Assembly (NCBI GenBank): GCA_012026655.1
Contig: JAAILG010001778.1
Location: 1 to 61,900 of the forward strand
Length of the DNA: 61,900 nt
Direction: 5' to 3'
DNA from: Hydrolagus affinis
Taxonomy: Eukaryota
The translations under genes were made by a program, and so were the position numbers. The notes below the pieces were generated by a model. It saw nothing but the letters and a program-made list of their open reading frames with translations. It ran no database searches and had not been told where the DNA came from. Below, one piece after another: positions 1 through 61,900 of this stretch (positions within the stretch are counted from its first letter, which is position 1; the number at the start of each line of letters is the position of its first letter).

Positions 1-43
1 CATATCGGGATATATCGATATATCGATATATCGCCGGACCCTA
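1..43. mobile_element. Terminus of a hAT-like non-autonomous DNA transposon
   Basis: Ends ...CGCCGGACCCTA (TIR TAGGGTCCGGCG on the minus strand), with tandem GATATATC/ATCGAT subterminal repeats; same terminus as at 61649. Confidence 0.6.
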
Positions 44-254
44 CGTACAAGTAGATTATATCACAATACAGAAAAATTTGGATGAGCTATATGAAAGCCA
101 GGTTTCTAAATACTGGATGACAAATGAAGACAACTGAACAAGAATTTATCCCAACACTGTAAGATGTTATTAAATGCAAAGAAACATATTAAACTTTTTT
201 TTAAAAAAATAGGTTGGTATAACTTAGAAACATACGCAGTACTTCATTTGTTGC

Positions 255-490
255 TGATTTTGTGGGAAAAATGTCCCACAAACAGTCGTGCAATTTATTC
301 TACTTTTTTTAAGGAAATATTACCCACAGGAAAGCCATCCACCAATCGACTGATCACTGGATTCCTTTTTACTGCTAGGTAACAAAGGCATGTGGAGAAA
401 GGAAACACGCCCAACATTTCGCCCCTCCTGGGAATCAAGCTGAGGTCTCTCACTTGCAATGTGAGTGCTCTAACCATTGAGCTGGAGGAC
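255..490 (-). mobile_element. Degenerate tRNA-derived SINE
   Basis: Reverse-complement head GTCCTCCAGCTCAATGGTTAGAGCACTC and the TGTTTGTGGGACA body shared with other copies. Boundaries approximate. Confidence 0.7.
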
Positions 491-985
491 CAAAGTTAAC
501 AAGTCAGCAGCTTTAATAACTCACAGGGCACCACAGTCTAAACATAGCATCTTTACCTCCCATCATCAACAGCCAAATGAGCTAACTGAGAAAACTGCAA
601 AAAGCAAACGATTTTTTTTTCTTAAAGGTTGTTTTTAAAAGATAGGCATCTGCAATGGCTTTTTTAGACAATCATTCTACCCCTCAAAGTGACTTCATAA
701 GGCCTTCAGTTCAGAGCTTAATGGGCAGGGCAACCAAAGCTTTAATGCCAAGAGATTCTTGGATCTGAGTGCACTGGATCCTGTACTGGAATGTTGGCCT
801 AGATGTACCTATATTGACAATGCAGCCTAGATTTATACATTACCCAGACATGTGTCCACTTGTGAATTATCCTGAGACCAACTTTCATATAGCTGGGCAA
901 TCCAAAACCGAGGCAGTCTCATTGTTACATTCAACCTATTTTAACAGTTCAGAATGGTCCTATATTATAAATTGAATAGTATGCA

Positions 986-1155
986 CAATAATAAATTGGT
1001 CACTTCAATCCACGGCTGTTTGTGGGACACTGCTGTGTGTAATTGGCTGCTGTGTTTCGTCCACAATCGATTCACTTTACAGTATATTCTATGAAGCACG
1101 TCTAGAAGACTTCAAAGGTGCTACATCAAATGCAAGGATTTTTATTTATTATTAC
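986..1155 (+). mobile_element. 5'-truncated Deu-type SINE
   Basis: GTGGGACACTGCTGTGTGTAATTGGCTGC core and AAATGCAAGGATT(ATT)n tail. Confidence 0.75.
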
Positions 1156-2209
1156 TATATTATGTCCACCGAAAACACTATGCTTAGAAATGTCTATACA
1201 ACATATTTTATGTCTACCTTTTGCTTCATCAACAAATTATAAAAACAATTCACTTTAAAGTATTTTATGTGAAGCGCTTTGAGATGTTGCAAAGACACAA
1301 TAAGGTGCTATATCAAAAGATTATTAATATTATCTTGCTGAAATTAGTTGTTTTATGTTCCTTCACTTATTTTTCCTATAAGTTGCTTCAGTTTCAAACA
1401 AACTAACTCTGGTATCGGTTAGACATTAATTAACCAATTATATCTTACAAACTGGATGAAACAAATGATGCCATTTCAAACAATGCAGTAAATAATCGTA
1501 AGACAGATTAATGCCGCCAAAAATGACAGATGTTTAATCAAATATAAAAGTGCCCATCTAAATTAGACGTTTAGATATTTAATTAGCTTTTTAAAATGTC
1601 ATAATTTAATTTACATAACACTTTGAGCTCTTCAGACGGAAGATAATCAACAGCTGGAATGGGTGACCAGGTTTGGCAGTTGACCTTGGGCTCATTGAAG
1701 GAACAGCTGGATGCTGTCTCCAATGTTAGTTCACCTTTAGACTTTATCGTAGGTAACATCTACATCAGGTACAGTGTCTCCTCATTAGCATATTATCTCC
1801 ACTTATCAGCTAGACGGTCAGTCACATCTCAAGGTCTATTAATTTTATTTATTTCATTTTTATTTTGTTCGCTTGCAACACACATACTTTTTGGTATAGA
1901 CTATGAAGAACTTTGAGACATCCTCCCGATGGGAAAAGCGCAATATCAAATTCAAGGATTATTATTATCTCCTGTGTTATCTGATGAAGACAACAACAAT
2001 AAATTACATTTGTGGAGCTCCTTTCATGTCGGGAGAATATCCCAAGATGCTGAAGATTGCTTTAACACTAAGTAATAATGAGGACATTGTATAAAGGATG
2101 CCAGGCACTTATTTATTCATATTGATCTTGATTCAAAGCATGTCATTGCATAGTTTAGGTATTCTGGAAGGATAAAATGAAATGGTCCAAAGGACATTAT
2201 TATAATGAT

Positions 2210-2527
2210 AATAATAATCCTAGCATTTAATACAATGTTTTTCACGACTTCTAGACATCTCAAAGTGCTTCACATAATATACTGTAAAGTGAATTAACCG
2301 TATATTTACGGGAAAAACAAGGCAGCCAATTGCGCACAGCGGTGTCCCACAAACAGTTGTGGATTTAATTTATTCTTGTTTTTTTCTTGAGGGATTATTA
2401 TCAGTAATAATAATCAATAATAATAATGTGAATAAGGAAACTTGTCCAAGGTTTATCCCTGTCATGAATTGAACCCAGATATCTCGATTGCGAGATGAGT
2501 GCTCTAACCACTGAGCTACAGGACTCC
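2210..2527 (-). mobile_element. Full-length tRNA-derived Deu-type SINE with L2-like tail
   Basis: Head GGAGTCCTGTAGCTCAGTGGTTAGAGC (A box) and GGGTTCAATTC (B box), Deu-like core, (ATT)n tail. Confidence 0.85.
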
Positions 2528-2814
2528 ACAGGACACCACATTTTCATCGAAACCCACCTTATAAGCCAAGATCTAGACTTTAATCAAAGTTTAAACATCT
2601 CAAATGCTTCAGAGTTTTCTGTAAACTGTAGTGAGTATATTTGTAGGTGATCGCAGCAGCCAATTTGCACATAGAAATAGCCCACAAACAGCCAGGAGGT
2701 AAAAAGCCAAATGAACTTGAAGATTGTTGGTCAGCACATCTAGAGAAACTCCCTCTTTTCAAAAAAGGTTCACAGTTTCTTTAACATCCACCTGAACAGA
2801 AAGGAACTTCCAAC

Positions 2815-3080
2815 AACAACAAAATTACATTTGTAAAGCGCCTTTCACAACGGGAGGATGTCCCAAGGTGCCGAACAATCGGGGGTCAGGATCAAGCATG
2901 GGGTGGGGGGAGTGTGGGGGGGGGGGGGGGGGAGGGAGCAGAGTTGTGATGAGGGAGGACAGAGAGGTCTATCTGAAGACACGGTTGAAAAGGAGGGTCT
3001 TGAATCGGGTCTTCAAGGAGGCAAGGGAGGGAGTAAGGCTAAGGGATTATGGGATGGAGTTCCAAAGGGTGGGGGCAGTG
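2815..3080 (-). mobile_element. L2-like LINE 3' fragment
   Basis: Reverse-complement GTGAAAGGCGCTTTACAAATGTAATTTTGTTGTTG tail and CTCTGGAACTCC-like 3' region. Confidence 0.65.
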
Positions 3081-3684
3081 CCAACAAATCATTGCTCCTC
3101 CGTCAATATACTGAATGTGGATACTGTCCTTCCATGGTGAATGGGACAGTATCTACATTAAGTGTATTGATTGCACAAGTTTTAGCATTTCTCTAATATC
3201 TCTAAAGAAATTAAATCAAATCAGTCAAAGAACTCAGGGTAGAGGCTTGATGCATTCGTACAGAAGAAGGGAATAGAGGATGTTTCAGCGCATCTTTCCC
3301 TTCCCCACCCACTTCAGCTTTTACTGAGTGCTCAGTCCTGTGTGCTGGCGTGTTCCTGTGCCAAAAATAAGGCTGACTTCTGGGTCATCAGGTTGCCACT
3401 TTCATAACTTCCTACTTTGTGCACATGTAGCAAACAGGAGAAGAGGTTAGTCAGGTAGCAGGCTGTGAGCAGATTGGCTGAGTGCACACACAGTCAATGA
3501 GATTTAGACAGCACCCATGTTATAACCATATTTGGGCTGTAAAGAAGTGTATTATAATGAGTCCACACTGTATAGGCCCAATTCAATTTAATAATGTACT
3601 TGAAATATAAAATCTGATTTGACCTTGGAAGTGTACTTTTCCTGCAAATGACTATAGATTTCATTCCAGAATGATTCATATTCA

Positions 3685-3849
<165 letters not shown>

Positions 3850-4399
3850 TCAGTACATAAACACGAATGATTCAGGACACTCCTTGGATTAACAGGCACA
3901 TACAATAACTGCATTTATATAGCGTCCTTCACACTGAATAGCATCTGGGAGCGCTGAACAATGGATCAGTTTAATGCCGATCCAGAAGAAAGGGAAGGTG
4001 ACTGTAGGCACGGACGAAATGGAAAGACTTCAGGTGCGATCTGAAGAGGAGCAAGGCGGGGAGGGATTCAGCTCATAAACTCATTTATGTTAATCCGCTT
4101 CCATAGTTGAAGAAAGATATTATTAGAAATTTACATTTCACTGGCCAGAAATCCATTTGACAGGTGGAAAATCCACCTGGGTCTAGATTTTCTCTGTTTG
4201 TGTAGCATTTTAGAATGGCTATAATTTGGCAAATTCTTAAATTCAGCCTTAATCTTGAGGTGTGTTCTCTATTTTAATAAAAAATTAATAATTTAAAAGT
4301 TAATATTAATATCCTTGTATATACTTTAAAGCGGAATGGCTATATATTCATGGTCACACCCCCCGAGATTAATTATTAATACCTCTTTTCCCATTTTGT

Positions 4400-4637
4400 T
4401 GCAACCACCCTCCCCTCAGTTTTGCTCCATTAACACCTCTTTAACCAATCATCCTCTATCCCATTTTCTCTTTTGTCTTCCTTGCCCTGCCTTCCTCTGC
4501 ACTGTTAGTCTTTAAAAGCCTCTCCCTCTCAACATGCCCCAGTTCTGACCAAGGGTCATTGGACACAAAACATGTATTCACTTTCCTTTCTCCATAGATG
4601 CCTGACCTGCTAAGTGTTCTCAGCTACCTGTTTTGGT
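4400..4637 (+). mobile_element. Decayed Penelope-like (pLTR) fragment
   Basis: Pyrimidine-rich leader, then AGTTCTGACCAAGGG...AAAACATG and GATGCCTGACCTGCTAAGTG, similar to the 12538 element. Start approximate. Confidence 0.55.
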
Positions 4638-4922
4638 GACTATATATTTTATGGGCAAAACACATCAGACAATTGTGCATAGCATCGACCCCAAAATAGC
4701 CATGGATTGAGTGACCCCATTTTTTTTTTAAAAAAAGGAGACTAAATTCAATAATTTGGCAAGTTCTGGCGATACATAGATAAATCTAGACCTAAGTGGA
4801 ATTTCCCCAAATGAGTTTCTTCACACAACTGGAGAATACCAGCTTTTATAATAGTATATTTGGCAACATCAAAATTGCATTTGTATCTACTGAAACGTCA
4901 ATTTAGATTTACCAAAGTTTTA

Positions 4923-5174
<252 letters not shown>

Positions 5175-5908
5175 TCAACGTTGAAGTGTTCTCCCGACAG
5201 AAACTATTGATAGTGATGTGAAAAAAAACACCAACACCTTTCCCAACAGGGACACGGGTACCACTGAGTTCCTTGCATTATTTCATACATCGCAGTTTGA
5301 AGTTATTCATGTAGCACCCAAAACTGTCTCCAAACAGATATTAATCCAGTTGACTTTTCATGAACTAATCCACTCATTTTGTTGAGTGATTGTTTCACAT
5401 CTCCATTGCTCAATAGGAAGAAATATCGTCTAATCTCTCATTTTGCTTCAGGCTGGTTAATTTTAAACCACTATTCTCCTGTTCTGCTCTAATGATCGAG
5501 TAGCCTTACTTACATCTATCTACATCATCTATGCCTCAGAGCAATTTAAGATGCAGGGCTTCAATCCTGTGAGAATCTGATGATTCAGATTGGATGAACG
5601 GTTAAAAAAAAACTGACAATGTACTTTTATAGATGGTACCATCAACACACTAAACGTAAATATTAAATATTATACACATCGCCGATAATATGCTACATCA
5701 AACTAATCTTAAGCTTCGACTAAATATTAAACCATTGTTGAAAACTCAATGAGTATTTTATTTTTAAACTGTTGACAAGCATATTGATGTATTGCATCCA
5801 TTGTACTGCAGAATCTCAAGCTAGAACACCAGAATCTCAAGCTGAACTGAAGCTTTAGACAATTTCCCCTGAGTGATGTACCCCTCTGAGCAGCAATGTT
5901 ACTGTGAC

Positions 5909-6019
5909 AAAACACAAATACTGCAGATGCTGGAAACCTGAACCCAATGAATGAAACGTTGACTCACTTTACTTTTCTGATCTGCTGAGGCTTCTCAGCG
6001 ACTTTTGCTTTTGTTTCAG
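5909..6019. mobile_element. Short inverted Penelope-like insert with target-site duplication
   Basis: Inverted fragments of the same family as 12538; flanked by TGTTACTGTGAC (5897-5908) and TGTTACCGTGAC (6020-6031). Confidence 0.7.
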
Positions 6020-6113
6020 TGTTACCGTGACGCTATGTTGCCGGCATCACATTCCTACAGGTACAATGCTAGCATGGATTCACAGAAAAATTCTGGTCAC
6101 AGTCAACACTCAC

Positions 6114-6199
6114 CCGTACGCTCCATTACTGATCAGCTTCATGGTTTCAAAATCACTTTCGCGGGGCTTACGCCGACTTTGCACTGAGGGACCGAAGCT
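6114..6199 (-). CDS. MAST4: MAST4 exon (SFGPSVQSRRKPRESDFETMKLISNGAYG), start of kinase domain and Gly-loop
   Basis: 86 nt; cag/gtgagt; phases 0/2; MAST-type ISNGAYG loop. Confidence 0.96.
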
Positions 6200-6639
6200 C
6201 TGTGTAGAACAAGTAGAAAACAATATTAAAACTGAGGCAGGATGGAACAAGTGTAGCTAGTTGGCTGAGTCATGGCACGGAGTGGAATGTCCCCACAAAT
6301 GTTAATTATCACATCACACTTGAAAGTTTTTTTACCCAATCGTTAGTCTTCCCAACTCTGCTTGGATAACCACAAGCTGTGATACTTACTCTGTTGGTGG
6401 GGCGGGGGTTGGAATTCTCTGAGGAGAGTATGGCTGTTGTACAGAAATATCTAAATTAATAACATTGGTAGAATGCTGGGCAGACTACCTCAAGTGTATT
6501 GGCTGGCCATGGTATATACATCATGTACATATATCCACATATCCATATATAAGGTACATATATCACGTCATCGAGAATTCTCAAAGTACTGTACTTCACA
6601 GGAAATACCATAAAGTAGATTGACTGATGATTTATTTTT

Positions 6640-6950
6640 GTGGGTGAAATTGCGCATAACAATGTCCGACAAACAGCTATGAAATGAGTGGCTAATTTTA
6701 TTTGGGGGATTCTTGACTAGGAATCAGGGGGATTCTCCCTTCTCTTGTCAAATAGTGCCATGAGATCTTCAACATCCATCTGAACAGGTAGACAGGACCT
6801 TGGTTTCATGGTTCATCTGAACGACAGCACCTCTGACAACGCAACACACCACCAGCATTGCATTGTTAGACAATGTGATTTCAAGTTCCGACATGGGGTT
6901 TGAACCCACAACCTTCAGAAGCCAGTGCAACTAACTACTGAGCCCAGCTC
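6640..6950 (-). mobile_element. Longer SacSINE1-like tRNA SINE
   Basis: Reverse-complement head with GGGTTCAAACCCC B box and the GACAGCACCTC / AATAGTGCCATGAGATC body shared with the 32829 copy. Confidence 0.65.
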
Positions 6951-7925
6951 TCACATACAGACACACACTCGCGCACATATACACACATGCCACGGACAAG
7001 AAATAAAGGAATAAAAATAAAACTATGGTAAATGGTGAAATTAACCATTCTTCCTATACCTACATATTCACAATTTACCAAGCAAATTCAATGTTACACT
7101 TTATTTTTCTGTTTTATTTTTGTGTAAACTCTTGAGGATCGATTAACTGTAGTACTAGTTAATATCCTGTGATACTGATATTAGTAACGTTGTATTACTA
7201 ATTTCTGCAAAGGTTACATTTTTGATATGTATGTACAAATGTGGTTTATAATGTGGCCAATAAATCAATACATTTCCTGAAAACAACTACCGGCTTCTCA
7301 ATGCACACAGATAAATCAATGGTCTTGTCATGCTTGTATGTAGCTGTGAAGACTTGTGGGGAAATCAATTCTGTCAGCAAAGGACAGCTGAAATTAAATC
7401 ACTTCAAACTGAAGGATTGTGCAAACAGTTTACTTACACTTGTAGAAGTTGCATTTCATTGCAGAGATATCGATTTTTGGTTTTGGTCAGCTAGGTGTTG
7501 GGACACATATTGAAGTGAGAGTATACAAACCAGACTGAGAATTACACATATACAAAACTCCACAGGGAACTTTCTCTGTACTTGGGATGGACTGTACACT
7601 CTTTTTTGGAGGGACACATTTGCTCACCTAATTCAGAAGAGTATTAGATGCCAATTGGTGAAAGTCAAGGCTTGGAGCCGCCAGGGTGTTCATTAAGGGG
7701 AGAATTGTTGGGAGTTTAACCAGCTACACCAGCATATCTTAACTTTGAGTGGATTATTATATGTGCAGAAAGTTAAAGTTACAATACTTCACAATTACAT
7801 TCATTGCAACATGAATTGAACAAACTGAATCAGTTAAAACATTCCAGCAAGGATCTCCTTTTATATAGATGTTCAGGTTTTTGATCTGAGATTGGATAAG
7901 TATAATTCTGCTGCTCTTCTCTGAG

Positions 7926-7948
7926 GTGTGTGTGTGTGTGTGTGTGTG
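7926..7948. repeat. (GT)n microsatellite
   Basis: Read directly from the sequence. Confidence 0.9.
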
Positions 7949-8208
7949 CTGAGACGCCGTCCGGCATGGAGGGCGCTATATAAATCGATGTTGTTGTTGT
8001 TGTTGTGTGTGTTATAAATTTCAGAGCAGAGTTCAGCAGGTTTCTGTAATGGATCAATAGAAAAACCTGAATCACTTCAATGACAGATTATGGTTGGAAG
8101 ATATTCTTTGTAAAACAAGATACATATGTGCAATCTATCTCAAGCAGCAGAAGTGTGTATCTTTATATTGATTCTGCATTAACATTTGTGCGTTAAGAGC
8201 ATACTTAC

Positions 8209-8276
8209 ACTCACTGAGTCATCTGTTTCAGGAGTTCCTGCTGTCCCACTGTCATAGCTAGCCAGCTGGGCCATTT
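8209..8276 (-). CDS. MAST4: MAST4 exon (EMAQLASYDSGTAGTPETDDSVS)
   Basis: 68 nt; aag acceptor, gtaagt donor; phases 1/0. Confidence 0.92.
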
Positions 8277-9707
8277 CTTTCAATGAAATAAATGATTGAT
8301 TTAGGTACAAAAAAGTATGTACATGAGAATATAATTTAACACTAAAGAACCATTTATAGCAATGTTCAGTTTCTTCCGCAATAGTTTGATGCTTCACCTC
8401 TATACTGCAATGCCACTCAATCTAATAGAGGTTGGGCATATTGTTGAATTCACTGAATTACAATTCTTTACTTAAGCATATGCAGAGTTAATTCCACTCA
8501 TCTCCCCAATTCCCATTGTGTGCTTGATGTAATATTTCTCAATGCTGTTTCAGTCCATTTTATCCTAACCATTACACAGATTACCTAGGATTTAAATTGG
8601 CCACAATTTACAGCAGTTGTTTGGTAACCAAAACGAGCGAGCAATTGCTAAATTAAATACAGGGTAAATGGAGCATTCAGCAATGCCTGATGAGACTTCT
8701 AAAACCGTATATCTAAAGTGGGGCAACATCTGTCCTTTGTACACAAGCAAACAATTTCTGAAAGGTCCCTCTAAGTAGAGATAAGACTGCTGATACAAGA
8801 GCAATGGACAAAACAATTCCTCCTGAGGGCAACCCATCTGTGATGCAGTCAGGAATATCTAATAGATTGCAAGTGTCTTTTGTGATTGTTCTTTGAATTC
8901 AATAAATTGAATTTATTTGATATCATCTCCTTGTAACGCCACCTCAGATCGCAGTGTGAACACATACACAATATGTAGTTGCAAACTGGAGTAGTAACTG
9001 AAGCAATTGCAGCGCTCTATGAAATGTGCTCCTCTCAGATCCCAGAGTTTGACGAAGGGCGACAGAGAAACAGAAACAATTTGTTTAATTACATGAGTCC
9101 AATTAGATGCTCAAATGCATTTTTAATGACTGTTTTTAATGTACAAATACTGCTGTGTTTGGGGTTTAACAGAGCACTGAGGCAGCTAAAAATGAATGTC
9201 ACAGTTAGCTGAGCGGTGCCAAGTGAGCAGGGATGGGAGGACGTCAAGTGGAAGAGTTGTAGGCATCGGAGCTAACGCAGCCAAGGTTTAAATAATATGC
9301 AGTCTCCTAATGCATAATCCATGGCAGACCAGTTGATGCCTGGTGTGCCTCAGATATTAATTATATGCTAATTCTGGCATATCTAAGTAGGTAGGTTCAT
9401 TAATACAGAGCCCCAGGCTATCTTTAACAGAATCCTATGTCTGCACTTTCTACAGCGTAATAACGGCAAATGAATGAACTTATAAAATTATGCATCCTCA
9501 AAATTACTTTAAACAGTTGGTGCCGACATTGGTCGATGTACAATTAAGATTCATTGTTTCAGTTAATCTTTGCAGTTATTTTCATCTTTTGGGAGACATG
9601 AGTTCCTGCAACTACAATATTAGAAAAATACCACCAGAACCTCCTTCTGTTAATAATTATCTCACAGACCAATAAGTACAGGCAGCTTTGTTAGCAATGG
9701 TACTCAC

Positions 9708-9840
9708 CCTCCAAGGGATCCCTAGTGAGGCCCAATTGACTGATGATGTAGCGGGGAATGTCTGTTTTAATGCCTTGTCCTTCCTTAGCATGGCCTTCTG
9801 CCGCTTCCAACAAGTGATAGAATTCTTCAGGGTCAAATTC
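9708..9840 (-). CDS. MAST4: MAST4 exon ([44 protein letters not shown])
   Basis: 133 nt; tag/gtgagt; phases 0/1. Confidence 0.97.
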
Positions 9841-10669
9841 CTAAAATATTAATACACCTTTAGCCAAAATTTCACATAAATACAGTGGGCACAAAATCCT
9901 AAACCTTTCATTGTGGCCTGGGGGGTGGGGGCTGTTCTGCTTGTTCAGCAAATATACGTTGATCAAGACAAGGTAATGATAAGTTGGAGCAATAACAAGA
10001 ATTTGCATTAATATGGTCCATTCCACATAAAAGGTGCTTTTGGTTTCTTCAATTTTAATTTTGCTCAGTGTGTGAGATGTTATTGCTGGAAATTGACTGT
10101 TGGGCTTTCCAACCAATATTCTATATAATTTGATTATTTCCATCATCCTATTCTTTGATTGTTCTTAAACTTAGGTTGTGATTCAGATGAAAGTAAACAC
10201 ACATCCCTGTCTGTGCCTATTTCGATGAAGTCTTTTTCCACTTATCCCTGCTTACAACAAAACAAATTACATTTATAGAGCGCCTTTCACATTGGAAGGA
10301 TGTCCCAAGGCGCCTACATTCTCTCCCTGGTCCAAATTGACTCCCAAATTCAATTATCTGTTCATCGCGTTGTTCTTTATGGGGATATTACTGGAACAAA
10401 TGAGCACAATCACAGATGATTGTGTTTGCAACACAACCACATTCACGCTCTTACATATTTAAATTTTTGTTGTACTCAAAATATTTATTTTGTTAATAAT
10501 AATAATGTTTGCATTTGATTTAGTGCCCATTTGAGGACAGTCCCTATACAGTTATTAGCATACATAGCAAACAACAAATTGCACTTCTATAGCGTCTTTC
10601 AAGTCGGGAGGACGTCTCAAAGTTTGGTGTCAGGTTTGGCGATGACTGACTGAAGTTGAAGTAACTTAC

Positions 10670-10771
10670 CAGACATTCGAGCAGTCGAGCTGGGCGAGCA
10701 ATGATGATTAATAATTTCTTGACCAATTGATCAATAACTGCAACTTCACTACTTTCAGAACGTTCGTGAGC
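10670..10771 (-). CDS. MAST4: MAST4 exon ([34 protein letters not shown])
   Basis: 102 nt; tag/gtaagt; phases 0/0. Confidence 0.97.
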
Positions 10772-11270
10772 CTAAATATACAAACAAATGGCATTTCATA
10801 TCACCTGAGTAAATTATGTTGATGATCTGACAATAAAGTCAAAATATTTAATGCATGTCATTTAAAAAAAAATTCAGAATCTGCACCAAACAAATACATG
10901 AACAAGTCATAGTATTTCATACTCTTCCTGGTGCACATTTAAACATTTAATACTCAAAAGCAATTTTACCTAGATTGAGACTGAATCTGGCTCGAATTAC
11001 AACTGCTTGCGTTGTCAATCATTCTACTTCACAGATCATTAAATTGACTTTAGGCTCATAAACCTGATTAGCATTACATTTGAGCACCATTGAATATCTG
11101 GGATATGGAGCAGATGGCATTGTGTTATAAGTCATCGAAGACACCACCTTGGCTCTCCAAAGGCAAATGTGGATTGCAAGCCAATTAATGCACATGGGGA
11201 ATTCCCTATTCTACCATAAAACCATACAGGGATGGTTATTAACAGAAGTAACGAGTAGCTGTTTTAAGAA

Positions 11271-11272
<2 letters not shown>

Positions 11273-11305
<33 letters not shown>

Positions 11306-11324
11306 TTGGGGGGGGTGGGGGGGG
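11273..11324. repeat. (GT)n microsatellite followed by G-tracts
   Basis: Read directly from the sequence. Confidence 0.9.
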
Positions 11325-11582
11325 TTGCCTGCTGTTGCAGACACTTAAGACACTTTTACTGCTAAGTAGGAGTAATAGTGCAACATCAGAATTTTTAAGT
11401 GAGATAGCTATCACTCAGCAGTAATTCATGGTCAATGAACATTGCTGCATCTTTTTTAGGTCGGAATATGGGTTGAAAGTGAATCTAAGTCTATGAAATG
11501 GAGACAGTGAAATAAATGCAAAAAAAGCCAAGAATGAATATTAGCATCTAATTTTATATTTATATAATAATATATAATATAT

Positions 11583-11871
11583 AATAATAAATCTTGCATC
11601 CGATATAGAGCTTTTCAAGTCTTGTAGACGTCTCAAAGTTTTTCACGAAATATACTGTAAAGTGAATTGAATGTATATTTCTGGGCAGAACGCGGCAGTC
11701 AATTGCTCACAGCAGTGTCCTACAAACAGTCGTAGATTGAAATGACTAATTTATTATAGTTTTTTTTAGGGATTATTATTGGGTGTGTGGAGTAAAGAAA
11801 CTTGCCCAAAGTTTCGCCCTGACCTGCCTGGATTTGAATACAGGTCTCACGCTTGTAATGCGAGTGCTCTA
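11583..11871 (-). mobile_element. tRNA-derived Deu-type SINE (head slightly truncated)
   Basis: Aligns by eye to the 2210 and 58796 copies. Confidence 0.85.
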
Positions 11872-12537
11872 TTTGCACTTTTTTGTAAACCCTCCCAGAA
11901 AAGACAATGTTCCATTAAAAGCCAGACTAGGATTTTAAAACTTACTTTGTAATACTAAGAAAACATCCACAAAAAACAAGATTATTGTGTAATAATGTTC
12001 CTTCCAGATCTCAATGTTGTACTTTTTGTGACTATCTGCTCATTAACATTCTGGTTATATATCTGAGAAACGCTTTTCCAAAAGTTACAGGAGTTATTTA
12101 AAAGGTTTAATAACCCCAAATGGCAAAGCTGCTTGGCATAGGAAACATAAGAAAATAGGAACAGGAGGACGCCATTCAGCAGATCGAAACTCAACAGTTT
12201 ATTAGAACTTGATAGGGTTTTGAATCCTGATGTTCTTCCCTTTCATCATAACCCTCATCAAACAGAATATTAGATTGCCTCATCATGTGGCAGACTACTA
12301 AAACTCCCTTTATAATTTTCTTTAAATGTTTGCAAAGTGGACGAACAGATGTCTAAATATTTACAGTAATAGTATAATCCTTGCCTTTACTATAACCCCT
12401 TTCAATATAAGAGTTGCTGCAAGGTGTACCCATGTTAACATATCCAGGGCTTGGAATCCATTTAAGTTGGTTTTCATAGAGATAAGCACTTGCTGCTCAA
12501 CATCTCCAACTTGTGAAACAATCACTCAATAGGTAGA

Positions 12538-12782
12538 AACAAAAACAGAAGTTGCTGGGGAAACTCAGCAGGTCAGGCAGCATCCATGGAGAAAGGAAAA
12601 GGAGTCAACGTTTCGGGTCTACAACCCTTCGTCAGTTCTTCGCCGGTTCTGACGAAGGGTTGTAGACCCGAAACATTGACTTTTTTTCCTTTCTCCATGG
12701 ATGCTGCCTGACCTGCTGAGTTTCCCCAGCAACTTCTGTTTTTGTTTCAGATTCCCAGCATCTGTAGTATTTTGTGTTTTGT
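12538..12782. mobile_element. Palindromic Penelope-like non-autonomous insert with hammerhead core motifs on both strands
   Basis: ~100-bp inverted arms (12536-12635 / 12649-12748); CTGACGA-A-GGGT...ACCC-GAAAC in each arm; flanking duplication ACTCAATAGG(T/C)AGA at 12524 and 12783. Confidence 0.8.
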
Positions 12783-13304
12783 ACTCAATAGGCAGAGATG
12801 TGTGGAGAAGGTGTGGAGGAGGATGGTGGCAATTCTCTCACACATTTCATGCAGAGCTGCGCTGCATATCAGATAGCTCACAGGGAGTTCCTGGTTCCTG
12901 ACGTCTGTTTAGTGATGGCTCAATCTGCACCTGCCACATGTCAAATGACCAACCATTGAATATCCTCCTGGGGAAAGAGATAAGGGGGAAGCTCCTTGGA
13001 GCTGAGCTGTGACATGCTTGGCAATGGAATGTCAAAATCAACTCAATTCTCTGTGGCTGTCTCAGAAGTTTAGTTCCTGAGCTAGGCATGTCCGCCAGTA
13101 CTCGAGGGCACTGCTAATGCAAGACAAGCCAGTCTTAACCTCAGTTAAAAAATGTAATTGGTCCTGGAAACCAGTTACATCGAGAAATGTACATGTGGAA
13201 TATGCTACAGAGGTATGGAGGAAAAGGTGGATAAATTGAACTGAAATGCTGTTTAAAAGAGCCAGCACAGACACAAAGAGCTGAATGGCATTCGTCTGTG
13301 CTGT

Positions 13305-14790
13305 AAATCATAGACTTTTACAGCACAAAAGGAGGCCATTTGGCCCATCGTGTCTGTGCCGCCTCTTTGAAAAGAGCTATTCAAAGTCAATCCCACTCCC
13401 CGGTTCTCTCCCCATAACCCTGCAAAACCATCCTCCCCAAATAACCATCTACCTCTCTTTTGAAAGTTGTTTTGGAATCGGCCTCCACCACCTTTTCAGG
13501 CAATGCATTCCAAATTCGAACAACTCGCTGCATGAATTTCTCCTCACCTCCCCTTTGCTTCTTTTAAAAATGATTTTAAATCTGTGACCTCAAGTCACTG
13601 ACACACCCACCAGTGGAAACAGTTTTTCTCTGTTTACCCTATTGAATCCCCTCATGATTTTGCAAAACTCTATTAGATCTCCTTGTAACCTTCTCTGCTC
13701 CAATGAGAATAATCCTAGCCTCTCTAGCCTTTCCTCATAACCAAAGTCCCTCATTCCTGGTACCATCCTGGTAAATCTCCTCTGCACCCTTTCCAAAGCT
13801 TAACATCCTTCCTGAAGTGTGGTGCATAACCAATGTTTAATAAGGGTTAATCATAACTTCCTGCCCCTACTATGCCCCTACTTATAAAGCCTTGTATTCC
13901 GTATGCTTTTTTAACAGCTTTATCCTGTCCTGCTACCTTCAAAGATTTACTTACATGAACTCTGAGGTCTCTCTGTTCCTTCACCCCCCATAAGACTGTA
14001 CTATCTAGTCTACATTGCCTCTCCTCATTCTTCCTCCCAAAATGCATCACCTTGCATTTCTCCACCTTAAACTTCATCTGCCATGTGTCTGCCCATTTTA
14101 CCATCCTGCCTATGTCTTCTTGCAGTCTGCCACTATCCTCCTCCCTCTTTACTACTTTTCCTAACTTTGTATCTCTGCAAACTTGGAAATTGTACTCCAT
14201 ATACCCAAATCAAGATCATTTATATAACAACAACTTGAATTTATGTAGCGCCCTCCATGCCAGAAGAGCAGTAGTCCCAATATCGATCCCTGGGGGACAC
14301 CACTGTACACTTCCCTCCAGTCAGAAAAACAACAATTCACCACAACTCTCTGCGTTCTGTCTCCCAGTTCTGAATCCATGCAGCCACTGTTCATTTAATA
14401 CCTCTGGCTTCTATTTTCCTTACAAGTTTCTTATGCAGCATTTTGACAAATGCATTTTGAAAGTCCATAGAAACTACATCAACTGCACTACCTTCATCCA
14501 CCCTCTCCCTTACCTCATCAATAAACTCCATATCAGGTTTGTCAGACAAGATTTGCCTTTAATAAATCCGTGCTGGTTGTCCATTATTAACCCATATTTT
14601 TCTAAGTGAAGATTTATTTTGTCCCAGAATTATAGTCTCTACAAGCTTTCCTACCACTGATGTTGGGCTGACTGCCCTGCAGTTCCCAGGTTTGTCCATC
14701 TGCCCTGTTTTGTATAGGGGAGTAACATTAGCAACCTTCCAGTTCTCTGGCACCACCCGTGTTGTCCAAGGAAGATTAAAAGATTGTGGC
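13305..14790 (-). mobile_element. CR1 LINE ORF2 (reverse transcriptase) 3' fragment, frameshifted
   Basis: Broken ORFs VPENWKVANVTPLYK, SGVPQGSILG, ISKFA, WADTWQMKF, ERVQRRFTRMVPG, LGLFSLEQRRL are typical CR1 RT C-terminal motifs; 3' UTR at ~13305. Confidence 0.92.
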
Positions 14791-15287
14791 CAGCTATTTG
14801 CATTCGTATGTCAGCAACCCATATCTGAACATGACATCAAATGCATCTACATTAGCTATCCTCAATTACATCTTATTCCGTTAAAAACAACAATCCATAT
14901 GACTGCACCTTGTCGTATTAACAGGCACTCCCTCAGCACCATAGTGTTGTTAGCCTGGATGGTGAGATCAAATTGTAATGTGGAGTCAAAGCCACAACAT
15001 TCTGGTCAAGTGAGCCAAGCTGTCACTAAAACATCTCTATTTGCATACAGATTTATACAATGCACAGCTTGTGATTGTCTTCTTATCCTCCATTAACATT
15101 TTAAATATGTTCATTAAATTATATCAGTAACACACAACCACCCATGCAATACAATGTGGCAATACAAAAACACTCCCAGATTAACAAAGGTTTAAAATGT
15201 ACCAACATGACTTTAGTGTGTAACATGTGGCAAGCACTGGCTTGTAACACAAATCACAAACAAGTTCTGCTTGTAATCGGAAGTGTA

Positions 15288-15610
15288 TCATAGAATCATA
15301 GAATGTTACGGCACAGAAGGTCATTCGGCCCATCGAGTCTGTGCCGGCTCTTTGACCGAGCAAGTCACCTTCATTAACCCCAATCACCAGCTTTCTCCCC
15401 ATAACCCTGCAAACCCGTCTTCCCCAGATACCTATCTAGTTCTCTCTTAAAAGCTGCTATCGAATCAGACCTCACTACCCTTTCAGGCAGATCATTCCAA
15501 ATTTGAACAACTCGCTGAGTAAAAAAATTTCTTCTAACCTCCCCTCTGCTTCTTTTGGTAGATATCTTAAGTCTGTGACCACGGGTCACAGACACACCTA
15601 CCAGCGTAAA
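15288..15610 (-). mobile_element. CR1 3' end
   Basis: TRGHRLK...FFTQRVVQIWNDLP motif and a (TTCTATGA)n-type tail. Confidence 0.85.
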
Positions 15611-16157
15611 CAACCAGGCAGCATTCTGCATATTTATGCCACCTACACATGATAATTTCTCCAAGATCTGAACTGGAATGTGCACCATCTCCCCAGAATG
15701 ATGCACTTTGCTTTCCTAATTCCAGAGTATTAGATGTCGGCTATTGAGAGCCAAGGTTGGGGGGGGTGGGCCTAGAATGTGCGTTGGGGTACTGTTGGAA
15801 TTTAACCAGTTAAAATTACATTGAGAGTACTGTCTGCCAAGCTTCCCTCTGCTTGTCCAACTAGTGCCAACCTTATCTGTGGCTTACAGGGTAACAGGAG
15901 CTGATGGGAAGAATTCCTGGCACCATTTAATGGCAGAAATTGCTATTAACAATTCCAGCTAAAAATTGCAACATATTAGAGACCCTTTTATGTGTCAATT
16001 ACTGATCTATATTAATTTGGAAAACAGCTGAAGTTGTGCAGCATGATATGTGTATGCGAATGTCAGCACCCTTTGTTTCCATTCATTAGGAACCTTTAGC
16101 TGCCTTATCATGATTTTGTGCAATTACTCACAGATACATATTTTTATTTTCCATATA

Positions 16158-16922
16158 CAGTAGAAGCCCGTTTATCCGGCACCTGCGGGACCTGGCCAAT
16201 GCCGGTTAAAGCGCCTGCTGGATATTCGGGCAGCCTGCGGCCGAAAACCCACCACAGAAAAATTAAAGTTCTTTTAACACACACCATACGCACCAGACTA
16301 AGTAATAACAGATAGAGGCAGAGTATTGTGTTGGTGCTTGTTTTTGGGGCAGCTCTCTTGCGCTTCTCACCTTTACTGATTGAGGTTGACAGTCCAGCGA
16401 TTCTTTTTTGAATGGGGAACGCCAGGCGGATGAAAGAAGCAGTAGCACGATTTTAAAAAAACGGCAGCGCGATTTTAAAGTTGCGCGACTTTACTGGCTG
16501 CAAGCCGAAGCCCTAGACTCTACTAGCGGCAAACCAAAATACTGCACCTGCGCGACAATGTGGGTTATCGGCTAGCGTTATTGGCTTGCCGTTAGTATGA
16601 CTTTGAAGTCATAAGTGCTCCGTTTTTTCGCCTGCTTGGCGTGCTCCATTTTGGGACGGGTTGCTGGACTGTAAAACTCAACCGCAGCATCATGGCTTCA
16701 AGCGCAGCATCTACCAGCAGAGGTGGGGGGCGCAGGAGAGTAGTTTTGACAGTGAATGCCAATACAATATTCTGTTATTATGTTATTATTTATGCATTTA
16801 CAAATGCTCCACTGCTATTGTTCCAAATAAGTTCCGGTTTATTGAATGGGGACTTTTTTTTTGGTGTGCCGGTTATACGGAAGTGCCGGTGCATCGAGTC
16901 ATTAATAAACGCGCTTCTACTG
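16158..16922. mobile_element. Tc1/mariner (Tigger/pogo-like) MITE
   Basis: 18-bp TIRs CAGTAGAAGC(C/G)CGTTTAT with one mismatch; TA on both flanks; CpG-rich interior; no transposase ORF. Confidence 0.85.
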
Positions 16923-17582
16923 TACGGTAAAATAATGAGCTTCCGAAAATAAAATCAAAACCACAAAAAAAATGCAAAAATTTTCAAAGGGCCACTGACC
17001 TAGGTGAATACAAAAAAAGTCCACATTCATCTTGTGTTTATCCATAAGAGCTGAATCAACAGATGAAATATTTATAGTCCGTGCATCACACTTCATCCTC
17101 ATAAATAAAGGCTTTATTTTGTTATTGAGCTTTCGTGCCCAAACAACTGGAGAAAAGCTAGGCTTCTCTGCATTCATCCAGGATCAACTGGCACGATCAA
17201 TGTATTCAAATGCAGGGTGCAAACCTCTTTTAATTTTGAAATTCATCCAAACAAAGTGGGAAGAAAACATCAATTTAAGATAGTCAGCAAGGGAACAAAG
17301 GAGGGAGATTAGGTGGAAACATTTTTTGGAGTCAGGCGGGTGCCTTGACACTCGCGAACAATCTAACGAACAAATAGTCAAAATCGTTTGTGTCTAATGG
17401 TGCTTTTCAATGTTCATTTAAATACTAGTTTTAAGTCAACTGTTATCACTAGCCTCAGGTATTATTACACTTGTGCCTTACATATTGAGATGTGTTTTAA
17501 GCTACACAAAGTAATTTCTTGTGGAGATTTCCAATGACTTAATGTCACACAATTAGCAATAAGGATACTTAGAGATACCTAC

Positions 17583-17792
17583 TTCTTGCAACAATTTTTC
17601 TAGTTTTTCCTGTAATTCAAAGAAGTATCTTGATGTGATGTGGCCCAGTCGGGATTTATCCAGGCAATCTCGTGCCAGCTCAATGATCTGATGGTGTGCA
17701 AAACTAAGGACTCCATCTGCCAATGGAAGAATGTTATCAGGAGAGTAGCTGGTGATAATATCTTGCAGCCTCTCTTCCATCTGGGCTGTGGC
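17583..17792 (-). CDS. MAST4: MAST4 exon ([20 protein letters not shown]...LEKLLQE)
   Basis: 210 nt; tag/gtaggt; phases 0/0; DUF1908 helical region. Confidence 0.97.
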
Positions 17793-18249
17793 CTAAAGAT
17801 TAAAACAACATGTTTAATGTGTTTATTTCATTAAGTATAAAAAATAAACACACAAGAAACATTGCTTTTTGGATAGATATTGCAAATGATTCCAGCACAA
17901 AGATGAATGTCAATTTTATACCAATTAGATGCATATTAACCAGTTTGGGGGGATTTTTTTTTAACAAAAACAATCATGGTTGAAATATTTTTTGATAAGT
18001 GCGCGTACATGAACGGAAATGTTTGAAAGACTAATTTCCATTAGTCGTGCATCAATTCCCATCATTTTAACTCCTATACAGTAAGTGCTCCTTATCAGTC
18101 CTTTGTCATCAATACAAAGAGCATTTGTAACAGATTGCACCGATTCTTTGTAAGATAAACAGTGCAAGTTAGGTTAATGTTGGCAAACAGTATTACACAA
18201 TTTAGATTGGTCAGCTACTGTACTTATAAGAACATTTCTTCCTTTGTTA

Positions 18250-18555
18250 TTGCTAAATGATATAAGCTCTTAAATTCAGGATCCTTACCCTTGTTTTGAA
18301 ATGCCTTGCACCTCTGCGACCTCCTGCAATCCCTCCAACCCACCCAATCCCTATGCTCAGCAAACACCTGGCTCTTCCAAGTCCCTCACCCAACCCACCC
18401 ACCATCTCTGGGTGAGCTGTCAGCCATTCATTGCCCATCCTGTTGAATTTCAATCCAGAATCCCCCTCTGCTTCACTCCCTCTCTTCCTGCTTTCAAAGC
18501 CCATCTTAAGATACACAACGTGAAAGGTACTATATACATGTAAAATGTAGCTGTT
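18250..18555 (+). mobile_element. L2-like 3' fragment
   Basis: The + strand reads ...KFRILTLVLKCL-like and FKAHLK, followed by the GTGAAAGGTACTATAT tail. Confidence 0.6.
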
Positions 18556-19175
18556 GTCAAGCTAAGATTTGAATTATTTTTAAAAAGTCTAAATCTGCAC
18601 AACACAACAGTGCAATATGTAAATGTGCTGCTCTGAATTCATAAGAACTGATTACAGAAAGGAGTATTGTGCAGCATTAAACTGTTTCGAACTAGATTAA
18701 CATTTAATGCATGGGATAGTTTTAGCTGGTTAACTCCATCTGTATCCTAACTCACACTCTGGGGTCCCCAAGCTGTGGCAACTGCCAACCTGAACCTAAA
18801 ACATTCCAAGATTAGGTAAACAGTGTGGATGCCTCCAGGGAGGAAATACACACTTCCATTTGACACAAAAGAGAAATTTCTATGTCTGTGTGGAACTATC
18901 AGCCTGATTAGCTCACTCTTAAGCATAACGATAGCTTTTGCATGTGTCAGGATTTTCTTTTTATCGTCTATATGGAATGCATTATTCAAACATATGGCAT
19001 GAAATTTATGTGCTACTGAAGGCACTGATCATGACTTATATTCACTATGCGCACAGTGAGTATTGTTAATGTTATTAGTTTTTTAAAAATCAAAATGAAC
19101 AGTATGTAGATGTCTACAGTTGAAATACTGACAGTTTAATGCAAACTGAACTATACTGTGGATAAAGCATCTCAC

Positions 19176-19251
19176 CTTCGGGAATCGCTCTTTGTAGACA
19201 TGATTCATCATGATAATCTCATTATCCCAACAGGCTGGTGAACGTCCAGGG
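19176..19251 (-). CDS. MAST4: MAST4 exon ([26 protein letters not shown])
   Basis: 76 nt; tag/gtgaga; phases 2/0. Confidence 0.97.
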
Positions 19252-19754
19252 CTACAAACAAAACACATGACTTAAATGCTCCCCTTTTCGGCTGCATAAT
19301 TAACAATTATTTCTCAAAACGCTCCGAAACTAACAGTGGTAAAGGTCTTGGTCTATTTTCCAAATTCTCTTCTTTAAGACCATTACGCCCGCAAAATATA
19401 CAGTCAATTGACTTCACAGTATATTCTGTGAAGCGCTTTGAGACATCTAAAAGATGTGAAAAGTGCTATATAAAATGCAAGGATTACTATTATTATTATT
19501 GTTGTTACAAAACAGATAAGCTGTGTATATAGGCCTGGGAGCCAGAATCCTAACAAGTAATGCATTTTGACCAAGTGCTATGAAGTTTGTAGTTGCAATG
19601 AAACTCATTGAAAAAAGTATACTTCCTGCGATTTGGTGCTTTGATGATTTTGAGAAAACTAGGTGAATAACTGAAGAAAAGAACACTTATACAAAAATGT
19701 AGGAGTTAAAATGAGACATCAATCAATAGTTACACCATACCTAGTGCTTATTAT

Positions 19755-20135
19755 AACAACTTGCATTTATATAACCTCCTTTATCCAGGATAGCGTCTCA
19801 GAGCGCTTGACAGTGGTGCAGTTTGATGCCAAGCTGGGGAGAAGTGACTGTAGCCACGGTCAAAGAGGAAGGTCTTTATGTGTGATTTAAGGACCGGGAA
19901 AGAGAAGGCAAGGCAGAATGATTGAGGCAGTGCGTTCCATAGTTTGGGGGCATAGTGGCTGACAGCACAGTTGGCTACGATGCAGCAGAGGGGCAAGGAG
20001 ATGTGCAGAAGGCAGTCGAGCGAAGGCGGCAGGAGTGGAGTGGGGAGAATACGTAGATTGTAGGAGGAAGAGAAGACTGAGGGAGATAGGTTCCACAGAC
20101 TTAGCAAGGGAGCAGGGTACGGTGCGATTCACTCC
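19755..20135 (-). mobile_element. L2-like 3' fragment
   Basis: APKLWNALP...KSHIKTFLF is the L2 ORF2 C-terminal motif; ATAAATGCAAGTTGTT tail. Confidence 0.75.
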
Positions 20136-20185
20136 ATCGTATTGAAATTAACTCAGAATTTGAGACGAGGGTGCAGACTACATAC

Positions 20186-20343
20186 CTAAGGCTCCTAGAT
20201 CGTGGCCGCATTGTAGGGGGTCTTCGTCTGTCATCATTGGAAATGGCATCTGTACTACAGAAATGCTTGGAAAGAAAGTGTAGCTCATCAGGAGTTGGCT
20301 GATATGGCAGCTGATGCAGTTTCTCCTGAGATGAACAAGATGA
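20186..20343 (-). CDS. MAST4: MAST4 exon ([29 protein letters not shown]...MRPRSRSL)
   Basis: 158 nt; cag/gtatgt; phases 0/2. Confidence 0.97.
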
Positions 20344-20782
20344 CTGAAAATACAAAGACAGAGAAAGGTTTAATTTACAAGTAAGAATTCTCTCTCCCCC
20401 CTCCCCACTGGCTCGCAGCCAGGAAATGAAATAGCTATGGAGTTTCACTCTAAAAGTTTACTTCAAGTCAGCATCCTCAGCTCATTCTCAGGTCAACAAC
20501 CTCAGGTGAGCAGTGGATGGAAATATAGTGGTGGAATGTAGAAAGGTTTATAACAAATCTCAAACAAATCATTTGCGCAATGTGTGCACACAGAGCAAGC
20601 AGTTCAGGTTCAGGCTTGTTAGGACTGTGGAAATACCCACTGGGCAGTGAATCGGTCAGGCCTGAACAATGAGTTTTCTGAAGCTAAATGGAAACATTCA
20701 GTCTTTGCTCGATTACCTCCAGTAGTGAGAGACATTTCAGAGTTAGACTTCTAGCTAAGCAGACAAGAGCATTTTACATTAT

Positions 20783-21085
20783 GAGTCCTGTAGCTCAGTG
20801 GTTAGAGTACTCGCCTTGTAAGCAAGAGACTTGGGTTCCATTCCTGGCAGGACGAAACTTTGGGCAAGTTTTCTTATACTGATAATAATCCCTCAAAACA
20901 AACAAGAATGAATTGGTCACTTCAATCCACGATTGTTTGTGGGACACTGCTGTGCGCAACTGGCTGCCATGGTTCGGCCACAAATACAGTCAATTCACTT
21001 TACAGTATATTCGGTGAAGTGCTTTGAGACGTATAGAATACCTGAAAAGCGCGATATGAAATGCAAGGATTATTATTTATTATTA
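20783..21085 (+). mobile_element. Full-length tRNA-derived Deu-type SINE
   Basis: A box TAGCTCAGTGG, degenerate B box, GTGGGACACTGCTGTGCGCAACTGGCTGCC core, (ATT)n tail. Confidence 0.88.
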
Positions 21086-21169
21086 TGTGATTAAAGGTGC
21101 AGGTCCGATCTGCCACATAACCTCCTCTCCCTCTGTAATTCATATTCTTTTACAATTTATTGCACTAAA

Positions 21170-21756
<587 letters not shown>

Positions 21757-22435
21757 TTATCATTAATACATTTATATAGTGCCCTTCACTTTTACTATAT
21801 ATGCTATTTGAATTATATTGTTATCTACAATATTTTACTGTTTATTTTACCGTTCCTCCGACCAATAGTGGAGAGATTACCAAGGGACAATAAAATGAAG
21901 TTAACAGTGCAGCAAATCTAAAATTCTCCCGAGTTTTGAATGAAATGATTGGCTACTGCTCAATCACAACAAAACCACAGTAAAAACATGGAGCACTTTG
22001 TCCATTTGGCCACCAAAAAATTCTAACAAATCTCAAGACTTTTTTTAAAATAAAAACTCGAGAACAAGGCTGTGATGTGTTCATTGTTTGACTGTAGTGT
22101 CATTGGGGATAGGCGTTAAAGCCGGGAGAGCCTGAAAGCACAGGACGAACACCAGTCTCACTACCAGATGGCATAGGATTCAACTCCCAAAGCTGCTCAT
22201 CACTGAGACCCACCAGCTACTGTCAGAACAGTTTATAGTCAGGCAGCTTGATGCCTGTGACACTAGAGAATATGAAGCCAGGGGGTAGAGGCTGGAAGGA
22301 AAAGGACTGACATATGGGTTGGCAGGAGAAATGTAAAAATGAGTGAGTGGAAGAACAAGCGAGTTAATAATAATCCTATTATATCCTATTATACTGCACC
22401 TTTTCACATCAAAATATCTTAATGCATTCAGCACA

Positions 22436-23255
22436 TTAGCTAGGCTGTCTTGGTTGGTAGCACTCTCACTTTCAGGTAAAAACGTTGTGGTTCAAGTCCC
22501 ACGTTGAGACTTTGAACCTCGTCAAGGCTGATACTAATGCAGTGTTGGGAAATGCTGCATTATTGGAGATGCGGTCTTTAGGATGAAATATTAAATCGAA
22601 GACCTATCCATCTCTGCAGGTGGATGTTAATGATTGTATCATGCACTAGGCTCCACAAGCCTATCACGTCCATCCTTGCCCGGCTCCACTGGCTCCCCAT
22701 CTCCTGGAGAATTAAGTTAAAGATCCTCGTCTTCACTTTTAGACCCCTCCATGATCTTACCCCAACCTAATTTTGCGACTTCTAAAACCTTAACAACCTG
22801 CCTGCTATCTCCACTCATTAAGCAACAGCTTGCTTCACTTTCCCCACCCTGCCTGCTCCATTAGGCGGTCAGTCTCTGCCCCCACTCTCTGGAACTATAT
22901 CCCAGAAGAGCTTTGCCTTTCAGGATTGAACTCGAGAATTTTCCCTTTGACCCATCTACGGTCATTTTTTTCCCTACTCCTCCTGAATCCAACCCCCAAC
23001 TATCCAGCACATTGGGATGTCCTCTTGACGTGAAAGATGCAATATAAATGCCACTGGTTGGAATTTTTCCCAGTGTCTTGGCCAACAATCTTCCAGATTA
23101 AAAAATGATAATTTACTTCATGGCTGCTTGTGGGGCATTGCTCTGTACAAACTGATATGCACCTACAAATACATACTTCCAAACTCTGAAGCACATGACA
23201 CATTTCAATGAAGTGATAGGGTGCTACATTAAATGCAAGCATTATTATTATTATT
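22436..23255 (+). mobile_element. SacSINE1-like SINE apparently interrupted by an L2 3' fragment (~22650-23050)
   Basis: tRNA head at 22440-22520; L2 motif (ILARLHWLPI..RIKLKIL) in the middle; SINE body and tail resume at ~23060. Confidence 0.65.
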
Positions 23256-23604
23256 ACTTTCTGCAAGTGAGCTTAGTTTTCTTCACAAAATAAGTGTGTC
23301 TTTTCTGAAAATGTATTGTAATAATCCAAAAGTTCAAACTAAATAAAATTCTTCCTGCATCCCAAGTATTGGCTATTCTCATTTATACGTTATTATGTAA
23401 ACAAAATTTCCAATATGCAACTAATTTAATGGCAGATCCTCTTCGGCTTCACTCCCCCTCCCTATTATGAGACCAAGCAGCATGTTTGATGTATTTTCAA
23501 AAGCAAATTCACAAATACATAAAAAGAAAAGCAACAATGCATGTAAAAGTAAAAGAGTAATGAGAATTAGGAAAATGAAAAAAACCTTTGCATGTATTAA
23601 AAAC

Positions 23605-23811
23605 TACCCCAGAAAGCTGTAGATGCTCAGTCCTTGAACATTTTCAAGGCTGAGACTGATAGATTTTTGAAAAATAGAGGCATTAGGGGATATGGGGATA
23701 GGGCAGGTAATTAGAGTTAGGTGAGAAGATCAGCCATGATCTTATTGAATGGCGGAGCAGGCTCGAAGGGCCAAATGGCCTACTCCTGCTCCTAATTCTT
23801 ATGTTCTTATG
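23605..23811 (+). mobile_element. CR1-type 3' end
   Basis: GATCAGCCATGATCTTATTGAATGGCGGAGCAGGCTCGAAGGGCC...(TTCTTATG)2 tail; related copy at 44315-44412. Confidence 0.8.
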
Positions 23812-24047
23812 TATCAAATTTACAAATCCTGGTATTAAAAGTGTGCATTCAAACATACAAAACACTTATAGATGTCAGGACAAACTCCTCTCGTTATCCA
23901 CCCTCTAAAAAAAAAGAAAATTGCTTAGCAATACAAAGAATAAACAAATTTGAGTTTCCTGGTTGTAAAATGAAAGTCAAAATACAACCTTTGCAAATTA
24001 CTTTCACAATAGCAACAATTTAAAAAAACATTCCCACATCAGATTAC

Positions 24048-24068
24048 CTGTCAGGTCTGTGGCTATGA
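24048..24068 (-). CDS. MAST4: Candidate 21-nt alternative microexon (S-HSHRPD-R)
   Basis: ttcag|TCATAGCCACAGACCTGACAG|gtaatc; symmetric phase 2; long upstream pyrimidine tract; peptide resembles the recalled MAST2 insert SHSHRADR at the same position. Confidence 0.8.
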
Positions 24069-24679
24069 CTGAAGTAAATCATCAGGTAGTTGTAGGGTAT
24101 GAAAGAACGACAAGAAAAACACAAAGAGAACAAAGGCAAGATTTACAGCTGTGAGTCATTGAAACATGTCTTAGTAGGATTGTGAAAAAGTCATTGCAAC
24201 ACTGGGATAGTGAACCTTTTTCTAGTCCTTATCGTCTCCACAAAACTAACACGTCAGAATGAGTCGTTCAGAGTGGCCATCAGTTCTAATCAATTGGTCA
24301 ATTCCAGGTCTACAAGGTTAGAATCTTCCCAGATAAGGTCACTGCTGCATTTGGCCAACATTCCCATTCAGGCTACACAGTTTTAACCATATCTTTTTAA
24401 AACACTTCATTATTGTCCTGGTGTGAGACAGTGAAATGGGATTGCAATAAAAGATTCATTTAAAATTGTTTGAGACAACCCCGCCCTTTAATAAAAACAA
24501 GCATCAACAACAACGTGGATTTATATAGCACCCTCCACGCGCCCTCCCTCGCAGTTATTCTCACCTCACACAGCTAAAACCAGAATCAATGCATTGTACG
24601 GGAACATATTGCTTGTATAATCCCATCCTATGCAAATAAAAGTCCTAGATTTCCCTCCCGAGCTTTTTCTTTCACTTAC

Positions 24680-24749
24680 CTTCGAGCGAATGAAAAGTGG
24701 GCTGAGGCACTGGGAGAGAAATTTCTTGGGCTGTCTTGAGGGCTGCTTC
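24680..24749 (-). CDS. MAST4: MAST4 exon (GSSPQDSPRNFSPSASAHFSFAR)
   Basis: 70 nt; tagcag acceptor, gtaagt donor; phases 1/2. Confidence 0.95.
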
Positions 24750-25545
24750 CTGCTAAAGAGATGAATACCGTTTGATCAGTGTTTTTAGCCTTGATAATTT
24801 TTTTTAATCAGAACTACCGCAGAACTGTATGCTTCTTATTGTAAATTTGTGCAATTAATGCACAAATAGGCACATAATAGTAATGTACTTAATAGGCACA
24901 TTTGTTTGAAAAGATTCCACCTGATTCTATTGTGTTGCTCCAGCAGTGATGCTGACTTTTGAGGATCATTCATAGTGCAGATTCAATGACTTTGATCCTC
25001 TACGAGGGCGTTATACAATCACAATTACCCATTCTTATCCAATAATCCTATTGTTTCTCTTTACGGTCACAAAATACACAGTGAAAAATACCTGTTCAAA
25101 AAGAGAAAGTTTTGTTCTCCCGGTGTCCTGGCCAACAATCCCCCAATAAAATTGGTCACTCATTTCATGGCAAATTGAAATTCATGACACGTTCACCTAC
25201 AAATACACTCCATTTCACAATAAATTCTGTGAAGCATTTTGAGATGTTCTTCTGATGTGATAAGGCACTATACAAAATGCAAGGATTATTATTGTTAAAA
25301 CCATCTCTTTTAACTTCTCTACAAGAAGGAGGCATTCCATAGCTTCACAACCCGCTGTGTGAAGAAACGCTTCATGACCTCAGTTCTACTTAGTTCTGAT
25401 TTGAAGACTGTGCCACTAACAGCAATGGATCACTCTATCAGCTAATTTTGTACACAAAAGCAGCCATGAAGTCAACAACCTAGGAAGTTTTGTTCAGGAC
25501 ATCAAGAACTCCCATCTCTTTTCGAATAGTCACGGGATCTTTAAT

Positions 25546-25760
25546 ACATAAACAGAAACTACACAAAAACACAAAAAAGCAAATCCACGTTTCGGGTCCG
25601 CAACCCTTCATTAGACTGTTCTGCCGAAGGATCGTGGACCTGAAACGTTGACTCACTTTTCCTTTCTCCATTAATGCTGCCTGATCTGCTGAGTGTTTCC
25701 AGCGATTTCGGTTTGTGTTTTAGATTTCCAGCATCTGCAGTATTCTACGTTTTTGTTTAT
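25546..25760. mobile_element. Inverted Penelope-like insert nested in a minus-strand SINE
   Basis: Head-to-head degenerate hammerhead cores; exact 12-bp flanking duplication GGGATCTTTAAT (25534-25545 / 25761-25772). Confidence 0.75.
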
Positions 25761-25967
25761 GGGATCTTTAATGTCTGGCAGATGGGACCTTGATCTAATG
25801 TCTCCTTTGAAGGACAGCAACTTCAACATTTGCACCCTTTTCACCTACAGATGTACCACTGAATTTTAGTGTAAGCCTAGACCAGTGGTGGCCAAACTCT
25901 TCGGTTGGCCAACAAAATAAGTGTTTCTTTATTAACTATTTCTTGATTTAAGGTATAAATATATGCT

Positions 25968-26055
25968 CCCAGGTAGCAAGCCCATATGGGCCCCATATGG
26001 GCCAAATTGGGTTGATCCATGCCCATATGGGCCCCACATGGGCTTGCTACCTGGG
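25968..26055. mobile_element. 88-bp MITE, CMC/EnSpm-like
   Basis: ~35-bp TIRs starting CCCAGGTAGCAAGCCCAT (2 mismatches); repeated CCCATATGGG palindromes; 2-bp CT duplication on both flanks. Confidence 0.75.
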
Positions 26056-28739
26056 CTATTTTTGTTGCCCAACCAAAATTGTTGAATATGTGGTCTTGAG
26101 ATGAAATGTAGCAATGGGACATCCTCCCGATGTGAAAGGCACCATACATTGTACTGTAAATTATAATGCAATCTCGAACCAGAGGAAGATAATAAACACT
26201 GGTGTATACTATTCAAAGTCCAAGTCAACAATGCGTGAATGCAACAGCTTAGCAACTGACCACTGGGCTGCCAAATAAACACATTTAACAGTGAATCAGA
26301 CAAAAACAAACCATTCGCTCAGCAAGAAAAAAAAATTCTGCACTCCAGATGTCATCGGCACATCCAAAATAATAATTAGAATTAATTATAGTCCGACCGA
26401 ACTGTCATCCTAGTCTACATGTCATTGTGATTTGTTTTAGCTCAAAGTAAATCACTGCTAGTAAATAATACAATTTGAAACCAGCAATTATTTCAGAGCA
26501 AACATAAACTAAACAATGCAGTCAGACTGATGTTACTGTAGTTTCTTATCTAACAAAAAGGAAAAGGCCAGGAAAATGCAATGCATTTCTCGTTTTGTTT
26601 CTGTGTTCCAGGGAGTACCTTTCTTTACCTTCAATTGGGAGTTCCTTGCCTCAGGAATGAGTAGTGTTTTATTCAATTTCTAAAGGGAAGAGTTTGAACA
26701 AAAGTAGCCTCTCTAGATGTTATATTCCCCTTCATGGTTTATACATGAACTTCAAGCATTAACTAGTCATATTTTCAAAAGAATGCAGAGTGACATTGGG
26801 ATCTACAGTATTCTCCAGCAACGGTATCACAGAGTAGCTGCTTGCAAAAGCACCCATAACACACAGTATATTTTCAGGCATTCCTCTAAACAAATAGTAT
26901 TAATAATCGTAATAATAATCATCATTGCATTTGGTATAGCACCTTATAACTCGTAGCCCTTCACAAGAATTACTGTGCAATGGAATGACTGAGACTTGGG
27001 CTCCGATTAGAATTTGGGGTGAGCCAAGATCTCTTCAGTCAAATGATTTATCAAAATACACAGTCGTCACACATCACGGTAAAAATGCCGTGTAGCACTT
27101 TTCGACCTTTGAAAGATATAAGGCACGGTGTAAAATACATAGGTTATTATTATTATTACAATATGGAGAAAATGTAATTAACATTTGTCAGCCATCACAG
27201 TGGGATGACACTTTTGAGTAGCCAAATTTTCCAAAGTGCTAAAGGCCCCCAAACCACCCAATCTTAACCTGTAAAAACAGGTAATCCTGAAGGTCACAAG
27301 AAAAAAAATCAGCAGACTACTTCTTGATCAATTTAGAATTTTTCAGCTAATTTGATAAATGTTGACATCCACTATTTATCTGTCCATCTAACAAACACAA
27401 GGCCAAGCAAATGGTGCATTCCATATATACAGCAAGATGGCAAAGACACTAGATTGAAACAAGCAACAAGCAAATTCTTTTTGCAAAGTGAAAAATGTCT
27501 TGAAATATTTAATATATTAATGAAGTTTACTCTGAGGCCAGAATGTTACATGTGATCAACTCTGAAGATATGAGAAATTCCAACTGGCAGGCATAGGCAA
27601 ATCTCTTCACTAACTAATGTCTGGTCAACAAAAGATAATAAGGAGGCTTGTGCTCATTGATATCACAAAGCAAACCAAGGCAAATATTATACTAAACAGG
27701 GTATAGTCTCATCAAAACAATTTATTTCAAGGCTATTCACAAATAAAGGAGTATGTGGTACATAATGCTTTCATTTAATAGGTACCCCCACAAACTCTCA
27801 AACTACAAATGATTCCGAACTCCGCAGCCCATGTTGTCACCCACACTAACCTCTGTACTTCCTCATACCAGTTCTTGCCAGGTTCCAATGGCTCCCTTAT
27901 GACAGAACAAATTGATTTCAAAACCAACCTCTTTGACCGAATTTTTGGTCAATTGCCTCTTCCCCAGCCCTCTTTGGCTCCCACCACCAATTTGGGTGCC
28001 CAGTCAGCAGAGTCGAAGGTATCACATAAATGTAAATTGTGTTGGCATACAGTGTCTCGCCTATTTCATTATTGCAGTGAAAGACACTCCAGAAAGCCAG
28101 ACTAGTGTGCAATTGTGGACATGATTTTTTACTCCTCATTAAGCTGAGACAGCATGCAGCAGTGCCATCAAAATATTTCAATCCTGCACAATGTTAAAGA
28201 TCGATCAAGCCTATTGCAAATTCGAATTTTAATGTTATCCTTATATTTTGCTTTTAAGTGCTTCAATAGTTTAATTTATACCTTGTGTTAAAATACTGTG
28301 AATTATTTGAATTTGTCCTGATTGCATTCCCTCAGCGCAAGATATTGTTCCTTGTAAAAGTTGCAGAAGAATGGCACAGCTATCCATCTTCAATACCTAT
28401 ATTGCTACGCTGCAATGACGTAATTAGCTTCATCGGATGGATGGCTTCATACAAAAAGAGCCTCAATAGGCCAGACAGCATTGAAATTGATTGTATTCTA
28501 GCATTTATCCTGAACAATATGTTTTATAAACATAAGAAAGCATTTTATCCATTAAAGCTTTGTCTGTTCCTTTTGATCTTTTTGGTTAAACGTTGTGATC
28601 AGAGGGAATTAAAAAACACTGGCAGATGAATGAGTATCAACTGATGCAAGATGTAAAGCTTTCAGTTTTGTTGCATTTTACTGTTAGAATAAGTATATTT
28701 ATAAAGTACTACACAGCTTTCTGAAGTGCTGTGTATGTG

Positions 28740-28985
28740 TACCATTGGAGGACGGGAGGTCAGCCACTCTGCCTCCACTCTTTGGAACTCCATCCAGCAG
28801 TCCCTCCCCCTCACCCCCTCTCTTGCCTCCAGCAAGAGACGCATCTCAAGTCCCTCCTCTTCGACTGTGCCTTCGGTCACCCTTCTACCTATCCTGCCCT
28901 CCCCGATCCCGACCTCCAGCTCGGGTCCAAAACACTGATTGTTCAGTACCTTGGGAAGTCCTCCCGATGTGAAAGGAGGTATACA
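28740..28985 (+). mobile_element. L2-like 3' fragment
   Basis: SHSASTLWNSI motif and GTGAAAGGAGGTATA tail; similar to 32520-32825 and 58480-58775. Confidence 0.7.
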
Positions 28986-29010
28986 ACAACAATAGCAACT
29001 TCCATTTAGT

Positions 29011-29355
29011 GGAGCTCCTGTGGCTCAGTGGTTAGAGCACTTGTCTTGCAAGCTGGGGAGACTAAGCTGGGGAGACTTGTGTTCGAATCCAGGCGGGTCA
29101 GGGCGAAACCTTGGGCAAGTTTCCTTACTCCATACGCCTAATAATAATCCCTCCAAAAAAAAACCACAATAATAAAATTGGTCATTTCAATCCACGACTG
29201 TTTGTGGGATACTGCTGTGTGCTATTGGCTGCCGCGATTCGCCCACAAATATATACAGTCAATTCACTTTACAGTATATGCTGTGAAACGCTTTGGGATG
29301 TTGATAAAATGTGGGAAGCGCTATATCAAATGTAAGGATTATTATTATTATTATT
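29011..29355 (+). mobile_element. Full-length tRNA-derived Deu-type SINE with an internal 14-bp duplication
   Basis: A box TGGCTCAGTGG, B box GTTCGAATCC; AAGCTGGGGAGACT occurs twice; Deu-like core; (ATT)n tail. Confidence 0.88.
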
Positions 29356-31308
29356 TATATAGCGCCCTCCACACTGGGCGGCAACTCAGAGCACTTAACA
29401 ATGGTGGAACCTGAAGCTGAGCCAACCTTATGGGCAGTGGAAGAGAAAGGTCTTCAGGCGCAACCTGAAGATGGAGAAGGAAGGGGCAAGGTGAAGTGGT
29501 TGGGGGAAGGGAAATGTAATTTTGTTGTTGTTGTAAACATAAAACAAGAGGCAGCTTTTATATTAGAATAGTCATGTTTACTTTGTCGACATTTCCAAAC
29601 AATTATAAAAATATATAGCGGCAAAAACAATTACGGAGCTTGCAAAAATAAAATTGTTGGATCGGCAAAGCATATCCAAAAGGGATTCAAAAGGGACAAT
29701 AGAATACATGATTCCCATAATGTGTTAACACCCAGTAATTCTGTTATGAGGCAAAAGACTGCTTGACCTTCACCTCTCTGTTCTCATGGTTCAAGGTTTA
29801 ATGCACCGGTCAACAAAGCTGGAGATAAATCCCAAAGAGAATTCAATTTGAAAATTGTTCCAGATCATTTTTCCGTCCATATGGGCAGCCTACCCTTCTC
29901 ACCAGAGTCCCGCTGTTTCTAGATTAAACTGACTGTTATGCAGTTTAAATCTTGAACTGTCTTGGTATTGCAGTAATTAGCTTTGGATATTTCTGCTGGG
30001 ATTGAGTAAACCCAAGTGTCAGTCATGCATTGACTAGGTAATGAACTATGCTACCTCAAGGGAGAAACAATACAACAGACACTTAATTAGCATATTTTTA
30101 TATAAAAATAAAAACTGTGATTAAAAACTGAGCCGGATATATAAAGATGATGAAATGCCACCATCCAACAACATTACAACATTTGATAAATTGCAAAAAG
30201 GTAATCATTTTAGTGGAACAAATACCACAGAATGCCACTAACAGCACTGCTCTGCTTGTCAATGAGATTATACGAGACATTTTATTCAGTATTAGATGAC
30301 AGAATAACTTTAAATAATCTCTAATCCATAATGAAATACATGTCTAATTACTACTCATGAGCTTTAAAAACACTGACATTTAGATCTGATATAAATTGTC
30401 AAGTTCATCACAGAAAATACACAAGATGAGTGTATTAAACACACATTAAAATGTATCAGAGCTTTGTTTTCAACTATTTTCTCCACATTCATATTCTCAG
30501 TTGGGTGTGAATAAATTGATGGAACATATTTTTCCAGCAATCTAAAAAGTTGATTTTTTTGGCTACCAATGAAAATCCAACTGTATTAAAACAAAATGAA
30601 AACTCAGTAGAAATTTCCTTAAAAATGATTTGCAAATTGCAACGCCTAAACCAGCTAACTGTAACCACCTAATTGTACTTAATCAACATGGATTTAAAAG
30701 CAATTGGCCGTGTCTCACAAGTTAAAACAGAAACCAACTAAATCAGTGATTGCGAGATATGAACTTTTCGAAAGACATTTGCGATAGTTGCACATGTGAG
30801 ATTTTTAAAGAGGGGTATTAATATCCCATTGCCTTAGGACATCCCCCTGATGTGAAAGGCGCGAAACAAGTGGAATCTTGTCGTCGTTGTATACTTTATT
30901 GAACCAATCATGCATTAGTTAAATCAGATGAACAGGAAGAAAAATAATGAGAAACGGCTGTGGAGGATGCGGGGGGAACACAATGACAGTATTGCTTCTC
31001 TTCCACATCCCCGGCTTTTCACACCATTCAGGGTAGAATTGGAAAAGAGCATGTCTTTTGTAATATTACATCTGCAGTGCTGTAAAGGCATGTGAGCCGG
31101 TTAATAACGAGGATGATATACAGCACTGAAGATCTAGACCAATTAAGAGTGGCTGACGAATATTAATATTATGAAAGACAACAAAATTCACATTGGAAAA
31201 TGTCTGCTCAAAATGAAGCAGGGCTCATTAGTAGAGCTGGCCCATTGTAATAATGCTACTGGACAAAGGCAATCAAATGCTGTGAAGCACTTTAATAATT
31301 CTTAACAA

Positions 31309-31610
31309 CTAGCTATACCCTCGCGTAACATACCTAGTGTTTTTGAACACATTTATTCATATATTTTGAAACTTTTTTCAAATAATGTATTTGTTGTTTA
31401 CGAAAAAAGGATGAGCTTTAATCACTGGGTTGTTTTTCTTTGTTTTTTTTAAGCTGTATTGGTTCTTGTTTTCCTTTTAGAAGTTCATTGTTACAATTGC
31501 AGAAACATACCTCAGGCTTTTATATGTACATATATTATAGAAGATAGAGTGCCATCCGCGTCAGGAGGACACAATTGCGGAAACATACCTAAGGCTTTTA
31601 TATATATAGA
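31309..31610 (-). mobile_element. Putative non-autonomous Helitron
   Basis: Minus strand begins A|TCTATATATATAAAAG and ends GCTAG|T; no TSD; 5' segment repeated internally; subterminal hairpin poorly preserved. Confidence 0.45.
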
Positions 31611-31814
31611 TGAGTCAATTAGTTTGCAAAGATCACTGGTGAAACCATCATAAAAATATTGTACAGCAAATTTTGGGACAACCTACCATCAAACAAATAT
31701 CGGACGCCTAGAGAGGATGAAGAGAAGAACAAGAATGATTCTGCAACCGTGCTCTTAAGTTAGAATTAGTACTGAACTGGTATTCATTGAAAAAAGCATT
31801 AGGTGTTAGGTGTC

Positions 31815-32182
31815 GGCTAGCTCAGTTGTTAGCACTCTCATCTCTCAATTAGAAGCTTTTGGGTTCAAGCCCCATGTCAGGGCTTTGACCTCACAGCCTA
31901 GATTGATGCTCCAGTGCTGAGGAAGCATTGCATTGTTAGAGATCTTGCCCTTCAAATTAGATATTTAAGAAAAAAAAGATTTTGTCTGTCTTCCGGTGTC
32001 CTGACCAACAATCCCCAAATGAAACTGGTAATTTACCTTCATGGCTGTTTGTATGACATCACTGTACATAAATTGGCTACCTCTTACAATATACACAGTC
32101 ACTATAATTTACAGTAAATCCTGTGGAGTGTTTTGAGACGTCCTCCTGACGTGAAAGGTTTCATATTAAATGCAAGGATTAT
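31815..32182 (+). mobile_element. SacSINE1-like tRNA SINE
   Basis: TAGCTCAGTTG A box, GGGTTCAAGCCC B box, Deu-like core, L2-like tail. Confidence 0.75.
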
Positions 32183-32519
32183 CAAGTAGAACAAAATCTG
32201 GGTTTTTGTATTGATGAAATCTGCAGAAAATGTGGGTGTAACCAGGAAGTTTAGCATCGAATTTGAGACCAAATCTACAGGAAGCATTGATTATAATTAA
32301 ATGTCTCAAATTGAGAAGAAGTAGAGAATATTGAATATGTACAACAAACCTCCCCACAAAAACAGCTGGTTCTGTATCAATGAACTACTTCATAAAAAAT
32401 TTGGAATAATATTGTAGAATACACCTGTGGGAATAGCTAAAGAATCACTGCCTTTCGCCTTTCATGTTGGGAGGATATCCCAAAGTGCTTCACTGGATAT
32501 ACTGTGTTTTGTCACACAT

Positions 32520-32825
32520 CCCCCACCCGACCCACCCTACCATCAGTGGACAGGCTTTCAGCCTCTCTGCCCCCACACTCTGGAACTCCATCCCACAGTC
32601 CCTTCGCCTCGTTTCCTCCCTTGCCTCCTTCAAGGCCGGTCTCAAGACCCGCCTCTTTGAGCGTGCCTTCTGAAACCCTCTCAACTCTCTCCCTCCCTTC
32701 CTAAATCTCTCCCTCCCCTCCCCCACACCCTGCTCCTCCCCCTTTCTTGGGTCCCGACCTGACTGTAGCATTTTGGGACATTGTCCCGACATGAAAGGCG
32801 CTCTATAAGTGTAATTTTGTTGTTT
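32520..32825 (+). mobile_element. L2-like 3' fragment
   Basis: AFSLSAPTLWNSIP...FKAGLKTRLF motif and GAAAGGCGCTCTATAAG tail. Confidence 0.75.
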
Positions 32826-32828
32826 TGT

Positions 32829-33168
32829 AAGCAATGGGACAGCCAATTTGCACACAGCAATGTCCCACAAACACCCAAGGAGTCAGTGACTAATTTTATC
32901 TGGAAGATTGTTGGCCTAGGCCATCGGGAGAAACTCCCTTCTCTTTTCAAATAATGTACTATTGTCCCATAAGATTTTTAATGCCTACCTGAACAGATAG
33001 ATGGGAACTCAGTTTAACGTCTCATTAGAAAAATGGCCTGAAATAATGCAGCACATCCACAGCACTGTGTTGGGAGTGTCAGATTGGACTATATCCAAAT
33101 CCAGAAGTGGGGCTTGAGCCCACAACTTTCTCACTCAGAGGCGAAAGTGCTACCAATTGAGCCAGACT
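32829..33168 (-). mobile_element. SacSINE1-like tRNA SINE
   Basis: Reverse-complement head TGGCTCAATTGGTAGCACTTTCGCCTCTGAGT...GGGCTCAAGCCCC and Deu-like core. Confidence 0.75.
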
Positions 33169-33830
33169 TGACTGAGTTTATCATGTACAATGGGACACTG
33201 CAGTTTCTATGAAAAAGGAGGAAAATTTGATAAATTTTGGGGATCAGGGAATCTCTTGGCAGAACACTGTCTTTTAGTGATTCAGTATTTTCTAATTTGC
33301 TCACTATGTTAGAAAGTTTGCTACTAAACATTCATTACACAGATGAGGATAATAATGTTTTGTTACGGTACAATTTGACTGTCTTAAATGACAAAGTCTA
33401 GGAAAGACATTCATATTTAATTATTCTGTCTGATATCTACTGATACCGTGAATGCAATTTCTGCTCAGAACTCAGTGCAAAGCTATTTATTTTTGGGGGT
33501 GAAATCTGATTTAATGTTAAACTGAAAGGGTCAAAGCGCCTCGCACAATGAGCTACCTTATGAATGCAGATAGCGTGATTTAAACAAATGTGGTATCTAA
33601 TTCAATAATGTCAACATCCCTCCACAACAGCCATTTGTACATTTGCAAAAAATGAAGCTGGTACAACAAAATACAAAATTACATTTGTATAGCGCTTTTC
33701 AATTCAGGAAGACGTCCCAAGGGATGACACAGTCTGTGTGACGAAAGCAGAGGAGTGGGATTAATTTGGAAAGCTCTATAGGCTTTCATACGCAGTACAA
33801 TCAAATAATTTAGAAGTGTGGAAAGTAAGG

Positions 33831-33971
33831 NNNNNNNNNNNNNNNNNNNNNNNNNNNNNNNNNNNNNNNNNNNNNNNNNNNNNNNNNNNNNNNNNNNNNN
33901 NNNNNNNNNNNNNNNNNNNNNNNNNNNNNNNNNNNNNNNNNNNNNNNNNNNNNNNNNNNNNNNNNNNNNNN
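33831..33971. other. Assembly gap (141 N)
   Basis: Run of N. Confidence 1.
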
Positions 33972-36900
33972 GCAACAGTAATCGGTACCAAGATTTATAT
34001 GGTAACTGAAGCTCGACAACAAAAGTCACAGCCTTTGGCAGATTGAAGCATATGTAACCTCAAAGGAAAGGCAATGTGCTAGAAACACACGGCGGGTCTT
34101 TCAGAAGTGCTGATGAAGCATCCCACCTGAAATGTTCACAGAGACCTAGATTTCTGTTTTTTCTCTAGTGTAAAACCATCTCCTTTGCATTTCTGCTTTT
34201 AGTTTAATGTTTACAACACCTGCCTTTCTCTTTATTAACATCCCTTGAGAGAATTTTCTGCCACGACTTGAACAATGATTCTCTAAGCACTCTGATCCTT
34301 TTCACAGTCAACTGGGTTGGTCTCTGCTTTTTTGGGTGGAATTAAGAGATCTATGATGACGTACAGTGACCAAACGGAGGCAGTGGTGTGCGATGCTGTG
34401 CCCTCCACTTACAATGAAATGGATAAAAACCTTTGCTTCAGACACCAAAGGAGACAAGTCAGATTTAAGTAAAGATCAACAATAAGGGGCTGAGGACATA
34501 TCTATACTTTAAAAAAATGTAACTGTCTGATTGGTCAGCGAAGGAGAGAGAATAAATAAAGAATTTCTGGTAAGCATTTGACCAAGTTCCAATGAGGTAT
34601 AATTTTTACTAGACTTCTTGAGAATCGCAACATTTGTTATGATATTTTCTGCATAAACCATACAATTCCAAAGTTCCCACGTAAAAGAGTAGGGTAAGAA
34701 TAAAGTCAGTAAACATTGACATCAATAAAATCTCCATGGCCACTTTTCCACAAATTGGTACTGTATGTCCTTGAACTACTTTAATTAGACGCTTTTCTCT
34801 GCCAATATTGCATCATTTCCTCTGTTGATTCATACTGCTGTGGATTACAAGGTTGGTATGAATCCCTGGATTGCACCCCATAATCTGCAGGGAGATTACG
34901 ATCGCGCAGAAATGGAAGGATGCTCATTCTCACTAGCTGTATCAGGTAACAAATTATACAATAGCTGATGAACAGGGGCAAGACCATTTGGTCTCCACAA
35001 GGCTGAAGGTCAGAGAATGGTGCTGTTATAACATTCCACAGATTTGGACCTGAAGACATGGACTGTGGTTAAAGTGGTTCCATCTTGTTTATCATTTCCT
35101 GCATTGCACAATGTGCTTATCATACTACAGCAGCTTGGAAAACTGCAATGATGGGATTTTCCAAAGAAAGTGTTTGCAATTGACAGGGCATTATACATTT
35201 AGCACACATTTTGTGAGAGAAAGGGATTTTTTTTAATTGTACAATTAAGTGGGTCACATCAAGTCTTCATCTGTTAGATGTAAATAGACTGATGTAAATG
35301 TTGCTGTCTCAGCAAGTTGTTTTGCGTGCACGTAATACACAATTGTGACAGGATATACTAACTATACCAACCCAACATTGGTGAGTGGGGGAAAAGGGGT
35401 AGATTGGGGGTGCACTTTTGGGAGACAATCTGGAATTTGTGCTTAAATGCACGGATCGCTTAGCTACGGTTTAATAGCACAACATTGGTCCTTTAAAAGG
35501 GGAACGAGGAGAAAAGCACAGAATGTTCACATTCCACATTCCTTATCAATAGTGATAAGGGAGCTTATCTGGAGTCTATGTAAACTAAGATCGTGTCTCA
35601 GAGAGGAGTTCTCAGGTAATTGCTAGACAGTAAGAAACCTGGTGAGAAGTTAGGCAACACTTTTGTTTAGAAGGTTCATCAGTGTATAGTTGTTTTGAAT
35701 GTCACAAGATAAGCAAAGGAATACTGACAAGTGTGAACATTTAAGAAAATTGAATTATATGACCGATAAAGGTGTAAAAAATACACAAATGTGCATCTGT
35801 TTGGTGATTAATTTAGAAATACAGTACTGCTTATGAGGATGCCATCTGTGGGAAATGGAACAATTCCCAAGCATGCGGTGGGAAGTAAGAGTACTTTGTT
35901 AATGTATATCACTGGAGCAAAGTAGAAGAACTTTTTTTTCTAAAACTACTGATGGTAGTGGCTGTAGTGCTTGAAGCAATCATACTGTCGGATATAACTA
36001 GAAATAACGTTTCATTCCTCAGATCAAGACATTGTTCACTTGGACGAACACACGAGAAAAAACATAAAAAATTTAGAGATAGAAGAAAATAACAGAGAAA
36101 GTGGAGTTTTAAAGCATTTTAGCAACACATTTTTGAGCACTTTCACTAAAACAGTTTCTGTGATAATTTAGAGACAAATTTTCAGAATTTAATTAATTGG
36201 AGACTAATTGTATTAATTTACTAAACATATTCCTTGATGGCTACCCAATGTTTATTAGTGACAAAACTTTATGATCCTGAAACCAAATCAGTTACATTAC
36301 TTTTAAAAATGTCATAATTCACAGTAGTTCTGCAATATTATTGAATTTAGTAAGTATACATTTGATACTGCACATTCCATATAAATATCTAACAATTTGC
36401 TACAAATCAATACTGGAAATTCAGAAAAATCCAGCATAATCCTACATACAGTACAATGAAGACATCCAATCGCAATGTCCCCAAGAGTACTCCAGAAGTG
36501 ATAAATGCTTCATTTTCAAACAAATTGCATCAATGTCTTCATTTCATAAAGTACTTTTGACGTGAGAGAGCAAAGGAATACTGGTTGGAATAGAGGAACA
36601 GGAGTGAGTTATTTGTCATGTTGAGCCTATTCAATCATTTTATTAAATCTTTGCTTAACTTTAGATTTTTCTGTATATCCTTTAAAACCCTCATCCCAAC
36701 CTCAAGCATCTACAGGAGAGCCCTGTTATAACGCAATAGTTTGGGTCCCTAAAATACCAGCCAGCATCACACAGTATAACAGAATCGTAAATCAGAGCTT
36801 CTGCATTCAATGTGCTGCACGCTGAGGTTCCCACATGCAGCCGGCTCTCCGTGCCCAATGATGGGGTAAATGCGACACGAGAAAGCGCATGCTGGCAGCT

Positions 36901-38441
36901 ATTGTGTGATCTGCAATTCTATGCACAGGAGTACATGAGGCTCTAACATGGGAATGTCCGACTTCCAGGCATCAAGTCATGATGTCAGCAACAACTGGAA
37001 GTCGGACATTTCACTTATTCTAATAAAAACACATGAGATAGATGTTTGAAATAGAGGCTTCTTGAAAGATATGCGGAGCAAAAAGGCGAGTGGGATGACA
37101 TAAAATAGAGAACAACACCAGAGCAAAGATTCTATGGTTTTAATTGGATCTTGATGAGGCATTTCACTAGTCTCTTTTGTACTAGAAATGCCAGCCCTTC
37201 ACTGCAGAATTTGTTAAAATATGTCTAAAAGTTTCACTATGACCAATCAAAACCAACGGTTCCCATGTTCCTTAAATTTTAAGAAAGTTCGATTTGCTTC
37301 GGAGCACAGCAATAACCAACAACAATTTGATATTTTTATAGCGCCTTTCACTTGAGGAGGACGTCTCAACGCACTTCACAAGCTGAGGGTGGGGGGAGCC
37401 GATGGATAAATACGGAGGGGGGAGTGCAGAGCAACAGTAACCAAAAATGCGGTCGAAAAAAAAGGTCTTGAAACGGTCCTTTAAGGTAGTTAGTGAACAG
37501 GCAAGGCAAAGGGAGTCCGGGTTGGAGTACCAGCAAGCAGGAACAGAATGTCTGAAAAGTCACCCAGCCATGATCCCAGTCTACAGAGCAATTTGTGAGA
37601 GGCCAGTTAAGGTTGGTTAATAGAGCAAGACATCATTTGTAATTCAACATGACCTGCATAGCCATTAAAAATCACAGAAAATCGTGAACTTCTTTTAGAT
37701 AATGACATTCCCTGGAATAGTGACCAAAACAATATAACCCTGTCAATGATACCAAAATATAATATAACAGATTCCAGAATGCAAATTGATAACCCCCAAA
37801 TGCTGTCATTCTACCAGATTAAATATGCCAGATTTTTCATTGTTATTTTCAGAAGCATACAGTCACTATAGTTAATCCCCACAAAAACAGTAAGGATGTT
37901 TCTCATCACTTAGTTGTACTTACAACATGTTACCACAGTATTTTATAAATATTCCACAGGAACTGCAGAAATAAACAAGTTGCTATCACCAAATAGGACA
38001 ATGGCACAACAATATTTTTGTACTCGTATAGTACCTTTCACGTAGGAAAGTATCTCAAAGCTCTTCAGAGAGTCGGGGTGGGGGCCCCATCAGAAGGGAG
38101 ATGTGTGGAGATAGGAAGTATCAATCAAAGGCACAGTTAGAGAGAGATGGTTGTGAGCTGGAGGTATTTAAGGGGAAGAGTTGCAGGGAGCAGGAGGAAA
38201 AGTGATTGAAACCTCATCCATCGACAGAGGCCGGAGTGGTGGTGGGGGAGTTGAGGCAGGTTTGTTAGTAGAGTTGATGCTTTCACACTCTTGGGATATA
38301 ATCTGATCTTTATGAGTCAGAGTAGTTAAAATCTATGGAAATCACACTGACAAATCAGCAACGAAGTTGAGATGTTTGGAGCTCAATGCTTAGCAATAAA
38401 GTTATAAGGGAATAGTAATATCTTGAATAGTAATATCTTAC

Positions 38442-38530
38442 CTGAATGAGTCGGGAGAGGCGAGTGGGGTCGAGGAAGAGCTGACGACTGAGTGCTGCCA
38501 ATCAAGCTTTTCCGGTTACTGGTGCGACAG
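38442..38530 (-). CDS. MAST4: MAST4 exon ([29 protein letters not shown]), start of DUF1908 region
   Basis: 89 nt; cag acceptor with a polypyrimidine tract, gtaaga donor; phases 2/1; MAST signature peptide. Confidence 0.95.
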
Positions 38531-40939
38531 CTGAGATTAAAAGGAGAGAGCAAAAAAAAGAGTTCAATTCAGCTACAGGGACTTAATGTGAAATTTACCA
38601 TAACCAAAACCATTTTATACTCATTCGGGTTCAGAAGAAGCTGAAAATTTCAGATCAGAGAACTGGATATTAAAGTTATGATTAAAAAGCAGCTGCATCC
38701 ACAATATAATTTACACTAGCTTCAAATCTTCCAGTAACACATTCAAACAGGTAATGAAAATTTTGCTTGCAGTGAAAACATGTGTGTAATCGACAATAAA
38801 AATGAAATCATATTTATACATTTGATTAGACCTATCCCATAATGACAAGAGGCTGCATTCATTTCTCTTTAAAAACCCAGTGCTACCATAAAAATTTTAT
38901 TGCTTTTTTTTTGAGAAATTTAAGCCATCCTTGAGAATTGCTCTTGTAATGATTTTCTGGTGGGTGCTTTGTAACACATCTGCAGTTGAGTCAAAGTTCA
39001 CACTCTGAAACGTAGAATATTGCGAGACTGAGTGGCACAAGAGTGAACGCACTCCATTTAAGACAAATACCCAGCTTTCAATTCTGTCGGACTGAAAGTC
39101 TTCTACCTTTCAGCTGTCAGGTTCCTCTTTGAAACACGTTTGACCAATCTCACACCAATTATTGAACGCAGCTGGCCCACAGCACAAAAATCTCCCAATA
39201 TTTCAACACAAGGAACACTATGAGTCATCCAGAAGGATGACTGGCGCACAAGGAAAAGTGCTGGCCATGCGGGTTTAGCTGGTTAATCTCCAGATTACAC
39301 CAACACACTGTGGAATCTCTAAACCTTGGCTCTTGCCAATGTGTACCTAATACTGTCCAGAATTAGATAAGCAGATGTGAATCCCCCCTGGAGCAAGTGT
39401 GCATTGCATTCCAGATAAAGCATTCCATTTTGATGTGTCGGTGACAAAGATATGTGGAATTCTGTACAGCTCAGATACTTTTAAACATGGTGATGTTTTG
39501 TTAAGAACACGGAATAACTTATTAGTGGCTATAAAAATCAAGTCAATTTCCTCTTTAAATACTGAATACAGAGTATTTAAAAGAGAAAATCAGGTAAATA
39601 ATTGAAAGGCAGTACCATGCCACAGACATAAAATGAGCCATTAAAAGGTGGCAAATCCATAAAACCCAAACTGGCAGGTCAGGGAGAATTTCTTCACAAA
39701 GATGTTTTCGGTTGTAGAAGCATTGTAGAGTAGTGCAAAACAGTGGTTTCTGTACTCCATGTACTCGGCCGACCAAAACAGATTTGATGACATCCAGGAA
39801 CTTGATTACTTATTGCAAAGTATAAACTCGTTACTTAAGATGAACATCATTATCCGAACAGCTACCTGGATTTACTTCATAGAGCAAATCACTAAGTTTT
39901 TGCTTAATCTCACAACAAAATAGAATTCAATAGTATACATTTCTATTGAAACTAAGGCTGCCAGGCAAATGTGGGTTTCATTCTTTTGAGATGCTGGCAT
40001 CTTACCAAAGTAAACACAGACCAAGGCTAATGCCAGAGGAACCCTTTGATCACTCAGGTTTCTCTAGGCAACAAGAGAACAGTGTGGGATTTGATGTCAC
40101 TGCTCCAGCCTCACTACTCTGTACTTGTGGCATTCAATTCGAAAGGTCTAGGATCTGCAGTATTGTAAACAAAAGAGATGGCATAGAAATTGAATCACTC
40201 ACAATGCTCTCATAACCTGAAATGATCTTTTAAGATAAATTCAACCTTAAAGCAGCCAACTCTCTCTCTCTCTCTCTCTCTCTTGCCATTTCTTATCAAG
40301 CACTTCATAAAAAAACTGAATTCACAGCTGAGAGAAGTAAGCTTATCGCGTGGGTAAACTTGACAATTGGGGAGGATGTTTGATCAAATAGGTGTTTTGA
40401 AACAGAGCTCACATGTCAACAAAGACTTTGCTCTTAGACTAGGCTACATAACAGATAATAAAAAAAACAGGCTCTTCCCACACTCAGTGTGGTGTTTATG
40501 ATCAGGTTAATCCGCGAGCCACCTCATATTTCTCAATGGTCTGCAGACAGTTGTGGATAATAATAATAAAACTTGCATCTGATATAGCGTCTTTTCACGT
40601 CTTCTGGACGTCTCAAGGCACTTCACAGATTATACTAAAATGAATTGATTTATAAATATAACTGGCTGCTAGTTTTAGTTACATTTGAAGTTTGCTGAAT
40701 TTAAATACTGTTTCCTAATACATTTATCTGGCAAAACAGGTTATAGATGCTATTGTTATGACAAAACCAGCTCTGGAATCATTCATTTGCCTCCAGCGTT
40801 AACACGGTTGTCTTTTGTGATAATCAGATTAACTTAATTTATGCCTCTGTTCCGCATGTTTTGGAGGTAAATTGCAGCAATTTTGGTTGGGATTTGAAGA
40901 TAAACGTGTAAAATAAACTAGACTGAGGTAGCAAGATGC

Positions 40940-41390
40940 AGATGATATATAGGGAGCACAATTTCCAAATTTGCAGATGATAGTAGGCTAGGAAAAGTAG
41001 TAAATGGTGAGCAGGATAGCACCAGACTCCAAGAGGACTTTTAACAGATTGGTAAAATGGGCAGAAATGTGGCAAATGAGGTTTAATGTGGAGAAATAGG
41101 TGTTGCAAGGATTCTCTATATTCCTAAATAAAAAGAAGTTTCAGAACCAGAGGGGAGGTTAGGAAAAATATTTTCACCCAGTAAGTTGTTTAGATCTGGA
41201 ATGCATTACGTGAAACGGTCAATAATAATGATTCAATAACAACGTTTAAGAGAGAAGTAGATAGGTATTTTACTAGATTGTAGGGCTATGGAGAGAAAGT
41301 GGGCCAGTGGGATAGAGTTGGACAGCTCTTTGAGCCGGTGCAGACATGGTGGGCCAAATAGGCTCCTTCTGTTCTGTATGATTCTATGAG
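40940..41390 (+). mobile_element. Internally deleted CR1 3' fragment
   Basis: ISKFADD and KWAEMWQMRFNVEK motifs, then a CR1 3' UTR with TTCTGTATGATTCTATGA tail. Confidence 0.75.
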
Positions 41391-44186
41391 CTATACATTC
41401 AGAGTAGAAGTGTATCATAGGAGCGGATGTTGACTAAAGAGTACTTGTCCCAAAGAAATCTCAAGAACGAACTCTTCCCTGTGATTTGATAAGATACAGC
41501 AGTTGAAATGCATCATTTTGGGGACCACATTTCAATTCTCGAAAATGATTCATAGATGTGTCAAATGTACTCTAGTTGATGTTTCCCTTGCTTCAAGTTC
41601 TAATTTAAAGAGCAGGGAGGCTATCTGCTCGCCCTAGATTCTGGGTAAAACCAAGTGAATCCCAAATCTTCCAAGTAATAAATTAGCATGAATAGGAACC
41701 ATAACTTATTTGAATACCGCCTGAAGGAAATGCCATGCTGTGCAGCATCAAAACTAAGTCAGAATGCAATGACTTATAACAGCAATGTAAACATTAACAT
41801 TTGTATGGAGACCAATTTATATTTATGATACATTCACTGTTATGTGTAAGACTAAAAATTTCTGCCTCAGAAATGTGATAGATCTTCAACATTCTTTTGT
41901 GTTCATGCCATTTACAAAGATTGATTTTGCAAGAACAAGTTACTTCAGTAAATCACACCTAATCTCCTCTTTCCTCTTCCAGCATTTACAAAGATGATAC
42001 ATACCCCACCATCTACCAAACTTCAGGGAAGATATTTTGTTTTGAAATTAGTATGTGGGATTTCTTTGGGATAACATTTCCATTACTGTTAGAAAAAAAA
42101 TCTAATTTGCATCCTTTCCTGTTAGTTCTCTCCATGTATTAAATTATAAATAACTATTTTAATATCCCAGAATATTAAAAGTTGGAGCTTGCTCATAAAG
42201 TTAGAAAGCAGAATAATTTTATATGACTAAAGCATGCAACACAGTATGAGAAGCTTGGTGTGAATTGTGATTGAATCTTGATATGAGACTACATCTTACT
42301 TTTATAGCTCCCATATTTATGTGGTTACATAGACATTTTCTAAAAAAAATGTATTGAATGTCTATTTCCTTACCATTATGTGCCTGGCACTCAAGGTGCA
42401 ATGACAATGCTGAGGCAATATGATACTGTATAAGACAACAAGGAAATTGCATCCTGTTTGCAACAATTGACTAGAAGAGAAATAACATTGCACACAAGCA
42501 ATATACAGTGCAATTAAAAGCAATTCTTGCAGATCATTGGACCAGCTTTTTTATTGCTTAATACAAATCATATCAGAGAGAAGACTGACTTGTGTACTTC
42601 ATATAAAAGGATCAACAACAACAACAACGAACAATAACAACAAAATGACTTTTGTATAGTGCCTGTCACGTCAGGAGGACGCCCCAAGGCGCTGGACAGA
42701 CAGTATTCCAGACCTGAGCTAAGGGGTAGGGATCGGGGAGGGTGCCGGGATCACAACTGACATCAGATACATCTCAGCCTTAAATTTGAAAACTACAATA
42801 TTAAGAATGTGCAAAATTTTAGAAAATTAATTTGATCCTTTTATGTGGAGCACATCTGAATTTGGACAACTTGGGAATTTGACATACACTTGGGAATTTG
42901 ACAGCTTTCGTTACAAACCTGCTAGCTTTCCACGTGATAAAGATTGTCAGGTCATCACAGACTGTTCCACTGTATATGTGCAGTATGTTACAAAAGGGTT
43001 CTTCTTTATGGGGAATAATACAATTTAATTGATCTCAAATTTAATTAATCCAATTTATTAATTTAATTCAATTAAGTAATTTAAGCTTGTGTGATTCTCT
43101 TGACATTCTCCAAAAGGATGTGAACTGAAGTAAACATATCTCATGACAGAGACCCATTTCAAGTCCTTCCTCTTCGACTGTGCCTTTGGTCACCCTCGTA
43201 TCCCCGCTGCCCTCCACCCTCCCCTATCCCAACTGCTAGCTCGATTCCAAAACAGTGATAGTCCAGCGCCTTGGGATCTCCTCCCAATGTGAAAGGCGCA
43301 ATACAAATGTAGTTTTGTTGTTGTTGGTGGTGGAGTAAACAGCGTACACAGAATTAGAATGGGACAAAAGTCTAATTTCCAGGTCACACGAAAAATTCGG
43401 TTGAAGAATGGGCTTCGATCTATTTGTTGTTAATTTCCATAGAAAACATCTTCTACCTCCTTCCCATTACAACAGTAATTGCTTCAGTAAATCGTGTGAA
43501 GTGTTTTGAGATATTTTGATAGCGTCGTAAGATGGTACACCAAATGTAAAGATCATGTTGTTTGGATTCAGACTCTATGAATGTTTTAATTTCTAAATGA
43601 CTCCCATTGGTCATTTCAATCCACAGCTGTTTATGGGACTTGTTCAAATGTGTTGTTCAATGCTCACTAATAATCCTCCCATCTTCTTGAATTCCTAATC
43701 TTCACATAGATTGTCCACCATACTATGCCTTCTGTCCCGCTTTCTCAATGTGCAAATCAAATTTCAGCTACTTTCTGATGTTTTCCAAGCTTTGGCTCTG
43801 GTTAAAGCTTGAGAAATCTGCACAGGGTACTTTTCGGGATTAAGTGAACAGGGTGTGTCGCTATGATTCAAGACACTCAGCTGACAAATTAAAAGCATCA
43901 GGAAAATTTTCTGGATGAATAGAAGTGATGTCATTGTGCCACTCATACATTCTTTTGAATGGAAGTTATTAACAATAACAAAGTTCCACACCCAAATGAA
44001 CTAACAAACTCACCTCAGTAGAACAGTGGCTGATTCTTTAGGAAGTGAATAGATTGTGAAATTGTACCCATAATTACAAACCATGCAACATTTCAGTGCT
44101 GTTTTGTAATCAATAACTATAGTTTGAAGACTGTGGTTGTCTCTGCAGAGGAAGTACAGTGCTGTACAATCATTTGGACTCACTGT

Positions 44187-44300
44187 GGAGTCTTGTAGCT
44201 CAGTGGTTAGAGCACTCGCGTTACTGTACATATACTTTGAATCCAGGCGGCACAAAAGCTTGGGCAAGTTTCCTTACTCCACACACCTAATAATAATCTG
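44187..44300 (+). mobile_element. SINE tRNA-derived head only
   Basis: GGAGTCTTGTAGCTCAGTGGTTAGAGCACTCG...GGGCAAGTTTCCTTACTCC. Confidence 0.75.
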
Positions 44301-45127
44301 TACCCCCAAACAGAATTAGGATAGAAGATCAGCCATGATCTTATTAAATGGTAGGGCAGACTCGGGAGGTTGAATGGCCAATCCTACTCCTACTTCTTAT
44401 GTTCTTATGTTCTAATTACTGAGCAGATTATTCAATCAGAACAACAACAACTTGCATTTATACAGAACCCTTCACAAAGGAGTAGTATCTTGGAGCATTT
44501 CATCATAAAGCTTTCATAATTTAGTTCTGTGTGAATGTAGAATTTGTCCCTCTAACTGCAATCAAACAATTCAAACCTACCACTTGAATAATCGCATTGA
44601 GATAGGATTATATTCTACAAATTCACACAAGAGTCATACAAACTCTCAATTCCATAAGGGAGAAAAGCCACCGTACCTGCGCCTATTTTTTCTTGATTTA
44701 TGCAGTTTAGAGTGAAAACTCTCAACACACTTCACTTATTGGTTACTTTACTGTCAAACAAGAATTGATATACAATCACGTCCAAGGACCTGTCAATTTT
44801 ACAAGCAATGGGAGTATATCAAATTGAATATTAACTATTCCAAATCAGAATTAGAATGAGTAGCAGAGTATGAATGAGGTCTATGAAATGTGATCTCTTT
44901 TCACACAATTAAGACACCCAGAACAAAGGCAACGTCCAAATACGTGGGAGTGAGAAAAATCTTTTAGTCTTAAATTGATTCAGTCTCAATTGATATTTTG
45001 AGATTCAGAACTACCTTAAAGCTGAAATCATTACATCCTTTGGAACCTAAATTGAAAGAAACTTTTAAGTAAAAACATGAAGATTACTCCGTTTGGATGC
45101 ATTACAAATTCGACAGTGATTATGGCG

Positions 45128-45436
45128 ATAATAATTCTTGCATTTGATATAGCATTTATCATGTCTTCTAGATGTCTCAAAGCGCTTCACAGAATATATT
45201 GTAAAGTAAATTGACTATATATTTGTGGATGAAATGTGGCAGCCAATTTCGCAGAGCAGTGTCCCACAAACAGTCGTGGATTGAGTGACAAATTTTATTA
45301 GTGTTTTTTTTTCTTGAGGGATTATTATCAGGTGTGTGATGTAAGGAAACTTGACCAAGGTTTCGCCTTGCCATGAATCAAACCCAGATCTCTGGCTTGT
45401 GAGGCAGGTACTCTAACCACTGAGTTACAGGGCTCC
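45128..45436 (-). mobile_element. Full-length tRNA-derived Deu-type SINE
   Basis: Same head, core and tail as the 2210 copy. Confidence 0.85.
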
Positions 45437-45784
45437 ACAAAAAATTGGTGGTTATCAATTTATAATTTTGTAACAAGATGTACTGTATATGACACATTGA
45501 TAATGGTGACATATTGGTTTGAATTTGGAGAAGTAAATCAGAAGCAAAAATTCCAAATCCTGAAATCTTTTTAAATAGTTTCCAAACATTTCTAGGCAAA
45601 ATTTCAGAGGTCCTTGTATCAACTAAAACAAACATAGGAAGATTCACCAGGAGCATCTGAAACACACTGACCTTTGTATCAAATAAAGTAATGCGACTGT
45701 CTTAAAAAGTTAGAAAATTTGAGGAGAAAAGAGAACATTTGCTGAAAGGAACAGACGCATTTCTGAAGAAAGCAGAAATAAATA

Positions 45785-46060
45785 TAATAATAATCCTTGC
45801 ATTTGATATAGCACTTTTCATGTCTTCCAGATTCTCAAAGCGCTTCCCAGAATATACTGTAAAGTGAACTGACTGTATATTTGTGGGCGAAACGTGGCAG
45901 CCAGTGTCCCACAAACAGTCATGGATTGAAATGACCAATTATTTTGGGGGGAGGGATTATTTTTAGGCGTGTGGAGTAAGGAAACTTGCCAAGGTTTCGC
46001 CCTGACCTGTCTGAATTCGAACACAGGTCTCACGCTTGTAAACCATTGAGTTACAGGACT
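45785..46060 (-). mobile_element. tRNA-derived Deu-type SINE with small deletions
   Basis: Same family by visual alignment. Confidence 0.82.
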
Positions 46061-47551
46061 TCAATGTTGTTGCCCAAGGCACAAAACAAACTCCAGGCCC
46101 TTTCATGAGCCTAGAAATTGTGAAACTTTTGGTTTGGGTTGTCAAATCATGGGGAATAAAAACTGCAATGATCACACTGAATTAAAATTAACTTCCCCGA
46201 TGTCCTCAGTCCAACTGCACACAAAGCAGCGTCCCTAGTTGTGCCCTGGAGGGACATCACTCAACAATCACAATAAAATAACTTCCAAACCGAGAGTATT
46301 TTTTTCACATTGCTGAGTAACTTTAAGTTTGAAGTTTACCACTATGTGAAATCCTAGTCCTACTTTGCCCTAGAGCATTTTTTCAGAAAGATTTTCAACA
46401 GACATACGGAGTTCTTCACCTTTCTTGAAGGCTCAATTTCCCTGGGTGTTACTGGATGCCATCCCTACATCAACACCACCTGCAATTCTATTGTTAGTTT
46501 GCAGAACCAATAAACTACAATGCCATAGTATTGAGAGAACACAATGCTCCTGCCTAATTAGTCGGTCTGTACCAACTAAAAAAATTATCTCCCAATTGAG
46601 CCTTGAAAAATGGCAGCTAAAATCTGTAATTAGAAGTATGAAAACATGCATTTTTTTCACTAGCAATGTTTGAAACAGGTGCAGAAAATAGGAGGAGAGG
46701 AATAGCATTCCCAGTTTAAAAGCATTGTATTCAAACAACTTATCCATATTGGAGTCCAGTAGGTACCCTGTTACAAACAGAAAGATTCCGATTCGAAATG
46801 GATCTTCAAGAAAATGGGAGCATAAATGCTGTCTCAGAGCCAGAAAATGTGCCCAAGAATATAATGTGCATCTCTGGAGGGACTGCTTACATATAGAATT
46901 TGTCTACGACTATCTCAAATTAGTCTACGCTCTCTACGCTCTCTGAGGTCAGAGTGATGAACATGAGGTTCCTTTGAGGAGGCTCAATTTACATAATAAA
47001 TCACTGTTACACGTGTTGGACATTATGATGCTCTTTTTCCTGACAAGTGCTTTTTCAGATGATTCTGCGCTAAGTGTAAACCATGTGAAAATCCATGGAT
47101 ACAGTATATAGGAAATACAGGCATCTTTACTTAATCAATGAAAAGGATTCATTAAATTGCACAAATCCTTTCTATTGGTTCATGACTATATTTACACCTT
47201 TACATATGGTTTACATATAATGATAATATACTGTACCTACATTTGCACATAGTTTACATACTGAATAATCGATAGTATTGTCCTAGCAACTAATGTCAGA
47301 TGTTAAGTACAATGTTGGAGTTAATTCCCATAGTTTGTGAGCCAGTGGACCATGTTGTTCGCAATTTCAATTATCCATCAAGTTGTGGGGTGGGGTGGTG
47401 CGGGGGCCTTCTCTCCACCATGGCAGATGATCAAAATTTCACTTCAACTGCCTATAGCCACCGACCCAGCTGCTGACTTCCCATCCCTTTCCCTTGACTC
47501 TTACTGTTTCTCTCTCTATGACAAGTTCAACAGATCTCTAAAGTGATTTGT

Positions 47552-47779
47552 AAACTGCAAAATACTGCAGATGCTGGAAATCTGAAACAAAACCAGAGAC
47601 TCCTGGGAACACTGAGCAGGCTAGGCAGCATCTATGCAGAAAGGAAGTGGGTCAACATTTCAGGTTCACGACTCTTCGTCAGAATGAAGGGTGGTGCACC
47701 CAAAACGTTGACTCACTTTCCTTTTTCCATGGATGCTACTGGACTTCTTGAGCGTTCCCAGCAACCTCCGTTTTTGTTT
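47552..47779. mobile_element. Palindromic Penelope-like insert with target-site duplication
   Basis: Diverged inverted arms of the 12538 family; flanks CTAAAGTGATTTGT (47538-47551) and CTAAAGTTATTTGT (47780-47793). Confidence 0.75.
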
Positions 47780-48290
47780 CTAAAGTTATTTGTGTTTGCC
47801 AAATCGAAAAAGAAACAAAAACACACTGAAATCTGGAGGTATATGAAGGTAAATGTTTGGATTTTTAAACCCTACAGCGCACCTGTGAGAAACAATCATT
47901 CCATTGTTTCTACCCTTAAATATTAAAATGCTGAAAAAAAAACACCAGTCTACTTCAAACACTCACATACATTTGCAAAACAATAAAAACAGTTTGCAGG
48001 GTTAGCAAATACAATCTCCCTTGACTAACTGTGCCCAGTGCTCAGTTTGCTAGGTTACCATTCTACAGCTAGTGTATACAGCAACTTAAATCATTGGAAG
48101 CAATGGTGGCTTTCAAGTTGTAAATACAAACATCTGTGAACTTTGTAGCTTTGTAAAATTGCAAATAGAAGAATCATAATTGCTTAATATGAAACCAACT
48201 GTTACAACAACAATAACAACAACAAAATTACATTTGTATAACACTTTTCACGTCGGGAGGACGTCACAAACTACTACAGGTTAAAATTAC

Positions 48291-48376
48291 CTTTTGGATC
48301 GGCGTAGCCTGGTTCCATTTAGAAAGCGGGGTGCGGAGAGGCCCGAGAGAATGGACCACAAGCTTGAATCAGACAT
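48291..48376 (-). CDS. MAST4: MAST4-like kinase, internal/alternative first coding exon (MSDSSLWSILSGLSAPRFLNGTRLRRSK-S)
   Basis: ATG at 48376 with an in-frame TGA upstream; 86 nt ending AAAG|gtaatt in phase 2, matching the next exon. Peptide resembles the MAST1 N-terminus (MSDSLWTALS...[12 protein letters not shown]) as recalled. Confidence 0.85.
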
Positions 48377-48473
48377 GATCCAAACTTGAACGCTTCACAT
48401 TCCTTACACAGGTAAGCAGTCTTATCGTATTCAAAGCAAAGGCGTGGACGACTACAGTTTAAATGCTGAGGAG

Positions 48474-48547
48474 GAAACGTCAGCCTTTAACATCAGTTAA
48501 AAACAGCTCAGAAACGTCAGCCTTCAACATCAGTTAAAAAAACACTC
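48474..48547. repeat. 37-bp tandem duplication upstream of the internal ATG
   Basis: GAAACGTCAGCCTT(T/C)AACATCAGTTAAAAA occurs twice. Confidence 0.9.
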
Positions 48548-49817
48548 CTTTTGAAGACTCGCCACCAACTGAAGTCAAAGCTTAAGCAGCAAGCATTGGC
48601 ATTGAGTACTTGGCTAAAAGACACTTCTTCCCTTCCGGTCTAGTCATCACTATTATCCTGTAACCCAAGGGTCCTAAAAACTTGTCCAGTTATTATTTGC
48701 AAGCCTACAATGACCTCTTTCACTGCTAAAAAAAAAATGAGCTGCCTTCGCATTACACTTACTCTGTGTTCTGTTATGACACTCACGGTTTGCAGTTGCT
48801 ACTCTTTAAAGGTAAATCATCTATGTTATGTGGCATCTACCATTCTGAGGAACAGCAAGGGAAACGCATGTGGCTGTATATTAAAATAAGGCAAACTCTG
48901 GGAAACATGTGTACGCATTCCTGGCAACTATAGCATTTTTAGTTTAAATTCATAACTGGTTTCCATGTTGCACGCATAAAATTGAATAAGCCGTTTGATA
49001 TATCGAAAATATATTTCCTGCTCCCACACTCCAAATCCTGGATGTGAAACAATCCCCACAGTTCTTTCAGTGCTACTTAAAGCTGTTATGTCTGATCCAC
49101 CCTTACGTACGCGCAGGTGAGAAAGGAAACAACACAATAGACCTACCTAAAGGAAAGAATTTTCTGCTCAACGAATATAGGGCTATGCATACAAAGTGGT
49201 TGTGAAATTGTACAACATGTAGACACTGCCCTTTAAGAAAGTAAAACATGCATTCTCCTTTGACAATATCTAGGGGGCAGCGTTGAGCAGTAAACCACAA
49301 CAGTAAAGTAATTTCACACAGTACAGTACGTTGTATTGCAATCAACTGACAAATGCACTCCACTAAAATAAAGATTAATTACAACAGAGATCAAGCTGTC
49401 TGTTATATCAATGGAAACACTGTCAATATTTGTTCATAGCCATACAATAGAAGCAGAGCAGCAGGAGAAAATAGTAGCTCATAAGCCCAGCATGAATAAA
49501 ATACTTCTGCAGTTGGAAACAAAAATACACATTTTAAATATTTTAATAATGGTTACATTTGATATAGCGCCTTGTCAAGTCTTTGAGACGTCTCAAAACG
49601 CTGTTTACTGTAAAATGAATTGGCTGTGTACTTTGCTGGCGAAATGCGGCAGCCAGTTGTGCACAGCTGTATCCCGCAAAGTTGTTGATTAAGTGACCAA
49701 ACGTTTATTTATGCTTTTTTCTGTTTCAGTGCTGTGGGACGTCCTCCTCTCGTGAAAAGCGCTCTATAAATCCAATTTTGTCGTTGTTCCAGTGTATTGA
49801 GTCTTTAAAGAGCTGTA

Positions 49818-50436
49818 CAGTCAACCCTTGCCGCAGGCGACTTTCTTGAGTACGGATTCGCCTTGAGTACGCAAAGAAATCAATGTGGCACTTTTTTGCC
49901 TATACGCGAGTAAAATTTGCATATATGTGCGGGCTGGCCCAGCGCGCATGCGCATTTGGGAGGACGCCCACAACTCCCAACTAAGTCCGATGATTCCTCG
50001 GCTGGCTGGCCCCGCGCACCTGCGATTTTGGGAGGACGCCGCCAACTCCCGCCTAAGTCCGATGATTTCTCGGCCTCAGAGCAACCTGATGGCGTTGCGT
50101 GGTAAACAGAAGTGACAGAGAGAGAGAGAGAGAGAGTCTCCTAACACTTCCATGATCAAAGGTAAAATAATTTAGCCAAGCTGTGGTAGTGTAAGGTGCA
50201 GTTTTATTGTCTCCAGTGAGTCAGTGAGAGCGAGAGGAGTGACGAGCAGGGAGAGGGGGCCAGCAGGCTGTAGCCCGCTTCAGTACGTACCTTGTGTTGG
50301 TTGGGTGCGGATGTGCCTGGAGGCTTGAGGTTGGCTAGCCTGTGGATGGATTCCCCTAACCCCCTTTTTCCCATTATTTTTACCAAGCGTGCTGTTTTCC
50401 AGGAATATAACCCCCGCGTTCGGTGAGGGCCAACTG
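49818..50436. mobile_element. CpG-rich Tigger-like MITE with an internal ~70-bp tandem repeat
   Basis: TA|CAGTCAACCCT...AGGGCCAACTG|TA (imperfect TIRs); duplicated unit at ~49932-50076; (GA)n at 50118. Confidence 0.6.
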
Positions 50437-53431
50437 TACCTGTCAAGAATTACTATCTTCTGAAGGTTTATTTCATGCAAGACCATAGTCTGACATTTCA
50501 CAGGATAGGCTGGTGATGAGAAACAGAGGGCTACACAGCACAAGTCCACTGAACAGTTACTGATGCCAGTAGGCAGAACTTATCCACTTCCACAAAAGGT
50601 CAAGCTGCTGTGATAAATTCAACAGGACACTGGAAAACTAAGGCTGTGGGGATAATCAGTTTACACTGGAAATACTGGAAACACCCATCTAGAATCCTCC
50701 ATTTTTAAGACAGTGTTCACCATCGATAGGCTAACTTCAGTCTAACATTAGTTATATATGGTAATATTCTGGGAGCCAAAGGGGTGGTTATTTTTTTTCC
50801 CCCTCAAGGATCTTTTATAGCATTTTGATTAAAAACAGGATGTTAAACAATTTCTCCCCTGAGTTAAAATGGGGACAAGGTTAACTTGTCAATAGCCGGA
50901 AAAGTTCAACGAAAATATAGTAATAGGTACAGAAAGATTCAATCTATTATGCTTATCCACTGGAAGATAATAATAATAATGCTTGTATTTGATACAGCGC
51001 CTTATCAAATTTCGCCCGCAAAATATACAATAAATTCAGGATATTCTGTGAAGAACTTTGTGAAGTCTTAAATACGTGATAATATATCAAAAGTATGTTT
51101 CCTACACCGCCATTTCATTCCTACAAATTCAATCATTTTAGAATTGAAATATGTGAACCCTTTCACATCCAACTCTCATCTCTCTCCAGAGGATCTGTAA
51201 TGCTGTCTTTTGTTCAAGTGCATTATTTGTTGCATTATTCACATTCTATTTCAGTTTATTCCACAAGCAATACTGAACATTTTCGCATGTGATGTCTCAA
51301 TTCCTCATTCACAGTTTTCTTCACACCGCTGATCTGTATTCTAGGAAAGGATATTAGTCTCCATTTTAATTGCTTGCATCTTTCTTCAACCTTATCTTTC
51401 TAATTACACAGCACTAACAACAATGTTAAGATACAAACAAGCAACCAGGGCGACACACTGTTTAAGCAGCAAATGAGAGCTCTGCAAATCTTTGCTCAAA
51501 TGCAGGCAGAAAGCTCTGGTCGCTAGTATTAGTATTACTGATTAAATTTGTGCCAACACAAAAGAGCTGATGGGAGAGCTAGCTCGTTTGTATCATTTGG
51601 AATCAGAAAGGTCAGGTAGGCACTTGAAGTCTAAGCATTAAAACCTCCTCTTACCCATTAGTTACTTATACTGAAATCCCTGCCCATTGCTATTAGCACA
51701 GGATTCGTGATCCATGTCTTCCTATACAATAAAATTTATATTCATAAAATGATATCTCAATAATTCTGACTGGCCCCCAAGCTGGGAGGCGGAAGCCGAG
51801 TGGAGTGAGAATGGGAAAGATGACTGAAAGCATGATCAGATTATAATCATGCAATTCTTTTGACCATGCTTAGTCACCTCGCCACCACCCACCCTCCTGG
51901 CTCGGAGTCAGGCTCCGCCACTGTTCAGCGCTCTGAGACCCTATCCTGCGTGGAGAGCATGATATAAGTGAAAGTTGTTGTTGTATAACTATTTGAATAG
52001 CAATGCAAAAAACTATGTGATTACAACACAAGGCGTTGAAGTGTTGATGGTGGATTTGCATCTGGAATCATCTCAGTTTTAGGGGAGGCTTTATTTCAGC
52101 TCATCTGTAATCTTTTAAAGGAGATCAATAGGTTGATGCAAGAAGCAGAGCATCTGAAGACCTTCCTCTTCGACAGTGCCTACAGTCAATTCCCTTGTCC
52201 CCCCAGCTCGGCAACGTGCTCCGTCACTGTCAAGGCCTCTGGGACGTTACCATCTGCTTGAGTAGCGCTGTGTAAATATAAATTGTTGTTGTTACCTTCA
52301 TTTAGGTTTATGAATCACAATGATTAAGAAATAAATGAGGTAGGGTCTCGGTGCTTGCAGTGTGGCACACTGTGGACGATCACAGGGCTGCAAGCTCTCC
52401 ACCTCAATGGTTGCTGCTCTATCCTTTACGTCTGCTCACTGTTGTCCTTGTCAGTGTACAAGGAGAAGCAGAGGAAGAATGATCCCAGGCCTATCTAATT
52501 CTTTCAACTTCTGACTCAGAGAGTGGATCCAGTAGCAGTAATTTGATTTACACACACATGCGCATCCTTGAATGCAGCACGCACGCACAGGCTAGTAAGA
52601 AAAGGGAGATTTGATAGCTACATTTAACAAAAATTTGAAAGTCACCAAAATAAATTAATTTATTGATACTCAACTTGTTCCCTGTTTGAACATGATACTT
52701 TTTCCAGTCATACCATGCTATAATTATTTAACCGGCCCATCAATCAAATTTGCCGTTTCCCTCACGTATCCTTTGTAAACACTATGAGGGTCGGTCCATA
52801 TCAAATGCCTCCTGGTAGTCCCAATATGTATTATTTACTGCTTCTCTCTTGTCCACATCTGTCCTTAGCTCCTAAAAAATTCACAAGGCTCGCTTAGCAT
52901 AACTTTGTTGAATTTTTTCTACTACCTTTCCTTAGCACTAAAGTCAAACCCCCTCCAGCTCTCCTTCAAAGAGCACGAAAATATGACAGTAGGATTATCT
53001 TCTATCTCAAGGATAAGAGATGCTTCTGCCAGTGCTCTGCTTATTGCTTCCTTCACCATTAGGTGACACTTGGATAAAGCAAATAATTTATTGCCCACAA
53101 ATATACAGTACAGTCAATTTTCCTACTCTCCTTCCCCCCTACCCTTACTACTCCCCCACTGCTCTGGTCCCTACCTGACTGTTCAGCACCTCGGGGCTAT
53201 ATAAAGACGCTATATAAATGTAATTTTGATTGATTTTTTGATAGATAATATTGATCATTGTATTTAACATTGTGCCTACATGGCTGAAACATCTCAAAGC
53301 ATCCTGGTGGTATTGGTATCAAGTGCTGCTACTGTGTGTTTGCTGGAAGTAGTATTTTTTGAAGGTCCCCCAAAAATGGAAATGAACTACTGTACTTTGG
53401 GTAGCGTAGGCTACCATCCGGTAGTCTTACG

Positions 53432-53953
53432 CAGCGTCCATCCTCAGTCTTAACGTCGCCATTTTAAGTTTGTGCGCAGGTGTGATATTGTTCATTTTTT
53501 TATCGGGATTTATTTGTATAATCCTGTATAAACATGAGTCAAAAATACCCAGGAAGTGACAGTTGTGAGTCTGGTAGTAAAAAAAACAGGAAACCTATTA
53601 CTCTTGAAATGAAATTAGGTGTTTTAACCCATTTTGATGCTGGAGAACGGACAGTTGATATAAGTATAGTGCTGCACCAGTCGCCCCTCCACCCCAACCC
53701 ACCTCTATAAGCAAGCTCCACAACCATCTCGGTTGAGTGCTATGTTATTTAAATTTATATATTTTTAGGTATATTTTATAAATACATGTATTTCAACTTT
53801 TTTTTGGAAAATTTTCACAAAAAATGTCCAAAAGAACCTAATCCCAGTTTCTACATTCATTCTTATGGGAAAAATGGGTTCACTTAACTTTGTTTCACTT
53901 AAAGACACACTTTTCAAGAACAAATCTACGACGTTAAGAGAGGATTAATTGTA
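53432..53953. mobile_element. Old Tigger-like MITE
   Basis: ATCCTCAGTCTTAACGTCG near the left end and CGACGTTAAGAGAGGAT...TGTA at the right end form degenerate TIRs. Confidence 0.45.
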
Positions 53954-54283
53954 TAAGCCGTCCAGGTCCGAGAGCCCAGGTCCACAAGAGAATAAAGAGA
54001 ATAATCCCCAGTGGTAGAAAAAATGAGCTATGAGCAATGATTTGAGAAGCTTGGGTTCTTCAGTCTTGAAAGAAGATAACTAGCTCATGCCCATAGAAGC
54101 ATACAGTATAAGATTTCAAATAAGATCAAAACAGAATCTCAAAGAGTACTTTCAGATGCACTAAAACAGCAGAAGAAGGAGCAGGTTAAGGATTGCAATG
54201 GCAATTTTTGGATCAACTCCAGGACATATACCTTTAAATTAATGAATAGAACAGGTTACCAGAATTGGTTTCCTTACTCTACA

Positions 54284-54508
54284 TGCAAGTTTTCTTACTC
54301 CACACGCCTAATAATAATAATCCCTCAAAAAACTAAATTGGTCATTTCAATCCACGACTGTTGGTGGGTCACTGCTGTATGCAATTGGCTGCCACATTGC
54401 TACCACAAATATAGAGTCAATTCATTTTACAGTGTATTCTGTGAAGAGCTCTGAGACATCTGGAAGACATGAAAAGCGCTATATCAAATGCAAGGATTAT
54501 TATTATTA
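54284..54508 (+). mobile_element. 5'-truncated Deu-type SINE
   Basis: Body and (ATT)n tail match the other copies. Confidence 0.82.
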
Positions 54509-55920
54509 TGTGTACATGAAGCATTCCAATTCAGGCGTGAGGGATATTTGGGGTTGGAAAGAGGGAAATTAGCTCAAACACCTTTGACTGTTCTTTAAAA
54601 AGTACTGTTTTTGTTTGAGGTGAGAGATTTGTCTTGAGCAGTGTTGGAAAACGTAGATATGCTCCTCCATTTCTCCCTTCACCTCTCCCTAAAAGGTGAT
54701 GGCTCGTGTTCGGCCTTGCGTTTACCAGTGGCTGCTGCTCTCCAAGCATGTGAAATTCGCAAGTGTCGAGGTACATTAGCTGCAGGTACAGCACTTTGCA
54801 ACACGTGTAACATTGCTATCAGAATAGAAATGACTGCCTTTCCCAGGTCCTGGGGTTTCAAAAGCTCCACACTGCATCACTGCTGACAAAATCAAATTAT
54901 CCAGGGAATTCTTTGGTGTGCACACAATAGTCCTGAGACTGGTTTTGATGAGGTTCAGGTCTGAGCTGAAGTCTCAGGGCTCCGAGCTGAAGTCTCAGGG
55001 CTCTGAATGCCATACAGGCAATCTCCTGGGGGTCCTTTTGTTTATGCCACGGGTGTGATTACCAGTGCTCATGCCTCTAGAGGGCTTTTTAGATGCCAAC
55101 ATCACACTGCAGCAAAGCTGGCTGAGCAGAGTTATGTTGCACATTTTTGCATACACAGAGCAGTGCAAATGACTCTGGTATCCCAAAGCAAGAAGTACAT
55201 GGAGTTCATTATATTCTCTTTGTGCAATCAGAAAACGTTTGTGCATCTCTGGCACTCTATAGATTTTAGTTTGCAAATTTGCCCTAAGGTCAAGTTAGTG
55301 CACATATATCTTTGACATTGCCTTCAGTGTTCATCAGAAACTCAAGGGCTCATCTGCATCGCCTGAATTTGCTGACATTAAGTCACATAGCAACTGGACA
55401 CGTTATCCAAGAATGCTGTAGAGCGAGCAGGCTGGGTCACAACCCATATTCGAACCAATCTCACATGAGGATCAACAATTATTCTCCACATGACGCTTAT
55501 TGAAAAGCTGCGTTTGTCGAACATGATCTGAAAAAAGCTAATTTACTCAACCACAGGGGCTGCCAGTGTTCTGAGGTACTGGGGATTTTTTTTTACTGAA
55601 AACGCAGTCAAAGAGAAAGGTCTTGAGACAGACTGTGAAGAAGGCTTGAGAAGAAGCATGTCAAAGGGACTCTGTGATGGAGTTCCGGAATGTGAGGACA
55701 GATATACTGAAAAGTCTGACCGCAATGGTGGGCGGGGGACATGGGCAGGTTGATGCCCTCTAAGTGGTAGGAGTGGCCAGATATATTAATATACCGTATT
55801 ATTCCACTGAGCATTAGCTCTGAAAAATATCACATGAACAGAGTTGGTAAAACATAATGTAGAACAGTTTTGCCAGAAGACTTGATGCGCTGAATGCCAT
55901 ATTCCTGCTTGTATGCTCAC

Positions 55921-56166
55921 AATAATAATAATCCTTGCATTTGATATAGCGCTTTCACATCTTCTAGATGTCTCAAAGAGCTTCACAGAATATACTGCAA
56001 AGTGAATTGACTGTATAGCTGTGGGCAAAACACGGCAGCCAATTGCACACAGAAGTGTCCCACAAACAGTCATGAATTGAAATGACCAGCTTTTTTTTTT
56101 GAGGGATTATTATTAGGCGTGTGGAGTAAGGAAACTTGCACAAGGTTTCACCCTGCCTGGATTCAA
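55921..56166 (-). mobile_element. 5'-truncated Deu-type SINE
   Basis: Body and tail match; ends in the B-box region. Confidence 0.83.
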
Positions 56167-58479
56167 ACATGTTGGTTTCAATACAATACTTCACTCTTCA
56201 TTAATGTTGGCTCCAAACCAATACTTCACGTTTCACGACAGCAAATCTGGCTATGGTGACCATCTATTTAACACAATGGATGCTACCAAGATTTGTCTGA
56301 CTTTAGATTCAGTGTTTTGAGTCACTGCAACACTGCTACTTCTCACCAGAAACTATAATGACTGGGGGATTCTGCCTTTCACCAGTTCATAGATTATTAT
56401 GGCATTTTGTTTGTTTTTATGAATGATTTGGATGGTAGAAAATTGGTTTCTTACTGAACATGAACAGATTCCGTGAACAGAAATAACTTAGTTCATTTTA
56501 ATATGATTACAGATAAATCTCTCCATTGAATATAAAATGAATATTTATGAACCTTCAATCACCAGAGAAGATAGCGTTATATAATCACAAAAAATGGGAG
56601 ACTTACTCTCACCATCTATAGGCACATTTCCGTGCTCACGTACATTTGCATGCATGTGCACAGACACACACACACATTGTAAAAGCTTTTGGATTCCTTT
56701 ACCAGAGAGTGATGTTATCCCCCACCTTGGAATCCTTTTAATCATTTTAAAGACTTGAATCATCATTTCATCTTAAAACAATTCATATAAACCCATCTTT
56801 AGCCTCATAGTTAAATTCCGTCATCCTAGGTATTATTCTGGTAAACCATTACTGGATGTCCTCCAAGGCTAAAATAGCCTTCCTAAGATTGGGTGCCAAA
56901 AACGGAATACACATTTGCTACTTTTCGACACAGAAAGGATTGGAATTCTCAAATCCATAGAGTTTTGGAAGATTAGAACAAATGCAGATAAAATGTCTTC
57001 ATTCATTTCTTCTAATACCCCAGGGGTGGAATTCATCAGAGCGTGGAGATTTGTATGACTTTCGTACCATTTAATGTTTCTATTGCATTCTCTTAAAAAA
57101 TTAATCCCTGCACATTTTCCACTCAATTGTCCTCTGTTCTTTGCTGTATCACTGGTACCAAACAGTCCATCTCCACTGTGAAGGCTGGAGCAAAATATTG
57201 TCATGACAACATCCTCAAGATGATGTAGAACATCAAAGACAAAATATGTTAAAACAAAAAAAAATGAAAATTGATACCCAGCAGTGAATGCACTGAAAGG
57301 GAATATTTTTATGGCATGCATAATATAAAAATAATACAGACAGGTGATTTGTATTCAGTTGAATGTTGTCTAGTTCACTTGGAGGTTTCCCTGCTTGAAA
57401 GGGATACATCTGTCAGCTTCACACAAAGAAGGTGCATTTTATTACAAGTTGCAATGATTTCATTACCCAAGTCTAAAGATCCTGAAGGTGTTGCAGATCA
57501 AGGAGAAAGATGAATTGTGGGATAGTGGAGCACCAGTGACTTAATGTACCACTTCATGTTGTAAAAGGCTTCAGTGGAAGGACAAAGCAAGGTGGTTGCT
57601 GAGGTCATGGAAGTTCAAAAGACTTAAGTATGCCAGCTGTCAATCAACAGTAACCAAACAGTCTGCGTCTGGAGTAAGATTTGCTCTTCATCTCAATAGA
57701 AACAAGTATATATTTTCCTGAGACTCCTTGAATCTTAAGATTCAAAAGTTTTATCGGCCTGGGCCTGTAAATATGAATGAGATTGAATCACCAGTTCTTG
57801 TTTATTTTGCTTCAAATCTATGAAATCAATGTAAGAAATAAAAAGACAAAGGCCTGACATCAGAACAGGGACTTTGGATTCAAACAAGCGAAATCCCAGT
57901 TCTGATGCAAAACCTTAGATGTCAGACTTTTACAGGTGAAGTGAAGAAATCCCTGATTAACTGCTTGTGGGAAAAGTGCCAATGACATTGTAATTTTGTT
58001 GTTGTACAATGTTTGACTCTCACAGGTATCTGTTTATTTATTTATCACCTGGAGGAGAATTGTCACATACCTTAGAAGTAAAACCCTTTCTAAATATGGC
58101 TCGCATTTAAGGTATGCGTCTTAAAGAGAGTGGGTAATGATTGCATTAAAGTCTTACAAATCCTCCGGTATAAAAAATGCAATAAGCTTCTTGAAGCATG
58201 TCTTCTAAGTTGAGCCAAAACATCAAACATCTAAATGCAAAGTTAAGAAGATAGGATCAGAAACCTGTGGAAGATAGATTGATAATCTTCCCTTCACAGG
58301 CTTTGGAATTCCTACAATCTTAATACAATAGTGCAATCTGAAGGAATCTCAGATGTAACACACTACCGGATGGATAAATATCCTTCCTGGCAAACTGCTC
58401 CTGGCATTAATTACCCTCTATAAAGAAAAACTTTCTGGTGTCTCTCCTGAAATTGTTCTTTAGAACTTATCATCTTTGT

Positions 58480-58775
58480 CCTCACGTTCAAGGCCATTCA
58501 CAGCCTTGCCCCCCTCCTATCTCTCCGACCTGCTGTCCCCTATGATCCCTCTGTTCAGCTGGCTCCGGTCTGCTCCATGTCCCACGCCCAAACCACCCTA
58601 CATCGGTGGACAAGCTTTCCGCATCTCTGCCCCCACACTCTGAAACTCCATCTCACAGTCCCTTCCCCCTCCCTTGCCCCTCTCCCTTGCTCAGGTCCCA
58701 ACCTGACTGTTCAGCGCCTTGGGACATCCTCCCAACGTGAAAGGCGCTCTATAAATGTAATTTTTGTTGTTGCTG
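58480..58775 (+). mobile_element. L2-like 3' fragment
   Basis: LTFKAIHSLAPSYLSDLL motif and GTGAAAGGCGCTCTATAAATG tail. Confidence 0.75.
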
Positions 58776-58795
58776 TTGTATGTCTTTGTGTTCAA

Positions 58796-59100
58796 AATAA
58801 TAATCCGTGCATTTGATATAGTTTTTTCACATCTTCTAGACATCTCAAAATACTTCACAGAATATACTGTAAAGTGAACTGACTGCACATTTGTGAATGA
58901 AACATGGCAGCCAATTGCGCACAGCAGTGTCCCACAAACAGCCGTGGATTGAAGTAACCAAATTATTATTGTTTTTTTTGTGGGATTATTATTAGGCATG
59001 TGAAGTAAGAAAACTTGCCCAAGGTTTCGTCCTGCCTGGAATCAAACCCAGGTCTCTCGCTTGTAAGATGAGTGCTCTAACTACTGAGCTATAGAACTCC
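58796..59100 (-). mobile_element. Full-length tRNA-derived Deu-type SINE
   Basis: Head, core and tail all present. Confidence 0.87.
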
Positions 59101-61234
59101 TGTTCTTGTGTATTAGAGCATCATAATAGATTTTTTGTGATTTATTTATTGGTTCAATCCCACTTAAATTTTTTAATATCTCCATTGGTCCTCTTTGAGA
59201 TCTTTCAAGACTGAAGCTTGTCTAATTATTGCTAAAAAGCTAATTTCCTCTAACAATGGGAATCAACCTGATTGGTCTTGTAGGCCATATATGACCTGAC
59301 TAGAGCACTGTACTGCTACAGTAGGACATCTAAGGATCTGAACTCAACTGCTTTGGCAATATAGCCCAGCATCCCATTTGCCTTATTTATTATTTCTCAC
59401 ACAATTTGACAATGGTAAAACATTCTATTGGATTCCCTCATAGAACCATAGAAATTGAAAGGCCATTCAGACCATTGTCCAAGTAAAAACCTTTCTTTTT
59501 CTCGACATTCTTTAGGGTTTTAATGTCTTTTGCTTTTTATCTATTATAATAAAACTTTTTTAAGTACTTGCTGGTAAATCCCTTACCAGAGAAAGAGGGA
59601 GTGGTAGAGAGTGATAGGGGAGATAAGAGAAAACAGATGAGAAAAAGGAGGGCGATAAAAGATAATTTGTGCTTTCTTAAACTGATAAAACAAGGCCTGG
59701 AAATGAGAGTTATAGTATTAATGGCTTATAAGACCATTCAATCCATTTAGCTTGTGCTGTTGCTAGCTCCAGCTCCTGCAATGTAACTCCAGTCTCAGTC
59801 CCCTTCCCCAGGCTGACCTTTTTATATTGTGTGTCATGGTAACAGGAAGGAAAGAGTCGCTATATATAAAAAATATTTAAAACTGGATTTTTTAAAAACA
59901 GATTTTAGCTGGGTCAGAAATAAATTCTGCAACAAATTCCCCAAATGATGTGTTTGAATTCAAATTTTGTTTACATAATTTATTTAGCAATTCAATATGA
60001 AATAGAAAGAAATCTACTTTATTCAAATATTAGTTTTCTAAAACTCACCCGAGCCCCCAGTGTCATTTAGGAGGGAACGGTTTGCACATACATTAGTGCA
60101 ACTGTTGTTAAATCTTGATATTTAGAGATTTCTTACTTTGGATTAGGATATCCAAGCAACAGCAATTAATTGAGGTATAATATTAGAAATGAACAATATA
60201 ACAAGTCCCAATTTCTAAAATAATAATGAAGAATAATATATTCTTAGGATTTACCTGGAGGTATCATGAATGTTTGTATCTATAATTTTTTTTGTCATTT
60301 AAATTACATTGCCCATTAGTTAATGTATATTCAACAACAACAACAACTTTGATTTATATTTATATATATATTCGTGGCTATGACTTTCACCCATTATTGT
60401 GTCTCTGGCTTCAGCATGAAATATCATAAGTAACATGCAGAGCATTCAGGTGGTCATGTATACAGTATGTTTATAATTAACTTGCCCAAATGACAGCTCT
60501 ATTTTCAGTTCCATAGCAGAATCCAGACCCCCTCACTTGCATGTTAATACAGTGGACAGGATTATTTTTAAGCCTGTCCATCATTTCTGTTCATGTGACT
60601 GTCACATATTCTTGCATAGAGGGACATTAATTCTCGGAGGATTGATCCTTCTGCGGCTGGAAGAGGGAGAGAAAAGCACATCATCTGTAAACGGTTGGAA
60701 GATAGCTAAATATTCTGCTCAATTACTTTGGGGGATCAGGAAGCATTCATGTAGAAGTTTCCTTAAGGCAACTGAGTGGCTAGACTAGAGTCTATAACAA
60801 AATAGACTGACATAGATTGTTTATAGTGTATGGAAGGAGAAGAATCTATGGGTCGACCAGTCATTTTTTTACCTTTGACCTTCCCATATGGAGATACTCA
60901 AAACAATAACCAAAATTACATTATGAAAAATGAACAGAGCACTTATTGCATCAGATTAGCTTTAATGACAAACATAGTAACCTAATGAAAAAAAACTTCT
61001 GGTTTGTGCAAAATTGATTGGTATAATTGCAAGACCTTGTATAGTAGAATATCATATAGCTGCACAATTATTCATTGGTCCACATGGGGCAGAAAGATAC
61101 CAACACAAAACACTTCTGTGTGCATGGCTCTACATAACACTCGGTTTCTGAGGACGCACTGCCCCAGCTACACCAGGGGAAAGGATGTGCATAATCATAC
61201 AACAGTCAGTATCAGTACAGATGGAACAAAGTTT

Positions 61235-61648
61235 TGATTAGCACCGTTAGGAAGGATACATCAGTGATGGAAAAAGTACAGCTTAGGTTTATGATCCTAG
61301 GCTGGCAGGTTACTGCTATCATAATAATAATATGGATAAGTTGGGTCTTTCCCTTAGTAGACATTCAAGGGAGTGCGGCAGGAATCTAATGGAAGTGTTT
61401 AAAATTATAAAATGGCTTGAATCATAAATAGATCATTTCAGTGAGTCGGGCAGTGCGAAATCAGAGGACACAAAATCAGATAGCAAGTGGAGGATCTAAA
61501 AGAGAATTTAGGAGGAACTGCACGCAGTGAGATTGTGTGCTTGAAGTAGTGGTTAAATCAGATAGTGTAGATGCTTTCAAGAGGAAGTGAGATTTTCATA
61601 TGATGGAGAGAGAAGGATAAGGCAGGGAGTGAAGGAATGGATGGATAG
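61235..61648 (+). mobile_element. Old CR1 3' fragment
   Basis: RKDTSVMEKVQ and GNLMEVFKIIK-like motifs and a degenerate 3' UTR. Confidence 0.55.
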
Positions 61649-61900
61649 TATGGTCCAGCGATATATCGATATATCGCTAAAACCCGATATAATTTTCATA
61701 TCGATATGCCGATATAGGCATTTCAAAAATATCGATATATCCAAAAGTCGATATATTGAGGGAAAAAATTGGAATGCGCGCACACTGAACTACAAGACCC
61801 AGAATGCTCATCTCTATTCACAATGCACAGACCGAGGTGCAAAGCCGCCATATTGTATTCATAGTACTCGAATACAATATACAGGTATGCAAGGGGTGGG
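61649..61900. mobile_element. hAT-like non-autonomous DNA transposon (truncated by the window end)
   Basis: Starts TATGGTCCAGCGATATATCGATATATCG; CpG-rich with many CGATAT repeats; interrupts a CR1 3' fragment. Confidence 0.6.

What the first reader, a model, noticed from the sequence alone, without database searches (positions are those of the whole stretch)
12524..12796. Fold-back retroelement carrying hammerhead-ribozyme cores on both strands
Seen in sequence: two ~100-bp inverted arms, each with CUGACGA-A-GGGU(UGUAG)ACCC-GAAAC (+ strand 12649-12677; - strand 12635-12607). The whole unit is bracketed by a 10-14 bp duplication, implying one insertion event. Established: CUGANGA...GAAA is the hammerhead core, and Penelope-like elements carry minimal hammerheads with a palindromic ACGU stem III and form inverted pLTRs. 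The arms have complementary defects. The + copy keeps a stem I (GGUU/GACU) but reads GAAACAUU. The - copy, on the MAST4 pre-mRNA strand, keeps GAAACGUU but lost its stem I partner at the inversion junction. Inference: a non-autonomous retrozyme-like family; this copy is probably catalytically impaired and would fold into a long dsRNA hairpin in the pre-mRNA.
Basis: partly seen in the sequence, partly recalled or inferred. Interest (0 to 1): 0.8.

Follow-up and report, generated by a model that had tools for sequence, protein, structure and literature searches.

The report
Truncated head-to-head Penelope-like retroelement insertion
This is an ordinary dead copy of a very abundant Penelope-like retrotransposon end that landed in an intron as two inverted halves, each carrying a decayed minimal hammerhead-ribozyme motif; this layout is already described for these elements.

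Summary
Two 100-nt arms (12536-12635, 12649-12748) are 97% complementary. Each carries CUGACGA-A-GGGUU..GACCC-GAAAC, and a 14-bp duplication with one mismatch brackets the unit.

It is not a special fold-back family. It matches the published layout of a 5'-truncated Penelope-like element (PLE) insertion: an inverted truncated copy placed head to head, a 30-40 bp "tail" at one end only, a target-site duplication, and a minimal hammerhead in the terminal repeat (PMC4209133, PMC8557442, PMC3846280, PMC11167929).

The window holds 5 insertions of this family. All 4 fold-back insertions have one end with a 33-38 nt tail and one without. Their turning points and arm lengths differ, so each was made at insertion. 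Contigs of four coded organisms lay on it in thousands, with depth falling towards the 5' side.

Rfam's hammerhead models do not match. Covariation in 7 arms is not significant. No RT/GIY-YIG ORF could be linked. This copy is very probably inactive as a ribozyme and folds into a 113-bp hairpin in a MAST-family intron.

The scan noted this family at least 87 times elsewhere in this genome; those notes are unchecked.

The parts
12524..12537 (.). Left copy of the target-site duplication (ACTCAATAGGTAGA). The last 2 nt could equally be element sequence.
   Evidence: family D2.
12536..12635 (-). Short arm: the element's 3' part in - orientation. It runs from the first base of the CUGA box (12635) to the 'no-tail' end (12536-12538).
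   Evidence: pair I1; (reference positions 1..100, 97 of 100 identical to the long arm).
12607..12635 (-). Minimal hammerhead motif on the host pre-mRNA strand: CUGACGA, extra A, stem II GGGUU/GACCC, GAAA, ACGU palindrome, U17. The predicted cut lies between 12607 and 12606. There is no helix I partner (GAAGAA upstream).
   Evidence: by reading; pattern matches; alignment.
12636..12645 (.). 10-nt filler at the turning point (TTCTTCGCCG). It is not family sequence.
   Evidence: loose ends: at 12635 and 12646 the family goes on with other letters; the long arm's family match starts at 12646.
12646..12748 (+). Long arm, the part shared with the short arm. It starts 3 nt before the CUGA box.
12649..12677 (+). 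Minimal hammerhead motif on the + strand. It has the same core, but reads GAAACAUU (the C15.2-G16.2 palindrome is broken by a CpG-type transition). Helix I is GGUU/GACU, 4 bp with two G-U pairs.
   Evidence: by reading.
12749..12782 (+). 34-nt 'tail': an extension present at this end only.
   Evidence: One search shows loose ends without consensus after 12780/12782, which marks the family's end. It matches the 30-40 bp one-sided tail described in PMC8557442 and PMC3846280.
12783..12796 (.). Right copy of the target-site duplication (ACTCAATAGGCAGA).
   Evidence: family D2.
25546..25758 (+). Second fold-back copy of the family. The long arm with tail is on +. The short - arm has an internal deletion. 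The 14-bp duplication lies at 25532-25545 / 25759-25772 (13 of 14).
47552..47778 (-). Third fold-back copy. The long arm with tail is on - and the short arm on +. The 15-bp duplication lies at 47537-47551 / 47779-47793 (14 of 15).
5909..6019 (+). Fourth fold-back copy. The - arm is the tail region only (about 5907-5947). The + arm starts inside the hammerhead and ends without a tail. The 12-bp duplication lies at 5897-5908 / 6020-6031 (11 of 12).
4357..4637 (+). Fifth copy, not folded back. It has a decayed hammerhead at 4545-4575, about 190 nt of sequence upstream of it, and an end without a tail. Its flanks share CTATATATT within a 12-17 bp imperfect duplication. The 5' boundary is approximate.
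   Evidence: Its 30 nt upstream of the CUGA box match the reverse complement of the loose-end majority printed.

Best explanation
The unit 12538-12782 is one dead-on-arrival insertion of the 3'-terminal part of a very abundant Penelope-like retroelement (PLE) family.

Steps shown by the data:
- It was inserted in one event, at a staggered break that left a 14-bp duplication.
- Both outer ends are the family's two regular 3' ends, 34 nt apart.
- The two halves lie head to head and meet within 3 nt of the 5' edge of the hammerhead motif, with 10 nt of filler between them.

Steps inferred:
- The two ends correspond to the two adjacent reverse-transcription start sites shown in vitro for the Anolis PLE PAc.
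- The head-to-head layout arose because cDNA synthesis was primed on both cut strands of the target. PAc cleaves and extends both strands in vitro.
- The two cDNAs stopped at or near the hammerhead and were joined by repair.

The hammerhead motif belongs to the element's terminal repeat. In a tandem source copy it could process the transcript as a dimer. In this copy it has no role. One arm has lost helix I and the other has lost the ACGU palindrome. On any transcript the sense motif is paired to its antisense partner in a 113-bp hairpin.
For: Anatomy of this copy:
- Arms, spacer and duplication are confirmed.
- One arm is 34 nt longer than the other.

Family behaviour in the window:
- There are 5 insertions, 4 of them fold-backs.
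- 4 of 4 fold-backs have one end with the 33-38 nt tail and one without.
- Duplications are 12, 14, 14 and 15 bp in the four fold-backs. The fifth copy has an imperfect one of about 12-17 bp.
- 6 of 8 inner arm ends lie between -2 and +6 of the first base of the CUGA box. The other two lie at +22 and +93.
- Arms are 97% alike within this copy but 79-85% alike between copies.

Family behaviour in reads:
- 20141, 23249, 1044 and 2790 contigs of four runs lay on the stretch.
- In the first run (X3), summed depth falls from about 2.8 million (12564-12587) to 0.65 million (12612-12635) and 0.11 million (12636-12659). This fits 5' truncation.
- Flanks at 12537 and at 12780/12782 are AT-rich and have no consensus.
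- The family continues upstream of the hammerhead.
- Contigs of organism A cover both outer junctions of this locus (records 25 and 32).

Literature:
- PMC4209133 (whole main text read up to the start of Methods): minimal hammerheads in PLE terminal repeats. [quoted passage not shown] Pairs on opposite strands 100-700 bp apart were seen.
- PMC3846280 (passages): inverted terminal repeat plus a 31-bp tail plus a 9-bp duplication.
- PMC11167929 (passages): two reverse-transcription start sites that correspond to the tail, both strands cleaved and extended, and AT-rich targets.
Against: - No RT or GIY-YIG ORF is present in the window. One search lists 12 ORFs of 110 aa or more. 8 of these were scanned, and 10 ORFs of 61-101 aa on the - strand between 3494 and 12194 were scanned. 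Only host kinase-gene domains were found. The link to an autonomous PLE therefore rests on layout and motif alone.
- Rfam's hammerhead models give no match at E up to 10, on the 501-nt region or on one arm alone.
- Covariation in the 7 motif-bearing arms is not significant. 114 to 275 of 500 shuffles reach the observed values. There is only one compensatory pair in stem II (C-G to G-C in the + arm at 47686).
- No empty site in a relative was seen among the joints listed, and no RNA run was available.
- Priming on both strands is an inference. The papers I read do not state that it makes the inverted copies. PMC3846280 proposes self-priming instead.
Confidence: 0.85

Rival explanations
1. The inverted half arose by self-priming: the nascent cDNA, or an antisense template, folded back on a short palindrome and copied itself. 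Priming on both target strands played no part. The element and its identity are the same; only the mechanism of inversion differs.
For: PMC3846280 (passage in its Discussion) interprets palindromes at inverted PLE junctions as self-priming. In the copy at 25546-25758 the two arms overlap in a short palindromic stretch (ACTGT / ACAGT) at the turn. The arms of this copy are 97% alike, as expected if one was copied from the other.
Against: A copy made by fold-back should run to the end of the first strand. Here 4 of 4 fold-backs end at two different regular sites, one with and one without the tail. This copy has 10 nt of filler and no palindrome at the turn. PAc extends both target strands in vitro (PMC11167929).
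Confidence: 0.3
2. This is a non-autonomous, retrozyme-like or fold-back mini-element that is transcribed and retro-inserted as a complete inverted unit.
For: The 3' part of the family is far more abundant than the part with the hammerhead. Fold-backs are 4 of 5 copies in this window. Two contigs of another organism also span a head-to-head hammerhead pair (records 3 and 4). A 2026 preprint argues that animal retrozymes derive from PLE terminal repeats (10.64898/2026.07.22.740005; abstract and part 1 of 2 of the Results read).
Against: Turning point, filler and arm lengths differ in each of the 4 fold-backs. There are no direct tandem repeats. A non-inverted copy extends about 190 nt upstream. 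A transcript with a 100-bp perfect hairpin is a poor template. Abundance that falls towards the 5' side is what truncated reverse transcription gives.
Confidence: 0.07
3. This is a DNA transposon of the MITE or foldback type, with terminal inverted repeats.
For: It has long inverted arms and flanking duplications.
Against: The two termini are not inverted copies of each other, because one arm is 34 nt longer. The duplication length varies from 12 to 15 bp. The inner junctions vary, one copy has a single arm, and depth shows a 5' truncation gradient.
Confidence: 0.02
4. This is a host-selected hairpin RNA (a microRNA precursor or a regulatory double-stranded RNA) in the kinase gene's intron.
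For: The hairpin is very stable. There are sub-threshold matches to several microRNA precursor models (best 47.7 bits against a gathering score of 99).
Against: All the microRNA matches are far below the gathering scores and occur on both strands, as any long hairpin would give. The sequence is a multi-thousand-copy repeat. No RNA data were available.
Confidence: 0.03

Closest known systems
Minimal hammerhead motifs (min-HHR) of metazoan Penelope-like elements (Cervera and de la Pena 2014, PMC4209133)
   Same: The motif has a CUGANGA box, one unpaired nucleotide before stem II (here A), a G10.1-C11.1 pair and a GAAA box. It has no helix III of its own but an ACGU palindrome at 15.1-16.1. Helix I is about 4 bp. 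The motif is massively spread as single, mostly truncated copies, and some pairs lie on opposite strands close together.
   Different: Stem II is 5 bp here, against 7-8 bp in the Schistosoma families and 6 bp in Drosophila virilis. The site reads GUU, not the GUC that I recall as more usual. The paper's vertebrate families are in supplementary figures that I could not see, so I cannot say whether this family is among them.
Canonical insertion layout of endonuclease-positive PLEs (Arkhipova et al. 2013, PMC3846280; Craig et al. 2021, PMC8557442)
   Same: The copy is 5'-truncated, with an inverted 5'-truncated copy directly adjacent. A 30-40 bp tail is present at one end only (34 nt here). The whole unit is flanked by a target-site duplication.
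   Different: Here the direct part is itself cut off at the hammerhead. No ORF and no direct terminal-repeat pair remain; only two short inverted halves of 100 and 137 nt are left.
Poseidon PAc of Anolis carolinensis, in vitro system (PMC11167929)
   Same: There are two element ends 30-40 nt apart downstream of the hammerhead, matching PAc's two reverse-transcription start sites. Flanks are AT-rich. The hammerhead lies upstream of those sites and has an extra nucleotide after the CUGANGA box.
   Different: I saw no sequence similarity beyond the motif. PAc's start sites lie in an AC-rich stem-loop inside its ORF, whereas here the region is U/G-rich in the sense of the hammerhead and I see no ORF. 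The activity of this family's protein is unknown.
Animal non-LTR retrozymes (Cervera and de la Pena 2020, PMC7229834, listing only; Li et al. 2026 preprint, abstract and part 1 of 2 of the Results)
   Same: They carry type I hammerheads that need dimers, and they are related to PLE terminal repeats.
   Different: Retrozymes are direct tandem repeats that give circular RNAs. This unit is an inverted pair with no same-strand neighbour.

Membership tests
PLE minimal hammerhead (min-HHR, PMC4209133) | Conserved boxes CUGANGA and GAAA in the right order and spacing | tested here: met
   Both arms carry them. In 7 aligned arms of the window the boxes are intact in 3 and carry one to three substitutions in the other 4.
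PLE minimal hammerhead (min-HHR, PMC4209133) | [quoted passage not shown] | tested here: met
   The extra A is invariant in 7 of 7 arms (columns 15-16). The 17-30 pair is G-C in 5 arms and G-U in 2.
PLE minimal hammerhead (min-HHR, PMC4209133) | Palindromic 15.2-16.2 (no own helix III; a dimer forms it) | tested here: inconclusive
   The - arm has ACGU and the + arm ACAU. In 7 arms the pair is C-G in 4, U-G in 1 and broken in 2. The majority form printed has ACGU. Dimer formation itself cannot be shown by these tools; cofolding does not single out that helix.
PLE minimal hammerhead (min-HHR, PMC4209133) | Helix I of 4-5 bp | tested here: inconclusive
   The + arm has GGUU/GACU, 4 bp with two G-U pairs; its first G comes from the filler. 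The - arm has no helix I. In 7 arms, 70.4% of helix I cells are paired.
PLE minimal hammerhead (min-HHR, PMC4209133) | Covariation supporting the stems | tested here: inconclusive
   2 pairs have changes on both sides. 265 of 500 shuffles reach that, and 114 of 500 reach the covariation score. Seven arms are too few.
PLE minimal hammerhead (min-HHR, PMC4209133) | Self-cleavage | not testable with these tools
   No RNA run holds the stretch. The literature reports low activity even for intact dimers (PMC4209133) and no reads ending at the site for PAc (PMC11167929).
Rfam hammerhead families (types I, II, III, HH9, HH10) | Match to a curated covariance model | tested here: not met
   There is no hammerhead match at the gathering score in the window. 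There is none at E up to 10 in 12400-12900 or in 12590-12645. This is expected for a motif without its own helix III.
Penelope-like element insertion (PMC8557442, PMC3846280) | Inverted 5'-truncated copy directly adjacent, head to head | tested here: met
   4 of 5 family copies in the window have it.
Penelope-like element insertion (PMC8557442, PMC3846280) | [quoted passage not shown] | tested here: met
   The tail is 34 nt here (12749-12782). It is one-sided in 4 of 4 fold-backs.
Penelope-like element insertion (PMC8557442, PMC3846280) | Target-site duplication around the whole complex unit | tested here: met
   The duplications are 14 bp (13 of 14) here, and 12, 14 and 15 bp, each with one mismatch, in the other fold-backs.
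Penelope-like element insertion (PMC8557442, PMC3846280) | Source element codes for a PLE reverse transcriptase with a GIY-YIG endonuclease | not testable with these tools
   There is no such ORF in the window. No collection of animal genomes is on hand. One unchecked scan note (s1-907475) reports a GIY-YIG fossil followed by a hammerhead elsewhere in this genome.
Non-LTR retrozyme | Direct tandem repeats, one hammerhead per unit on the same strand | tested here: not met
   One search shows no direct repeat of the unit; the model built from the 7 arms finds only those arms plus one fragment, and never two on one strand of one insertion.
MITE / foldback DNA transposon | Matching terminal inverted repeats at both tips, and a fixed duplication length | tested here: not met
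   The tips differ by the 34-nt tail. The duplications are 12-15 bp.

The most novel reading that the evidence does not exclude
The hammerhead region may be where the PLE insertion reaction turns. In this window, 6 of 8 inner arm ends lie within 6 nt of the first base of the CUGA box, and every fold-back pairs one tail-bearing end with one tail-less end. This fits a dimeric PLE complex that primes cDNA on both cut target strands, each half using a different one of the two start sites. The hammerhead, either as a folded or dimerised RNA or as a near-palindrome in the cDNA, would then stop reverse transcription and let the two cDNAs be joined. The conserved 'ribozyme' of metazoan PLEs would then serve mainly as a structural stop-and-join signal and only secondarily as a self-cleaving RNA. 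That would explain its poor cleavage in vitro.
Probability: 0.2. Interest if true: 0.55.

Novelty: new member of a known kind. Interest (0 to 1): 0.15.

Why it matters
On its own it matters little. It is one of many thousands of dead copies of a known class of retroelement, and the scan has flagged the same family many times in this genome. Its use is practical. It gives a rule for recognising such copies: two regular ends 34 nt apart, a one-sided tail, a 12-15 bp duplication, and a turn at the hammerhead. With that rule, further notes on this family can be closed quickly. A genome with this many young copies would also be good material for a census of how PLE insertions are resolved, a step that PMC8557442 names as not understood. 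The long intronic hairpin could be a substrate for RNA editing or for small-RNA pathways; that was not tested.

Tried and rejected
- **Rfam.** The gathering-score search of the whole window gave only five tRNA-like matches. Searches at E up to 10 on the region and on one arm gave no hammerhead. They gave only sub-threshold microRNA models driven by the hairpin, and one meaningless leader match.
- **Metagenome scan.** The scan for an 18-nt stretch of the motif gave 4 contigs. All are G+C-rich (0.50-0.65) with no family sequence around the match. They are chance matches and were not used.
- **More copies in the window.** A covariance model built from the 7 arms and run with filters off found only the 7 training arms and one fragment (5936-5972, 23.4 bits). 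The remaining 20 matches have E above 0.5.
- **Covariation test.** Not significant.
- **Empty site in relatives.** One search listed no joint that skips the whole unit, but 232 joints were not shown, so the question stays open.
- **RNA evidence.** No RNA run holds the stretch.
- **Lunse, Weinberg and Breaker (RNA Biol).** The paper is not held. I know it only from the reference list and one summarising passage of PMC6765202.
- **Supplements.** I opened none. The vertebrate motif families of PMC4209133 (its figures S2-S4 and table S1) and the per-species tables of the 2026 preprint may already show this family.
- **In-print check.** ('penelope', 'hammerhead ribozyme', 'shark') found one review and nothing specific. 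The guess that the genome is a cartilaginous fish is my recollection of similar repeats and comes from no call. One search shows only coded organisms and 'fish gut metagenome' among the holders.
- **Scan's own notes.** The look-up by sequence was blank.
- **Palindrome at 21170-21524.** I considered it as a further copy and dropped it. It has no similarity to the arm and no core boxes.
Full report
**What is there.**
- One search finds two arms, 12536-12635 and 12649-12748. They are 100 nt long and 97% complementary, with 13 nt between them.
- One search also finds a 14-nt direct repeat, 13 of 14 identical, at 12524-12537 and 12783-12796. It abuts the unit on both sides.
- Each arm carries CTGACGA, an extra A, GGGTT GTA GACCC, then GAAAC. 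This lies on the + strand from 12649 and on the - strand from 12635.
- A loose core pattern matches only these two places in 61.9 kb, against 0.04 expected. The two are copies of each other.
- As RNA, the - strand of 12524-12796 folds into one hairpin of -196.7 kcal/mol. Shuffles give -68.7 +/- 4.3, so z = -29.8.

**The family in the window.** A blastn search of the long arm against the window, followed by reading, an alignment and pairwise mapping, gives five insertions.
- Four are fold-backs: this one, 25546-25758, 47552-47778 and 5909-6019.
- One is a single + strand copy (about 4357-4637). It extends about 190 nt upstream of the hammerhead.
- All four fold-backs are bracketed by duplications of 12, 14, 14 and 15 bp, each with one mismatch.
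- In all four, one outer end stops at the same place (window string ...CTTCTGTTTTTGTTTC in this copy) and the other runs 33-38 nt further.
- The long end is on the + strand in two copies and on the - strand in two.
- The inner ends differ from copy to copy. Relative to the first base of the CUGA box they lie at -2 and +1 (this copy, with 10 nt of filler), -2 and 0, -1 and +6, and +22 and +93.
- The arms of this copy are 97% alike, but only 79-85% like the other copies.

Each fold-back was therefore made at its own insertion, from one source or from very similar sources. The fold-back is not a unit that moves.

**The family in reads.** One search lists 20 runs from 11 studies that hold the stretch or part of it, none on record as RNA. 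The organisms are coded, and two rows are 'fish gut metagenome'. laid contigs of four runs (organisms A-D) on 12300-13000 at 85% likeness.
- 20141, 23249, 1044 and 2790 contigs were laid, nearly all of them on the insert.
- In the first run (X3), summed depth is about 2.8 million at 12564-12587, 0.65 million at 12612-12635 and 0.11 million at 12636-12659. The right arm mirrors this. The figure is a poor measure, but it shows the slope expected of 5'-truncated copies.
- Loose ends before 12537 and after 12780/12782 are AT-rich and have no consensus (agreement about 0.4). These are the ends of the element.
- Loose ends after 12635 and before 12646 do have a common start. Its reverse complement matches the 30 nt upstream of the hammerhead in the copy at 4357-4637.
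- So the family goes on upstream of the motif, 12636-12645 is filler, and the + arm starts at 12646.
- The majority form printed at 12601 has stem II as GGGUC/GACCC, followed by GAAACGUUGACUCA.
- Contigs of organism A cover both outer junctions of this locus (records 25 and 32), so the insertion is not an assembly artefact.
- No listed joint skips the whole unit. 232 joints were not shown.

**Comparison with what is published.**
- Cervera and de la Pena 2014 (PMC4209133; main text read up to the start of Methods) describe minimal hammerheads in the terminal repeats of all PLEs. Their features are no helix III of their own, a palindromic 15.2-16.2, an unpaired nucleotide between 9 and 10.1, a conserved G10.1-C11.1 pair and a helix I of 4-5 bp. 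They are spread mostly as single truncated copies and are sometimes paired on opposite strands 100-700 bp apart. They work, if at all, as dimers and have low activity in vitro.
- Craig et al. 2021 (PMC8557442; passages) and Arkhipova et al. 2013 (PMC3846280; passages) describe the insertion layout. It is highly 5'-truncated, often has an inverted 5'-truncated copy directly adjacent, has a 30-40 bp tail often at one end only, and has a duplication around the whole.
- The 2024 Mobile DNA paper on the Anolis element PAc (PMC11167929; passages) shows two adjacent reverse-transcription start sites whose distance corresponds to the tail. It also shows cleavage and extension of both target strands, AT-rich targets, and no need for hammerhead cleavage in vitro.

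Every structural feature of the present unit is in this list.

**Tests of the hammerhead reading.**
- Rfam does not support it. No hammerhead model matches at the gathering score. None matches at E up to 10 on the region or on one arm alone. The matches that do appear are microRNA precursor models far below threshold, on both strands, as for any long hairpin.
- This negative result is expected for a motif without helix III, but it stands.
- In an alignment of the 7 motif-bearing arms, the named structure is formed in 81.6% of cells, against 17-48% when the partners are slid. I derived the structure from these same sequences.
- Covariation is not significant: 114 of 500 shuffles reach the score, and there is one compensatory C-G to G-C change in stem II.
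- The motif therefore fits the published descriptor feature by feature at family level. The window alone cannot prove selection on the fold.

**This copy's motifs.** Both are damaged.
- The - arm lacks a helix I partner, because the arm ends at the CUGA box.
- The + arm has ACAU in place of ACGU.
- The arms differ at three places. At two of them (12675 and 12682) the + arm departs from the family majority.

**How it most likely arose.**
- Shown: one insertion event with a staggered break, two regular ends 34 nt apart, a head-to-head layout, and a turn at the 5' edge of the hammerhead with filler.
- Inferred: the two ends are two reverse-transcription start sites. Both cut strands primed cDNA, as PAc does in vitro. 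The two cDNAs, both antisense, ran up to the hammerhead region and were joined.
- The rival mechanism is self-priming on a palindrome (PMC3846280). It would explain the near-identity of the arms. It does not easily explain why 4 of 4 fold-backs end at two different regular sites. I put about 0.5 on two-strand priming and 0.3 on self-priming. Both sit within an overall 0.85 that this is a truncated head-to-head PLE insertion.

**Host context.** A DUF1908 exon (20101-20448, - strand, E 3.6e-22) and a protein-kinase exon (4920-5144, - strand, E 5.2e-11) flank the insert. A further - strand ORF at 3682-3849 shows HRDLKPD in its translation. The paralogue was not tested. On that pre-mRNA the sense motif of the - arm is paired with its antisense partner in the hairpin, so no ribozyme activity is expected. 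Whether the hairpin is edited or diced is unknown.

**Novelty and score.** The kind is fully described. This is one more copy, in a genome where the scan's first readers noted the same thing at least 87 times. One search lists 209 notes that fit its words. All are unchecked titles, and none is counted here as evidence. I could not check Repbase or Dfam, or the supplements of the two most relevant papers, so I cannot say whether this particular family is in print. Interest is low. The one thread worth a census is the regular pairing of a tail-bearing end with a tail-less end, together with the clustering of turning points at the hammerhead (6 of 8 inner ends within 6 nt in this window). That count was made after seeing the pattern and covers only four insertions.

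Noticed in passing
It is a different element: it has no similarity to the PLE arm and no hammerhead boxes by eye. The arms reach the tips, and about 10 nt lie at the centre.
   Followed up: partly
window 420-491, 2454-2525, 20784-20855, 45363-45434, 59027-59098: Five tRNA-model matches (29-53 bits) with very similar sequences. These are probably heads of a tRNA-derived SINE family, not tRNA genes.
   Followed up: no
window 4500-4544 (copy at 4357-4637), and the loose-end majority: The family sequence just upstream of the hammerhead is a pyrimidine-rich run ending in CAG, 2 nt before the CUGA box. It looks like a 3' splice site. PMC4209133 says the Drosophila virilis Penelope intron ends at the 5' end of helix I. 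Six of eight fold-back turning points in the window lie at this spot.
   Followed up: no
window 25546-25615: The short arm of this fold-back joins the hammerhead (ending GAAACGT) almost directly to the tail-less end. About 60 nt present in the other arms are missing, through an internal deletion or a template switch.
   Followed up: partly
window 3682-3849, 4920-5144, 20101-20448 (all - strand): These are exons of a MAST-family kinase gene: DUF1908, the start of the kinase domain, and the catalytic-loop motif HRDLKPD. Two PLE copies (4357-4637 and 5909-6019) flank the 4920-5144 exon within about 300-800 nt.
   Followed up: partly
window 12636-12650: The filler at the turn repeats GTTCT (12635-12639 and 12646-12650) around TCGCCG. 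It looks like a slip or a short re-copy during joining.
   Followed up: no
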